Shown in pieces: positions 1 through 64,000 of a DNA stretch of 64,000 nt. Positions within the stretch are counted from its first letter, which is position 1. The number at the start of each line of letters is the position of its first letter. The translations under genes and the position numbers were made by a program. This DNA comes from Rebecca billardiae RCC1528 (Eukaryota; Protista; Haptophyta), in assembly GCA_965240325.2 (NCBI GenBank), contig OZ251230.1, positions 186,001 to 250,000 on the forward strand, written 5' to 3'. Below the pieces are notes generated by a model. It made no database searches and had not been told where the DNA came from. It saw only the letters and a program-made list of their open reading frames with translations.

Positions 1-308
1 TGTGGCCGTGCGGCGTGCATTCCTGTGGCCGCAGCCGCAGGGCCGCAGGCGCAGGCCGCGGGCCGCGCGCGGCCGCGCCCGCGGTCCATCAGTGGCATGT
101 TGCGCAGAGTATGCACATTCTCGCTGTCGCATGTGGGAGTTTGGCACTGATTGTAGCAGTAGGTGCCGCTTAGACTGACTCTGAGCTCTTACCGGCTAGT
201 CAGGGAGTCCGACGGCCCGCCCCGGCGCCGGCCGGCAAGCGCGCCGGCCACCGGACCATGGCCCATGCACCGCGCGGGCGGGGGGCGCGCCGACCGGCGG
301 CGACCGGG

Positions 309-418
309 CCCGGGCGGGCTGCTCGAATTCTCGAAAGCCGACGAGTTATTAATATTGGCCCGGGCTTGCCCGGGGCCCCGGGCGGGCTGCTCGAATTCTC
401 GAAAGCCGACGAGTTATT
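309..418. repeat. Exact 42-bp direct repeat (309-350, 377-418) upstream of NSE4
   Basis: CCCGGGCGGGCTGCTCGAATTCTCGAAAGCCGACGAGTTATT occurs twice with a 26-bp spacer. Confidence 0.9.
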
Positions 419-570
419 GCGGCCATATTTTGGTCCAAGGGTGGGCAGTCCGGAGCCCTTCCGCTTTGGTTCCGGACGGGGGAGAAAGAAAGGCCGTTGA
501 CCAACTCGCCGCTCACGCGCGCGGAAAAGCCAAAGCCGGAAGGCGGGCAAAGCAAGCGGCACTGGCGGAC

Positions 571-1825
571 ATGGCGCAGAGCGCGCAGCCCGACGCCGAT
601 GGCGCCGATGTGCAGGACGCGGCGGAGGTGCGGCGGATGGTGCGCGAGAAGATGGCGGAGATGAAGGCCCAGGAGGAGTCGCTGACGCAGACCGACAACA
701 CGCTCCTCAAGGACAAGGTGCAGGACCTCAACCGGCTGATGCAAAAGTCCAAGGAGGCGGCGGCGTCCGCGGTCACGCGCAACTCCGCGCTCGACTCGTC
801 GGCGATCCTTGTGGCCTCCGGGCTCGGCGTCGCGCAGTCGGGTAACTTGCACAAGCGCACGTCCAAGGACTTCATCGTCGGCCTGAAGCGCAAGTTCGGC
901 GTCATCGCCGACGAGCCGACGCAGGGTGAGCGGCCAGACGCGCTCGACTCGGAGAAGCTCGACTGGGACAGCCTCGGCAGCTTCGCGGCGCGGCTGTTCA
1001 AGCGCCCGCCCACGTGGGAGAACGCGTGGGATGCGACGCTGTACGAGCACCCCGAGAAGGTGCGGACGGCGCGCCGAGAGCGCAGACAGCGCGCGCGCCC
1101 GCTCGCCCGCTGACCACCGCTCGCGCGCGGCGGACCGCCGCGCCCCCTCGTGCGGCGCGCAGGTGCGCCAAAAGCAGCAGCGGCGCGCGAAGGGCCCGAT
1201 CGCGGAGGCCGTGCGCCCCGAGGAGCAGACGAAGGCCCAGGTCAACGAGCAGGAGGACCAGACGCAGACGCGCCGCACCAAGGTGATGCGCGACAAGATC
1301 GCCGCCACGCACGCCGAGCGCGTGCGCGCGCTGCGCGTGCCTGTGGACACGCCCACGATCAACTTCTTCCACCTCGTGCTCAACAAGGACTCGTTCAGCC
1401 AGACGAGTGCGCGCGCGCGCCGCTGCTGCCGGCTGGCCCGCTCGGCGCGAGCGCGCCCATCCGCGAGCGCGCGCCACGCTGACGCCGCTCGCGCTCCGCC
1501 GGCCGGCCTCGGCGGCGCCGCCCGTGCGACGCGCTGCGCGGCGGGTGCGCGCGCAGTCGAGAACATCTTCGACATCGCCTTCCTCGTCAAGGACGGCGTG
1601 CTGCACCTGGGGACGAGCAGCGACGGCGAGCCGATGCTCGCGCCGCGGAAGCCGCCCTCGCAGAGCGACTACGACGGCGGCCTGCAGAAGGTGCAGAACA
1701 TTCTGCGCATCGACCACCCCACCTACCTCGAGCTGTGCCAGCGCTACTCGGCAGAGCTCACCGACGCGCGCCGGCTGCTCAAGACGCGCCCGCCGAGCGA
1801 CGCGCGACGAGGCCGCGGTCAGTAG
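571..1825 (+). CDS. NSE4: SMC5/6 complex kleisin subunit NSE4 (3 exons: 571-1059, 1163-1406, 1557-1825)
   Basis: Removing GT-AG introns 1060-1162 and 1407-1556 gives the Nse4 C-terminal signature [28 protein letters not shown]; the N-terminal LDS..L and LDWDSLG motifs also fit. Confidence 0.88.
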
Positions 1826-2425
1826 GCGCGCGGCGCGGCGCGGGGGCTGCGGGCTCACGCGGCTGGCGCGCTCAGGCCTGCATGACGCACGTCTGTGCGT
1901 GCGGCATCGGCCCTGACGACCCGCTGCGTGACCACGCACGCCGACGGGTGGCGAGACAGAGGGAGCGGCCAACAGTTACAGCTGGTGCGGTCCGACCTCT
2001 CGCCCACCAGGCACCTCCGGCGCCGAGGCACAGCCGATGGCAGGCTCTCCGGAGCTGCCCACGTTCGCCACCAGCGCTCCCTGCACAGGCTCAGCCATGA
2101 CGGTCCCGCTGCGCAGCTCGGCCGGAACTTCACCGGCTCCGCCCCTGGTCAGTGGTCGCCCTGGTGGCGGTGCCCGAGCCGAGGCCCCGGACCGGCCGCC
2201 GCGTCATCAGCGCCGAGCCGAATAAGAGGCATTGATTGATGTGTTTTTATATTAACTGATCGTCCGTCAGAATAGAATCGATATGAGCAGTATATGTGTC
2301 TGTTGCACTCTGAGCCTGACGCTTGTCCGATGCTGCCACGTCGTTAAATATATAATATATATATTATAATCTAAATTATGAAAATATATACTTATTCATT
2401 CTGAATGATCAGCACGTACCGATAG

Positions 2426-4361
2426 TAGCCTGGTCCAAACGCACTGGAGCACTTTCGGGGATTTTATCGCCAAATGAACGCGGGCCCCTAGGCACGCGCT
2501 CACACCCGGAAACAGCGTAACAAATGGGCCCAGCCCGGGCGCAGCAAAAGTTTCGGCCTAAAAATCGCATCCGTGGCCCGTCGTGAGCGTGCGCGCGCGC
2601 GCCGCGGACAACTACGGACACATAGAGAATCGTCAGTCTGAATGTGGGTAAGTACTTAGCCGAAATGAGCCCAAACGCACGAACTTACTTATTGGCGTAC
2701 GTCGAGGCGAGCACGAACCCTGGTACAGGCCATTAGGATGGGCTGTGGTCTGTGCGCAAGTGGCCGTACTCAACTACTGCAAGATCGACTATATTACCCA
2801 TTTATACCCGCATATTATGGGCAATGTACCCGCATAAGTATGAGTTCTGGACCTGTATAATTAAAATGCCACTATGTCGTTACATATTCGCCATAGGTGG
2901 CTAGCTGTCCCAGGCTGCACGATTAGTGCGGCGCTCGGGGTGCAGTGGTCGGACGAGGCTCCGCCTGGCCTTCCGCGCACTCCTGCAGACAAGAAGAGGG
3001 CCGGACTCCCACCCGGCCAGGCGTGCGGCAGTCGGTCAGGTGCTGGACCTGGTCTGGAGACCATCTCCTGCGTGGCAACTGGCCGATCTGCGGCACAACG
3101 CGCGCCGCCGTGAGCCACACGGCAGGTTCGCAATGGATCCGGATCGCGTGTCCATGGCGGCGTGCATCGAGTCATTCAAGCTGTCAAGTCGCGTGCCACG
3201 CCCGCCCTTTCACTTGGGGCATCAGTGCTGCCTACAACGACGACATGTGCGTCCTTAGATGAGGCATAATCGCGATTCTAGCTGCCCGTCCAAGGGTCAG
3301 ATCGCACGTCTTTGCTCGCCCGACAGCCTCAACGGCGGACTGATGTGATCCGCGGGTGACGATGCGACCGCTTCGAGTGCGCCTACGGCCACCACCGGGG
3401 TGGGGATCGTTCATGGGCACCCTCTGCGCGCCATGACATGCTCTGGCCGTGCGTGGTGACTTGGCCCACCGTGCGTAAACGGGAAAGACACCCGAGCACG
3501 TGCTTCCGAGCCACCCGAATGGCACAATGTGCCACCCATGGACACCAAACACGTGCCAGAGCGCGAGCCTTGCGTGCTGAAGTAGCCGCACGACACCAAG
3601 GAAGACGTATGAGCGCTCTCAACCATCTCCAAGCGACGACTCCGTCGACTCTGCCTCGCAGACCGCGGTACGATCCTCGACCTTGTGCTCGCAGCAAAGG
3701 CGATGACGGTAAAGCAGCACCCAGGGGATTGGAGTCAGCCGGCAGCCACTACAATGTAACTGTATATACCCAGCCCCGCAAGGCGAGCCATCCTGATCGC
3801 CCCCAGCCCGTCATACAGCTCCACGAGCAGCACAAATCGACTGCCGCCGCCCTGGGCGACCCATGCGCAAACGTGACGGGACTGGCCGGATGAAGCGTTG
3901 GCGATGCGCAGCGCGCCCAACGTTGGTGAAGGCATCGAGTGCACGCTAGGGGTAGGCTTAGGCCGACACGAGCGGTCGCGTGGCCCGCATCTGGCCCAAA
4001 CTGGCCCGGCTCGAAGGCGCGGCGCAACCCAGCAGCTGAGCGTTCGACGCGCGCCGTCGGGCGAGAAGTCGACCTGGCGACGGACCGCGGGCGGCGGAAG
4101 CAACGCAGACATGTCGCTCAAGGTGTGCACGCACACCACCGGGGCACCCGAACGATGTGTCCAGCACTACACCTGACATGAGGCGGCGCAGTCGTCCAGT
4201 CGAGGCTCTCGAGCCCCTTCCCACCTTCGTCGCGGCGAGCCGTCGGACGGCCGGTGGCGATTTTTGACGAGCGCGACGACGACGAGAAAAATCGGGAGAA
4301 ACGAGGCGCCCAAAATCCGAAAAGGCTTTTTCACTGGCGAAAATCGGGATGGACCAGGCTA
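2426..4361. mobile_element. Non-autonomous DNA transposon, copy 1 (1936 bp, 12-bp TIR TAGCCTGGTCCA)
   Basis: Perfect TIRs at 2426-2437 and 4350-4361; a full-length diverged inverted copy lies at 28257-30198; flanks are CCGATAG / CCGTCGATAG (degenerate TSD); no recognisable transposase. Confidence 0.9.
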
Positions 4362-4739
4362 CCGTCGATAGTCTGCCGCGCGCGGCGCACAGCACACTCG
4401 GCTGCGATGACAGACTGCGCTGATGATGATCGACGACAAAGAAGTTTGATGATGGTATATCATGCAGTAGCAGTGGGGCACTGGGGTCCGGGACTGGCCC
4501 GAGTGACTGGGCCGGGGCGGTGAGTGGGCCCCCGGCCGCGCAGCCGCTCAGCCTGCGGCCTGGCGCCTCGTCCGCTCCGGACCGATGAGCGACCGGCGCG
4601 CCGCTCGGCTGCCACTCAGCCAGGCCGACGCGGCGGCGGAGTGTATCTGTAGCGTAAGGAGCGCATGAGATCCATCGGCTCTCCTTCGCTAGCTCGGCGC
4701 TGTTGGCGAACGGCGCTGCGAGCTTAGCGCGTACGTATG

Positions 4740-5900
4740 CTAATGCTGCTCTGCGGACAGCACCGCGCGGCCCGCGCCCAGTCGGTGCCGTGCCAGCAGA
4801 GCAAGCACAGCGGCAGTGCACGCCGTCACAAGTGCGAGCCGCGCCGCGATGGCCCCTCTGCTCCGAGGCACGCCCCCGATTGCGCGTGGGCCGGCGTCGG
4901 CACGAATGCTGCCGTCAAGCAGGGGGCACTCCACGGGTGGCTCACCGCGAAGAAGGGCTTTGAGTGAGGGCATGCCCGGTGGGTAGCAGCACTTGGTCGT
5001 GTAGATGTCTGGATGAGGGGGGTTCGTGTGGTCGATCAGATAGACGATGGAGGTGGTATTGATCCTGGTGAAGACGTGGTTGTTCTTGATGCTGATCTGG
5101 TGAGCGGAGGTGAGGGTTGCGAGAGAAGGCACAGAAGTGAGCGCCTGGTTTCCGCCGATCTCGATGTCTGTGGCGCCGGACAGCCCGCTCAGCGAGGGCA
5201 GCTCGGCGAGCGCGCTGTTGTTGTGGACGCGCAGCGTCTCCATCTGCGACTGGGTCGTCAGCGCGGGTAGCGCGCGGAGCTTGGCGTTGTCAAACACGTC
5301 GAGCCACTTGAGGCGTGGGGGAATGTCTTCAATCGATTCGAGCTGCGCGTTATTGAAGATGAAGAGCTGCGCGAGCGCTGGCAGCGTGATCATCGTGCTG
5401 ATGCGGGTCATCGCAAAGTTGTTCCGCAGCTCGTACCATAGCAGCCCCTGGCAACCCGCCGTATCCGGGCTGACGTCGATGCCGAGGCCCTCGAGCTTCA
5501 GGGTGGTGAGGCCGGGCGTGCTGCTCAGCGTGAGGCCAATGTGCGTGACCGCTGGCAGGTTGCGGTACTCGAGGCGGGCCAGGTTGGCAAGCCCGTTCAA
5601 CCGGGGCGTGTACACCAAGAGCTGGTTGTTGGACACCGTCAGATCGTGCAGCCCGGTCAGGTTGCGCAAGTCGCCGATGAGCACGAGCCGCTCGTTGCTG
5701 TCCACAGTGAGGCCTTTGAGCTCGCGGACCGCGCTCGCATTGCCAACTTCAATCGCCGTGGCGTCCGTCCCGCGGATCGAGCAGCCGTCAAGAGCGTCGC
5801 GGCAGGCATCGGAGATGAGAAGCTTCGACGCGAGCGCGTCCCCTCTGCAAGCGAAGGCCAAGACGAAGACGATGACGAAGGCTGCTGCACCGGAAGTCAT
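4740..5900 (-). CDS. Cell-surface leucine-rich-repeat (receptor L-domain-like) protein with signal peptide and C-terminal hydrophobic anchor
   Basis: N-terminal AAAFVIVFVLAFAC; repeated LxxLxxLxlxNNxxL units; C-terminal LALVTACTAAVLALLA; intronless; ATG at 5900. Confidence 0.8.
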   Translation of the reverse strand: MTSGAAAFVIVFVLAFACRGDALASKLLISDACRDALDGCSIRGTDATAIEVGNASAVRELKGLTVDSNERLVLIGDLRNLTGLHDLTVSNNQLLVYTPRLNGLANLARLEYRNLPAVTHIGLTLSSTPGLTTLKLEGLGIDVSPDTAGCQGLLWYELRNNFAMTRISTMITLPALAQLFIFNNAQLESIEDIPPRLKWLDVFDNAKLRALPALTTQSQMETLRVHNNSALAELPSLSGLSGATDIEIGGNQALTSVPSLATLTSAHQISIKNNHVFTRINTTSIVYLIDHTNPPHPDIYTTKCCYPPGMPSLKALLRGEPPVECPLLDGSIRADAGPRAIGGVPRSRGAIAARLALVTACTAAVLALLARHRLGAGRAVLSAEQH

Positions 5901-5948
5901 CGCGCGGGCGCGGACCACGGCGGGCCGAGCCGAACGCGGCCCGGTACA

Positions 5949-6007
5949 GTAACGGCCAGCGGTCGGCCTTCTTAATCGCCCTGTAAGTAGTGTAACGGCC
6001 AGCGGTC
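5949..6007. promoter_or_regulatory. 16-bp direct repeat GTAACGGCCAGCGGTC upstream of the LRR gene, containing a MYB-type TAACGG core
   Basis: Exact copies at 5949-5964 and 5992-6007, 49-107 bp upstream of the ATG; regulatory function is inferred. Confidence 0.4.
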
Positions 6008-6572
6008 AGCGGTGTCACTCTGTATCAGTAGTAGTAGAAACACCGCCTGCGCATCGTCACTGATCACTCGCGTCTCTGAGGCAGCAGCCATCGAGTCAAG
6101 CCTGAGTCTCAGCTCGGCGACGTCGGGCGGCGAGCGGTATTTACGGTGTCGGCGATGTGTTTTTCACTGACGACGATTATTTGTCGATGCGTCACGGCGC
6201 CGACGGGTCGTGGCCGTCAGGCCGTGGGCTGGGCACGAGTGCACGACCGCCGTCGACCGCGTGACTCATTCATGTCTCATCACTCTCATGAATAATACTC
6301 ATGCAGACGTGCCGGGCGCCCGCGGACTCGCCAGATCCGCAGGCGCAATCGGCGTCCAATTACTGGTCGGCCGTCGTATCGCGCGAGCCCGCCCAAGGCA
6401 CCGCGGCAGTCACCAGTCGCGGTGAGCACAGAGCACCGCGCAGCTGCTCCCTCCGCCTCCAGATTCCATGCCGCCAGAAAGTACCGATGACGATCGATTT
6501 CGGGTCGTGCGCACGTGACGTCACGTGTCAGTCATTACCACCGCGATGACTGCGCGTACGTGAGACATCGCG

Positions 6573-7283
6573 TCATCGTTGGTTCTCGCTCCGCGGGTCA
6601 GGCCCAGCCCCCGCCGCAGGGGCTGGGCCACCCGAACCGCCTGGGTCAGCTGCTGACACATGACCTGAGGATCCAGTGGCAGGGCCCATCGATCCAAGCA
6701 CGTCCTCGCCGCGGTGCCAGCCAGCTGTCTGCAGGCCGTCGAATTCCGCTGCCTTTGCAGCTGCTTCGCGCGCCTCCTCCTCGGCGAGCCGGGCGCGCAC
6801 CACGGCGGGAAGCTGTGGTCGGCGTCGGCCTGTGGCCGTTTTGGGTGGTGGTTGGGCGGCATTGTGCCCGGGCGCGCCCTTCTTGGTTGGTGATGGGGCG
6901 GGTTTGCGTCCTGCCGCGCCCTTCTCGGGTGGTGATTGGGCGGGCTTGCGCGCGCGGCGTCGGCCCGCTGGGTTGTATCGGTCGGATCCCGCGTCATACT
7001 CCTTCCAGTGTGCGATCGGAGCTCCCGATACGCTCCACGGCCGCTCTGCGCCAATCTCCTGTGCCAGCGCAATGTGTCTCCCGTTGTCAAACTTGCGATC
7101 GTTGAAATACTTTGGGTTGGGCACGATGACCGGGCCGTACGGACCGGGAAACGGTGCGACTATCGCGCCGGCGCCGAGCTCACCCCATGCGTCGAGCTCG
7201 CGCCGCCCATCGCGCTTCGCGCGCCGTCGAGCGGCCTCGTTCACCTCCTCACGAGTGAGCGGGCGGCCGTTGGCAGCCGCCAT
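6573..7283 (-). CDS. Hypothetical protein (236 aa) with three imperfect 14-aa K/P-rich repeats
   Basis: ATG at 7283 (MAAANGRP), plausible composition, repeats RKPAQSPPEKGAAG / RKPAPSPTKKGAPG / HNAAQPPPKT; no recognised domain. Confidence 0.4.
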   Translation of the reverse strand: MAAANGRPLTREEVNEAARRRAKRDGRRELDAWGELGAGAIVAPFPGPYGPVIVPNPKYFNDRKFDNGRHIALAQEIGAERPWSVSGAPIAHWKEYDAGSDRYNPAGRRRARKPAQSPPEKGAAGRKPAPSPTKKGAPGHNAAQPPPKTATGRRRPQLPAVVRARLAEEEAREAAAKAAEFDGLQTAGWHRGEDVLGSMGPATGSSGHVSAADPGGSGGPAPAAGAGPDPRSENQR

Positions 7284-7900
7284 ATCGTGGCTCCGTTGGC
7301 GCTGTTTTTCTCTCATTCGCGGAGACAAACTGAAAAGGGCGCCCTTTCCGCCCCGAGAAAAAGAAACTCGCCATCTGGCGGCCCGCCGGCGCGGCCTCGC
7401 CGAGCCCGCCAAACGCATGCACAGCGCATAGCTAGTCGAACTCTTTCTGGTGACATTGCGATTGTGACGGGCGCCGTGAGGCCCGTACGTGCTCGATCGA
7501 AACACGAAAGTTCGGTCGCTGCTGCCATCAGAAGCGCACTGAACTGCAGGCTGCCGCCCTAAATGTCGGTACGCGCGGGCAGTCCGTCAGTGCCACGGTC
7601 TCGGAGGCTCGGCCAACCGTCGGGCCGGTCCGAGCCGCCGGGAGGCCCCGCCGTCTGCGGCCGTCTGGCCGATCTCGACCCCAGGAGCACGGGCCAATGT
7701 CGGCGAGTGACGGCTCGTCCTGAGGAGCCGACGCCGTGATCATCGTGGTGCTCATCGTGCCGCCAAGCATGCGCTCAACGAACGCGCCGTGCGCGCGCCA
7801 GACACACGACGCCCTCCAGGACGCCGCTCAAGGAGAAGGGCGCCAGCCGGCCAGCGCCACGGCAGTGGCTCAGGAGGGCGGCGGGGCAGCGGCGCGCGGC

Positions 7901-8596
7901 CTAGGCGCGGCGACGAAGCGCGACGAGTGCGGCGAGCGCAACGCCAGCGGCTGCGACGCCGGCGATCACCAGCAACGGCCGCCTCCGCGTCTCGTACATC
8001 CGCCGCTCCTCCGCGCCCGCGACAAAGACGGCGCGCAGCGGCCCGACGATCTCGACCACCTCGTCGATCAGCTTCTGCGCCACGCCCATGTCCTGCAGCT
8101 GCTTGACCAGGTGGCCTGCGGGGCGCGGGCGGGCGCGATGGCGAGGGCGAGGGGCGGGGGGCGGCGGTGGGCCTCTCGCGGCGGTGGGCGGCGAGTGCCG
8201 CGCGCGCGCCGCGCCTCACCGGCCACGAGGTCGAAGTGGGTCTCGTCGAGCCCAACAGCGAACAGCGCCCTGTGCTTGTCCATGATGAGCTGCGGCACGT
8301 CCAGCCCGGCCGGGACGCCAGTGAAGGCGATGGCGAGGAATGCTTCCTGTACGGCATGGCGCGCACGCGGCAGCGCAACGCTCGCCTGAGCCCGCGCGGC
8401 GGCTCGGCGGCGGCGCGCGGCGCGTCCGCGTGCATCGTACCTGGTGCTCCTTGAGGAACTTCATGTTGACCCCTTCGAAGAAGGGGGCGAGCTTCGGGTC
8501 GGTGACCAGGCGCGCGTAGAAGCCGTTGACGACGGACTTGAGCGCCTCCTTGCCACCGATGCGCTCGAGCAGGGTGCGCTTCGACAGGATCTCCAT
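7901..8596 (-). CDS. Group I truncated (2/2) hemoglobin with C-terminal transmembrane tail (exons 8596-8441, 8346-8220, 8115-7901)
   Basis: TLLERIGG, FYARL (TyrB10), LAPFF (CD1), HQ-EAFL, proximal His in MDKHRAL, HFDLVAGHL; GT-AG introns 8440-8347 and 8219-8116 join the frames. Confidence 0.9.
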
Positions 8597-8801
8597 GGTC
8601 GCGGGGGCCTACGCGGTCCAAGTTTCGCGGTTGCCGGCTCGGGCCGAAGACGACGGGTGGCTGGGCAAGCCGCAAGAAGTCCGGTGGAGTGGTGGATCCG
8701 GAACGTGCGATATCGGGAGGACGCCGAGACTGCGCAGCTCGTTTGCGCTGAGCCACCGCTGCGGAGCGCGGCCAAACCCTTGCCCCAGCCGGGCGCCAAG
8801 C

Positions 8802-11800
8802 ATGGCTCGGCGCACGACGCGCGGCAGCTGCGCGGTGCTGCCCGTACCGGTCGACCTGTGCACGCTCACCACGACGGTCAAAGATATCGACGACGAGCTC
8901 GACTTCACGTACTTCAAGAAGTCCTTCGAGGAGACCCGCTACCCGGGCTTCCGCAATTCGCTCGATTCGTCGTTTGGCTGGCTGCACCAGGTGTCGCATG
9001 GCGACCCCGCGGCCGCGGTGCGCCAGACGGTGGCGCAGGCGAAGGAGGTGCTCAAGCTCCTGGTGGACGATCTGCTCCCCGAGAGCAAGCAGGCCTTCGC
9101 GCGGGGCTGGGACGAGCCGCGTTGGCGCAGCGCGCTCAGCGCGGCGACGACGTTTGAGGCGGTGCGGCTGAGCGCGACTGAGCTGCTCGAGTGCGCGCGC
9201 GCGAGCAAGGGCGCGCCGCGCACGACTAGCATGGCTGACCGCTTGGTGCGCGCGGCCGATGTGAGCGTGGCCGCCCGCGCCCGCGACGCGACGACGTCCA
9301 CACGGCCGGGCGACGTGAGCGTGCCACGTGACGCGCCGCCGCTCGCCGCGCCGCCGCCGCCGCCGCCGCGTCATGCGGCCGTGGCCGCCGATGCCGATGC
9401 CGATGCGGACGAGGTGGCGAGGTCGCCCTCGGCCGACGTGAAGGTGGCACAGGAGGTGACGCAGGACGTGCTCACGGACAGCCATCGCGGCACTCGCGAG
9501 TCGCCCGTCACCATCTCCTCCTCGACGGAGGCGGAGGAGGAGGCGGCGGCCAACGGGGCGGAGCGGGCGCGGCTGCCGGCGCGCGGCGCGCCGCAGCCGC
9601 AGCCTCTCGACGCGGCGCCTCAGCTCGTGTGCGCGGGCGACGCGGAGCGCGCGAAGGCGCGGGCGTACATGGCGGACATGGCGACGGTGTGCGAGGTCCT
9701 CTCGGAGCAAGCAGCCGCGGAGGCTGCGCGGGTGGTGGCGCGCGAGGCGGAGCAGCGCGAGGCTGCAGAGTGCCTGGGTGTCCTCCTGCAGGACGGGCTC
9801 AGCAGCGCGGCCGAGGACGACGAGGACGCAGACGATGAGGACTACGTGGATGGCGGCGGCGCGGCGGCGGTTGGCGGGCGCAGGGCCGCAGCGCTCGGCG
9901 GCGTGGCCGCTGCGCGGGGGCGCAGGCGCGCGGCCGGGGCGAGCACCGCCGCCGCGGCCGAGCCTGGCGGCGCTGCCGCTGGCGGCGAGGCGGCCGGCCG
10001 CGCGGCGGCGGCAGAGGACGCCGTCGCGCCCGCGCCGCGCCCCAAGCCGCCTGCGCGCGCGCGCGCGCCGAAGCGCCCGTACCCCGCCTCCGCGCGGGCG
10101 GCGGCGGACGGCAGGGCGAGCACTGCCGCGCGCCGCTCCGCGCCTCCGGCAGCGGCGCGCCCGCCCTCTGCTGAGCCTGAGCGCGGCGCCGAGCGGGCGG
10201 CCGAGCGCCGCGCGGCGCCGCGCGCCGACCCGCCCGCCGCAGCGCGCGCGGCGGCGCCCGCCTCGGCCGCGCGCGCCGGGCGCGAGGCGGCATCGGCTGG
10301 CCACGCGGCCGCCCGCCCCTGTGCGCTCCCCGCGTTCTCCCGAGCCGAGTTTGAGCGCAGGCTGGGCGCCGAGGGGTGGCGCGTCGAGCGCAGACCGGCC
10401 GGGCGCACGGGCGACGAGCCGCCCGCCGGGCTGCCCGCGGACGAGGAGGACGAGGTGCTCTGCTTCTTGCCGCCGCGGTCGGCGCGCGAGCGCAGCGGCG
10501 GGGCGGCGCCGCCCGCGGCCGCGGAGCCGGGGCCGGGCGCGCCGGCCGCGGAGGCGGCCGAGCTCGTGCTGACGACGCGCGCACTCGCGTGGGCGTACAT
10601 GCACGGCCTCGGGCCGAGCGGCGAGCCCTTGGAGCGCACCGCCGTGCCGCCGCCCTCGTTCGAGCTCCAGCCCTCGGCGATAGCCAACCGGGATCTGAGC
10701 CGGGGGATGCGCGTGTCGGTGTACGTGCCGGCGGCGCTGATGAGCGAGGGCGCGGGCGGCGCGGCCGCGCTGCCCGCGTGCGCGCCCGCGGCGGAGGCGG
10801 TGGCGGAGGCGAAGGCGGAGGCGGTGGATGACAGCGGCAATTTCAGCTGGCTCATCGCCGACCTGATCTCGGCGAACGGCCAGATCGCGGAGCTCCTGCC
10901 GCGCGAGGTGGTGACGACGGACGAGCCGCAGCTCGAGGCGGCGGCCAGCGGGCCCGGCGGGCGCGGCTTGCAGCCCGCCGCGCCCGTGGCGGTGCACACG
11001 GACGACCTGAGCATCGCCTGGTACCCGCGGCTGCCGACCAGGCCGCAGTCGTGCGTGCCGGCGCAGACGGTGTGCGTGTCGCTCGTCGAGGGCGCGGGCG
11101 TCGAGGCCGTGCTGGCGGACGACCTGCTCGAGGGCGGCGTGGTCACGTCTGAGCCGGGCAACGACCCGGACGACTTGTCCGACCCCTCGGAGGAGGAGGA
11201 GGCGGCGCCGGAGGAGGCGGGCAGGCCGCCGCCGTGCCGGGTGCGCGTGCTGTTCGAGCACACGGGCGCGAACGAGATCGAGTACGTGCCGCTCGTCAGC
11301 TCGGTGCGGCTGGACGGCGGCGGGCTGCAGCCGCACCCGCCGCCCACGCCCGCAGGCTGGTACGCGCGCCTGCGCCGCGGCGACCCGATCCAAGTGCTGC
11401 TCAAGGGCTGCTGGCGCTCCGCCATCTTCATCGAGTTTGTCGGGCGCGAGGACCACGAGCATCTCGGAGCGATCTCGGCGGGCCCGGGAGCGCGGCGCGT
11501 GGAGAACACGCTCGAGCTGCGGCGCACGCAGCACGCGCTGCTCGCGGACGCGGAGCTGAGCGGCGGGCGCGCGCGGGCGGCCGCGCGGCAGCGGGCGGCG
11601 CGCGCGCACGCCGCCGCCGCCGGCGCGCGGCGCGACGCGCAGCCGGTGCGGCAGCCGCTGCCGCCGATCGTCGAGGGCGCGTGCGTGTACCGCGCCCTCG
11701 ACACCGCCACCCCCTCGCCCTGCGTGGGCGTGGTGCGCCGCGTGCGCGGCGCCGTCGCCGACGTGGAGTGGCGTGCGCGCGCTCAGCTCGAGACGTACGT

Positions 11801-14800
11801 GGCGAGGGCGGCAACGCGCGGACCCGCTGCTGCTGCTGCCGCCGCGGCGGCAGAAGCCAGCGTGCCCGGCGGCGCGGCCGGCGCGCCAGCCGCCGCCGCG
11901 GCCGCCGCCGGGTCGGGGGGCGTGGTCACGGCGGCTGTCGCGCCCGCGCCCGCCGCGCCGCCGGCCGGCGCGGACGCGAGCGCGCCCGCGCCCGCCGCGA
12001 GCGAGGCGGAGCCACCTGCTGCGGACGGCGCGCGCGCGGCGGCCGCCGCCGCGGATGATGGCGGCTCGCCCGCCGCCGCGGCGGCGCCCGCCGCCCCGTG
12101 TGTCGGCAGCCCCGAAGCCGCCGCCCCCGCGTGCCCGGCGGCGTGCCCGGCGCAGATCGAGACGGACGTGCCCGCGCACGAGCTGCGCAGCGTGCCGCCG
12201 CCTCTGTTCGCGCGCGGCCAGGAGCTGATGGCGGTGTGGGCGAAGCAGCGCAAGGAAGGGCTGTACTACGAAGCGACGGTGATGCAGCCGCCCGGGCTGG
12301 CGCGGCACCGCAAGGGCGCCTCGCGCGACGCGCTGGTATGGGAGTACGCCATCCGCTTCCACGACGACGAATCGCTCGCCGTGTGCGCCGAGGGCGACAT
12401 GGATGCCGACGTGCACGCCGTGCGAGCGCGCAACGAGCAGATTGTCGCGAAAGCGACGGAGGCGCGGCAGCGCAGGCTCGAGTGGATGCGGTGCATGCAG
12501 GCCAACGAGCGCCAGCTCAGCGCGAGCGGGGACCGACGCCGCCGCCGCGCGCCCGCCGAGCCCGCGGCCGCGGCCGCGCACCCGCCGGCGCCCGCTGCGC
12601 CGCCCGCGGCCGCCGCCGCGCCGCCGGCCGCCGCGCCGCCCGCGACCGCCGCCGCGCCGCCCGCGCCGCCGGCCGCCGGTGTGATCTCGGCGGAGCAGAT
12701 CGACATGTCGGCGGAGGAGGTTGAGCTGGCGGCGCTGGGCGCGGAGGGCAGCGGGGCCGCGAAGGCGCCCGCGGCGGCGCCCACGCTGCCGCGCGCGCTG
12801 CGGCGCACGGGGCGCGTGCCCACGCAGACGCGCCGGCTCGTGATGGAGACGGCGCCGCCGGGCTGCGTGCCGCAGCCTGCGCTCGACGACGTGGCGGCGG
12901 CGACGCGCGCGGCGGGGCGCGCGGCGGCGTCCGCGCCGCGCGCCGCGCACCCCGCGCACCCCGACGTCAGCCGCATGCTCGCCGTGGTGCACCTGAACCA
13001 CGACGAGGACGACGACGGCCCCCCGCTCGTGCTCGAGCGCCGCCACTGCCGCCCGCCGTGGCACTTCAAGCTCGACACGCGGCGCTCCGGCGGCGGCGGC
13101 GGCGGCGCGGCGCCCGTGCTCGCGGGCGAGTGGCAGACAGTCGTCGCGGCGCGCGGGCGGAGCATGGAGGGCTGCCTCCTCGCCGCCGCGCCGCCGGGCG
13201 GGGAGGGCAAGGTGCGGCAGCAGCTGGACGCGGGGCCGCGCGTGCTCGAGCAGGTGTACGTGCAGGACGAGGCGAGCGGCCGCTCGACCCTCGTCGCGCA
13301 GACCGTGGTGCCGGCGCGGCCGGAGGGCTGCGCACCGCTCGAGTGGCGCGCGGCGCACGCGTCGTCCGCGGTGCAGCTCGCGGCGGCCGACGAGCTCGAG
13401 CCGCACCACGCGTGCGCCGCGCCGATGCCGTCGGCGCCCGACGCGCCGACGGCGCCAGCCGCGCCCGCCGACGCCGCCCGCCCGCACGCCGCGCCGCCGC
13501 CGCCGCCGGTGCTGCCGGCCGCGTGCGCGCCGCCGCCCGACGCCGCCGTGACTCACGCGTACGCGTCGCTGCCGCGCGCGTGGCGGCTGGGCGTGATCCT
13601 CGGACCGACGGCCTCGGGCAAGTCGCGCGCGCTGCGCTTGTTTGCCGCGAGCCTGGACGGCGCCGCGCGCGCGAGCGTCGAGGCGTGCCTGCGCCCGCTT
13701 GCGTGGGAGCCCGACGCCGCCATCGTCGACCACCCGGACTTGCGCTCGGGCGGGCGCGCGCCGTTGCACGCGCTGCGCAGCGCGGGCTTCAACCACGTGC
13801 TCGCGATGCTGCGCGCGCACGGCACGCTCTCGGGCGGCGAGCGCGCGCGCGCGGAGCTCGCGCGGCGGCTCACGTTTGAGCACGCCGCGGTCGACGACCT
13901 CGGCGCGTGCGTCAACCCGGAGACCGCCAAGTCGATGGCGGCGGCGCTGCGCAGGCTGATGCTCGGGCGCGCCGCGGCCGCCGCGGCCGGCGCGCCGTGC
14001 GCCGCGCCGCGCGCCGTCGTCGTCACCACCGTCTCCGCCGAGCTCGTGCGCTGGCTGCAGCCCGAGTGGGTGCTGGTGCTGCCGGCCGCGCAGCTCGTGC
14101 GGCGCGACGCGGTGGCGCGCAGCGCGTGGGCGCTGCCCGTCACGCGCGTGCGCTTCGAGAACGGCGTCGCCGAGTCGGCGCCGCACCGGTACGCGCCGGC
14201 GGGCGCGCGCGCGCTCCAGCGCCGCGGCCGGCAGCCCGCGCCCAGCGGCGCCGACGGCCCGGCGAGGCCGCTGCCGCGCTACTCGTACGCGACGTTTGCG
14301 CTGAGCGCGCGGCTGCAGCCCGGGCCGGCCGCAAAGGCGCTCGCCCACTCGGTCGGGCTGCACCGCTACACGGGCAAGTCGGAGACGCACCTTCCGTGCG
14401 CGGTGCCGCTCGAGCTCAGCGCGTCCAAGATCGCGGTGATCGTCGGGCCGAGCGGCTCCGGCAAGTCGCAGCTGGTGGCGAGGCTGCTGGGCGCGGCGGG
14501 GCGCGACGCGGCGGCGGCGGCGCGGGCGCACGCGCCTCGCGACGCGCCGCCCGCCGACGCGCCGCCTCGCGACGCGCCGCCCGCCGACGCGCCGCCGCCC
14601 GACGCGCCGCCCGCGCCGCAGCCGCAGCCGGCGCGTGCGCCGGCCGGCGCGCCCGGGCTGAGTGTGCTCGAGTCCGTCGCGGCCGCGGGCGTCGCACAGC
14701 CCGAGGCGACGCTGCTCGCGCTGGGCGTGCCGCCGGCGCTGCTGCGCGCGCCGCGCGCCCGCCTCTCCGCTGGCGAGGAGTCGGTCGTGCGGCTGGCGGA

Positions 14801-16600
14801 GGAGCTGCGCGGCGGCGGCTGCTGCCTCGACGAGTTCACCTCGGCGCTCGACCGCGGCGCGGCGCGCGCGCTGTGCGCGCGGCTGCGCGCGCTCGTGCGC
14901 GCGCGCGGCCTGCGCTCCGTGCTCGTGGCGACGGCGCACGCGGACGCGGCGGCGTGGCTCGCCGCGCCCGCCGAGCCCGACGGCGCGGACGGCGCCGACG
15001 CCGTGCCTGTCTACTCGACCGCGGCGTGGCGGCTGCTGCGCGCGGACGAGCTCGCGCGCACGCGCGCGCACGCGGACGAGGCGCTCGCGAGCTGGGAGCG
15101 CGCGTGGCACGACTCGGCCACGGCGGCTGTGGCGAGCCTGCTCGCGCTGCCGCCGCGTGTGCAGCTCACGCTCACGCGCTGCCACGCGCAGATGTTTGAC
15201 GCCTTCTTCGCGCAGCACCACTACAAGGATCCCACCGTCGCCAAAGGCGCGCAGTGCTTTGTCGCGCGCTCGCTCGAGCTGCCGCCGCGCCCGGGCGCGG
15301 CCGCGCCCGCCGAGCGCGGCGGGGCGCCGCTCGGCGCCGCCGCGCACGGCGAGATGGTGGGCTTCGTCGCGGTGCTGCACCACCCGCAGCCTAGCGGCGT
15401 GACCAACCGCGAGTCGCGCCTCGTCGTGCTGCCCGACTACCAGGCGCGCGCAGACACGCGCGCCGCGCGCGCCGCGCGACGCCGCGCCGCGCGGCGCGCG
15501 CGCGACGCGCGCTCACGCGCGCCCGGCCCGCCGCCCGCGCGCCCCGCCCTGCCGCCGCCGCGCGCGCGCGCCGCGCACGCCCCCGCGCCCAGCAGTGCCG
15601 GCAGTACGCCTCGAAGATCTCCAACGCGATCGCCGAGCTGTACGACCTCTCGATACAGGGCGTGTTCCGCACGGTCACGCAGCACCCCTTCTTCGGCACG
15701 TACAGGGACGCCCACCCGCTCTGGCGGCAGAGCAGCACCAACCGCGTGCGGCAGCCGACGGGGCGCTACCCGGGGGAGCGCGGGAGCGAGGCCGCCGCCG
15801 CGCGCGCGCGCCACGTCGCGCGCAAGTCGTCGCACGCGTACAAGGGCGCGCGGGGCCTGCTGACGCGCAGGGTGGAGTGCAGCGCGTACGCGGACGCCGG
15901 CCTCGCCAACGAGCCGGCCCTTCAGCCCGTCGGCGCGCACATCAAGCTGCAGCTGACCACGAGCCTGCGCGAGCGGGACCTGCACGGCAAGCGCACGCTC
16001 ACGTGTGTGCTCGGCGCGCCGGCCCCCGGCGCGCCCGCGCAGTTCCGCCAGCTGATCGACAGGGCCACGGGCAGGGAGTTGCACCTGCGCTACGAGGACG
16101 AGGACGGGATCGTGCGCTATGTGCACGGAGCCACGCTGGTGCAGCAAGGCACGGGCAAGCGCGAGCGCGACGACGCACCGGCCGAGGCGGGCGGCGCGCC
16201 GTGCGCGCGCCGTGCGGCGGGGCCGCGCGCGCCGCCGCCCGAGCGGGGGGGTGGCCGCGGCCGAGGCGCGCACAGCGAGAGCACCGGCGACACGGGCACG
16301 CGCGGCGAGGAAGGGAGCGAGGAGGACGAGGACGAAGAGGAGGGCGAAGAGGAGGCGGACGAGGAGGACGAGGAGGACGAGGGCGAGGAGGAAGAGGGGA
16401 GCGATGGCGATGAGGCCTGCAGCGGCGGCCCTGCACCCGAGGGCGCGCACCAGCCGCCCAGGGCGCCCAACTCGCCGGCTCGCAAGCGCAGCCGCACTGG
16501 CGGCGACGGCTGCGATGAGGGGAGGCACGATAAGCAGCTGCACAACGGCTCTCGCCTGGCCATCCGGAGCGCGATCAGGACGATGCCGCCAGCGATATGA
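8802..16600 (+). CDS. Giant multidomain protein: WSD-like, MBD-like and Tudor/Agenet-like modules plus tandem ABC ATPase and GNAT (COG2401-type) module, acidic tail
   Basis: Walker A GPTASGKS (13602-13625) and GPSGSGKS (14445-14468); LSGGE and LSAGE signatures; LDEFTSALD; VATAH; HHY (15216-15224); SRLVVLPDYQ; GC-AG intron 15444-15592/15595 joins the frame containing TQHPFFGTYRDAHPLW; stop at 16600. Confidence 0.82.
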
Positions 16601-16775
16601 TTACTTAGCAGTGCCAGTGATGACTATGATAGTCATCAGTCCTTCGTCAACGACAACGCCAATGCACTACAAGTTGTTCGTTATGGTAGGGGTTGGCGGC
16701 GGCGGCCCGGGGCTCCCGCATCGCGGCGGATTTCCGATTGTGCCCGCCGACCAGCGCCTGATCTCGGTGCGGGCC

Positions 16776-17885
16776 ATGGCGTGCTGCGCGAGCCCCAAGA
16801 CGGTGGAGCGCGCCGGCGAAGGCGACGACGATGGCGGATCAAGCAAGCTTCCGATCGTGCTGGTCACGGGCGTGACAGGCTACGTCGGCTCGTGGGTCGT
16901 CAAGACGCTCGCTGAGATGGGCGGCTTTGCGGTGCGCGGCACGGTGCGCTCTCGCGCCGATGAGGCGAAGCTACGGGAGATCTGCCCCGGGATCGAGCTC
17001 GTGGAGGTCGACCTTGTGGACTCGTCGGACCAGGCGTGGAATGCCGCGCTCGCCGGCTGCGCCTATGTCATCCACGTCGCCGCAAAGTTTGCGCTCGACG
17101 CCAAGTCTGAGCAGGAGGTGGTCCTGCCCGCGGTCAAGGGCACGGAGCGCGTGATGCGCGCGGCCGCCGCCGCGGGCGTGTCGCGCGTCGTGCTCACCTC
17201 GGGCTTCAAGACCGCGACGCCCGGCTTCTACGGCAAGCATCCCAAGTTCCACTACACGCCGGACGACTGGACTGACGCGAAGGACCCAAAGCTGCCGCTG
17301 ATGGACAAGGCCAAGGTGCAGCAGGAGCAAGTGGCGTGGGAGCTGGCGCAGCAGCTCGGGCTCGAGCTGGTCGTGCTGCTGCCCGGCGGGATGTACGGCC
17401 CGCTGCTCCTGCCGCGCAAGAATGAGGTGACCGGGCACATCACCGCGCTCATGCTCGGCGAGCTCCCAGTGGTGCCGCCCGCCAGCATCCCGTGTGTCGA
17501 CATCCGCGACGCGGCGCGCGCGCACGTGCTCGCGCTGACGGCCGCTGGCGCGGCCGGCTCGCGCTTCCTTGTGTACAATCCGACGGGCGCGAGCGTGACA
17601 TACACGCAGATCGGCGAGTGGGTGCACGAGGCGCTGCCCGACTGGCCTGTCTCGCACAAGCGTGCGCCGTGGTTGGTGAGCAAGCTCTTCGGGCTGCTCA
17701 ACCCGGCGATCGCACCGCACCTGCGGCCGGAGTCGATCACCTTCGAAACGAACGGGACGGAGCTCACGCTGGGGCTGCGACGCGCCGACCTCATCTATCC
17801 CGAGGTGACGTTCAAAGCGATGGCGAGGTCGATCGCAGAGATTGGGCTTGTCGAGAACCCGCGCAAGGCTTCGTCGACGGTCTGA
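16776..17885 (+). CDS. Extended SDR (dihydroflavonol reductase / aldehyde reductase-like), probably catalytically altered
   Basis: VLVTGVTGYVG Rossmann motif, VRGTVRS, YVIHVA, PAVKGT, VDIRDAARAH; intronless; ATG at 16776. Confidence 0.88.
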   Translation: MACCASPKTVERAGEGDDDGGSSKLPIVLVTGVTGYVGSWVVKTLAEMGGFAVRGTVRSRADEAKLREICPGIELVEVDLVDSSDQAWNAALAGCAYVIHVAAKFALDAKSEQEVVLPAVKGTERVMRAAAAAGVSRVVLTSGFKTATPGFYGKHPKFHYTPDDWTDAKDPKLPLMDKAKVQQEQVAWELAQQLGLELVVLLPGGMYGPLLLPRKNEVTGHITALMLGELPVVPPASIPCVDIRDAARAHVLALTAAGAAGSRFLVYNPTGASVTYTQIGEWVHEALPDWPVSHKRAPWLVSKLFGLLNPAIAPHLRPESITFETNGTELTLGLRRADLIYPEVTFKAMARSIAEIGLVENPRKASSTV

Positions 17886-18355
17886 TTGCAGACTACCTCC
17901 TAGCTGCGGCCGCGGCCGATCGATGATGACGAGGTCAACGACTAACTGTGAATCAACGAGTAGAAACCCGTTATGGGCCGTGGCGTGACCTACTGGTCTA
18001 CGACAATATATATATTGGTCGTATATTAATCATCTATATTTAAATATATATATATATTATTAATTTAATACACATGCGCATATATGTCGTATATGTATTT
18101 GAACGACCGGACGTGGTATGCATGCTGCTTAAAACGGGCCCCGAAGCACGCCCAGGTCCAGGACTCAGGCTCAGACGGTGCGGCAGACACATAAAATGCG
18201 CGTCGTCATCCGCGCCGGCTTCGTCCCGGTAGTCCCGGCCGATTGCCGCATTGCGGCCCCGGGCCGACCGGAGTGCAGCGGTCAGGCAGTGCGCCACCCG
18301 CAGCCCTCCCCTACCGCGGGAGCGGGGCATATACTTATCGCGGTGGCGCGCGCGC

Positions 18356-18419
18356 GTCGACGCCAGACGGTGCGTCGGGCTTCCGCTCGGCGATGGAGGT
18401 TGGAGTGATAGGCGACTAC
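18356..18419. repeat. Short dispersed repeat (about 60 bp), copy 1
   Basis: GTCGACGCCAGACGGTGCGTCG.GCTTCCGCTCGGCGATGGAG...GGCGACTAC is also present at 56388-56444. Confidence 0.8.
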
Positions 18420-20993
18420 TCGTGCTAGTCGTGCTGTGCCGACATCCGGGTATCTACCTGCTGCTCCGGCAGATGTCAAGTACACCTTAGACGCACCAGG
18501 CGCAGCTAACCGCGGCTCAGTGTGCGCTTAAGCAAATGCGTGGTCACCCGTGGCTGTCGCAGATGCCATGGATGACCGCCGACGCTTTGCTCCGTCGTGC
18601 AGCGAATGCTCGCGCACGACGAGAGGTCAGGCCAAGCTCCGCTACGGAGCTCGCCGCGATCGCCGCTGCCTTCTGCGGCATGGGCGCGAGCTTCCCGGCC
18701 AAGGCGCATGCGCTCGATCAGCGCGCGCAGCTGCGCGCAGCCGCCGCCACGCCTCGGCTGGCGGCGGCGGTGCGTCGGTCGGGCGCGCAGATCGCCAAGC
18801 CAAGGCTCGCGGCGAGCTCGCACCGAGTCGCGCGGGCACCCAAGGCGCGGGCACCAGCAGATCGTCCTGCGCCGGCGACTCGCCGCGCGCACGGACGAGC
18901 GCGCTTGCATCAGATGCCCATGTACATGTCCCGACGTGCCCAGCTCGAGAGCGCCTCGAAACTCGCTCTGCACGGGCCACGCGCGAGCCCTCGAGAGTGC
19001 GGGGCCGCCGGGCGAAATGCAACAGGCCTGCACGGTGCAAATAGGCGAGAGTGCGGGGCGAAAAGGAGCGGTGATGATCCTCTGGGTATTCCGGTGCCAT
19101 CCGGACAGCGCGCGCGGGCATGCGCGCGGTGAGAGCCGCGCATCAAGCCTTGCGCGGCGCGCGTGTCAGACTCATTCTAAGACTGGCCGCCATAGCGCCG
19201 TCGCCCGATTCCTTGCGCAGGTATTGTTTTGGTTTTTCGATTCCCCTTTTCCCCACTCACTCGTACGCACTGCGCAAGTAGGTAAAATACCCGCTTCAAA
19301 CTACAAGTATGAGGGCTGAGGCGCTCATATGAAGTCATATGAGCATTCTCTACTCACCGGTTCTTTTGAGTTTTGATGAACACAAAGCCAATCACGGTTG
19401 GCGGGCGTTGTTCGAACATACGAGAATATTTGTGCGTGCTTCGATGGGTATTTCGAAGCATCGGAATTACTTGGGAGTTCATGTCGTTTACTCGCTTTAT
19501 CTACGATGGCACCGGCTGGACCCAAGGTCAAGCGCGTGACGCATGTTGGATTAGACCCAGGGTCCCGTGCATGTCTCAGCGGCCGGGCACGGGCGCCATG
19601 GCCGGTGGGCCGGGAGGAAGGCCCCTGTTGGAGCATAGAGGCGATGACGGCCGCGGCCATCGCTGCCGACCACCACGTCCGGCGTGGTAGCGTGCGGACG
19701 CCGTTGCGACGGGCAGAAGCAAGTGGTCGAGTGCAGACGCGTGCGATCATAAATTCGGGCGCGGGGCTGTGGACTGCAACGGCCTGGCAGCCAGCTGCAG
19801 ATGCAGTGCTCGATACTTTGAATGCCGACCATTGGGCGTGCCTCCCTCCCTGCGCAACAAATCGTTGGTCAACAGGTGCACTCACAGTCACTCATGCGGC
19901 CGCGAAGCACCCCTCGCGGGTGCAACGTAGTCTCCGCACCGTGGCGGGCTCACAGATCTCGGACGAAGCGCGGAAGGGGTGTGTACGCAGCTCGTGCTCG
20001 TGACGAGGGGAGCTGCTGGTGCACGTTGTGGCATGCGCGTGGTCAATACCGCTGTGCAGCCGCAGCTCGTCGCTCGAGATGAGGACTGGGGCAGGTCGCG
20101 TGTGGGACGTAGCGCACCAGCAGGCATTCCGCGATCCTCCGCGACAGCAACTAGCAGCCACGAGCGCACTGCTGCCAGGCACACCGCGCGAGACCGCCGC
20201 GCGCGAAACGCCAGCCATGCGCGCGCGCGCGCGCGATCGCGACATTGGTGCGACTCCATTATTGCGCCCCCATATGACCGGTACATTTACGCCTTTTCGC
20301 GCAAGTTCGATTCAACCTCTGGACTGTGAGATCTTCAACACCAAGGAGCGTGCAAGACGCACACGGACCGACGAACACCGAGACATATGCCGGGGAAGTT
20401 CGCCAATGTTCTAATAGGCAATTCGGACGAGATCAGCGAGGAAAAAACTCAGCCCTGGCGGGCGGGGGGGTCGGCGGGCCGTGCCAGTGCTGTCGCAATA
20501 TTTCCCCAGCGGGTTCGCGCCTTTTATTTATAGCGGTTTGACGGGCAGGATGACTACGAATAATAACAATGCGACATCATACCGAGATGATTGTGAGCTA
20601 CCCGACTCACTGACGAATAATAACGCGACAGATGACTCTGGTGCGAGCTCAGCGACAGTGTGATTGCGCGTGTATTCCTGCACCCACTGTGATGCTACTC
20701 GTCATCGTGCCGAGCCTTCGACTGCGCGCACGCACTGCCAACTGATTGGCGTGCGACGGCGGCGTGCCCGTGTGCGCCTGACGGTGACGGTTTGTCCTTG
20801 GAGCTAAACACGAAAACAGTTCAAGTTGTGGCGGAGTGTGATGTTCAGTGCATCCTACCGATTTCTGTCTCTCTGTCTCTCTGTCTCTCTATGTTGATTT
20901 CTAACGGTTATTATTATTTGAAATCAGTGTAATGGGCCCGGTCTTTATATTAAAATCGTACGTACCGTTTTACTGTCATTGACTACTGTCTAG

Positions 20994-21498
20994 TCATAGT
21001 ATCTCCCGGCGACTGCACCCGCGTTGCGCCACTTCGGCGGTGACGGCGATGGCGTGCTGATCGCCCTCAACGCAAGGAGCGGTGGCGATGCTCAGGTCGA
21101 CGTGTCTCTCGCGCGCGCGGTGGTGCGCAGCGCGCGCAGAGGCCCGTGCGGCGCTGAGGTGCTCCAGCTGGGCGGCGGCGCCGGTCGCGATCAACGGTGG
21201 GCACGCGCTGCTCGAGCAGGCACACGAAGCGCAGCGCATGCGTCACCGGCTTCACGACGTCGGCCTCCTCCCGCAGCGCCCGTGCCATGGTGGAGGATGG
21301 CGCGGCGATCTTGCACGCTCGGCGACTCATTTCTCTGCGAAAGAGCGCTTTGGCTCGGTCATAGCGCGCTGTCGCCTGCGCCGCCGACTCGCGAAGATGC
21401 GGTTCCTGCCACGGCTGCAAACCCGGCAGGTGCGTGCGGTGCGCGTCGTACGCCGCTTTGCGCTGCCCCTCCGTCGCATTGGCCACTGTCGACGCCAT
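20994..21498 (-). pseudogene. Possible frameshifted gene fragment of unknown function
   Basis: GC3-biased codons in ORF 21498-21067 appear to switch near 21200 to the frame of ORF 21239-20994; no domain recognised. Confidence 0.25.
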
Positions 21499-22731
21499 GC
21501 AGGCTGGACGTGGGCCCCCGAGCGCCGAGCGATCTTTGGCCGCGAGCTCGCGAGCGCGAAAGATGATCGCTGGTCAGGAGTCCTGTGCGGTAGCAAACGG
21601 ATTTGCATGCGCCCGACCTTGCCAACCGGGGCACGCGACAGTCCGGTGTGTGGATTCCGGTTATGGTGTTCAGAAGGCCGCGCCAAATCTTGCGTCGCGT
21701 GCGATGGCGCTTCCCGCCCGCGAGACGCCTCGTGATGAGGGCCTTTCCGCACCGAACTCGACGCGCGACGGTGGATCGCTCGGAGTGGCTGTCGTGCGCA
21801 GCGCTTAATATTATGGCCCGTGCGAGCGCTCAACGTGCAAGTCGGGCGAGGACCGCCCCAGGTCGCACGATCGTGTCGACGCGCCGAGCGTGCCTCCAAA
21901 CGCGTCGACTTTGGCCCCCGTTCGACCTGCACGCGAGACGACGAGGGCAGCAATCGCGAATCGGGCGAAAACACGTCTCGGGAATCCTCGCGCGATGTCT
22001 GCGCCGGCGTTGGATTCGGCGCGCGCCGCCCACGCGCTCCGCGCCATCCAGGACTCTCTTTCGGCCGAGCGTCCCCAGTGGGAGCTGCAAGGGCGCCCGG
22101 TAGTGAGCGAAGCGACCCGGCAGCGAGGGAGGCGATTTTCTTTTCTTTGCGAGGCGATTTTCTTTTTTCCTTTTCTTTTTCTTATCTTTTTCCCGGGCAC
22201 TACAAGGGGCGGACCTACGGCCCGCCATATGAAAAATGCCGATCTCCCCGACGGAAGCTGCTCGGAGCTACTACTCCGATTCAGGATATCCAAATACTTG
22301 ACGTCTCATTAGCCGCTGCTCCCCAAACTCAGATCCATCGTCCTCTGATGGTGGTTCATGTTCACAATTGCGCCCAAATTGAGCGGGGTAGGACCCGCGG
22401 CCATCTGGCACCTCGAGATCGTCAACCTCGTGTCCACTTGGCTCAAGACCACCTCCAGCGTTCCTCAAACCCTCATTAAAGCCCGGAGCAATTCGTGCTG
22501 GTACTCCTGCGAATGATGCGCGGGGGCCGAGGCGCGCAATCAGAACGCACTTTTGGAGGGCGATCGGTTTCGTCTACCCAAATTTTTCGGGGAGTCCGCC
22601 CACAATTGGAGTGGACCGTCATTTTCGCTTGGCGGCTGCGTGCCCGCCCCCCCCTCCGCCGCCAAGCGCCCGAGAGTGGTCGAATCACACCCGACACAAC
22701 AAGCCCCGCCCCTCTTGCCGCCCTCCCAGCC

Positions 22732-24024
22732 ATGGGATTGGGCCCAGCCCCCCGCGTATCAGAACAAGGCTCCGAAAAGTTACCGCGCCGGCGGAACCAG
22801 CGGCGCACGTGGTCGACAGAAGAGGATGATCGCCTGCGCACGCTCGTGAATCGCCACGGCACGAACGCCTGGGCGATCGTCTCGCAACAGCACGGCACGC
22901 GATCGCACGCGCAGTGCCGCGAGCGATGGCAGACCGCGCTCAGCCCCGACCTCAACCTCGACCCCTGGTCGGAGGAGGAGGACGCGCTCATCCTTCGTGG
23001 CGTCGCGACGATCGGCAAGCACTGGTCCCGGCTCCAGCGGCTGCTGCCGGGCAGGTCCAGCCACGCGATCAAGAATCGCTACCGAGCAATCCACCTCCGC
23101 GTCGCACCGGCGCAGGCCGAGGTGCCCAGCGCGAGCAACTTGCCGCTGGGCCTCGGCCTCGGCGCGATGCCCGCGGTTCCGATGGGTTTGGCAGCTCGGC
23201 CGGCGGCCAGCCCCCCGGCCCACCACTCGCCCTTCGACGCGCTCTCGCAGGCGGCTCGGCCGGCCGACGGCGACGCACATCTCGTCGACCAGCTCGTCGA
23301 CTGGATTCAGTTCGTCGACACCCCGCCGGCGGACGGCGCGACGCGCGCGAGATTAGTCGAGCTTTTGCTCGCGCAGTTGCGACAGTTTGTGCTGGACCCA
23401 TCGCGCGTCGCTCCCGCGCGCGCCTCGCCGCAGCCGGCCGCGGACGTGACCCGATGGGCGGGCGCCGCCAGCAGCTCGTACGACCACCAGCTCGCGCAGC
23501 AGCTGCAGAGCGTGCCGCCGATGCCGGACGCGACGCCGAGCGCGCTGCACCTGCTGAACAGCCTGCCGCGCCTCAACGCGTCGGCGTCGGCGACGCCGCC
23601 CTCGGCGTTCAACTCGCGCTTGCCCGACATGCCTGACATGTTCGACGACTTGTTTGGCTCGCAGTTCGACGATGCGCGCGCGCCCGCGCCGCCCGCGTCG
23701 TCCTTCAACCCGCGCGCAGCCGACGCCCTCGAGAGCTTCGGCGGCGCGCAGCCCTACTCACATCATCCAAGCGGAGCAGCGGGCATCTCCTCGCTCGGCG
23801 GCGCGCACTTCAACAAGGCGCCCACCCACCCCCTCGCGCAGGCTGGCGGCGGCGAGTGGAATCTGCCGCACCGCAACCAGCTGGCAACCTCCATGGCTGG
23901 CGGCACAGGCGCAGGGGGAGGAGGGGGGAAGACGGACCCGGTCATGATGTCCATGATCGCGCACCGTCTGTTCATGCAGCAGCAGCTCCGCGCAGCTGGC
24001 GTGCAGAGCAGTCACGGCATGTAA
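22732..24024 (+). CDS. R2R3-MYB transcription factor
   Basis: WSTEEDDRL..W...RSHAQCRERW..LSPDL..PWSEEEDALI..HWSRL..LLPGRSSHAIKNRY; low-complexity P/S/Q-rich C-terminus; start uncertain (in-frame ATGs also near 22513). Confidence 0.92.
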   Translation: MGLGPAPRVSEQGSEKLPRRRNQRRTWSTEEDDRLRTLVNRHGTNAWAIVSQQHGTRSHAQCRERWQTALSPDLNLDPWSEEEDALILRGVATIGKHWSRLQRLLPGRSSHAIKNRYRAIHLRVAPAQAEVPSASNLPLGLGLGAMPAVPMGLAARPAASPPAHHSPFDALSQAARPADGDAHLVDQLVDWIQFVDTPPADGATRARLVELLLAQLRQFVLDPSRVAPARASPQPAADVTRWAGAASSSYDHQLAQQLQSVPPMPDATPSALHLLNSLPRLNASASATPPSAFNSRLPDMPDMFDDLFGSQFDDARAPAPPASSFNPRAADALESFGGAQPYSHHPSGAAGISSLGGAHFNKAPTHPLAQAGGGEWNLPHRNQLATSMAGGTGAGGGGGKTDPVMMSMIAHRLFMQQQLRAAGVQSSHGM

Positions 24025-24322
24025 CGCGCGCCACGGGCGTCCCGCCGCCGGTCCGCGCGCGTCCGCGATCCGAACGAGAGACCGTTCGTCCAATGACCGA
24101 TCGGACCATTCGGACCAGGACCACCTCGGATCAGCAGTCAGTCAGTCGTCTTCGCGCTCGGTGACACCTGGCACGCCCACGGTGCGCACCGCCGCGGTTT
24201 CAGCTTGTCCGTCTCAGCCAGTCTGAGTCAGGCTTCCGATATGATTCTAGCTTTCAACGTGCGGCCTCTGACAGTCGCTACAGACACACTCACACAGTAA
24301 GTCAGGCGGGCACGACCGCACG

Positions 24323-25492
24323 ATGCGCGCTTGGGTCGCCGCGCCTGTGGCGTGCGCCGTCGGCCTCGTCATCGTGTTGGCGATCTTACTCCTGGGCCCG
24401 GGCGGCGCGGGCACGCTCCACAAGGCTGGACCGGCGCCAAAGTCGAGCGACGAGTTCTCGCGCATGATGGCCGAGGCGTCCCGCGCGAACGAGACACTGC
24501 TCACCTATCTCTATCCGAGCCTGGAAAACCTCACCTCCGACGTGCGGCACAACTGGGCGCCTTCGACGCGCGGGTGCGAGGTGAAGACGGACTGCTGGTG
24601 CTTCCACGTGCGAGGCGACATGAGCTCGTCGAAGAACCCGGGCGGCTGGCGTACCTGCTCCAAGTCGGAGACGCTCAAGAGCAGCTGCAACCGGCAGGCC
24701 AACGACTGCGCGTGCTTCAGCGGCGACGACTGCCTCTTCTCCGACATGCGGCCGACGAAGCTGCTCGCTGTCGCCGCCGTGGCGAAGCTCGCGGGCATCA
24801 CGCACATCATCGAGGAGGGCCGCTTCGGCGGCCTCTCCGCGCACCTGTACGACAGCGTGCTCGGGCTGCGCGTGACGAGCGTCGAGTTCCTGCCGCTGGT
24901 TGGGCCGACCAACGCGCTCACGCGCCTCTCGCCCGGCGTGCGCATGCTCAACGGCGACGGCAAGGTGCTCGTGCCAGAGCTGGTGGCGAATATGACGGAC
25001 GAGGAGGCGGCGCACACGCTGGTCATCTTCGACGGCGAGAAGCGCTTCGGCGCGCACGAGACGTACCTCAAGATCAGGGACAGGGTGGGCGCCGCACAGG
25101 CGCGGCGCGTGAGCGCCCGCCTGCCGCGCTCCTCACGCGTGCTGCCCCGCACGCGCGCCACGCCGCGCCAGGTCGGCGTGGCCATCTTCGACGACACGAA
25201 CCTGAAGGACGGGCCCGAGTTCAAGAAGGCGCTCGCCGACAACGGCTACGTCCTCTTTGACACCACCGACAAGCTGTACGATCCGTTCGTGGCGCGCGAG
25301 GCGGTGCCCCTCACGTTGCTCGAGCCGCTCAACGACGAGCGGCTGAGGCGAGAGCGCGACCAGGGGACCGCCGACAAGTCGCACGCGGCGGCGCGCTGGA
25401 GGAAAGGCTCGGCGCAGGTGCGATGGCAGGGCGGCGTCAACATGCTCGCGACGATGCACTTCACGATCGTGCGCGGCGGAGCCTGGCGGTAG
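24323..25492 (+). CDS. Signal-anchored protein with Cys-rich segment and class I SAM-methyltransferase-like domain (intron 25085-25171)
   Basis: N-terminal TM ACAVGLVIVLAILLLG; seven clustered Cys; HIIEEGRFGGLS, VTSVE, NGDG, LVIFDGEK and AIFDDT follow Rossmann methyltransferase motif order; in-frame 87-nt GT-AG intron. Confidence 0.65.
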   Translation: MRAWVAAPVACAVGLVIVLAILLLGPGGAGTLHKAGPAPKSSDEFSRMMAEASRANETLLTYLYPSLENLTSDVRHNWAPSTRGCEVKTDCWCFHVRGDMSSSKNPGGWRTCSKSETLKSSCNRQANDCACFSGDDCLFSDMRPTKLLAVAAVAKLAGITHIIEEGRFGGLSAHLYDSVLGLRVTSVEFLPLVGPTNALTRLSPGVRMLNGDGKVLVPELVANMTDEEAAHTLVIFDGEKRFGAHETYLKIRDRVGAAQARRVSARLPRSSRVLPRTRATPRQVGVAIFDDTNLKDGPEFKKALADNGYVLFDTTDKLYDPFVAREAVPLTLLEPLNDERLRRERDQGTADKSHAAARWRKGSAQVRWQGGVNMLATMHFTIVRGGAWR

Positions 25493-25858
25493 CGGGTAGT
25501 GGCGCGCGCGGAGTCAGCACGGACTCCCGTTCTGACCGGACCATCACGGGCACGGTCAGGCGACGCCGTCATGCCGACGGCGTCACACTCACGTTGTCGC
25601 CTGTCGACTGTCGTGTCAGCCAGGATTCTCGATCGCGCTGCTGATACGCGGTATCAGATCTCTGCTGCCGACTGACTCGCCCGCCGAGGCGGCTGACGAC
25701 TACAAGGGCGAGGCGTCCGGCAGCATGGCACTTGGCAGCTCGCCAGCTCCGGCGGAGTCCGGGAGTCCGGGCCGCCGCGTCCGACGACATGAGTACGACA
25801 TCGATCTGGCACATAGTCTGCTGCTATCGTCAGCATCAGCTATAACTATATACGACAT

Positions 25859-25893
25859 AGAGAGAGAGAGAGCCAGAGAGAGAGAGAGAGAGA

Positions 25894-25942
<49 letters not shown>
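25859..25942. repeat. (GA)n microsatellite
   Basis: Interrupted AG dinucleotide run between convergent genes. Confidence 0.95.
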
Positions 25943-25944
<2 letters not shown>

Positions 25945-26057
25945 CAGCAGATATCGCGACGCGATATATTCAGAGTCATATATTTTCGCGCGCGATCGAA
26001 TCGCTCGGAATCGCGCGCACTGGTCTGCTGACGATGAGTGCTGATGACAAAGATCGG

Positions 26058-26799
26058 CTAGCCGGTCGCGGAGCGCGCGCTCGCCGCCATCTGCTGCAGC
26101 AGGCTGGCAATCAGCGCCGGGCTGATGGGCATCGCGTGCTGCTCGTCAGCGCCGCCGCCGCCGTTGGCCCTCTCGCCAAACGAGCCGAGCCCCGACTCGT
26201 CGGCCGCGCTGCCGTCCGAGTCGCCGTCGAGCTGCTCGACGGTGCTCACGCGCGCGCCCGACCGGCCGCGCGACGCCAGGTACGCGCGCAGCGCCTCGCC
26301 AAAGTCGTCGGTCGTGATCGCCGCGCGCCCGCGCCGCACGGCGGTGAAGGCGGCCTCGTTCACCAGGTTTGAGAGCTCGGCGCCGGAGAAGCCGGCGGTG
26401 GACGCGGCGACGGCGTCGAGGCGCACGCCGTCGGCGAGGACGACCTTGCGCACGTGCACGGCGAGGATCGCGGCGCGCTCCGTCGCGTTCGGCAGGCTGA
26501 GTCGCACCACCCGGTCGAAGCGCCCTGCCCGCGCGCACAGCCGCGCGCGCGGCGAGGCGCGCCGCGCCGCGTGCGGGCGAGCGTGCGCGTGAGCGCGCGC
26601 GCATGCCACACACATGCACACACACGTGCGCTCGCCAGCGCGACGGTGCGCGCGCGCGCGCGCGCGCACCGGGGCGCACGAGCGCCTCGTCCAGCAGCGA
26701 GTACCGGTTCGTCGCGCCGACCACGAGCACGCCGGCCGCGGGCGTGAAGCCGTCCATCTCGGCCAGCAGCGCGTTCACCGCGTGGTCGTGCTCCTCGCT

Positions 26800-26833
<34 letters not shown>

Positions 26834-27795
26834 AGCAGGCCGCCGCCGCCGGCGCGCTGGCGGCCGAGCGCGTCGAGCTCGTCGACGAAGATGACGCTGG
26901 GCGCGAGCGCGCGCGCGCGCTCGAACAGCCGGCGCACGCGCGACGCGCCGCGCCCGACGAACACCTCGACGAAGTCCGAGCCCGCGCACGCGATGTAGGC
27001 GGCGCGCGCGGAGGAGGCGATGGCGCGCGCGAGCAGCGTCTTGCCCGTGCCGGGCGGGCCGACAAGGAGGAGGCCGCGCGGGCAGCGCGCGCCGGCGGCG
27101 CGGTAGCGCGCCGGGTTGCGCAGGCAGTCGCACACCTCCATCACCTGCACCTTCGCCGACGCCATCCCGGCGATGTCGTCGAACGTGACGGCAGGCCCCG
27201 CCTCCACGAGCTCGTCCGCGCGCACGGAGCCGCCGCCAGCGCCGCCGCCGCCGGTCGCCTCGTTGACCATGCGCCAGAGCATGGCGGAGATGACGCCGAG
27301 GTAGACGATGGGCGCGGCGACGAGCACACCCTGCACCGCGCGCGCGAGCGCGCTCGGGCGCAGCGTGCCCAGCCGCACGCCGCGCTCGAGCAGCAGCTCG
27401 GTCAGCTGCGGCGGCAGGGGCACCAGCCGCGTCTGGATGATGGACGCGGCCGCGCCGGCGGTGGCGCTCGCGGCGGCGGAGGCGCCGGCGGACGCGGCGT
27501 CGCTGAGCTGCGCGTAGATCAGCCCGCCCGCGCCCACCGCCACCGAGCGCACCGCGTCGTCCTTCACCAGCCGCACAAAGTCGGAGAGCGGGACCTCGCG
27601 CAGCGCGGGCGCAGAGCCGAGCCGCCGGCGCATCCAGGCGGCGGCGGCGAAGGAGAGGAGGAAGGGCATGCCCACCGCGCACGCGGCGCGCGCCTGCGGC
27701 GAGGCCGACGCGCTCACCGCGCGCAGGTACCGCGCGACGCGTCGCACGAGCGCACGGAGGCGGCGCTGGCGGGGCGGCGGCGAGTCGTCGTCCAT
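26058..27795 (-). CDS. FtsH-like membrane AAA+ ATPase lacking the M41 protease domain (intron 26669-26525)
   Basis: Two TM segments, VTFDDIAG, GPPGTGKT, FVDELD, NALLAEMDGF, GATNR..LDEALVRPG-RFDR, GFSGAELSNLVNEAA; ends shortly after the lid with no HEXXH. Confidence 0.9.
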
Positions 27796-28256
27796 GGCTG
27801 CTCGGCGGCCGATACTTGCTGGCACGTCGCAGCGGCAAGACGCCAAGACTCGTGAGTCTTGTGACTCGTCGAGCTAGATGAGCCAAGGCCCTCCCTTGGA
27901 TGAGCTGAGGCGCTCACTCAATCACTCAGTCTCACAGTCACTGTCTGACAGTCATGAGTCAATGGCGAGCGCTCACTCACTAACTAGTAACTGCCCGTCA
28001 CTTCGTCGTCAGTCAGTCTTCACTCTTGATCACTCGGAGTCTCAGCTGTCATCCGCGATGGCACAGTCACTGTCACAGTTATACGACCGTAGGTGTCACA
28101 CAGCGGCGGCGCCAACAATGCCGAGATCCGGGATCGGGATTAATCGAATTAATAAGGCCACCAGGGCCAGGGGACCCCTGTCCGGCTGTCCGGCAGGCGG
28201 CAGGGGAGGCCGGGAGGCGGAGAGATGAGACAGGCCTCTCAGACTCAGTCAGAGAG

Positions 28257-30198
28257 TAGCCCGGTCCATCCCGATTTTCGCCAGTGAAAAAGCCTTTTTC
28301 GGATTTTGGGCGCCTCATTTCTCCCGATTTTTCTCGTCGCTCGTCGCGCTCGTCAAAAATCGCCACCGGCCGTCCGACGGCTCGCCGCGACGAAGGTCGG
28401 GAAGGGGCTCGAGAGCCTCGACTGGACGACTGCGCCGCCTCATGTCAGGTGTAGTGCTGGACACATCGTTCGGGTGCCCCGGTGGTGTGCGTGCACACCT
28501 TGAGCGACATGTCTGCGTTGCTTCCGCCGCCCGCGGTCCGTCGCCAGGTCGACTTCTCGCCCGACGGCGCGCGTCGAACGCTCACCTGCTGGGTTACGCC
28601 GTGCCTTCGAGAAGGGGCACCTCCGGGAATATGCGCGGCACGCGACGGCTCGCATGGGGCACCGCCTACCCCTAGCATGTACTCGATGCCACCACCAGCT
28701 TTGGGCGCGCTGCGCATCGCCAACGCTTCATGCGGCCAGTCCCGTCACGTTTGCGCATGGGTCGTCCTGAGCGGCGGCTGTCGATTTGTGCTCCTCGTGG
28801 AGCTGTATGACGGGCTGGTGGCGAGCAGGATGGCTCGCCTTGCGGGGCTGGGTGTGTACAGTCGCAGTGTAGTGGCTGCCGGCTGACTCCCATCGCCTGG
28901 GTGCTGCTTTACCGTCATGGCCTTTGCTGCGAGCACAAGGTCGAGGATCGTACCGCGGTCTGTGAGGCAGAGTCGACGGAGTCGTCGCTTGAAGATGGTT
29001 GAGAGCGCTCATACGTCTTCCTTGGTGTCGTGCGGCTACTCCAGCACGCAAGGCTCGCGCTCTGGCACGTGTTTGGTGTCCATGGGTGGCACATTGTGCC
29101 ATTCGGGTGGCTCGGAAGCACGTGCTCGGGTGTCTTTCCCGTTTACGCGCGGTGGGCCAAGCCACCACGCATGGCCAGAGCATGTCATGGCACGCAGAGG
29201 GTGCCCATGAACGATCCCCACCCCGGTGGTGGCCGGAGGCGCACTCGAAGCGGCCGCATCGTCACCCGCGGATCACATCAGTCCGCCGTTGAGGCTGTCG
29301 GGCGAGCAAAGACGTGCGATCTGACCCTTGGACGAGCAGCTAGAACCGCGATTATGCCTCATCTAAGGACGCACATGTCGTCGTTGTAGGCAGTACTGAT
29401 GCCCCAAGTGAAAGGGCGGGCGTGGCACGCGACTAGACAGCTTGAATGACTCGATGCACGCCGCCATGGACACGCGATCCGGATCCGTTGCGAACCTGCC
29501 GTGTGGCTCACGGCGGCGCGCGTTGTGCCGCAGATCGGCCAGTCGCCACGCAGGAGATGGTCTTCAGACCAGGTCCAGCACCTGACCGACTGCCGCACGC
29601 CTGGCCGGGTGGGAGTCCGGCCCTCTTCTTGTCTGCAGGAGTGCGCGGAAGGCCAGGCGGAGCCTCGTCCGACCACTGCACCCCGAGCGCCGCACTAATC
29701 GTGCAGCCTGGGACAGCTACCCACCTATGGCGAATATGTAACGACATAGTGGCATTGTAATTATACAGGTCCAGACCTCATATTTATGCGGGTACATTGC
29801 CCATACCATGCGGGTACAAATGGGTAATATAGTCGATCTTGCAGTAGTTGAGTACGGCCACTTGCGCACAGACCACAGCCCATCCTAATGGCCTGTACCA
29901 AGGTTCATGCTCGCCTCGACGTACGCCAATAAGTAAGTTCGTGATGCGTTTGGGCTCATTTCGGCTAAGTACTTACCCACATTCAGACTGACGATTCTCT
30001 ATGTGTCCGTAGTTGTCCGCGGCGCGCGCGCGCGCGCTCACGACGGGCCGCGGATGCGATTTTTAGGCCGAAACTTTTGCTCCGCCCGGGCTGGGTCCAT
30101 TTAATGCGCTGTTTCCGGGTGTGAGCGCGTGCCTAGGGCCCCGCATTCATTTGGCGATAAAATCCCCGAAAGTGCTCCAGTGCGTTTGGACCAGGCTA
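28257..30198. mobile_element. Non-autonomous DNA transposon, copy 2 (1942 bp, inverted relative to copy 1), 7-bp TSD CAGAGAG
   Basis: Ends TAGCCCGGTCCA...TGGACCAGGCTA; CAGAGAG at 28250-28256 and 30199-30205; colinear reverse complement of 2426-4361. Confidence 0.92.
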
Positions 30199-30497
30199 CA
30201 GAGAGAGAGAGCAGAATCTGAATAATACTACACGTGCGTCACGAGTGCAACGACGCGATGATGACGAATAGTCGAATATATATATATGTATATATATATA
30301 TACTAATTCTATGATTTTTTAACTAAGACGACACTCAGGCACTGATGCCTGATCTGGCTGACCTACAACTACCGCCTACGGCTACAGGCGAACAGTCGTC
30401 CCGCCTCACAGCAGAGTCTGCAGAGTGAATTGTCATGCAATAACTTCGGTCATCAGCAAGAATGCCGCCAGAACGGCAGCAGGCGCAGGATCGCAGA

Positions 30498-32321
30498 TCA
30501 CGGTGCCACGGAGACGCGCACGGGTGCCGGGCGTGTCGCTTCCTGCTGCCCTCCCTGGCGCGCAGCACGCTCTGCCATCATCGCCGCAGCCGCCGAGCTG
30601 TCCAGGGCCCGGGGGAAGTCCTCCTCCTCCTCCTCCTCCTCCTCGCCGTCCTCGTCGTCGCCCGCTGCCGCGGCCGCGCCGCTCCGCTCAGGCGCCGCCG
30701 CCTCGTGCGGAGAGCCCGGCCTGGCCGGCGCAGCCTCCGGCTCGGCCGCGGACGCAGCCTGCGCCGACGACGGTGGCAGGCCGCCTGCGCCCTGAGCCGC
30801 GGCCGCCTGCCCGCCCGCGTCGACGCGCACGCGCATGGGTGGCGCGCGCTCCGCCTCGGCCGCGGCAGGCGCGGCGGCCGCGGCGCTGCCGGCCAAAGAG
30901 TGCGCCGCGCCGCCGCCGCCGCCGCCACCGCCGCCGCCACGCTCCGGCTCGGCGGTGCGCGCGGCGCCGGGCTCTCGCTGCCGCGCCGCGGCTGCCTCGC
31001 ACATCTGCGCGAACACCCCCCGCAGCTCGGCGAGCACGCCCTCCCCCGTGAGCGAGCCCTCGTACACCGACCACTCCAACTCCATCGGCGCCGCGCTCGA
31101 CTGTGCGGGCGCGGGCGCGAGCAGCAGCACAGCGCCTGCAGAGCGCGCCAGGCCCACGCCCAGCCGCGCGCGCAGGTCGGCGTCGGCGGCCGCGCTAGCG
31201 TGCGCGAGGAGCACCCGGCCGTGCTCCGTCGTCGCGAGCGCGTGCCACGCGTCCGACGGCCCGGCGTCCGGCTCGTCCGCGAGCAGCAGCGCGCAGCCGC
31301 ACGGCGCGTGCGTCGAGACAGCGCGCGCGAGCGCCTCCAGCTGCTCTGCGCCCGGCTCGAGCGCGGCCGAGAGCTTGGGCACGTGCGCGAGGAGGCGCGC
31401 GCCGAGGCGCTCGGCGGAGAGCTCGCCGGCGTACACCTCGCTGCCATGCGCCGACGCGATGAACACGCTCGGCAGCGCGCGCACGCCGTACTCGAGCGCG
31501 ACGCGCGGGTGCGCGCCGCCGTCGAGCGCCGCCACCGTGGCCAGCTCGGACAGCGCCGCGCCCACGTCCTCGAGCACAGCGCCGAGGGCGCGCGAGCCGG
31601 GCGCGGCGTCGGGGCGGCCGTCGAAGAAGCCGACGCAGAGGACCACCGTCGACTCGTCCTCCGCCAGCGCCGCGAGCTCCGCCGCGTCCGCCGCGACGTG
31701 CACGGGCGAGTGCGTGCCGAAGAGGGGCGGCTGCGGCGGCTGAGGCGGCTGCGGCGGCTGAGGCGCGCGCGCGCCTGCGCCGCCGCCGCCGGTCGCGGGC
31801 GCGCGCTGCCCGGCGAAGCGCGACTGGTGCAGCCGGCTGCCGCGCGGGCCGCCCGACCCCGCGCGCCCGCCGCCGCCCGGCCCCGCTGCCCCCGCGCCGC
31901 CCGCCTCCTCCGCCGCCGCCCCGTCCCCAAAGCCAAAGACTTGACGAAACAGCGCCTCCGGCTCGGTGAAGACAAACACGCGCGCGCCGCCGCCGGGCGA
32001 GCCCGCGGTGGGCGCGCCGGGCGCGCCGGCCTCGAGCCGGCGCAGTCCCTCCTCGCCGTGCGCGTCGTACACCGCGCGCTTCTCCCGGTCCGAGAGCACC
32101 TCGTACGCGCGCGAGATCGAGTGGAAGCGCGCGGCCGCCTGCTCGTCGCCCTTCGCCTTGTCCGGGTGGTGCTGCAGCGCGGCGCGGCGGTAGGCCTGCT
32201 TGACCTCGCGCTCGCTCGCCGTGCGCGGCAGCGCGAGCGCCTCGTACAGGTCCTCGCCGCGCGCGCCAAGCGCCGCCAGCGCACAGAGCGCCGCGGCAAA
32301 AAGGGACGTGCGCGACCCCAT
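30498..32321 (-). CDS. ER-type DnaJ protein with signal peptide and redox-inactive thioredoxin-like domains
   Basis: Signal peptide, DLYEAL..VKQAYRRAALQHHPDK..AYEVLSDREKRAVYD, thioredoxin-like VAALDG..YGVRALPSV without CxxC; ATG at 32321. Confidence 0.85.
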   Translation of the reverse strand: MGSRTSLFAAALCALAALGARGEDLYEALALPRTASEREVKQAYRRAALQHHPDKAKGDEQAAARFHSISRAYEVLSDREKRAVYDAHGEEGLRRLEAGAPGAPTAGSPGGGARVFVFTEPEALFRQVFGFGDGAAAEEAGGAGAAGPGGGGRAGSGGPRGSRLHQSRFAGQRAPATGGGGAGARAPQPPQPPQPPQPPLFGTHSPVHVAADAAELAALAEDESTVVLCVGFFDGRPDAAPGSRALGAVLEDVGAALSELATVAALDGGAHPRVALEYGVRALPSVFIASAHGSEVYAGELSAERLGARLLAHVPKLSAALEPGAEQLEALARAVSTHAPCGCALLLADEPDAGPSDAWHALATTEHGRVLLAHASAAADADLRARLGVGLARSAGAVLLLAPAPAQSSAAPMELEWSVYEGSLTGEGVLAELRGVFAQMCEAAAARQREPGAARTAEPERGGGGGGGGGGAAHSLAGSAAAAAPAAAEAERAPPMRVRVDAGGQAAAAQGAGGLPPSSAQAASAAEPEAAPARPGSPHEAAAPERSGAAAAAGDDEDGEEEEEEEEDFPRALDSSAAAAMMAERAARQGGQQEATRPAPVRVSVAP

Positions 32322-32763
32322 CGTGGCCGACTGCAGATTTCCGCCGGCCGCGTTGACTTCTGCGTCGAGTTCTGCCACGTCACCCGGAGCTCTCCAGCGC
32401 TGCGCACGCACCCAGCAAAGACTCTTTGGCGCACACGCGTCCGCTTGCGGAGAACGGGAGACAGTGATCGTAGATTGTTGCCGGACTCTTGCGCTGTGAC
32501 TGACTGACGATGAACCGTTGGCGTATGCCGCGTATGGGGGTACTACTGTCAGAGACGTATGCGGTATGTAGATCATGTGTCACAGCTGAAACTGCACTGT
32601 GACACAGCTGACTGAGTCCGCTGGCCGGGGCCGAGCGAGGACGTGAATAGCGCGGAGGTACTGAGACGCATCAGTGGTGGGAGCATGATGAGCCGCATCA
32701 TCAGAGCCCTCTGCTGAGCAGCAACGAACGTCCAACGACAAACTCAGGCTTACCCGCGTCGCC

Positions 32764-34185
32764 TCATCGCGCGCTGCCTTGCCCCGCGTCCGCCGCGGCG
32801 TCGCAGATGCGCGCGAGCGCCTCGTCGAGCGTCGCGCGCGCGCACGCCACGTTGAGGCGCACGAACGCCTCGCACGGCCACGGGCTGGGCGCCGCCGCCG
32901 AGCCGCGCGGCGCGAACTCGTCTCCAAACGAGGGCAGCACGCGCGCGCGCTCGATGAACCAGCGCCGCAGCGCGACGCGCCCGTCGAGCCCGTGCGCGGC
33001 GCACAGCCCGGCGCAGTCGACCCAGAGCAGGAAGCCCGCGTCCGGCACCGCCGCGCGGAACAGCCCCGGCGGCGCGCGCCGCTCGAGCGCGCGCGCGCCG
33101 TGCTCGAGGTTGGCGCGCATGAACGGCAGCAGCGCGCGCAGCCACGCGTCCGTGCCGCCGCCCTCCTCTGCGTATGCGGCGCGCAGCGCGGCCGAGGCGA
33201 AGGCGTTGCCGAACGTGCCGTGGTGGTGCTCCACCGCCGCGAGGTACGCGCGGCGCTCGAGCTCGCGCGGCAGCACGAGGAACGCCGCGTGCAGCCCCGC
33301 CGTGTTGAACGCCTTGCCCGGGCCGCTCACTGTCAGCACTGACGGCTGCTCCCGCGCGGGGAGTTCGGACGCGGCGAGCGCGGCGGGCGTGTGCGCGTGC
33401 GTGCCGTGCGTCAGGTCGGCGTGCAGCTCGTCCGAGAGCAGCGGCACGCCGTGCGCCGCGCACAGCCGCAGCAGCGCGTGCAGCTCCGCGCGCCGCCACA
33501 CGCGCCCGCTCGGGTTGTGCGGGCTGCACAGAATCAGCAGCCGCACGCGCGGCACGCCCTCGCCGCCCGCGCCGAGCTGCGCGCGCAGCACGGGCCAGTC
33601 GATCTCGACGGTGCCCTCGGCCAGGCGCAGGTGGTGCGCGACGAGCGTGCGCCCCTCCCCGTGCACGATGTCCTGCAGCGGCGCGTACAGCGGCGTGAAG
33701 ACGAGCACGCCGTCGCCCGGCCGCGTGAGCGCGCGGACGACGTTGCATGCAGCCGCGACCGCCGACGGCGCAAAGACGAGGGCGTCGCGCGGGACGTGCC
33801 AGCCGTGCCGCCGGCCGAGCCACGAGCGCACCGCGTCCCACATCTCCTCCGGCTGCACCGTGTACCCGTACACGCCGTGCGCCGCGCGCCTGCGCACGGC
33901 CGCGGCGATCTGCGGCGCGCACGGCAGGTCCATGTCCGCCACCCACATCGGGATGCACGCCGAGGCGCCCTCGCCGTAGAGGGCGTCGAGGAGGCCGGCG
34001 TGGTGCTTCACGGCGTCCGTGCCCGATCGGTCGATCGGCGCCGCGCGCAGCGAGAAGGGCTCGCGCCGCCGCCGGTGAGCGCGCCACGCGGCGAGCGCTG
34101 CGGCCGCGATCAGCGCGCCGGCGGCGGCGACGGCTCCGCGGAAACTTCGCGGCAGCGGCGGAACGCCTCCATCGGCTCGAGGCAT
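32764..34185 (-). CDS. MalY/PatB-family PLP-dependent C-S lyase (cystathionine beta-lyase-like) with N-terminal signal anchor
   Basis: IPMWVADMD, HGVYGY, LCSPHNPSGRVW, SDELHADL, PGKAFNTAGL (PLP lysine), FVRLNVAC; the only in-frame ATG upstream of the domain is at 34185. Confidence 0.9.
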   Translation of the reverse strand: MPRADGGVPPLPRSFRGAVAAAGALIAAAALAAWRAHRRRREPFSLRAAPIDRSGTDAVKHHAGLLDALYGEGASACIPMWVADMDLPCAPQIAAAVRRRAAHGVYGYTVQPEEMWDAVRSWLGRRHGWHVPRDALVFAPSAVAAACNVVRALTRPGDGVLVFTPLYAPLQDIVHGEGRTLVAHHLRLAEGTVEIDWPVLRAQLGAGGEGVPRVRLLILCSPHNPSGRVWRRAELHALLRLCAAHGVPLLSDELHADLTHGTHAHTPAALAASELPAREQPSVLTVSGPGKAFNTAGLHAAFLVLPRELERRAYLAAVEHHHGTFGNAFASAALRAAYAEEGGGTDAWLRALLPFMRANLEHGARALERRAPPGLFRAAVPDAGFLLWVDCAGLCAAHGLDGRVALRRWFIERARVLPSFGDEFAPRGSAAAPSPWPCEAFVRLNVACARATLDEALARICDAAADAGQGSAR

Positions 34186-34319
34186 GCGCGCACCTGGCCG
34201 GAGTGCTCGCGCAGGCAACCCTCCCACGCAGCGTATTCCGTCTCGCACTTCGCCACGTGCTGCGGCTGCGCGTCGACCCTCGACTCGGCGCAATTCTCGC
34301 AGACGGGCGCGTCGGGCAT
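34110..34319 (-). CDS. Small twin-CX9C (CHCH) mitochondrial intermembrane-space-type protein, 69 aa
   Basis: C-ETEYAAWEG-C and C-LEPMEAFRR-C, additional CENC, strongly GC3-biased codons; overlaps the MalY/PatB start by 76 nt in another frame. Confidence 0.75.
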   Translation of the reverse strand: MPDAPVCENCAESRVDAQPQHVAKCETEYAAWEGCLREHSGQVRACLEPMEAFRRCREVSAEPSPPPAR

Positions 34320-34361
34320 GACAAGACGAGATCGACGAGACAAGCGAGGCCCCGGTTTATT

Positions 34362-35537
34362 CAGGGGCTGGTGCTCGCAGCGAGGCACTCGCGGTGCGAG
34401 TGCGAGCAGGGCGCGAGCGCGAGTGCGAGCAGGGCACTCGCACTCGCGCTCGCAAGGCGCCGATCCGGCCCAGCGGGCTTGCGAGTCAACTCGCAAAGGT
34501 ACTCGCAAGGTGCGGTCTAGCGCGAGTATGCGAGTTGGCGCGAGCAGAAGTGCGAGTCCCTGGGCGGCCTCGTGACCGCCTGCACGGCAGGCGAGTCACA
34601 AAGCGTCAAAGCCTCGCTGCCCCCGCCCAGGGCGGCAAATGGCGAGCTCATCGGCGGCGCCGGTCGCTTCGGCGCCTGCGTCGGCGCCGGCTGCCGAGAT
34701 CACCGTCTGGTCGCTGTCGAACCAGCGCGGGGTGATCGACCCGGCCTGGCTCGATCTGCCCCCCAACGGCAAAGGTGTCTCGCTCTTGTGGACGCACGTC
34801 CACCCCATCTCGCAAGCGGCGCCGACCGACTTCTCGTACGTTCAGGTGGGCAGTCAGTCGAGCAACCCGAAGCTGTACACGCACGTGTGCGTCATGCCGG
34901 GATGCGGCCAGCGCTTCACGCTCCCCCTCGACAAGGTGCGCTCGAAGGGGGGCAAGTCGGTCTTCACGATCACAAACGCGGGCAACCACCTGAAGACGAT
35001 GCACCCGCTGACCGAGTACAGCAAGAAGGCCTCCATCAAGGCGGACGAGGCAGCGCTGGGGGCGAAGCGGACCATGCAGCAGGTGGGCATGTCGGTGAGT
35101 ATGCCCGTCGAGAAGCAGCTCAAGCAATCGGGCCTCCTCGCTGCGGGCTTCAAGAAGGTGTCGCGCGCCGACAAACAGCTGGCGACGCAGGCGCGGTGGC
35201 AGGGTGGTCAGGGCGGCGGGTCGGGTGTAAGGCATGCTCTAATAGGGCCAAATAGGGCCAAAAAATTTCTTCGCCTCAGGCCGGCGGGGCCCCGGGGGAG
35301 GCCCCCCGGACCCCCCGCTGGGCGTGTCCGGGGGCTGCGCCCCCGGACACGTTGCCAGTTGGGACTCGCACTTTGCGAGTTGGGACTCGCACTTTACTCG
35401 CACTCGCACTCGCAGCCGCCCATTCCGCCCAGTGGGCCTGCGAGTTCAACTCGCAGTGCACTCGCAAAGTCCCCTCAAAAGTGCGAGTGCGAGTTCACTC
35501 TACTCGCAGCCGCGGAAAGTGCGAGCGACGGTCCCTG
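34362..35537 (+). mobile_element. Internally deleted hAT transposon (1176 bp), 8-bp TSD GGTTTATT
   Basis: GGTTTATT at 34354-34361 and 35538-35545; imperfect 18-bp TIR CAGGGGCTGGTGCTCGCA / CAGGGACCGTCGCTCGCA; more than 10 GCGAG/CTCGC subterminal motifs per end; BED-finger ORF inside. Confidence 0.93.
34639..35200 (+). pseudogene. N-terminal fragment of hAT transposase (BED zinc finger)
   Basis: SLLWTHV...CVMPGC...TITNAGNHLKTMHP matches the BED pattern; no DDE catalytic domain follows. Confidence 0.8.
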
Positions 35538-35730
35538 GGTTTATTCTTTGGCCGCGGTTCCTGAGTTGTCCCGGACGTGGTCCGGATGCACACGATTCCT
35601 GCTCCCACCGGTAGATTCCGAGGGCCGCTCGACAAAGCACGTTGGGACTTGGGAGCTCGCAGGCCCGCCGAGCGAGCGCGCGCCAAAGCGCTCCACAACC
35701 CAGACTGCTCCAGCCCGCGCCGCGCCGGCC

Positions 35731-38700
35731 ATGTTGGTCACGCCGGTGGCAACGCAGCCGGCGCCGGAGGGGCCACGTGCGCGCTTGCGAGCGAGCGACG
35801 CGGATCGAGCCACGACACGCTTGGCACACGCATCTGCGTGCGCCCCCGCTCCATCCCCGCCGCGCACACGCACCCCTCACGCACCGCCGCGCGCGCGCGC
35901 GCCACGGCGTGCAGCGGTGCTCGAGCGCGCGTTCGGCGCGTACGATGAGATGCCGCGCAACGAGCTGCTCGGCGCGTACCTCGACGAGGAGGCGCAGCGC
36001 GACTTTGTAAACTCGATGCTCGAGGTGCAGGCGGGCAAGTATGAGGTCGTCATCCGACGCGGCGAGGAGGGCAACAACTTCTTCATCATCAAGGAGGGCG
36101 AGTGCGAATGTCTCGGCGAGGACGGCACAGTGCTGCGCACGCTGCGCGCCGGCGGCGCGTGCGGCGAGCTCGCCATCATACACGGGGTCCGGCGCACGAT
36201 CGAAGTGATTGTGAGGAGATGCGCCGCGCCGCGCCAGCCGACAGCGCCGCGCGGAGCTCGCGCCCGAGCGACGCGCCGCACTGGCAAACTCACGCGCGCG
36301 CGCCGCGCGCGGCCGCACCGTCCGCCTGCGACCCGTGCCGCCCAGGCGTCCACCGACGTGAAGCTGCTGCTCATGCACCGCAGCTACTTCTCGGACAGGC
36401 TCGGTCGGATGATCAAGGCCAAGCGCGAGCGGCTCGTGCCCTTCCTGCGCAGTCTGCCCATCCTGAGTGCGCGCGCCGTTCGCTCCAGCGCGCGCACCGA
36501 GCGCCCAGCTGGCGCCCCGCGCCTGCAGGGGCGCGCGCGCGCTCACCCCACGCCGCCCTCGCGCCCGCGCTCTGCGTACGCTCGGCGTGATCTCGCGCCG
36601 CCGCAGCCTCGCTCGACGAGTACGAGATCCAGATGCTCGCCGACGTGGCCGTCGAGCGCTCGTACCGCCACGACGAGATGATCATCCCGGCGGGGCACGA
36701 CGTGCGCGCGCTGTTTGTGGTGCTGTCAGGTGCGGTCTCGGGCGGGGGCGCGGTGCGGCAGCGCGGCCAGCACTTTGGCGCGGTGGAGCTCTTCACGCGG
36801 CGCGCGGCGGAGGACGACCTGGTCGCCGCGGCGCAGGGCACCAAGTGCATCGCCTTCACCTACGAGCAGCTCGTCGCGCACGTCTCCCTCAACGCGTTCA
36901 TGTACGAGGCGGCGCAGCAGGCGTACGCGCTCGGCCAGGGCGACGGCCGCGCGGCCGACGAGCCGGGGCACGCGCGCGCGGCCGCCGCGGCCGACGGCGG
37001 GCAGAGCGGCATGCGCGCGCGGCGGATGGGCGAGTCGGCGGAGCCGACCACCTCGGCGAAGAACCGGCCGCGCGGCGCCGCAGCCAACGACGACCGCGTC
37101 GGCGCGAGCGCCAGCCCGGCGAGCAAGGCGCGCAAGTGGCGGCCCGGCGCGCCTCCGCAGTCGCAGCAGCGCGCGCGCAAGCTCTTCATCTCGGCGTGCC
37201 GGCGCGTGCTTGCCTTCCGCCGGCTGGAGGAGGCGCAGCTCGAGCAGCTTTTCCACACCATGGCGGAGCACGAGGTGGAGAAGGACACGGTCGTCATCGT
37301 CGAGGGCGAGCCGGGTGCGCGCGCGCGCGCGTGCCCACGGCCGGCCCATGCGCGCGCGCGCGCGCGCGCACACCGGCGCCGGCCGGCGCCGCGAGCTGGT
37401 GCGCTGCTTGAGGCATGCGAGCGCGGCGCGCGCGCACGTGCGCGCAGGGAGCCGGTTCTACTTTGTCGAGTCGGGCGAGCTCGACGCCTTCAGCGGGTCC
37501 GTGACGACCAACAACGGCCTCGTCCGCTCCTTCGGCCCGGGGGACTCATTCGGCGAGCTCGCTCTGATGTACGACTGCCCGCGCTCGGCGACGGTGGTCG
37601 CGCGCTCGCGCTGCGTGCTCTGGTCTCTCGACCGCGCGACCTTCAAGTCGCTCGTGCTCGCGGAGAACCTGCGCAAGGCGACGATGTACGAGAAGTTCCT
37701 GGACAAGGTGCGTGCCACGCCCGCGCCCGCGCGCCACGGCGCCCCGAGAGCGACGGCACGCGCGGGCGGGCGGCGGCGGGCGCGCGTGCTCACGGCGCGC
37801 GCACCACGGCTCGGCGCGTTGCGCGCGCGCGCGCCGTGCCGCAGGTGCCCCTGTTCGAGCCCCTGAGCCGTGCGGAGCGCAACCGCATCATCGACGCGCT
37901 CGAGCCCGTGTCGTACAGCAAGGGCAGCGTGATCATCCGCGAGGGCGACGTGGGCAACGCCTTCTACCTGATCGAGGGTGGCACGGTGCACGTGCACTCG
38001 TCCAAGCACGGCCGCGTCGCCTCGCGCACGGTCGGCGATTACTTTGGCGAGCGCTCGCTGCACACGGGCGACCGCACGATCGCCAACGTGCTGGCGGGCA
38101 CGGACTGCAAGCTGGTGCGGATGGAGGGCGAGGCGTTCCGCCGCATCCTCGGCCCGATCGCGAGCCGCAACGACGACGACGCCGCGCTCTCGGCGCAGCA
38201 CGCCAGCGGCTCGCCGCCGCCCGAGCCGCGCTCGTCGCCGCTCGGCTCGCGCTTTGGCGGCGCCGCGCCGCCCGAGCGCGCGGGCGCGTTCGTGCCCGGC
38301 CACGGGATCGGGCTGCGCTCGTACGACGTGCTCACCGGCAAGGAGGTGGCGTCGCCGCCGGCGCGCAAGGAGGGCAGCCCTGGCGGTGGCAAGAGCGGCT
38401 CGCCGGACGCGCCCGTCGGCTCGCCCGCCTCGTCGCCGGCCGCGCCGGCGCGCGCGCACGCGACCAAGGCGGGCGGCGGCGTGGCGGCGGTGGCGCAGGT
38501 GATCCGCAACGCGGCGGCGGGCCGGCGCGAGCACAAGGAGCGAGAGAAGCCGGCGGCGCAGCAGCAGAAGCAGCCGCCCGGTGGTGGGCGCGTCGTCGAG
38601 GTGGACGCGCCCTCGGCCGCCGCCGCGGCGCGCGACCCGTCGCCGCCGCGGCGCCGCCCCGGCCCGCTCGACGCGAACGGCGGCGTGAGCGCGCTCGACT

Positions 38701-39817
38701 TTGAGGTGCTGAGCGCGGGGCTGGGCGAGGGCGGGTTTGGCAAGGTGCTGCTCGGCCGGCACACGCGCACCAAGCAGACGTACGCGCTCAAGCAGATGAG
38801 CAAGGCGCACCTGATCCGGATGGACCAGGCCGAGCACGTCGTGCAGGAGTCCGCGCTGCTCGCCGAGCTGCGCCACCCGTTCATCGCCAACAAGCTCGGC
38901 TCCTTCTCCACGGACGCGCACCTCTTCCTCGTGCTCGAGCTCGCGCCCGGCGGCGACATGTACGACACGCTCGACCGCTGCGGCGGCACGTTCGTCCCGG
39001 CGGACGCGCGCGTGTTCGTCGCGCAGATGCTGCTCGCCCTCGAGCACCTGCACGCGCGCTCCATCATCCACCGCGACCTCAAGCTCGAGAACATGCTGGT
39101 GGGCGCGGGCGGCGAGGCGAAGCTCACCGACTTCGGGTTTGCCAAGCGCGTGGACATACGCACGTGGACGCTGTGCGGCACGCCCGAGTACCTCGCGCCC
39201 GAGCTCATCCTGGACAAGGGGCACAACAAGGGCGTGGACTACTGGGCGCTCGGCGTCGTCATGTACGAGATGCTCGTCGGGTGCGTCGAGCGCGCGGGCT
39301 GGGACGCGCCCCGGCCGCGCGCGGCCGCGCACGACCCGTCAGCGCGTCGCGCGCGCGCGGCGGCGCGTGGGCGGCAGCGGCGCGCGCGCTCACGCCTCGC
39401 CGCCGTGCGCGCCCGTTGGCCCCTTCCGCCCGCAGCTGCTCGCCGTTCATCGGCAAGGACCACATGGCCACCTACCACAAGATCCTGAACAACAAGGTGT
39501 ACTGCCCGCCCTCGGTGCCGCCCTCCGCCGCGCACCTCATCTCGAAGCTGCTCGAGAAGGACATCTCGAAGCGGTTCGGCGTGCTCAAGCACGGCACGCG
39601 CGACATCAAGCAGCACGGCTTCTTCAAGGGGTACGACTGGGCCGACCTGAGCCAGCGCGCCTCGGTGAAGCCCAAGATCCACCCGCGCGCGTACGACGAC
39701 GCGGACGACGAGGCGAGCGCCAAGCGGTGGATGCCGCTCACGCACACGCACGACATTGCGCGCGGCTCCACGTGCCCCATCATGCCCGACGACGAGCTGC
39801 GCTTCGACGGCTTCTGA
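35731..39817 (+). CDS. Cyclic-nucleotide-dependent AGC protein kinase (PKG-like) with four cNMP-binding domains
   Basis: GT-AG introns 36211-36345, 36467-36606, 37315-37447, 37708-37844 and 39281-39435 join CGELA..RRT, HFGAVE, FGELALMYDCPRSA and YFGERSL to GEGGFG, HRDLKLEN, DFG, RTWTLCGTPEYLAPE and terminal FDGF; 5' exon structure uncertain. Confidence 0.9.
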
Positions 39818-40109
39818 CTGACACCAGCGCCTCAGCGCGCGCGAGCGCGCCGTGGCAGCACGCGCGACTACTACGGCTTTCTGAAGTGCCCGCGCCGCAC
39901 CGCCGATCAGTTGCATGCGCCGTGATGATGATCGACGCGCGATGATATGCGCACGCATCGTCAGTCGCGTGTTTCAGTTTAGCGCGGCGACGACTCACGG
40001 CCGCGGGGCGACGACGGCCGCCGCGGAGCGACGACTTACGTACTACAAGACACGACGAGTAGCGACGACCGTACTGCGCTTACTGATGGATGCTGCAGTA
40101 GTAGTACTG

Positions 40110-40113
<4 letters not shown>

Positions 40114-40150
<37 letters not shown>
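40114..40150. repeat. (CT)n microsatellite
   Basis: Pure CT run between the convergent kinase and ORC2 genes. Confidence 0.95.
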
Positions 40151-40156
<6 letters not shown>

Positions 40157-40528
40157 ATATACTGTGCTACTGTATATATATATATACTACTACAGCACAT
40201 GCATCGTCAGTGAGACGTCAGTCAGCCGCCCTCGCACTGTCTCATGTCTGTGTCATATCATATTCGGCACGCGGTGTAACCGTGCACCGTCAGCGCACTT
40301 GCACTGTCGTGCGCGGCCAGCTGACGAGCCGCGCAGCACGGGATCTGCCAGGGCCGCGCCCAGTCCCAGACGCACGTCGGCCAGGCCGAGCGGTCTCGGC
40401 GGACTCCGGCGGTCCAGGCCATGACGAGCGCATCGCGCCGCCTCCGCGCGGCGCGGTGGCTGACGCCGGGCTGGCGGGCAGCGCGGGCCGCCTGCTACTG
40501 TCTGCACGACTAGTCTAGTACTGGTCGT

Positions 40529-42939
40529 CTACTTGGCTGCCAGCACGCCGTCGAGGAGCTCGCGCACAGCGTTCGGCGGCAGCAGGCACACGTACTGCTC
40601 CACGCCCCTGCGCGCCGCGGGGGTCCGTGCCGCGCGCACTCAGCGTACGCGTCGCGCGGCAGGGCAGGGCGCGGCGCGCGCGCGCGGCGGCGCGTCCGCA
40701 CCACACGCGCTCTGGCGCGCACCCGGCAGTGCCCTTGCCCACCAGGCGGTGGTCGACGAGCTCGGCGAGGTGGCGGCGCAGCGTGGTCTCGGTCGTCGCC
40801 CAGAGCGCCTTGCGCCCGCGCGCGAAGAGCTGCTGCAGGCTGAGCCCGAGCGCGGGCGCGGTGTGGTCGACCGCCGCCCCGCCCGCCGCGCCCGCCTTGC
40901 TGAGCGCGTGCGCCGCCAGCTCGCGGAAGACGCACCGCCCGTTGGCCGTGAGCGCGCCCAGCACGAGCTTGGCGGAGGCGAGCTGCGAGTGCGCGCCCTG
41001 CGCGCCGCGCGAGCCGGCCGGCGCGTCGCCGACGAGCGCGGCGAGGGCGTCGCCGTCCGTCATCTCGGTGATGTGCGGCAGCCGCGTGTGGCACTGCTCC
41101 CACACCCAGCTGCCCAGAGGGCCAGATCGGAGGGGCAGGGGGCGCGCGAGCCGCGCGGCGCGCGGTGGGCGGCGCGCAGGCGGGCGGGCGCGCGTGAGCG
41201 CGCGGCGCGCGGCGCAGCGCGGCTGGTGGTGCGGGCGGATGAGCCCCCGGGCGCGGCGGCGGCGCGCGCGCGCGCGGCGGCGCGCACCCGAACGCGCCGC
41301 CCTTGTGCGTGTCCCACAGCGTGCACGCGTTCACGTGCTCGACCGACGCGATCACGCGCACACGGCGCACGGCCGCAAGCTCAGCGAGCGCTGCCTGCGA
41401 TGGCTCCGAGCGCAGACCCTCGCCGTCGAGGGAGTGGACGACGAGGATGAGCTCGGTGGGGGCGCGCCGCGCGGCGTGGGCGCGGAGGGGGCGCGCCGCC
41501 GCGAGCGCGCCCGCGTCGGCCGGCGCCGCCGCCGCGCGGCGCGAGCGCGCGAGCGCGGCGGCGGCGGGGCTGCGCACGTGCGCGCCCGCGCCGCGCGCGC
41601 CCGACGCGCCCGCCGCCTCGCCGCCGCCCTCGCCGCCGCCCTCGCCGCCGCCCTCGCCGCCGGCGGCGGCGGCGCGCGCCGCGCCGCCCGCGGGCGGCAG
41701 CACCGAGGGCAGCACGGCGCCGAACGCGCGCTCGAAGCGCGCGCCGTCCTCCTCCTCGCCGGCCTCGTCCGCAGCCGCGCGCCGCGCGTGCGCCGCCCGC
41801 TCCGCGCCCGCCGCCGCTGCCTCGAGCGCGCGGTCGATGGCTGCGCACAGCTCGCGCGCGCCCGCCGAGGCGGCGGAGGCGGCGGGCGCGGCGCCGGCGG
41901 GCGCGGGCGCGGCGCCGGCGGCGCGCACGCCCAGCCCGTCCGCCACGGCCTGCAGCACCGAGCGCGCGCGCGCCCGCGCGCTGTACCCGTGCACGACGAC
42001 GACGGGCGCGCCGCACACGCCCAGCGCGCGCGCGGCAAAGCGCTCGAGCACGAGCCGCTTCGAGCCCGCGCCGTGCAGCAGCACGTTGTGGCCCGCGCGG
42101 AGCAGGCCGAGCCAGCGCGGAAAGGCGGCGTCGACGGCCTTCGCCTGCGTCGCGCTCAGCTGCGCGCGCGCCGACGCGCCCAGCTCGCGCAGCGCCGCGC
42201 GCAGCTTGGCGGGCTCGGGCGCGCCCGGCAGCGCACACAACACTCGCCCCACATGCGCACCAGACGGCCGGCGCTGCGCGTCGAAGTACGAGTCCGCGGC
42301 GGCGGAGGCGTCGGGCGCGAGCGCGTCGTCGGAGTCCGGGTCGTCCGAGTCGTCCGACTCCGCGCCGCCGCCGCCGCCGCGACCGCGCCCGAGCACGCCG
42401 CCGCTCGAGCCCCGGCGCGCGCGCGCGGCGCGCGCGGCGCGCGCGCCACCCTCCGCGGGCGCCGCCTCGTCATCGTCCTCCTCGTCCTCGTCGTCCTCGT
42501 CGTCCTCGCTCTCTGCGCCCTCGCTCGAGCCAGCCGCGTCGTCTTGCATGCCCTCGTCGTCCGTCTCGTCCTCGTCCTCGTCCTCGCCCCGCGCGGGCGC
42601 GCGATGGCCTCCGGAGCCAGGGGCGCGCGCGCCGCGCGCGAGCGCATGCGCGGGCGAGGCTGTGTCGCGCGCGGGCGTGCCGGCGAAGCCGGCCGGGCGC
42701 TTGCCCGGGGCGATGATCTCGGGCTCGTCCTCGCGCCCCCGCTTGCCGCTGCTGCCGCCTCCAGCTCCGCAGCCACCCGACGGGCTCCCGGCGCGCGCGC
42801 GCGCCGCGGGCGTGCCCGCGCGGGCCGGTGGCGGCGCGCCGTCGGCCGAGCCGCCGCCCGCGCGGCGCGAGCGCTCCGTGCGCATGGGTGGTGTCGGGCT
42901 GGGTGTCGAGGTCCTCGTCGGCCGCGTGCGCGATGGCAT
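40529..42939 (-). CDS. ORC2: Origin recognition complex subunit 2 (exons 42939-41288, 41109-40723, 40607-40529)
   Basis: FPRW..LRAGHNVLLHGAGSKRLVL, VVVHGY, LVVHSLDG..LR, IASVEHVNA, FG-WVWEQCHT, LAELVDHRLV; two GT-AG introns. Confidence 0.92.
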
Positions 42940-43285
42940 CGCTCCACGAGAATGCGCGCGCGCCCGCGCGAACGCTCCGGCGCAGCGCGCCACCCGAGAG
43001 TCTCGCTCGTCGACTCGCGCCCACACGCAGGGCTTTTGGCGCGCTCGCGGCCGCGGCGCGCACTCGGAGGCGCGCGAAACCAGCTGGGGTCCGGCTCTCG
43101 CCCGGATTCGTCCGGGAGTGCCGCGCCGGCGGCGGCGCCGCGCCGGCCGCCGGACGCTTTTCGCCTTGGTCGCTGGGCCGACGCGCTGTGCTCGGCGGGG
43201 TCAACCCTCAGCGCCAAGCCGCGCGTTCACACGGGTGGGCGGGAGCGGGGCCGCTTTCGACCAGCCGCGCGCCGACGACGCGAGC

Positions 43286-46200
43286 ATGCCCACCGGCGCG
43301 GCCGGCAAGAAGAAGAAGAAGCGCGACGGCGGCGCCGAGGCGCTCGGCCTTGCCGGCGCGGCCGGCGCCGCCGCGCTCGCGGGCGCGCACGTCGCCGGCT
43401 GGCTCGCGCTGCTGGACGAGGCCGACCTGGCGGCGACCGCGCACCCGCTGATGGACGGGACCGGCGAGGCGCACCGCCGGCACTGCACGCTGGTGGTGCT
43501 GCGCGTTGCCGTCGCGCTCGACCTCTGCGCCGTCGCCGGCCTCACCATCGACGGCGCGCTCGATTGGCTCCGCGTGCCGTGCGCGCTGCGCTCGGCCGCG
43601 CGCGCCGACGAGTCGGCCGAGGCCGACACGGCGGCGGACTCCGAGCGGCTCGGGCGCTCTCTGCGCGCGTGGTTCGACGAGCTGATCCAGCGCGCGTCGA
43701 GCGTGATGTCCGACCGCCACTTCGCCGTGGAGCACCTCGACCTGCCGGCCGGCTGGCCGTGCGGCACGCAGTGCTCGCAGCTGTGGGCGCTCCTCTGCGC
43801 GCTGTCAAACGCCGTGCTGAAGCGTCTGGACCGCGGGGCGGAGACGCCGCTCGAGGTGCAGGACGCGCTGGCGCTCGAGCCCGAGCTGAGCGCGTGCGTC
43901 GGCCGCGCGCTCGACCTGCTCGAGGCGCACGACACGCTGCACCTCCAAGGCCCGTCCGTGCGCCGCCCTCGGTTCAGCGCCACCTTTGAGCGGCTGCCGA
44001 CCGACGCGCTCAGCACCGAGCCGGTCAAGTGCATGGGCGCGATGTGGCGGCTGGTGCTCGAGGCGCGGGAGGAGGCGGCCGACGGCGTCGGTTCGCGCCC
44101 CACCCGCGCCATCTGGCCCGCGCTCGCGCTCGACGCGGACGACGAGTCGGACGGCAGCACGCGGCTCTCGCGTCGCATCCGCTTTGTCGCCGCGACGCAG
44201 GCGGCGCTGCTCGGCGGCTGCCGGTCGATCGACGAGCAGGGCGCGCTCGCGCGGCTGGCGCTGCGGCTGGCCGACGCGCCCGCCGTCCTGATCGAGGAGG
44301 ACGACCAGCTGCCCTGCGAGAGCTACGCGAGCGCGCTGCGGCACAGACTCGAGCCTGATCTCGCCGCCCTCGGCCGCGCGCACGAGCCGCCGCCGCCGCA
44401 GCCGCCGCAGCCGCAGCCGCAGCTGCTGCTGCAGCGCGGCGGCGGCGGCGCGAAGCGGCCGGGCGGTACGAACGGGCTCCTGCCGAAGGGCGCGCTCGCC
44501 TTCAGCGTGTGGATCTTCCCCTCCGACCGCAACGGCGTCGAGACGGCGCGCGGCGCGCCGTGCGCGCCCGAGGAGGCGGAGGGAGACCCGCTGGCGGGCG
44601 GGCGCGGCCCCGACGTGGGCGCGCACCTGCGCCAGCTGCTCTGGGCGGCGAGGCGCGGGCCGTTCACCGCGTCGATCGTGCGCGACGCGTGGCGCTCGCA
44701 CGCGCTCAACGCGCACGCGCTGCGCGTCGCGATCGGCCGGCGCGTGCTCTCGCTGTGCGCACACGCCATGCTCGCGTGCGCGCACGAGCGGCGCGACGCG
44801 CTCGGCGCGCAGCCGGACGGCGCGGAGGGCGGCTCGGCGGCGGCGGCGGAGCGCGCGCGCGCGGCGGTGGACGCGTTCGTCGGGCACGAGCAGCGCATGC
44901 TCTCCGAGCGGCTGCGCCTCGAGCACCTCGCCATGTGCGCGCTCGCCGCCGACCTGTCCGCGCGCGCGCTGCAGCCGCCGTGCTGCGGGCGCGAGGAGAA
45001 CTGCAGCTCTGCGAGCGCAGAGGCGCGCGCGTCGCTCAGCGCGCTCGCCGACCTGGCCGGCCGGGATTGGTTCGGCGACACGCCCGAGGTGCGCTTCGTG
45101 CTGCTCGGCGGCGCGGAGGGCTCGGCGCTCACGAAGAAGGCGGCGCGCGAGCCGTCGGGCGGCGGCGGCGCCGCCGCCGGCAGCGGCGGCGGCGGCGGCG
45201 GCGCCGCGGGCGGCGGCGGCGCCGCCGCCGCCGCCGCCGACGGCAGCGCCGCGCTCGAGGCCGAGTACGGGCTGGGCTGGCTGGGCGGCGTGTTCAGCCG
45301 CTCGTCGACGGCGGCGTGCCGCGTGAGCGGCAGCACGGCCGCCGCGGCCGCGGCGAGCGTCGCGCACGCCGCGCTCGGCGAGCTGAGCGCGGCGCGCTGG
45401 GTGGCGGGCCGCGGGCGCGCCCACGAGAACCCGCCGGTGAACACGCGCATGGCGTTCGGCCCCGCGGCGTACTGGCTGTTCCACGGGGGCGTGGCGCGCG
45501 GCGAGCTGGGCGCGTGCCTGCGCTGGGCCCGCGCGCCCGCCGCGCTCGGCGCCAAGCCGCGCGCGGCCGAGCCGGACGAGTCGGACGGGCACGCGTGGGA
45601 GGTGGCGCGCACGGCGGGCGGGCCGGCCGTGCTGCGCGCGCGCCGCCGGGACGAGCTGAGTCCCGAGCTGTGCTGCGAGCGCGCCTCGCCGGACACGATG
45701 CCGTGGGTGTGGGTGCGCGTGGACGAGGGCGGGAAGGAGACGCCGCTGCCCAGGCTGGCGTGCGTCGCGGCGCACGCGAAGGAGGCCGCGAGCGTCGCCG
45801 AGTCGGAGCGGGCGAGCCCGCTGCAAGCGGCCGTGTGGCGCGGGCGCGGCGTCGCGGCGGCCATGCTGACCGAGCGTTACGGCTGCCGCGAGGCGCTGCG
45901 CCTCGCGGCGGCGCAGCCGCCCGCCGAGCGCCCGGGCCGGCTCCGCCTCGTGCGCGCGCCCGCCGCCCGCGCCGAGCCGCTCTGGCCCGAGCAGGCCAGC
46001 CTGCTGTGCGCGTGGGCGCTCCAAGGCCAGCCGCGGCTTGACGCGCTGCTGCAGGGCTGCGTGATCGACCCGGCGATGCGCCACCTCGACGGCGGCGGGT
46101 GGGGGCTCTCGCCGCCGCGCGCGACGGAGCCGCTGCACGCGGCCGCGCTCGCCACCTCCGCCGTCGCGCTCGCCGTGCGCTCCGGCTCGAGCAAGTGCGT

Positions 46201-46455
46201 CACGCGCGTGCTCGGCGCCGGGCTCACCGACCCGCGCGCGCTCGCGCAGGTGGGCTCTTCCGAGGACGCGCGCGGCCTCGTCTTCGAGGCGGAGCTGAAC
46301 GCGCTCAAGCTGGGCTCGGGCGTGGGCGGGCGGCTGCCCGCGTGGCTGCGCGCCGAGCGCGTGCTGCCCCTCGACCGCAGGCTGGCGGGCGACGACGAGG
46401 ACGACGACGCCGAGGCGGACGCGGCCTCCGCGCGCGCGCGCGCCGCGGCCGAGGC

Positions 46456-46489
<34 letters not shown>

Positions 46490-49400
46490 TCCGCCGACGT
46501 GCCCAACGCGCTGGAGCGGATGCGGCAGGTGCTCGTGTCCAACCCGCACTCGCCCGTCGCGGAGTACCTGGTGGAGACGATGCTGCTCGTGCTGCGCCAG
46601 GTCCTCTCCAAGTCCTCCTTCGACTCCCTCTTCTCCGCGGCGCTGCTGCCGGCCACGCCGTTTGCGCTGCTGGGCGAGGACTGCGCGCTCGGCGCGCTGT
46701 GGCACACGCTCGAGGCGGTGTCGCGCGAGCCGCTGCCGGGGGCGGAGGCGCTCGAGCCGGCGGCGGCGCGGCCGGACCTGCTGCACGAGTCGGCCGCGTA
46801 CTACGTCGCCTCCTCCGCCTTCCAGGCGCACCTGCTCATGTCGCAGGCGCTGCTGGAGGCGAGCGCGGCCGCGGCCGAGCAGCCGCGCGGCGCGCTGCGC
46901 TCGCTGCAGCAGAGTTCGCCCGCGCTGCTCGCGCGGCTCTCCGCGCTGCTCGGCGCGGCGTGCGAGCTGTTCAACCCGCACTTCGTGCGCTGCGTCCTCG
47001 GGCTGCGCGCGGACGGCAGCATCCCCACCACCTCCGCCGCCGCCGCGCCGCGCGTGTGCGTCGAGGAGCTGTTCGCGTGCGGCGTGGCCGCGCACTGGGC
47101 GGGCTCGGTGCTGTGCGACTGCGTGTGCAGGCACCTGTTCGGCCCGCCGTTCTGGCGCAAGCGCGCGCTGTTCAACGCCGGCTCGTTCGCCAAGGCGTGC
47201 GCGCGCGCCGCGGCGCTCGAGGGCCCCGCGCCCGGCGCCGCGTGGCCGGCCGACTACCTCGGCGTCGACAGCACGCTGCTGCGCACGGGTGCGTGGGGCG
47301 CGCACGCGCTCTACACGCGCCGCCAGCCGGCCGCGCTCGGAGAGGAGGGCGGCGGCGGCAGCCCGGACTCGGACGACGAGTACGACGACGGCGAGGGCGC
47401 GCCGCGCGACGTCTGCCCGCTCCACGGCGCGCCGAGCCGCGCGCCGCCCAAGCACGGCTCGCGCTCCAAGGAGCTCACCACGGTGGTCGCGCTGATCGAC
47501 CTGGTCGTGGCGCAGGCGTTTTGGCGCGTGTCCGCCTTCCAGAGCGGCGGCTGGCACGAGGCGCCGTGGCGGGACAACGTGCTGCCCGAGCGCTTCGTCG
47601 AGATGACGGTGGAGGCCATGTACAACGCGAACGAGCAGAGCCTGTGCGGCACGCTCACCATCCTCGACGTGCGCCGCGCGGGCAACCGCGCCGCGTACCG
47701 ACACCTGCGCTCTGTGCTGCTGCTCCCGGCACCGGCCGCGCCCGCTCAGCCCGGCGGCGCCGCGGCCGACGCGCTCGCGCTGCCGCCGCACGCCGTGCCG
47801 CACGCGGCGCAGGCGGCGGCCGCGTGCGCGGGCGGCGCGGCGTTCGACGAGCTGAGCCTGTGGTGGCAGCGCCTCGCGCCCTCGCAGCGCGTCGGCGCCC
47901 TCTCCGTGCCCGTCGGCCAGCTGGGCGCGGAGGTGGCGCGCGCGGGCGCGTGGGGCGTCGTCGCCGACTCTGCGCGCTCGTGCGGGCTGCTGCGCGCCGC
48001 CGCGCCCGCGGACGCGCGCGACGTGCACGGCGGCGCGGTGGGCGCGTGGAGCGAGGCGCGCGCGCACGTGCACGCCGCGGGCGCGCACCTCGTGCTCGGC
48101 CCCAAGCTCGCGCGCGCCGCCTCCGAGGCCATCGCACAGATGCGCGCGGCGCACGAGCGTGTCACGCGGGGCGGCCTGCGGTGCGCGCGCCGCGGCGTGT
48201 GCTGCGCGCTCAGCCCGCGGCAGGTGCTCGACCTGGGCGGCAAGGACACGCAGCTGTGGCTCGAGCAGCTCGCGCTCGCGCTGATGTTCGAGTCCGTCGC
48301 CGCGTGCTTCCTCAAGGAGCGCGACGCGGACGTGGCGCGCTCCCGCGCGCACGAGGCCGCGCGCGACCTCTTGGAGGCGGAGGAGAAAGAGGCGGCCGCG
48401 GCCGCACTCAAGGGCGCACTGGTGGGCAGGAAGGTGCGCAAGGCGAAGGGCGGCGCGAGCAAGGGCGGCGCGGCGCAGAAGCCGACGCCGGAGCCGGAGC
48501 TGCACCAGCCCGCCGCGGCCGCGCCGCCCGCCACGCCGCAGGCCGAGCCGCCCGCCCCGCCCGCGCCGCCCGCCGAGCGCGTGGCTGCCCGCGCCGCCGC
48601 CGCGGGCAAGCCCGCGCCGCAGCCGCAGCAGCGCGCGGCGCGCGCCGCGTCGTCGGCCGAGTCGGCCGATGGCGGCGCGGCCGCCGCCGCCGCGGCCGCC
48701 GCGGCCGAGCTGCTGCAGGACGCGGAGCGGCAGGAGCGCGCGGACGCGGCGCTCCGGCGCAAGCACGAGGCGAGGGAGGCGCGGCGCGCGGCGCAGCAGC
48801 TCGCGAGCCAGCGGCCGGGCGAGCGCTCGGGCTCCGAGCCGGACTCGGACGAGTCCGGGAGCTCGGAGGGGGGCGTGTCGGACGGCGGCGAGGACGCGCT
48901 GCTGGCGCTCGCGACCAACCGGCAGCGCATGCAGAAGGCGGTGGCCGCGGCGGAGGCGGCGGCGACGGGCTTCGCGCTGCCGGAGCCCTCGCGCGCGCGC
49001 GGTGCGGCCGCCGCCGCCGCCGCCGCCGCCGACGCGCCGCGCCGCAAGGCGCCCAGCGCGGCCGACGGCGGCGGCGCGGCGGCGGCGGCGGCGCGCGCGC
49101 GCGCGGCGATGCCCTCGGCGCAGCGGCGGCACGAGCAGGGCCCGACGGCGAGCGTGGGCGACTGGTACTGCGCCCAGTGCCACAACATCAACTTCCGCTG
49201 GCGGCCGCGCTGCAACGACCAGCGGTGCGGCCGGCAGCGCACCGCGGAGGCGGTGGTGGTCGCTGCGGTGCAGGACGGTCTCGTCTCGCTCGTCGACGTG
49301 GGCGGCAGCGCGAACGAGCTCAAGGCGAAGACGCTCGCGGAGGCGCTCGGGCTGAGCTGGGAGTCGGCGTTCACCGCACTCGTGCGGCAGCAGGGCGACG

Positions 49401-51377
49401 AGGCCGCCGCGATGGCGGAGCTGCTGTCGGGCGGCGGCGGCGCGCCGGGCGCGGCCAGCAGCGCGCCGCCACCCAGGCCGCGCGCGCCGCCGGGCGCGGA
49501 CGCGCCGCCGCGCGCGCCGCCGCCGCCGCCGCCGCCGCCGCCCGCCGCGGCGCGCTCGGGCGCGGACGACGTGGCCGTGCGCCAGCTGCAGTCCATGACG
49601 GCGCGCTCCCGGCGCGCGTGCGTCCTCGCCCTCGAGGCGCACAGCGGCGATGCGGAGGCCGCCGCGCTGTGGCTGCTCACCCAGCCCGAGGGCGCGGCCG
49701 ACGAGGAGGCGGCGGCGGAGGAGGCGGCGGAGGCGGCGGCGGCGGCTGCCTCGAGCGCGCAGCACGCGCACGCGCACGCGCCGCACGTGGGAGAGGCCGC
49801 GCCGCGCGGCCCGGCGCGCGGCTCCGCGGACGCGCCGCCGCCGCCGCCGCCGCGCGCCCCGCCGCCGCGCGCCGCCGCCGGCCGCGTGCCCGAGCGGTGG
49901 AACGTGTCCGAGCTGGCGCGCGTCGAGGCGGGGGTGGCGCACTTCCTGCGGCACACGCCCGGCCACCGCTACCCGCTCGGGCGCGTGCTGCAGCGCGTGC
50001 GCTCGATGGCGGGGTACACGCAGATCGACCTGACGCGGATCGTGCCGCCCGGCCAGCCCAAGCCCAAGCTGCGCGAGCTGCTGCTGGCCAGGCCGGCACT
50101 CTCGGGGCTGGTGCTCGAGCCGGACCCGCACGCCTTGCACGCCGGAGAGATGATCGTGAGGCTGCGCTCGCCGCCCCCGACCGGGGTTGGGGGCGGCGGC
50201 GGCGCGGGCGTGGCGCAGGGGGCGGCCGCGACGCCGCAGCACAACCTCGCGACGCAGCCGGCGCCACCGCCGGCGCAGCAGCACCGCCACGCGGCGCCGC
50301 CGCCGCCACCGCCGCCCGCCGCGCAGCTCGCGCCGCCGCCGCCGCCGCCGCGCCCCCCGCACGGCGCGCCGCCCGTGCCGCCGCCGCCGCCGCCGCCGCC
50401 CGACGCGCTCGCGCCGCCGCCGCCGCCGCCGCTGCCAGACCCGCACGGCGAGCCGCCGCCGCCGCCGCCGCTCCCGCCGCCGTTCGGCGTGATGGGCGGA
50501 GCGGCCGGCAGCGCCGCCGCCGCGCCCGACGAGGGCTGGGGCGAGGAGGGGCAGGCCGGGCTGGACGGGAGCGACGGCGGGGGCGCGGACGAGGGCGTGC
50601 CGGAGTGGCTGGATGCAGACGCGGCGCCGCTGCGCGCGCTGCCCGCGCGCACGCTGCCGCGCGCGGACGGCTTGGCGCTGCCTCAGCCCGCGCGCGGCGC
50701 GCGCGCGGCCGCGCCGTTCGGCGGCGCCGCCGCCTCGAACGCGTGGCCCGTGGGCGCCGCGTCCGCCGCCACCGCCGGCGGCTCGGCCGCCTCGGCCGCG
50801 TCGTGGTCGCCGCCGCGCCGCCCGAGCGCGGGCGCCGCGCTGCCCGCGCACGCGGACGCGCACTCCGCCGCCGCCTACGCCGCCGCCGCGCGCGCCGGCG
50901 AGCACCACGCGCTGTGGGGCCAGCTGCTGTGGGGCCACGCCTCCGGCGAGGCGAACTCGACGCTGCGCTCGCTCGGCGGCATCGACGTGGGCGAGCTCGA
51001 GCTGCAGCTGCCCGCCATCGACACGTCCGAGGCGGTGTGCGCACTGCGCTCTGCGCGGCCGAGCGCGCGCGCACGCGCCGCCGCGCCGCGCCGCTCGCGC
51101 CGCTGACCCGTGCCCGCGCGCCCCGCCCCCTCGGCGCACCGCCCAGGCGCTGCGCCTGCTGGACGAGGAGCTCGACTCGACGTGCGCCATCTGCTTCGAG
51201 CGGCCGCAGGACACGCGGCTCGAGCCGTGCGGCCACGCGAGCTTCTGCAAGGCGTGCGTGTACGGGCTCACCATCTGCCCGCTGTGCCGGGAGCCGATCG
51301 GCCGCGTGGTCGAGAGCTCCAGCGACCAGGCTGTGGCAGCCGCGTCCGCATCGTCGGCGTCGTCGCGCAAGAAGTGA
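43286..51377 (+). CDS. Giant RING E3 ligase-like protein with RanBP2 zinc finger, two UBA-like domains, possible LOTUS/OST-HTH and polyproline tracts (intron about 51035-51146)
   Basis: N-terminal KKKKKR; GDWYCAQCHNINFRWRPRCNDQRC (49157-49228); AL...GD.EAA..WLL; C-terminal CAICFERPQDTRLEPCGHASFCKACVYGLTICPLCR. Confidence 0.8.
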
Positions 51378-51650
51378 CGATACGCCAGGATGATGCGTCG
51401 CACGACGACTGCCACTCGGCCAGTCTGCTGAGCGAGTCGGAGGCGCCATGCCGCCAACTACGACTCCGAGAGCGTCGGCGAATGATCATCAGCAATCGCG
51501 CGTCCGCGGCGCGCTGCCTCCGCTCCTCCGCCTCCGGCCCTCCGGCGGCGGGCTCCCGCGCAACTTCGATTCCGGTCGTGACGATATATCATATCACAAT
51601 TCTGCTGACACTGATAGCAGATGAGTGACATGTCGTAGTTACATACTCGC

Positions 51651-51790
51651 TATTATAATATATATATATATTATAATATATATATAATATAATTTATATA
51701 TATATATATTAATTCTACTACTTGATGCGATCACGACTCACGTAATAAGTAATTATCGTACTATAATAAAATTATAATTAACTCATCGTC
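51651..51790. repeat. AT-rich / (TA)n island
   Basis: Near-pure A/T tract in otherwise very GC-rich DNA, between convergent genes. Confidence 0.85.
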
Positions 51791-52147
51791 GTCCGAATAA
51801 GACGCGCGCCGTGCATGCTGCACGCGCGCGTAACGTAGTAGTACGACGATTAATTACTACATGCATAATGCGTATATCGCGTATCATGTAGTAGTCGTCA
51901 TCCTACATCCGCCCCATATCGACATCGTCCGACGGAGGGGCCACCAATACTATGCTGGCGGCTGGCGCCCGGCCCTGACCCGCTCACGGTCGGCCCGGTG
52001 GTGGTGCGTAGTGCGCCAAGCGCGTGGCGCGAGCTTCTCTGGTAGGCAGGCCGCTCGCACGCGTTGGCCCGCCCCGCGCGCCCGCGGGTAGTACACACGT
52101 GCAGGCCTGACAGTGACAATAACCATCGCGCCCAGAATAGATGAAGA

Positions 52148-52552
52148 TCAAGCATGCGGTCGGCGCATCGGCGGGAGCTGCTCGAGGGTGAGAGGCGTGC
52201 ACTGCTCCGGGGTCCAGACCGACGGGTGGAACCAATCGTCGTGCCGTGTGTAGCCATCAAAGTACGTCTTCGCCGCCGCTGCCTCGCTCTCCTGTCCGCA
52301 CCCTGGCCGGCCACACCTCACCTTCCTGCTCGGTGACGCGAGCGCATGCTCAAAGAGGCACACGTTGTGCGCGACGTGCGCGTCGTCACACGCGAGCATT
52401 GCCCACGACTCGGTGCCGATCTGTTGACCACAGAGGACGCAGGCCTCGGTGGAAGCTGCGGCGGCCGCGGCCGAGGCCGCGTCGGATGTCTCCGCCGTCG
52501 ATGGCGCTGGCCCTGACGCAGGCTGCTCCATAGCTGAGGCAGGCTCGCACAT
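52148..52552 (-). CDS. Small RING-H2-like zinc-finger protein
   Basis: CVLC-x13-CDDAHVAHNVC-x14-CGRPGC; alternative start at 52531. Confidence 0.65.
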   Translation of the reverse strand: MCEPASAMEQPASGPAPSTAETSDAASAAAAAASTEACVLCGQQIGTESWAMLACDDAHVAHNVCLFEHALASPSRKVRCGRPGCGQESEAAAAKTYFDGYTRHDDWFHPSVWTPEQCTPLTLEQLPPMRRPHA

Positions 52553-52617
52553 TATCCGGTGGGTCGCGGTCCGGCGCGAGGACCACGAGTTGTAGAGTGG
52601 GCATCGCGAAATTCGCG

Positions 52618-53748
52618 ATGCCGTCCATCACCATCGTCGAGGCCGAGAGGCACGTGGACGCGCGCGCACAAGCCGCGTCGTCGCTCGACGAGGCGCTCGG
52701 CTGGATGCGCACGCGAGCCGCTCAGGGCAAATTCGCCTCGAAGGACCGCGTCGACCTCGGCGTGCTCGCCGCGTCCTTTGGCGCGCAGGTCTCGCAGACC
52801 GAGCTGATCGATGATGCTCTGTTTGCACGGGTGCGCGCCACGTCGGCGGTGGCGGCGCATGTGCTGCTCCCCCCCTCCGCCTCGTCGGACGGCGTGGTCC
52901 TTCTGTACGACGCCAACGGCGCAGCCAAGGGCCTGCCGCCCAACGAGCGAGCCTCGCGCATCACCGCGGCGTGCGGCGCCAAGCGCGAGCTCGTTGGCGA
53001 GTGCGCGCTGTGTCGTGTGCGCGCCGCGCCGTCGTCGGGCATGCTCGAGCTGGGCTCGGACTTTGAGCCGAGCGAGCTGCAGGTACGCGAGTGGTTCGAG
53101 GCTGCGCAGGCTGCGCGCGCCTCCGCCGCTGAGGCCTTCGCAAGCACGGCGCAGGCGCTCTCCTCGCTGCTGACGGCAGCGAACGCGCTGCCGCTGGGCG
53201 GCGCCGCGGCCCAGCCGGCGTCCAAGAGCGGCCCCGCCGAGCACGCCTCGTCGGGGGGCGCAAGCGCGGGTGGGCACGCGCGCGGAGTAGCCGCAGCCGG
53301 TGGCTCGGCAGAGCCTGCGTCCGCAGCCTCTGTCGCTGCTGCCGCCAGCTCGCAGCCGGCTGTGCCCATCGGCGCAGCCCCAGCGGAGAGCGCCGCAGCC
53401 GCTGGCTCTGCAAGCGCACCCGCGCAGCCGAGCGCTGCCGGGCTCGGCACCTTTGAGTGGAAGGACAGCAAGGGCGAGGTGCTCGTGCACGTGCGCGTGC
53501 CCGCGCGCACGCGCGCCGCCGACGTCAAGTGCGCCATCAAGCCCGACTGGCTCTCACTGCGCGTGCTCTCCCTGGGAGAGGGGAGCGGGCCAGTCCTCGA
53601 CTCCAAGCTCTTCCAGCGCGTGAACGCGGACGACTCGTCGTGGTATCTCGAGTCGGCCAAGGACGCAGCCGCGCCCGAGCGCCTGCTCGTCATCACCCTC
53701 GAGAAGGAGAAGGAGATGCGCTGGCTCGATCTCACGCGCAAGGCCTAG
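52618..53748 (+). CDS. CS-domain (NudC/p23-like) co-chaperone protein
   Basis: C-terminal FEWKDSKGEVLVHV..DVKCAIK..LFQRVNADDSSWYL..LVITLEK..W; Ala-rich linker; N-terminal globular domain with LPPNERAS. Confidence 0.82.
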   Translation: MPSITIVEAERHVDARAQAASSLDEALGWMRTRAAQGKFASKDRVDLGVLAASFGAQVSQTELIDDALFARVRATSAVAAHVLLPPSASSDGVVLLYDANGAAKGLPPNERASRITAACGAKRELVGECALCRVRAAPSSGMLELGSDFEPSELQVREWFEAAQAARASAAEAFASTAQALSSLLTAANALPLGGAAAQPASKSGPAEHASSGGASAGGHARGVAAAGGSAEPASAASVAAAASSQPAVPIGAAPAESAAAAGSASAPAQPSAAGLGTFEWKDSKGEVLVHVRVPARTRAADVKCAIKPDWLSLRVLSLGEGSGPVLDSKLFQRVNADDSSWYLESAKDAAAPERLLVITLEKEKEMRWLDLTRKA

Positions 53749-53929
53749 ACGTGCTTAGCAGTGGTTGTACGGAGCCTGCTAACTGCTAAGGAGCCGCGCG
53801 GTGCGGCGACTAGCTACTAAGCTATACTAGAGTCGGTAGTGATCAGTGTCTTCGCTCAGCACGGAGCAGTTGCGCGAGCATCAGGCGGCCGGCGACGGCG
53901 CCATATTAGATGCTGCCGCCGCACGACGA

Positions 53930-54045
<116 letters not shown>

Positions 54046-54412
54046 TCTAATAATAACGGTCACTTAGATATATAGCGGTCGTAGTTGTAACATTCATCAG
54101 CCTGATGGCGGCGCTAGCTGTTGCTGTTGCATCGGGCATCGGCGCCCAGTCGGCGAGTTCGGACGACGACGTTTTGTAGTGGACGACGGTGGGGCGAGGA
54201 CGACGGGCGCTGGCGCGCCGCGAGGCGGCCGCAGCCCTCATCCGCGGGCCTCGCAGGCGGACGGCTGAACGAATTTTCCGGCGGCGCAGCCAGCATCGGC
54301 GACGGTTTCATGGGTCGGTGACAGTTGGCGGGCGTCGATCTCGCCTGCCTGAGCTGTGTGCGTCTCTTATTCTTAGTAAACTCATATAGCTATTGCCGAT
54401 CACGTCGGCTTA

Positions 54413-56359
54413 CCAGGTCGTTCCCCCTGCACTGGGAATCCGCGGTTTGGACATACGAGAAAAACAGCCGCAGGACGCACCCGTCGCTACCCGCGAATAA
54501 GATTTTCAGGTCTCGCGGGTGCGGATGTGCGTCAATCGATGAGCTGGTCTCGCAATCCCAAAATTGAGCCGCAACGAGATAGAAGGCAGGGCGGAGCCCC
54601 CGGTGGCGGCTCGGCAGGCGAGGGCCGACCAAATCTTGACCTTTTGCCCTCGGCGGCAGGCGGGCAGCGGCAAGGCGGCCGAGCGCCGTTGGCGGGGCGC
54701 GCCCGGGGCACGCCGCACGGCGCTGCGGGCGCGGATGTGCTCGCGGAGCCGGCTTGCGTGGACAGGCTGTCGCGGGAGAGTATCTGGCGCCCTCCTGCGC
54801 CGCGCGTCTCGCGCCACGCCTCTTTTCGCCGCGGCTCAGGGCAGCGCGCACGCGCGCGCCGCCTCGAGGCCCGAGCACTGCCGCGCCGCAGCCAACCGCG
54901 CGCGCGCCGTGCGCGGCGTGGTCGGGAAGGAACGGGGGGTGCTGCCGGGCGAGATGACGACATCATGTGCGCACGCCATGCCGCCCCGCGGCGCCGCGAA
55001 AGGGCACGATAACGGATCCGCACAGCTGTTGACGAGTGCTGCTTTCTTGTCGTGCCTGAAGCCAGACCTGAGCTCGAAGAAGATGATGAAAGTGCATCCG
55101 CGCGAGGAAAGCGTCGCACCCAGCACTTCTACATGACCACGCAGTGATGAACATTCATGTAAGAGTTTCCCGCGTGCCCGTCTGGCACTGTTCTGTGTCT
55201 CAATGATCGTCCCGACAAGGCGGTCACGACCGCGAGGCCGCGTGCACACCATTTGTGACAACTCGAAGAGGCGTGCAAACGGACCGGCGACACGCTCGGC
55301 AAGGCGTGGCGGGGCGGCATGGCGTGCGCACATGATATCGCCATCTCGCCCGGCAGCCGCGCCCGTTCCTTCCCGACCACGCCGCGCACGGCGCGCGCGC
55401 GGTCGGCTGCAGCGCAGGCAAGGCTGGCCTTGAGGCGGCGCGCGCGCGTGCGCGCTGCCCTGAGCCGAGGCGAAAGAGGCGTGGCGCAAGTCGCGCGGCG
55501 CAGGAGGGCGGCAGATACTCTCCCGCAACAGCCCGTCCACGCACGCCGGCTCCGCAAGCACATCCGCGCCCGCAGCGCCCTGGCCCGGGCGCGCCCCCCA
55601 GCGGTCACGACCGCGAGGCCGTGGCACACCTGACACCATTTGTGACAACTGGAAGAGGCGTGCAAACGGACCGGCGACACGCTCGGCAAGGCGTGGCGCG
55701 GCGGCATGGCGTGCGCACATGATGTCGCCATCTCGCCCGGCAGCACCCCCCGTTCCTTCCCGACCACGCCGCGCACGGCGCGCGCGCGACCGGCTGCGGC
55801 GCAGGCAAGGCTGGCCTTCGGAGGCGGCGCGCGCGTGTGCGCTGCCCTGAGCCGAGGCGAAAGAGGCGTGGCGCAAGTCGCACGGCGCAGGAGGGCGGCA
55901 GATACTCTCCCGCAACAGCCCGTCCACGCACGCCGGCTCCGCGAGCACATCCGCGCCCGCAGTGCCCTGGCCCGGGCGCGCCCCCCAGCCGGGGCCAGCG
56001 GCATCGCACTCGTGCCCGGCCGCAGCCGCAGGGGGCGGGTCAGAATCGGTGCTCCGCACCCGCGGCGGAGGGCTCCCGCCTCCAGGTTGCACACGAAGAA
56101 CTCATTTCCAGCGCATCGATTTCGTGAGCGGACTATCGCTGACGAGGCTGATTACTGCGTTCCACGGCTTTGCCGCGCTCGGGATTTGGCTTCTCCAATG
56201 GATGGATCTAGTTTCGTCATTTTCAATTGGAAAGCTCGATTAGATCGTTCAAGTGGTCTGATAGACGAAGCGGAAGACTAAATCTGCGTTGCTATGCCGC
56301 GGCCTCGCGCTCTGAATAGGGCGAAACCGCGGATTCCCAGTGCACGGGGAACGACCTGG
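54413..56359. mobile_element. Non-autonomous Tc1/mariner-like element (1947 bp) with internal tandem and inverted repeats
   Basis: 36-bp TIRs (54413-54448, 56324-56359; one mismatch) CCAGGTCGTTCCCC(C/G)TGCACTGGGAATCCGCGGTTT flanked by TA on both sides; no transposase. Confidence 0.9.
55220..55989. repeat. Tandem duplication of a roughly 385-bp unit; a partial third copy lies inverted at about 54720-54990
   Basis: Units begin GCGGTCACGACCGCGAGGCC at about 55220 and 55601; the duplicated peptide is visible in shadow ORFs. Confidence 0.9.
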
Positions 56360-56387
56360 TAACTGAGCCTGAGGCAATAACTCAATA

Positions 56388-56444
56388 GTCGACGCCAGAC
56401 GGTGCGTCGAGCTTCCGCTCGGCGATGGAGTGATGGGCGACTAC
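56388..56444. repeat. Short dispersed repeat, copy 2
   Basis: Matches 18356-18419 apart from a 7-bp indel and two substitutions. Confidence 0.8.
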
Positions 56445-56555
56445 GAGGGGGGGGGACGACGGCGAGGAGCGCTGATCCTGGTGTTTGTCTCTGCTGCTCG
56501 ATCTGCTGCTACAGCTTGCTGACTCTGACGCCTGCCCGTTGCATACCACGTCGTT

Positions 56556-56559
56556 AATA

Positions 56560-56607
<48 letters not shown>

Positions 56608-56612
56608 TAATA
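56556..56612. repeat. (TA)n microsatellite / AT island
   Basis: TA dinucleotide run. Confidence 0.9.
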
Positions 56613-57228
56613 AGTATCGTCGTCGTCGTCATCGTCACTGCAACTGATGATGAGTTAGATCAGCGGCGCGCGGCGCTACACACCAGTGAGCATTCGGTCA
56701 TATCGGCTGCTTATTCAATAATTCATCAGCTCGTCTGTCGTCAGTGTCATCAGCATATCGTCATGATCATCATCAGGCACTTGCCACTTCGTCCGCCGCT
56801 TCTCTCAGCTGGTGTGACGGTGGCCTACAGGTCTAGTTCGTTCAACGTCGGCCACTTGAGTCCGCGCCGCGTGCTAATATATATATTGCCAACGACAACT
56901 ACGACGACAACGGACAAGCGTCTGCGCTCTCATCGTCTCGGCTGCGCGGCGGATATATCGTCATCATCACTCGCAAGCCGCCGGGCGCCGGCTGCAGCCA
57001 CCCCATGCCCGCAGGTGTGATGGCTCATCTCATGCCGTCATGCATGCGTAGTAGCCTCGTAAGGCTCGGTCTCCGCACACTGGACGATCGGTTTGGGCTA
57101 TGAAGGCGAAGAATATGCTGGAAAGAACTTGTGGGCCAAATCGGGAATGTGATGAATGAATGCGCGGCCGGGCCACCGATCAGCAAGAAGCCGCCCCGTG
57201 GCGTCACCGAAACGACGCGGCGTCCTCG

Positions 57229-59018
57229 TCAGGCAGCATCCTCAGGCTGCACACGGATTCCGCCGAGGTTGTGGGCACTGCGTCCTTGGGGGGTGTCGCC
57301 GAAGCGGCTCTGCAGCATCTCCACGACCTTGCTGTTGAACGCTCCAATGCCACCAGGGTAGGCCTCGATCACGGTGAGAAGGAGCTGCCGGTCCTCGTTG
57401 AACGCACACTGCGCGTGGCGCGCGTCGAAGTGCTCGATCGTCTGCCCGTCCGTGCTGGCTACCACGCTAGGCAGGCGCATGACCTCCAACTCAGTGTCGC
57501 GATCGGTGCCGATGATGAGGTGGATGAAGAGCTCGGTCACGCACCAGCTGTACGCCATGCATGCCATGGGTGGGAAGGGGTGTGATGGACGCGAGCAAGG
57601 AAGGAAGGGGTGGGGGGCGCCACGGGCCACCATGGTGGTGAGTGAGCGAGTGGTGGGCAGGATCGGCGCGCGTGGTGTGCGCGCGCATGGTGTGCGCGCA
57701 CAGTCGCTCAGGGAGGGTCGGGCCGTGAAGGACGAGCACACGGTCGCAGCCTGCCATGAAGACAGGGAGGCACGCCAAGCTCGGCTCGACGTCCCTCGAG
57801 TCGAGGCAGTGGGTGTCGATCCACACGCGCGGCGCGCGCCCATGCGTGCGGCTGAACTCCGCTGCCCACGCGCGCAGCTGGGCCACTTTCTCTTCCGGGC
57901 TGTCGTGGTGCGAGTGGCAAACGAAGGCGTCCACGCTGCCGAGCGTGGCGGGATGCGACTCGGCGAAGCAGTCGGCTTCAGGCAGCCGGCCCGACAGCCC
58001 GTCGACATCCACCTTGTCCACAGTGATCGCGCGGAACGAGTCCTGCGCCAGCCGCAGCGCGGCCTCCGCCGAGCGCCCGTTGAGCAGCACGCTGATCACA
58101 GTGGCTGATTGGATGCCTTCGCCGCGCGACGCGAGCCAGGTGTGCACCACCTCGCGCAGCCGTCCCGTCGCAGCTGCGCCTCCAGTCACGATCATCAGCA
58201 CAGAGAAGGAGAAGGGGGCGATCCGGGGGCGCCCGGAGCCCAGGGTGGCACGGAAATCCTCGGCGAGGGCGATCGCGCCCATCGCGATCTGAGTCGTTGC
58301 GTACGCACGCCAGAGCCAGTCGAGCTGCGCGCGAGGCGGGGGGAACTTCTTCACATGGAACGTGTTGACGAGCACGAGCACGATGGCGATCAGAAACACC
58401 AACGTGACAAAGCTGGTCTCCGCCAGGTGGAGGACGTCGTTGGGGTCACACGGAGCGGAAGGCGCGCCATCTGCGTCGCGCGCGCGCGTGCATAGGACCA
58501 CTGTGCGCGCGTACGGCACGACGTGGCCGGGGACATACGTCACGATGGAGAAGGCCGCGAGGATCAAGAACACGACGACGCCAAACCGAACGACGCGACG
58601 CTGGGTCGGGGTGAGCGCGAGGAGCAGGAAGAGTGCGCCAAGGTTGTAGCAGTACAGAAGCATCACGGGGGGAGCCACGTACTCGGACACGGCCCACAGC
58701 TCCGAGATCTTGGGCAGGACTGGAGACATGTTGAACAGGATGGTCCCGGCAAAGAAGACGAGCCCGACTGTCACGAGAGGCAACTGAATCGCCCGTTGCC
58801 GCCGGCGACCCTGCATGGGTGAAGCGCAGAGAAGGGGCCGGGTCAGCGGGGCAGCCCGTGCGTATGGCGCCCGCACACGCAGCAGCGCACCGCCGCGCCG
58901 ACGCTCGGGGCCGCACGCAGGCCCACACCATGTCGCGAGCGCGAGCGAGCGAATCGGCGATCGGGAGGCGTACTGGCCGTGCGGTGAGATCCGTGGGGTC
59001 GTCGGGACGGCTCGACAT
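57229..59018 (-). CDS. Multi-pass membrane protein (about 6 TM) with C-terminal TIR-like domain (exons 59018-58929, 58810-57702, 57547-57229)
   Basis: Several hydrophobic helices, then DAFVCHSHHD, VWIDTHCLD, LPVFMAGC, GPTLPERL-WCVTELF; GT-AG introns 58928-58811 and 57701-57548 are in compatible phases. Confidence 0.78.
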
Positions 59019-59558
59019 TGCGCTCCTGTGTCGGCTGTAGTACCAGCTGCCCCTGTGCGTGCCCCCGACCGCCCACGCGCGCAAGGATGAAGGTGTTCTG
59101 TGCTCTCGCCTCTGGTGGCCTCGGTGACGGTGGTTCGCGTCGAACCCAGGCTGGCCGGCTCGCGCGACGAGAAGACCGCGGAAAAGTTGCAAACTCCACG
59201 ATCCCGATTTTTGGAGCAGCTGGAGCGCTGGATTCGCCGTATGATCTATGAGTATGTCCCAGCTTGCCGCGACGGCTGCAAACCGTAAAAAATGGTCATC
59301 ATGGACTGATGAGAAGTTGAAAGTGATGACTGATGAGGGTTCCTTCCGGGCCACGAACCGGTGCAGAAAATGTACATTCGCATCCGGTTCAATATCATTG
59401 GCTGTTCGAATATTATTCTGATGTGAAACTCATGATGCAAGTTTTCATTGGTCGGTCGAATCTGTGTGAAACGTGCTAATTACTCGTAATCAAGTCGCGC
59501 CTGCACGAACTACTGTACACAACGACCACTGACCCGGTTACAGTCACAGACTTACAGA

Positions 59559-61526
59559 CTACAGTCCGGAGTCCCGGATCGGTGCCACCGTGCCCTGCAG
59601 TACCTGGTTCTTGTTCGACAGGCGCTCAGGGAAGGCGCACAGCCGCGCGTACAGCTCGCGCCGCTCCGCCGGGGCGATGGAGCCCACACGCGCACTCGAC
59701 GTGAGCGGCTCGAGGCACAGCGGCGATGCGCTGCCGCCCGCGCCGAGTTTGCGCGTGCCGAGCTCCGGGACGCACGCGCCTGCGGGCTGCGATGAGCGCG
59801 CGGCGGCCTCGGCGGCAAAGGCTCGCTCGGCGGCGCGGAGGCGCAGCGAGTTGACCGCGCACATCGCCGGCTGGCCGATCTCCGCGTGCGGCGAGTCTGC
59901 GAGTCTGAGCAGCAGCCGCCGCTCGTCAGCGCCCAGCCCCGCGTCCCACGCCGGGGCGGACTCCGACCGAGTGGCCTCGGGAGCCTCCCTCGGCGCGCTG
60001 CCCCCTTGGCCCGCGCGCGTGGCGGGGGGCGGCGGCGGGGCGGCCGACGCGCGGGGGCGCGCCGCCGCCTTGCCGAAGCAGCACGTGGCGACGAGGAACG
60101 AGGCGCCCTCGCACGCCGCGCGCCGCAGCACGAGGTCCGCGAGCGTGCCGCACGCGTGCAGCCCCAGCACCAGATCTGCCGGGCGCGAGATCGGCCAGCC
60201 GTGCACGTTCGCGCCGATCACGCACAGGTTGCTCAGGCGGAGGGCGCGCGCGCGCGCCGCGCCCTCGCGCAGCGAGGGCCCGTGCACGTCGACCACGCTC
60301 ACCAGCGTGCGCGGCGCGCGGCGCGCGAGCGCGATGGCGAGATCGCATCTCCCGCCGCCCACGTCCACGATGTGGGTAAACGCCCGGCCGCGCGCACCCT
60401 CCATCTCCGCCACGCGCGCGAGCACCCACAGCAGCTGCGGCCGCTTCTTGTGCACGACGTACGCGCGCCGCGCCTCGTCTTGCGCGGCCGCGGGCGGGAG
60501 GGCGAGGAGCGGGTCGGCATCGCCCAGCGCGGAGGCCTCCGCGGCGGCGCGCGCCTCAGCGGCCGCGCCGGCCGAGCGTGGCCCGCCCGGCAGCGCCAGC
60601 GCCGCGCCATCGTCGAGGACGACGGGCTGCGTGCGCACGGCCGCTGTGCGCTCGAGCAGCTCGCGCTCGAGCGGCGCCAGCCGCTGCGCGCGCCCCATGC
60701 CTGGCCGTGCGTGCGCGCGGCAGAGCTCGAGCTTGGCCGCGCGCACCTCCGCGCGCAGCGCGGCCCACGCGCCAGCCGCCACGCCGCATGCATCGCCCGC
60801 CCCCTGAGCCGCCGCTGCCGCCACGCCGCTCGGCGACTGCTTGGGGCGAGCTCGCGGCTGGGCGCGGCGCGGCCGCTCCGCGTGGCGCGCCTTTCCCTCG
60901 CCGTCGCCACGCATCGCCTGCCCCTCCTCCTCCTCCTCCTCCTCCTGCTGCTGCTGCTGCTGGAGGCTGCCCTCCTCCTCCTCCCCCGCCTCCGCCGCCT
61001 CCTCCTCCTCGCCCTCCGCCCGCCCCTCCACGGCCAGCTCGTACGCGTGCGCCACGCGCTCGACCAGCCCTGCGGGCCAGCCCCAGCCGGCGGGCTCGTG
61101 CGCGCGCAGCAGGCCTGAGCAGCGGAACGCCGCGACGCGCACGATCGTGCGCTCGTGGCACGGCAGTGCGAGCAGCTCCACAGCCTGCGCAAACAGGCTG
61201 CGCCGGCCCTTGGCCGAGCGGCCCGGGTGGCCGGTGACGCGGACCCGCGAGTCGTGCGTGAGCAGGGCGATGCACATGCGCATACGCGCCTCGCCCTCGC
61301 CAAAGTACTCGGGCGCGAGCACCGCCTGCACGTCGGCGGCGCCCTTGCCGTCGGCGGGCACATGCTGGGCATCATCATGTGCGCCGCGCGTGGCCGGGTG
61401 CGGCGCCTGGCGCACGCTGAGGAACGTGACCTGCGGGCAGCGGCGCTTGAACGCGACGAAGCCCTCCACCGAGACGACCAGGTCCGTGCGCACCTCGCCG
61501 ACTGCCGCCGCGTCCGCAGCGTCCAT
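59559..61526 (-). CDS. SAM-dependent methyltransferase (Methyltransf_32/METTL25-like) with N-terminal OB-fold-like region
   Basis: KKRPQL, IVDVGGGRCDL, VVDV, VLGLHACGTLAD, ATCCF, SNKN; ATG at 61526. Confidence 0.8.
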   Translation of the reverse strand: MDAADAAAVGEVRTDLVVSVEGFVAFKRRCPQVTFLSVRQAPHPATRGAHDDAQHVPADGKGAADVQAVLAPEYFGEGEARMRMCIALLTHDSRVRVTGHPGRSAKGRRSLFAQAVELLALPCHERTIVRVAAFRCSGLLRAHEPAGWGWPAGLVERVAHAYELAVEGRAEGEEEEAAEAGEEEEGSLQQQQQQEEEEEEEGQAMRGDGEGKARHAERPRRAQPRARPKQSPSGVAAAAAQGAGDACGVAAGAWAALRAEVRAAKLELCRAHARPGMGRAQRLAPLERELLERTAAVRTQPVVLDDGAALALPGGPRSAGAAAEARAAAEASALGDADPLLALPPAAAQDEARRAYVVHKKRPQLLWVLARVAEMEGARGRAFTHIVDVGGGRCDLAIALARRAPRTLVSVVDVHGPSLREGAARARALRLSNLCVIGANVHGWPISRPADLVLGLHACGTLADLVLRRAACEGASFLVATCCFGKAAARPRASAAPPPPPATRAGQGGSAPREAPEATRSESAPAWDAGLGADERRLLLRLADSPHAEIGQPAMCAVNSLRLRAAERAFAAEAAARSSQPAGACVPELGTRKLGAGGSASPLCLEPLTSSARVGSIAPAERRELYARLCAFPERLSNKNQVLQGTVAPIRDSGL

Positions 61527-61681
61527 CACTTAGTCGTCACACCTTGCCTCTTTCGTCAGGCCTCGATAGTGTCGGCCGCCATCGTTGCGGCGGAAGGGCG
61601 GGCACGTGGGCGCCGTTGGCGGCAACGGCGCTGGAGCAGGTTGGACCAGATGCGCAGCGCAGCCAAGCACGTCGTGGCAGC

Positions 61682-62046
61682 ATGCCGTGGCAGGAAGTGG
61701 TCGACCCGACTACGGGCGCGACGTACTACTGGAACACGGACACGAATGTGACGCAGTACGAGCGCCCGGCCGAGCTCCCAGCCAAGGTGGGGTTGCCACC
61801 CCCGCCGCCCAAGCCCCCCGGCGCCGCGACGTACACGAGCGCGTACGACGCGCCCGACGCGGCCGCGATGCCCGCCGCGGCCGCGATGCCCGCCGCGGCC
61901 GCGGGCAACGGGTACGGCGGTGGCGCGCCCGGTGGCGGCGCGTACGGCGGCGGGGCCTACGGCGGCGGCGCGTCTGGCGGAGCCCCGTACGGCGCCGCCG
62001 CCGCCTACGGTGGTGGCGGCGGATACAGCGCCGCTGCGCCCAGGTA

Positions 62047-62078
<32 letters not shown>

Positions 62079-64000
62079 ACCCGTCGAAGCGGCCGGCAGA
62101 TCAGCCGCCGTCGGAGGAGGTTGCCAAGTACTGGGAGGAGCACGCGATCAGGGTGACGGGCGGCGCGCCCCCGCCGTGGCTCTCCTACTCGCAGGCCGGC
62201 CTGCCGCCGCCGCTCCTCCAAGCGTTCACCGCCGCGGGCTTCAGCGCGCCGACGCCGATCCAAGCGCACTCGTGGTCTGCGGCTGCGGACGGGCGCGACG
62301 TGATCGCCGTGGCGAAGACGGGCTCGGGCAAGACGCTCGGCTTCCTGGTGCCGTCGATCAAGCTGATGCTCTCGCGCCAGCTCAACACCAGCGTGCCCGC
62401 GCTCCTCGTGCTCGCGCCCACGCGCGAGCTCGCCACCCAGATCCAGGAGGAGGCGAACAAGTTTGGGCGCGCGCTCGGCATCGGCTGCTGCTGCATGTAC
62501 GGCGGGCAGCCGAAGGGGGCGCAGCTGGGCGAGCTGCGCCGCGGCGCGGGGGTGATGATCGCGACGCCCGGCCGGCTCAACGACTTCCTCGAGGCCGGCC
62601 AGGTCTCCCTCCACTCGATCCAGATCCTGACGCTCGACGAGGCCGACCGGATGCTGGACATGGGCTTTGAGCCGCAGATCAGGCGGGTGGTCGCGCAGGT
62701 GCCGCCCGCGCGGCAGACGCTCTTCTACACGGCGACGTGGCCGAAGGGCGTGGTGCGGCTCGCGATGGACTTCCTGCGCAACCCCGTGCAGATCAACATC
62801 GGCGACACGGACAAGCTGAACGCGAACAAGGACATCACGCAGCACGTGCACACCGTCTCCTCCTCCTTCCAGAAGCAGCCGATCCTCTTCGACATCCTGC
62901 GCACCCTCGGGCCGCAGGCGAAGGTGATCATCTTCTGCTCGACCAAGCGGATGTGCGACCAGCTCGGCATGCAGCTCATGCGCCAGTGCAACGCGGGCGT
63001 GCTGCACGGCGACAAGACGCAGGTGCGCTCCGCGCGCGCGCGCGCCGCATGCGCTTGCCTAGCGCGCCGCGCTCACGGCCGCGCCGCCTCGCGCCGCCTC
63101 GCGCCGCCTCGCGCCGCCTCGCGCCGCCCCGCTCGCGCGGCCGCCCGGCGCGCGCGTGCGCGGCCGCGCAGGTGGAGCGCGACCGCACGATGGTCGAGTT
63201 CAAGAACGGCATGCGCCCGGTGCTCTGCGCCACCGACGTCGCCGCGCGCGGCCTCGACGTGAAGGGCGTGAGCGCCGTGATCAACTACGACTTCCCCTCG
63301 TCCACGGAGGACTACATCCACCGCATCGGGCGCACCGGCCGCGCGGGCGCCAAGGGCGAGGCGCACACCTTCTTCGAGCCGAAGGACGCGCGGCACGCGC
63401 GCTCGCTCGTCGAGATCCTCAAGGCGCGCGCGGGCGCGCACCGCGCGCACCGCCGCCGCGCGCACCGCCGCCGCACACACCGCGCGCTCACTCACGCCGC
63501 ACACGCACCGCGCACGGCCGCGCGCGCACCGCTCGCTCGCACGGCGCGCAGGGTGCGGAGCAGCACGTGCCGCCTGAGCTGGCGCAGATGGGGGAGGGCG
63601 GGTTCGGCTCGAGCCTCTCGGCGCTCGGCGCGCGCTTCTCGCAGGGCGGTACGCCCGCCGGCGGCGCTGGCGGCGGGTACGCGGGCGGCGGTGCGTACGG
63701 CGGGTGCGGCGGCGGGTATGGAGGCGGTGGCGCGTACGGCGGCGGTGGCGCCTCCGCCCTGCCCGCGCTGCCCGCGATGCCGGCCGGCGTGGACGGCGCG
63801 GCTCGCCCCGCCGAGCCCGCCGGCGAGTACGCGCGTGAGCGCGAGCGCGAGTACGGCCCGCCACGAGGCCGCGCCGACGAGTACGACCGGCCGGCGCGCC
63901 CGCGCTCGCGCTCGCGAGAGCGCGACTACGACTATGGCGGCGCAGAGAGGCGCGGCGGCGGGTACGGGGAGCGCGAGCGCGACTACGGCCGCGGCCCGCC
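61682..64000 (+). CDS. WW-domain DEAD-box RNA helicase (DBP2/p68 family, like plant RH14/40/46); 3' end lies beyond the window
   Basis: [82 protein letters not shown]; introns 63023-63171 (GT-AG) and 63424-63551 (GC-AG). Confidence 0.95.

What the first reader, a model, noticed from the sequence alone, without database searches (positions are those of the whole stretch)
8802..16600. Chromatin-reader modules fused to a phage/prokaryote-type tandem ABC-ATPase plus Mom-like GNAT: candidate new epigenetic modification enzyme
Seen: one continuous reading frame of about 2550 aa, with at least one GC-AG intron. It carries a WSD/WHIM-like motif (RWRSALSAATTFEAV..ELLE, about 9120-9190), an MBD-like segment (GWRVERRPAG..VLCFLP..TRALAWAYM, about 10350-10605) and several Tudor/Agenet-like barrels (RGDPIQVLLKGCWRSA at about 11375; RGQELMAVW..GLYYEATV..YAIRFHD at about 12210-12370). 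These are followed by two ABC-ATPase units and a GNAT with HHY and SRLVVLPDYQ. Established: ABC-ATPase+GNAT fusions (COG2401) are known mainly from prokaryotes and phages; the GNAT-fold Mom protein of phage Mu modifies DNA adenines; Tudor and MBD domains read methylated histones and methylated DNA. Inference: a horizontally acquired modification module has been domesticated and targeted to chromatin, possibly writing an unusual base or protein mark.
Basis: partly seen in the sequence, partly recalled or inferred. Interest (0 to 1): 0.9.

Follow-up and report, generated by a model that had tools for sequence, protein, structure and literature searches.

The report
Giant protist protein with phage ABC-GNAT
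A very GC-rich protist gene encodes a roughly 2,550-residue, mostly low-complexity protein that ends in a phage-derived ATPase-acyltransferase unit (a kind predicted, never shown, to put acyl groups on DNA bases), but the claimed chromatin-reader domains in front of it could not be confirmed and its acyl-CoA loop is altered.

Summary
The sequence observation holds. One + strand frame is open from 8802 to 15443, with GC3 of 0.9-1.0. It continues after a 152-nt GC-AG intron (15444-15595) to the stop at 16600, giving about 2,549 aa. The long minus-strand ORF is its in-register shadow.

The C-terminal 950 aa are securely a tandem ABC-ATPase plus GNAT (phrog_11143, E 5e-40; 445 HMMER relatives). 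The single-unit form is widespread in phages. The tandem form makes one clade found in haptophytes (including an intact E. huxleyi paralogue), dinoflagellates, Amoebophrya and a foraminifer.

ABC1 is degenerate and ABC2 canonical, as in the whole tandem clade. This copy alone has lost the family's invariant G-x-G-x-G acyl-CoA loop.

The GNAT shows no detectable similarity to Mu Mom. Its PDB matches are short and confined to the conserved loop region of ordinary GNATs.

WSD and MBD assignments get no support. "Tudor" gets only sub-threshold hints for one barrel, which the closest homologue shares. No RNA data were available, so a single transcript is unproven.

The scan had already noted a paralogue of this family elsewhere in this genome (s1-332034).

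Verdict: a new variant of a computationally predicted, uncharacterised enzyme family. The horizontally acquired module is supported, chromatin targeting is not shown, and the Mom-like label is rejected.

The parts
8802..15443 (+). Exon 1, 2,214 codons. Alternative upstream in-frame ATGs lie at 8559 and 8595.
   Evidence: The ORF has no stop and GC3 is 0.9-1.0 in frame.
15444..15595 (+). Phase-0 GC-AG intron made of an imperfect (GC)n repeat. It has a CAGCAG tandem acceptor, so 15593 is also possible as the exon start.
   Evidence: The frame changes here and homology resumes after it. P0002 and P0003 have an intron at the same codon boundary. TRF finds period 2 with 76 copies.
15596..16600 (+). 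Exon 2: the second half of the GNAT, an unassigned small domain (about 15900-16250), an acidic repeat (16313-16404), a basic KRSR patch and the stop codon.
   Evidence: Pfam finds nothing in the tail.
8802..9206 (+). N-terminal non-repetitive region that holds the 'WSD-like' string (9120-9164). No family could be assigned.
   Evidence: There are no hits in Pfam, PDB sequences or the ESM Atlas.
9834..10376 (+). Ala/Gly/Pro/Arg low-complexity stretch. Similar stretches lie at 11769-12161, 12489-12719 and 13401-13553.
   Evidence: Composition scan and TRF. GC1, GC2 and GC3 are all about equal here.
10374..10605 (+). 'MBD-like' segment, unconfirmed.
   Evidence: There is no Pfam or PDB hit. AlphaFold gives a helix, two strands and a helix at pLDDT 50-73 only.
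10641..11801 (+). Beta-rich islands, the proposed barrels B1-B4. The fold is unproven.
   Evidence: ESM-Atlas feature leads point to Tudor/Agenet clusters at 0.76-0.82, below the reliable range. Predicted strands have pLDDT under 50. There are no Pfam hits.
12195..12428 (+). Barrel B5, the only segment with a weak Tudor-clan signal. It is shared with the N-terminus of homologue P0002.
   Evidence: SGF29_Tudor E 0.041 and DUF4537 E 0.18. BLASTP against P0002 residues 82-131 gives 39% identity and E 2e-4. The AlphaFold run with an alignment did not fold it.
12429..12518 (+). Long helix, possibly a coiled coil.
   Evidence: pLDDT 83-95; helix 70-117.
12972..13310 (+). Pre-ABC beta-rich segment. 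It resembles P0002 residues 200-275 by eye only.
   Evidence: BLASTP E 0.87, not significant. pLDDT about 50.
13512..14175 (+). ABC1: Walker A 13602-13625, signature LSGGE 13827-13847, Walker B with Asp in place of the catalytic Glu 13884-13916, no H-loop His (14016-14042). This is a degenerate site.
   Evidence: pLDDT is above 90. The same degeneracy appears in the family consensus.
14292..15140 (+). ABC2: Walker A 14445-14468, a DAPP-type repeat insert 14472-14696, signature LSAGE 14763-14783, Walker B plus catalytic Glu plus D-loop 14820-14852, H-loop His 14919-14945. This is a canonical site.
   Evidence: pLDDT 85-95 outside the insert.
15147..15800 (+). GNAT domain, split by the intron. 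The HHY motif (15207-15230) and beta-4 RLVVLPDYQ (15414-15443) are kept. The acyl-CoA loop reads C-R-Q-Y-A (15596-15610) instead of G-x-G-x-G. The downstream T-x-H-P..G.YRD...W block is kept.
   Evidence: Relatives hit Pfam Acetyltransf_1/7. The profile matches PDB GNATs.
7752..15383 (-). Antisense 'shadow' ORF, not a gene.
   Evidence: It is in register with the sense frame and its product is Arg-rich. The sense third position is almost never A.

Best explanation
This is a real nuclear gene of a GC-rich, haptophyte-like protist, with one conserved phase-0 GC-AG intron. It encodes a giant protein that is about 40% low-complexity. Its functional core is a C-terminal tandem ABC-ATPase plus GNAT acyltransferase, descended from the single-unit ABC-GNAT enzyme of phages. 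Shown: the module is intact in both ATPase folds. One nucleotide site is degenerate and one is catalytic, as in all tandem relatives. The GNAT keeps the family's HHY motif and beta-4 strand. The gene sits in a eukaryote-wide tandem clade. Inferred mechanism: ATP binding closes the two ABC halves into an intramolecular sandwich, with a single hydrolytic site acting as a timer. This clamps or gates a polymer substrate, most likely nucleic acid in a chromatin or ribonucleoprotein context. The GNAT then transfers, or in this copy perhaps only binds, an acyl group to an exocyclic amine of a base or to a nearby protein amine. The N-terminal 1,570 residues probably act as a flexible tether carrying a few small beta-rich binding modules, at least one of which may be Tudor-like. 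Because the invariant G-x-G-x-G acyl-CoA loop is replaced by C-R-Q-Y-A here, this paralogue is likely a weakened or regulatory version. Intact paralogues such as E. huxleyi EMIHUDRAFT_106499 would be the active enzymes.
For: Coding signal and open frame. Family membership: phrog_11143 E 4.7e-40; 445 HMMER relatives, 53 below 1e-10; alignment across the splice junction. High-confidence AlphaFold model of ABC1-ABC2-GNAT(N), pLDDT 85-95, with Foldseek matches to soluble tandem ABC ATPases (EttA/ABC-F, ABCE1, UvrA2, MCR A2) at E about 1e-6. The asymmetric sites are family-wide. Phage context: the gene lies among DnaB, primase, clamp loader, PolIII+UDG, dCMP deaminase, ParB-like, DNA methylase and, in one lineage, Mom genes. 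[quoted passage not shown] 2013). Eukaryotic relatives are fused to a Strawberry-notch helicase (Pelagodinium), an RlmL-type methyltransferase (Polarella) and UBA (Amoebophrya). The tandem clade is one starred group. Loop loss.
Against: No biochemical datum exists for any member of the family, so the substrate (DNA, RNA, protein or small molecule) is unknown. No RNA evidence could be obtained for this gene. The N-terminal part has no detectable homologues apart from one barrel in P0002. The acyl-CoA loop is altered, so catalysis may be lost. The Foldseek neighbours are generic for tandem ABCs and do not single out DNA-binding clades. The dinoflagellate fusions come from automatic gene models or transcript assemblies and could be chimeric.
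Confidence: 0.45

Rival explanations
1. Pseudo-enzyme. The GNAT of this paralogue no longer binds acyl-CoA. The protein then works as an ATP-dependent scaffold, or as a regulator or decoy of the intact paralogues, rather than as a writer.
For: G87 of the loop is invariant in 60 of 60 aligned relatives, and G89 and G91 are at least 90% conserved. Here the loop reads C-R-Q-Y-A. An intact paralogue exists in E. huxleyi, and the scan noted another in this genome.
Against: All other invariant GNAT positions are kept (HHY, R, V, P, Q, H-P, W). GNATs bind the pyrophosphate through backbone amides, and the last loop position is Ala, which the general Q/R-x-x-G-x-G/A motif allows (established knowledge). 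The closest homologue P0002 also departs from the consensus (G-M-S-I-G). GC3 gives no sign of decay.
Confidence: 0.25
2. Protein acetyltransferase. The module acetylates lysines or N-termini of chromatin or other proteins, with the ABC pair serving as a DNA- or partner-dependent switch. No nucleobase is modified.
For: The GNAT profile's PDB matches are ordinary GNATs, via short matches confined to the conserved beta-4/alpha-3 loop region (4e2a E 7.6e-5, SSAT2, PA4534). Relatives pass Pfam Acetyltransf_1. Some phage GNATs are known to acetylate host proteins (Rac; PMC7824862). A UBA fusion occurs in Amoebophrya.
Against: The phage copies sit in replication and DNA-metabolism modules rather than early host-takeover modules. 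The Sbno-helicase and RlmL fusions point to nucleic acid.
Confidence: 0.2
3. RNA acetyltransferase working like TmcA/NAT10. An ATPase feeds an RNA base, for example cytidine N4, into the GNAT.
For: The ATPase+GNAT logic is the same as in TmcA/NAT10 (established knowledge). A weak profile match to the NAT10 GNAT exists (E 0.05). Polarella P0148 is fused to an RlmL/UPF0020 RNA methyltransferase with its ferredoxin-like domain. The best tandem-ABC structural matches act on ribosomes (EttA, ABCE1).
Against: The ATPase is an ABC, not a helicase-type domain. The NAT10 match covers only 23 residues of motif A. Phage neighbours are DNA-replication genes. The Polarella model may be a chimera.
Confidence: 0.15
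4. Gene-model artefact. The N-terminal 4.7 kb is a separate gene or a partly non-coding GC-rich stretch that stays open by chance, and only about 13500-16600 is the ABC-GNAT gene.
For: The low-complexity zones (9834-10376, 11769-12161) lack codon periodicity. At 88% GC they would stay open by chance fairly often (inference). No homologue covers the N-terminus and no RNA data exist.
Against: The same frame keeps GC3 at 0.93-0.99 with GC2 about 0.5 in every non-repetitive island from 8826 to 13500. There is no stop in 2,214 codons. Homologue P0002 likewise carries barrel-like N-terminal sequence in one ORF with its module, and shares barrel B5.
Confidence: 0.1

Closest known systems
Phage single-unit ABC-GNAT proteins (phrog_11143; e.g. 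Aeromonas phage PX29 gp085, Gordonia phage gene 2 'ATP-binding cassette-like protein'). Iyer et al. 2013 predicted them to acylate a DNA base, as cited in PMC7824862.
   Same: An ABC ATPase is directly followed by a GNAT with the F..HHY motif, the R-x-VV-x-P-x-[YFW]-Q strand and the H-P...W block. The profile match is E 4.7e-40.
   Different: Phage proteins have one ABC unit and are about 350-400 aa; all 75 ORFs identified among the top 80 IMG/VR loci are single or split. They presumably work as homodimers. Here two units are fused and one site is degenerate. A 1,570-aa N-terminal extension and an intron are present, and the G-x-G-x-G loop is lost.
Eukaryotic tandem ABC-ABC-GNAT proteins: E. 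huxleyi EMIHUDRAFT_106499 (P0131), Cladocopium goreaui CAL1136705 (P0159), Pelagodinium beii Sbno fusion (P0005), Polarella glacialis CAE8589794 (P0148), Amoebophrya (P0061), Nonionella stella (P0144).
   Same: They share the tandem architecture, the same degenerate-plus-canonical site pattern and the same clade on the tree.
   Different: Those proteins keep Q-G-x-G-x-G and have no long N-terminal extension. Their accessory domains differ (Sbno helicase, RlmL methyltransferase, UBA). The window protein is only 24-38% identical to them. Its nearest relative is the unnamed P0002, which shares the intron site and one barrel.
Phage Mu Mom (Pfam PF25680), the GNAT-fold adenine-modifying enzyme.
   Same: Both belong to the acyltransferase superfamily in the broad sense. 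A Mom gene lies immediately downstream of the ABC-GNAT gene in one group of viral contigs (L027, L035, L037).
   Different: There is no detectable sequence relationship (hhalign probability 0.2%). Mom has no ATPase.
TmcA / NAT10 (Kre33) RNA cytidine acetyltransferases.
   Same: An NTPase is fused to a GNAT, and ATP-driven presentation of a nucleic-acid base is the working analogy. There is a weak motif-A match (E 0.05).
   Different: The ATPase there is helicase-like, not an ABC. This protein has no DUF1726 or tRNA-binding domain. It is not a member of that family.
Soluble tandem ABC ATPases (ABC-F/EttA, ABCE1, UvrA).
   Same: Two ABC domains lie in one chain with no membrane domain, and the overall fold matches (Foldseek E 1e-6 to 1e-4).
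   Different: Identity is 10-17%. None of the hallmark inserts of those families were seen. No member of those families carries a GNAT.

Membership tests
Phage-type ABC-GNAT family (phrog_11143) | Significant match to the family profile | tested here: met
   phrog_11143 E 4.7e-40 over five stretches. Exon 2 matches profile positions 276-349.
Phage-type ABC-GNAT family (phrog_11143) | ABC ATPase with Walker A, signature and Walker B motifs immediately upstream of the GNAT | tested here: met
   ABC2 has GPSGSGKS, LSAGE and LDEFTSALD plus the H-loop His. pLDDT is above 85.
Phage-type ABC-GNAT family (phrog_11143) | GNAT with the invariant HHY motif and the R-x-V-V-x-P-x-x-Q strand | tested here: met
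   FAQHHY at 15207 and SRLVVLPDYQ at 15414. These positions are invariant in 60 of 60 relatives.
Phage-type ABC-GNAT family (phrog_11143) | Q-G-x-G-x-G/A acyl-CoA loop (G87 invariant; G89 and G91 at least 90% conserved) | tested here: not met
   The loop reads Q-(Q)-C-R-Q-Y-A after the intron. No frame of the intron encodes G-x-G-x-G.
Mom family (Pfam PF25680) | Sequence or profile similarity to Mom | tested here: not met
   hhalign of the family GNAT profile against Mu Mom gives probability 0.2%. No Mom hit appears in any Pfam scan of the window protein or its relatives.
Tudor/Agenet 'royal family' domains | Pfam match at or above the gathering score | tested here: not met
   The best hit is SGF29_Tudor at 14.4 bits against a 23.8-bit cut-off, on 12195-12428 only. 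The other proposed barrels have no hit at E up to 10.
Tudor/Agenet 'royal family' domains | Five-stranded SH3-like barrel in a confident structure model | tested here: inconclusive
   The single-sequence model has pLDDT under 50 in these parts. The model built with an alignment did not fold B5. ESM-Atlas features point to Tudor/Agenet clusters at 0.76-0.85, below the reliable range.
Tudor/Agenet 'royal family' domains | Aromatic cage for methyl-lysine or methyl-arginine | not testable with these tools
   This needs a reliable model or alignment, and neither was obtained.
Methyl-CpG-binding domain (MBD, PF01429) | Profile match or MBD fold | tested here: not met
   There is no Pfam or PDB-sequence hit for 10290-10640 at E up to 10. 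The model shows only a low-confidence helix plus two strands.
WHIM/WSD (PF15612-15614) and DDT | Profile match | tested here: not met
   There is no hit for 8802-9260 in Pfam or PDB sequences, and the ESM Atlas gives no lead.
TmcA/NAT10 | Helicase-type ATPase, DUF1726 and tRNA-binding domain flanking the GNAT | tested here: not met
   The ATPase is an ABC. There is only a 23-residue motif-A match to NAT10 at E 0.05.

The most novel reading that the evidence does not exclude
The protein is a chromatin-tethered writer of a new nucleic-acid mark. Tudor-like barrels in the N-terminal tail dock it on modified histones or other chromatin proteins. The ATP-gated ABC-GNAT module, alone or with intact paralogues, places an acyl group on a DNA base. 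That would give haptophytes and dinoflagellates a phage-derived acyl-DNA epigenetic system.
Probability: 0.1. Interest if true: 0.9.

Novelty: new variant of a known kind. Interest (0 to 1): 0.55.

Why it matters
The ABC-GNAT family is one of the few phage enzyme families predicted to make a still unknown acyl modification of DNA, and nobody has tested it. This work shows that the module was taken up by marine protists, duplicated into a tandem form with one catalytic and one degenerate ATP site, and joined to different nucleic-acid or chromatin partners: a Strawberry-notch helicase, an RlmL-type methyltransferase, UBA, and here a giant tail with possible Tudor-like barrels. That makes the question experimentally approachable from the eukaryotic side, in organisms (dinoflagellates, haptophytes) whose DNA chemistry is already unusual. 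This particular copy is also a natural variant lacking the acyl-CoA loop glycines. It can therefore serve as a built-in comparison for what the loop does.

Tried and rejected
1. Minus-strand gene: rejected. The ORF 7752..15383 is the in-register shadow of a sense frame whose third positions are almost never A.
2. Homologues of the N-terminal part: two word-index searches (full-length query with region 497-900, and the 404-aa piece) found nothing. PDB phmmer on four pieces found nothing relevant.
3. A profile of the proposed barrels: the seven pieces do not align with each other except B5 with P0002 residues 80-158, so no profile was built.
4. Single-sequence AlphaFold of 10290-12560: mean pLDDT 42, not usable for a fold search.
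5. RNA evidence: no sequencing run was listed for 8700-16700.
6. Metagenome scan with the subfamily alignment A2: 599 pattern matches, none confirmed.
7. Exact look-up of the neighbouring epimerase, to name the organism: not on record.
8. PADLOC mad3/mad8 hits (E 8e-15 and 1.5e-8): judged generic ABC similarity. The mad3 match covers only the signature/Walker B part.
9. Similarity of the pre-ABC segment to P0002: seen by eye, but BLASTP E is 0.87, so it is not claimed.
10. The papers that should describe the family (Iyer et al. 2013 NAR; Krishnan et al. 2020 NAR) are not held. Only the secondary statement in PMC7824862 could be read.
11. Alternative splice choices that would restore G-x-G-x-G: none exists in any frame of 15444-15620.

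Full report
OBSERVATION.

The window is 0.77-0.83 GC between 9 and 16 kb, against 0.60-0.68 in the flanks. Two very long ORFs overlap there: + 8526..15863 and - 7752..15383. They use the same codon register.

In the + frame the third codon position is 0.9-1.0 GC and almost never A, while the second position is about 0.5 in all non-repetitive parts. That is the signature of sense coding, and it also explains why the antisense frame has no stops. The antisense product is an Arg-rich string. The + product contains recognisable motifs.

An ATG at 8802 opens 2,214 codons that end with ...SRLVVLPDYQ at 15443. After that point the periodicity moves to another frame, which runs to a stop at 16600.

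The gap, 15444-15595, starts with GC and ends with a CAGCAG tandem acceptor. It consists of an imperfect (GC)n repeat.

Three things show this is an intron:
- Alignments to intron-less relatives continue straight across the junction.
- The PHROG profile that matches exon 1 also matches exon 2 at its C-terminal positions.
- The two closest homologues, P0002 and P0003, carry a read-through insertion or a GT-starting read-through at exactly the same phase-0 boundary after the Gln codon.

Upstream in-frame ATGs at 8559 and 8595 lie in sequence that already shows some GC3 signal, so the true start is uncertain by about 80 codons. The next gene, an NAD-dependent epimerase, starts at 16776.

THE SECURE PART: A TANDEM ABC-ATPase PLUS GNAT.

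Pfam and NCBIfam see ABC P-loops at about 13600 and 14445. PHROGs gives phrog_11143 (function unknown) at E 4.7e-40.

An exhaustive HMMER search of 1.84 billion representatives found 445 relatives: 53 below 1e-10 and the best at 3e-44 with 38% identity. No near-identical protein is on record.

Seventy-four of the 168 fetched proteins carry the signature HHY...R-x-VV-x-P-x-[YFW]-Q-G-x-G-x-[GA]. In a 60-sequence alignment of the GNAT part, H-H-Y, R, V, P, Q and the first loop Gly are invariant. Relatives pass Pfam Acetyltransf_1 or approach the Acetyltransf_7 cut-off. The family profile finds ordinary GNAT structures in the PDB (4e2a at 7.6e-5; NAT10 only at 0.05).

AlphaFold with a 39-row alignment gave pLDDT 85-95 for the whole of ABC1, ABC2 and the first half of the GNAT. 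Foldseek matched soluble tandem ABC ATPases (DppD, EttA/ABC-F, ABCE1, MCR component A2, UvrA2) at E about 1e-6 and 10-17% identity. This confirms the fold but does not single out a functional clade.

ABC1 has Asp in place of the catalytic Glu and no H-loop His. ABC2 is canonical. The family consensus shows the same pattern (DDF against DEFTS..D plus His), so one degenerate and one hydrolytic site is a property of the whole tandem clade. This agrees with the earlier first-stage note s1-358216.

THE ODD PART OF THE MODULE.

Where every relative has Q-G-x-G-x-G/A (the GNAT beta-4/alpha-3 loop that holds the pyrophosphate of acyl-CoA), this gene reads Q-C-R-Q-Y-A, or Q-Q-C-R-Q-Y-A with the other acceptor. 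No frame of the intron or its borders encodes the glycines. The nearest homologue P0002 also deviates (G-M-S-I-G).

Everything else that is invariant in the GNAT is retained. I therefore cannot tell whether the domain is active, uses another donor, or is a pseudo-enzyme.

WHERE THE FAMILY LIVES.

Single-unit ABC-GNAT proteins of 350-400 aa are common in phages. There are 75 records in INPHARED, including T4-like Aeromonas phages, Vibrio, Gordonia, Streptococcus, Lactococcus, Porphyromonas, Burkholderia and Pseudomonas phages. IMG/VR holds at least 544 confirmed loci. All 75 ORFs identified among the top 80 are single-unit or split.

Their neighbours are replication and DNA-metabolism genes. 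Examples are SNF2, DnaB, PolIII-alpha+UDG, clamp loader and RecA in L002; dCMP deaminase in L004; and a ParB-like or 'DNA modification methylase' gene ahead of the terminase in Streptococcus prophage Javan511.

Among 75 immediate neighbours there were:
- DnaB, 5
- the Mom family PF25680, 4
- DUF932, 4
- ParB_N, 3
- small terminase, 3
- primase and clamp-loader domains

The Mom neighbours (L027, L035, L037) look like one phage lineage.

[quoted passage not shown] It places the system in a few jumbo phages (PMC7824862, citing Iyer et al. 2013). The primary paper is not held.

THE EUKARYOTIC CLADE.

Tandem forms come from the following organisms:
- Emiliania huxleyi (EMIHUDRAFT_106499, 876 aa, loop intact)
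- Cladocopium goreaui
- Polarella glacialis (fused to an RlmL/UPF0020 methyltransferase)
- Pelagodinium beii (fused to a Strawberry-notch helicase)
- Gymnodinium smaydae
- Amoebophrya (with UBA)
- the foraminifer Nonionella stella
- MMETSP transcriptomes

On a tree of the ABC2-GNAT unit (102 rows), all 32 tandem rows plus two short fragments form one set with SH-aLRT 96. The window's nearest neighbour is P0002. The tree is unrooted. The direction phage-to-eukaryote is inferred from distribution and from the derived tandem state.

The scan had already recorded a paralogue on another piece of this genome (s1-332034). My results agree with its family-level reading and were obtained independently.

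THE MOM-LIKE LABEL.

hhalign of the family GNAT profile against Mu Mom gave probability 0.2%. Pfam's Mom model never hits the window protein or its relatives. The two share only the superfamily fold at most. The label should be dropped, although Mom genes can sit next to ABC-GNAT genes in phages.

THE N-TERMINAL 1,570 RESIDUES.

About 24% of this part is Ala, and it holds several long A/G/P/R/S stretches (9834-10376, 11769-12161, 12489-12719, 13401-13553). Between them lie islands with clean codon periodicity.

- WSD/WHIM (8802-9260): no hit in Pfam at E up to 10, in PDB sequences or in the ESM Atlas.
- MBD (10290-10640): no hit. The single-sequence model shows a helix, two strands and a helix at pLDDT 50-73, too weak to interpret.
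- Barrels B1-B4 (10641-11801): no Pfam or PDB hit. ESM-Atlas features point to Tudor/Agenet/Spin-Ssty clusters at 0.76-0.82, a range that shuffled sequences often reach.
- Barrel B5 (12195-12428): SGF29_Tudor E 0.04 and DUF4537 E 0.18, both below the curated cut-offs. B5 is 39% identical (pairwise E 2e-4) to residues 82-131 of P0002. The N-terminus of P0002 also draws Tudor/Agenet feature leads at 0.81-0.85.
- The alignment-based model did not fold B5.

So one shared, possibly Tudor-like barrel precedes the module in the two closest relatives. The rest is unassigned. No full-length or fragmentary homologue of the N-terminal part was found. No RNA run could be listed, so the single-transcript claim rests on the uninterrupted frame and on the P0002 architecture.

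HOW IT MOST LIKELY WORKS.

Shown: there are two ABC domains in one chain, with one catalytic and one degenerate site, followed directly by a GNAT.

Inferred: ATP closes the two halves, and hydrolysis at the single active site resets them. This cycle gates or clamps a polymer substrate for the GNAT, which transfers an acyl group to an amine.

Phage neighbourhoods and the eukaryotic fusion partners favour nucleic acid (DNA, perhaps RNA) or chromatin-bound proteins as the target. The long tail would then be a tether with small binding modules. For this copy the altered CoA loop makes a weakened or regulatory role a serious alternative.

I give about 0.45 to the ATP-gated acyltransferase on nucleic acid or chromatin. 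The rivals are pseudo-enzyme 0.25, protein acetyltransferase 0.2, RNA acetyltransferase 0.15 and mis-joined gene model 0.1. These overlap and are not exclusive.

VERDICT.

The sequence observation is sound, and the horizontally derived module is real and interesting. However, the headline (chromatin readers fused to a Mom-like writer) is only partly supported: Mom-like is rejected, WSD and MBD are unsupported, and Tudor is a weak lead for one barrel. The family itself has been predicted in the literature and was already met by this scan. This gene is a new variant of it, tandem, with a giant N-terminal tail and a changed acyl-CoA loop.

Noticed in passing
window 15444-15595: The intron is essentially an imperfect (GC)n dinucleotide repeat (TRF period 2, about 76 copies). 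It ends in a CAGCAG tandem acceptor, so two in-frame products differing by one Gln are possible.
   Followed up: partly
window 14472-14696: A DAPP(A/R/P)-type 15/30-nt repeat encodes a proline-rich insert inside ABC2, between Walker A and the signature motif. It has low pLDDT in the model and is absent from relatives.
   Followed up: partly
window 16776-17885: A separate + strand gene for an NAD-dependent epimerase/dehydratase (Pfam Epimerase, E 6e-21) starts only about 175 nt after the stop of the giant gene. Its exact protein is not on record in the public gene index.
   Followed up: yes
window 15900-16600: After the GNAT come a small unassigned region (HLRYEDEDGIVRYV resembles a PB1- or ubiquitin-like strand pattern by eye only), a Glu/Asp repeat (16313-16404) and a basic PARKRSR patch that could be a nuclear localisation signal. 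Pfam finds nothing.
   Followed up: partly
L027:1010-1654, L035:3123-3767, L037:5577-6221 (IMG/VR contigs): A Mom-family gene (phmmer against Mu Mom, E 2e-12; Pfam PF25680 down to 5e-38) lies immediately downstream of the phage ABC-GNAT gene. The three contigs probably represent one phage lineage.
   Followed up: partly
P0005 (Pelagodinium beii, 2,734 aa), P0148 (Polarella glacialis), P0061 (Amoebophrya): Dinoflagellate and syndinian relatives fuse the tandem ABC-GNAT to a complete Strawberry-notch helicase (AAA_34, Helicase_C_4, SBNO), to an RlmL/UPF0020 methyltransferase, or to UBA domains. These are automatic models and could be chimeric.
   Followed up: partly
L006 (Streptococcus phage Javan511, 13453-15019 of the record): In streptococcal prophages the ABC and GNAT halves are separate ORFs, annotated 'putative ABC iron siderophore transporter' and 'hypothetical'. 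They follow a small 'DNA modification methylase'/ParB-like gene, just upstream of the terminase. The ABC annotation as a transporter is probably wrong.
   Followed up: partly
window 7700-8800: Codon-position GC signal switches frame several times upstream of 8802. In-frame ATGs at 8559 and 8595 precede the proposed start, so the 5' end of the gene, or a further upstream exon, is unresolved.
   Followed up: no

Follow-up and report, generated by a model that had tools for sequence, protein, structure and literature searches.

An overlapping twin-CX9C microprotein frame and PatB-like lyase frame in the haptophyte Rebecca billardiae: a candidate bicistronic locus conserved in related lineages

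Green algae provide established examples of bicistronic nuclear genes, and so do a few genes of animals. On a single nuclear mRNA, the animal gene MOCS2 encodes MOCS2A and MOCS2B in overlapping, differently framed ORFs, with an overlap similar in size to that described below; leaky scanning is the accepted route for MOCS2, and the two products are subunits of one enzyme. In green algae, leaky scanning on bicistronic nuclear mRNAs has been shown experimentally and is tuned by the context of ORF1 and by upstream ATGs; in the loci tested there, ORF1 encodes TOM22 or OST4, and at some loci the stop codon of ORF1 and the start codon of ORF2 overlap (PMC11291117). A full-text literature search returned no relevant report of bicistronic genes in haptophytes.

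Two overlapping frames on the minus strand

The window (the whole stretch of haptophyte DNA that was analysed, 64,000 nt in length) carries on its minus strand a small ORF of 69 codons (ORF1), running from an ATG to a TGA, and a longer ORF for a lyase (ORF2) that begins inside it and is read in frame +2 (that is, −1) relative to ORF1 (Table 1). The layout had been proposed in a first-pass annotation, and its elements were all recovered: the small ORF with two exact CX9C motifs, the 76-nt overlap, the one usable ATG of the lyase lying in another frame inside ORF1, and a lyase frame that runs into a hydrophobic stretch followed by RAHRRRR. Within the 200 nt searched upstream, including 43 nt also carried by contig L001 (below), AUG1 is the first ATG. 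AUG2 is the sole ATG of the lyase frame upstream of the catalytic fold: no further Met occurs in this frame before residue 75, which already lies within the conserved fold, and the PatB profile begins at residue 51.

Table 1. Positions of the features of the overlapping locus in the window.
Feature	Position	Strand	Basis or remark
ORF1, 69-aa CxxC + twin-CX9C (CHCH) microprotein	34110..34319, stop included	-	ORF reading, GC3, family, AF2 model
AUG1 (ORF1 start)	34317..34319	-	context GTC-ATG-C, -3 G
ORF2, 473-aa PatB/MalY-type PLP C-S lyase	32764..34185, stop included	-	Pfam, TIGR04350, PDB 6qp3
AUG2 (lyase start)	34183..34185	-	wobble A of Ala45 (GCA) + TG of Cys46 (TGC) of ORF1
Dual-coding overlap, 76 nt	34110..34185	-	CHCH helix 2 and Pro-rich tail / lyase N-tail and start of Ala-rich segment
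Ala-rich hydrophobic segment, then RAHRRRR; lyase residues 17-41	34063..34137	-	hydropathy, homologue comparison
SNP versus contig L001, C to T (minus strand)	34138	-	A61V in ORF1 tail; synonymous (R16) in lyase
Divergent intergenic region, 319 nt, to opposite-strand BED-finger ORF	34320..34638	.	presumed shared promoter, GCGAGT-type repeats

An assembly indel joining both frames, for which the first-pass annotation had allowed, was ruled out by an independent Logan contig (L001; 1,738 nt) that corresponds to window positions 34362-32625; because this contig is collinear with the window, with the one SNP of Table 1 and no indel or gap, an assembly error does not account for the two frames. The end of L001 at 34362 is ~30 nt below a first repeat block (34394 onwards), so that its 5′ end adjoins a repeat-rich stretch; direct and inverted repeats rich in GCGAGT/ACTCGC (34394-34560 and 35314-35500) flank the opposite-strand BED-finger ORF (34639 onwards). 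The next same-strand gene downstream (30498-32321, minus strand; 607 aa) lies 443 nt past the lyase stop, and its product has a signal-peptide-like start, a J-domain-like motif (HPD) and then long low-complexity runs.

L001 was also considered as a transcript, and this was rejected. A contig of a sister run (L017) retains the 146-nt GT-AG intron of an AAA-ATPase gene, and contig L011 retains a 93-nt GT-AG intron in its lyase; because these introns are kept, the Logan contigs are probably DNA, and those matching the locus are most likely genomic, so that L001 is not an mRNA. In an exact look-up of 11 other ORFs of the window, only one was on record, on L017. The AAA-ATPase intron (26525-26670, minus strand; L017:153-298) consists largely of (GC)n/(GT)n and splits a motif of the protein between RPG and RFD, and a prokaryote-style gene call begins a 185-aa 'protein' inside it.

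The extreme GC3 of local coding regions allows a reading frame to be read from composition. GC content by codon position (1/2/3) is 0.71/0.57/0.89 in ORF1, 0.80/0.57/0.95 in the lyase and 0.84/0.62/0.92 in a neighbouring DnaJ gene, and a coding-type pattern of this kind was not found in the flanking intergenic DNA. Across the overlap the GC3 of the ORF1 frame stays at 0.92, and the lyase frame attains its usual GC3 only from about 34125 onwards. Taking frame, GC3, family membership and structural model together, we judge that ORF1 is a genuine coding sequence.

The two encoded proteins

The six Cys residues of ORF1 (positions 7, 10, 25, 35, 46 and 56) form a CxxC motif followed by C25-x9-C35 and C46-x9-C56, with a 10-residue loop between the latter two. 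The Pfam CHCH profile (PF06747) matches ORF1 with an E-value of 1.2e-5 at 25.7 bits, against a gathering threshold of 27.2 that is exceeded by its family members P0124, P0127 and P0126 (35.0, 30.5 and 27.7 bits, respectively). A HMMER search of 1.8 billion representative proteins gave seven matches (best E 7e-10), the closest being P0121 (80 aa, 51% identity, E 7e-10) and P0122 (73 aa, 47%, E 2e-9). A word search with ORF1 gave no match, nor did metagenome DNA scans with the single ORF1 protein or with a three-sequence alignment.

The concern that the small ORF might have no homologues, raised at first pass, was dispelled by a profile search, which brought the number of other family members to 18, with lengths of 71-167 aa. 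Ten positions are invariant in the 19 sequences (C7, C10, P19, C25, C35, G41, Q42, C46, F53 and C56), and the neighbours of ORF1 in the Atlas feature space are small CHCH-type proteins throughout. One member carries a name given by its source, 'expressed unknown protein [Seminavis robusta]', from a diatom. At all three loci checked, the members are stand-alone genes with no lyase downstream, and stand-alone relatives terminate just past Cys4.

An AlphaFold2 model built on the family alignment places helices at residues 26-38 and 43-60, with block-mean pLDDT of 91, 88 and 84 over residues 31-60 and low confidence both around the N-terminal CxxC and in the C-terminal tail. As modelled, the core is a confident CHCH helical hairpin with one CX9C motif per helix. 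Among solved structures the profile matches best the second CHCH domain of CHCHD5 (2lql, E 2e-4) and next p8-MTCP1; the top Foldseek rows for the model are CHCHD1, COA6, p8-MTCP1 and Mic19, all with weak E-values, as expected when just 38 residues align. The second domain of CHCHD5/Mic14 (2lql) and CMC4/p8-MTCP1 (1ei0, 1hp8) share with ORF1 the two CX9C motifs, the 10-residue loop and the helical hairpin, whereas the ORF1 family adds a GQ loop and, as invariant features, an N-terminal CxxC and a Pro. These comparisons indicate that ORF1 belongs to a real CxxC plus twin-CX9C family that has no name, to which Pfam assigns only the generic CHCH label and of which the S. robusta protein is the single named member.

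Judged from the motif, the product would be a CHCH protein of the intermembrane-space, disulfide-folding type, without a presequence. The family was also tried as a CxxC-type Mia40 analogue, since a candidate family of that type exists in diatoms and oomycetes (PMC3097184); it was rejected as such, those candidates differing from it in spacing and sequence. A Mia40-like role for the CxxC motif of ORF1 is at most a weak lead. The sulfhydryl oxidase Erv1/ALR is the oxidase of the intermembrane-space disulfide relay, and N-myristoylation signals are known for the CHCH proteins Mic19 and Mic25. In a single observation from S. robusta (GCA_903772945.1, L016:2021-3387), the family member P0136 lies 340 nt downstream of an Erv1/ALR gene on the same strand. 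Three stand-alone relatives (P0140, P0142 and P0144) begin with MGN, a possible N-myristoylation signal.

The family also bears on whether ORF1 could be a regulatory upstream ORF that throttles translation of the lyase, with a peptide that is itself functionless. An upstream ORF overlapping AUG2 would necessarily lower initiation there, and the dN/dS of ORF1 is not clearly below 1, its Nei-Gojobori estimate of 0.5-0.95 coming from a method that is uninformative at a GC3 of ~0.9 and under extreme codon bias. A functionless peptide is nevertheless hard to reconcile with ten invariant positions, with stand-alone members at the three loci checked (among them the diatom protein annotated as expressed) and with a modelled hairpin of high confidence; we regard this reading as improbable.

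The lyase matches Pfam Aminotran_1_2 (E 4e-32) and the Bacillus PatB structure 6qp3 (E 4e-69). Against TIGR04350 it scores 319.3 bits, short of the cut-off of 340, over profile positions 5-382 of 384. The Lys of its GPGKAFN motif aligns by eye with that of xPxKTxN in homologues, the Schiff-base Lys. On this evidence it is a fold-type I PLP enzyme, best termed PatB-like. It shares the full-length PLP fold and the Lys motif with the bacterial PatB/MalY lyases (6qp3, 1d2f) and differs from them in a eukaryote-specific N-terminal extension that is hydrophobic and then basic. The Ala-rich residues 17-34 have a Kyte-Doolittle mean of 2.08, and over 17 residues the segment is moderately hydrophobic (mean 1.9-2.15); it may serve as a signal anchor or as a signal peptide.

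In 10 of the 11 eukaryotic lyase homologues read (~40% identity), the exception being P0013, the N-terminus consists of a short tail followed by a hydrophobic stretch and then a run of basic residues; this run is R-rich, or K/R in P0004. A CHCH domain was found in none of these 11. Because 10 of them start alike and none has a CHCH domain, initiation at AUG2 would give the N-terminus typical of the family. The closest lyase on record outside the linked clade described below is P0004 (41% identity), from the EukProt transcriptome of the dinoflagellate Gymnodinium smaydae.

The same overlap in related loci

The two closest relatives of ORF1 also lie at lyases. On contigs L007-L010 (80-aa ORF) and L011-L012 (73-aa ORF), which encode P0121 and P0122, the small ORF stands directly upstream of a same-strand Aminotran_1_2 lyase and overlaps it by 85 nt in L007 and 94 nt in L011; gene order, relative frame and the position of AUG2 are common to these loci and the window. 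Conservation of the linkage in related species, which had been suggested at first pass as a check, is therefore seen. L007 and L011 are most closely related to each other, so that the three loci amount to about two independent lineages, not three. The lyases of all three loci are mutual nearest relatives and are split from the other eukaryotic group with support of 96/97, although one long branch, from bacteria, shares their unresolved set. Upstream of three distant lyase loci (~40% identity; L002-L006) no CHCH ORF was found, and the upstream neighbours there are on the other strand. The linkage is clade-specific, since these distant homologues lack it.

In all three lineages AUG2 straddles two codons of the small ORF, taking its A from the wobble position of the codon that precedes the third Cys and its TG from the Cys codon itself: GCA-TGC (window), CTA-TGC (L007) and CTA-TGT (L011). 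A-ending codons account for 3.0%, 5.6% and 3.2% of the codons of the respective loci, GCA for 6% of the Ala codons in the window, and CTA for 1 of 166 Leu codons in L007 (0.6%) and 2 of 59 in L011 (3%). This rare wobble A is kept though the encoded amino acid varies (Ala or Leu), a directly legible signature of selection on the internal start codon. The codon before Cys3 in three lower-GC stand-alone relatives is CCG, TCT or GCC, so that no ATG is formed there. A second difference concerns the residue after Cys2: all 16 stand-alone members have Met there, and the three linked ones, and no others, have Leu. With this change an in-frame AUG ahead of AUG2 is lost.

At the nucleotide level no segment is better conserved among the three lineages than the overlap (identity of 0.70-0.81, against 0.63-0.69 before it), as expected if both frames are constrained. 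The Pro-rich C-terminal tail of the small protein is exclusive to the lyase-linked clade and is the other-frame reading of the Ala-rich segment of the lyase. Because of this correspondence, we infer that the lyase would have extended its N-terminus by overprinting the CHCH gene at its 3′ end. A conserved dual-coding locus is well supported by these comparisons, and we consider it highly probable.

Frame conservation might also be expected from a single fused protein, in which the CHCH domain and the lyase are joined through a small intron or through programmed −1 frameshifting. The lyase frame is indeed +2 (−1) in all three lineages, and GC-rich DNA such as this offers many formal GT/GC-AG pairs of suitable length: 83 frame-fusing candidates were listed, none of them supported. 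However, the constant frame is a direct consequence of how AUG2 is built on the codon of Cys3, and any candidate intron sparing the CHCH domain would cost the lyase some or all of its conserved hydrophobic segment or of its basic cluster. No canonical slippery heptamer was seen by eye in the codons of the overlap. The stop of ORF1 is moreover retained in all lineages, the stand-alone relatives finish shortly past Cys4, and the 11 other lyases read have no CHCH domain. A fused product is thus very improbable, and the two frames are best read as two proteins.

Gene callers treated these loci poorly, in line with the expectation at first pass that automated annotation would miss the small ORF: ORF1 was not called on L001, and the lyases of the relatives were started at GTG (L007:4156 and L011:536), downstream of the conserved ATG that a three-frame reading brought out. 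The locus in this way exposes a failure of gene callers that amounts to systematic mis-annotation.

Initiation at the two start codons and comparison with known systems

In the arrangement that we propose, one mRNA would carry both ORF1 and the lyase. Ribosomes initiating at AUG1 would produce the microprotein, and those that scan past it would reach AUG2, 128-158 nt further on, and produce the lyase by leaky scanning. With AUG2 located 76-94 nt ahead of the ORF1 stop, reinitiation is excluded, and the routes left are leaky scanning and an internal transcription start. Between AUG1 and AUG2 there is no ATG in any frame over 131 nt in the window, 155 nt in L007 and 125 nt in L011; the joint chance of this in three lineages, from the local ATG density, is ~0.05. 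The 5′ leaders must be short, because the divergent upstream genes begin 89-319 nt away (equivalent spacers of 122 nt in L007 and 89 nt in L011).

The bases at −3 give a mixed picture: L007 and L011 have T at AUG1 and G at AUG2, whereas the window has G at AUG1 and C at AUG2, so that its AUG1 has the better −3 base, contrary to simple leaky scanning. This last point would suit two separate transcription units, with a lyase start site inside ORF1 between AUG1 and AUG2 and an overlap that reflects genome compactness, and so would the very short intergenic spacers between divergent starts. Such a promoter would, however, have to persist inside a coding stretch of 128-158 nt, and the loss of the family-invariant Met, together with the ATG-free interval in all linked lineages, would be left unexplained. 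We hold separate units to be possible but on the unlikely side. A single mRNA with leaky scanning is the best explanation of the locus and, from the sequence evidence, the probable one. Of the bicistronic reading put forward at first pass, the parts that stand are that both ORFs are coding and that their same-strand overlap is conserved with sequence signs of the leaky-scanning type; the shared mRNA itself keeps the standing of a probable explanation.

A tighter relation between the two products may also be imagined. The CHCH protein and the lyase could form a functional unit, in which the targeting or anchor segment has been overprinted and co-translation would fix the proportion of the two proteins at the same organelle; this idea is speculative and we think it unlikely. 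If true, it would mean a new sulfur/redox partnership in haptophytes, of a redox-active intermembrane-space microprotein with a membrane-tethered C-S lyase, in cysteine or persulfide handling. To our knowledge no functional tie links the CHCH protein and the lyase, unlike the two subunits encoded by MOCS2.

Set beside the green-algal polycistronic loci (PMC11291117), the present locus is alike in pairing, on the same strand, a short ORF1 with a longer ORF2 read in a different frame, in the few ATGs before ORF2, and in an ORF1 of a kind that in those loci is often a small organellar protein. It differs in belonging to a haptophyte and in the nature of the overlap, which is here 76-94 nt of true dual coding and not a mere meeting of stop and start codons; in this respect it offers a clean and conserved case of dual coding.
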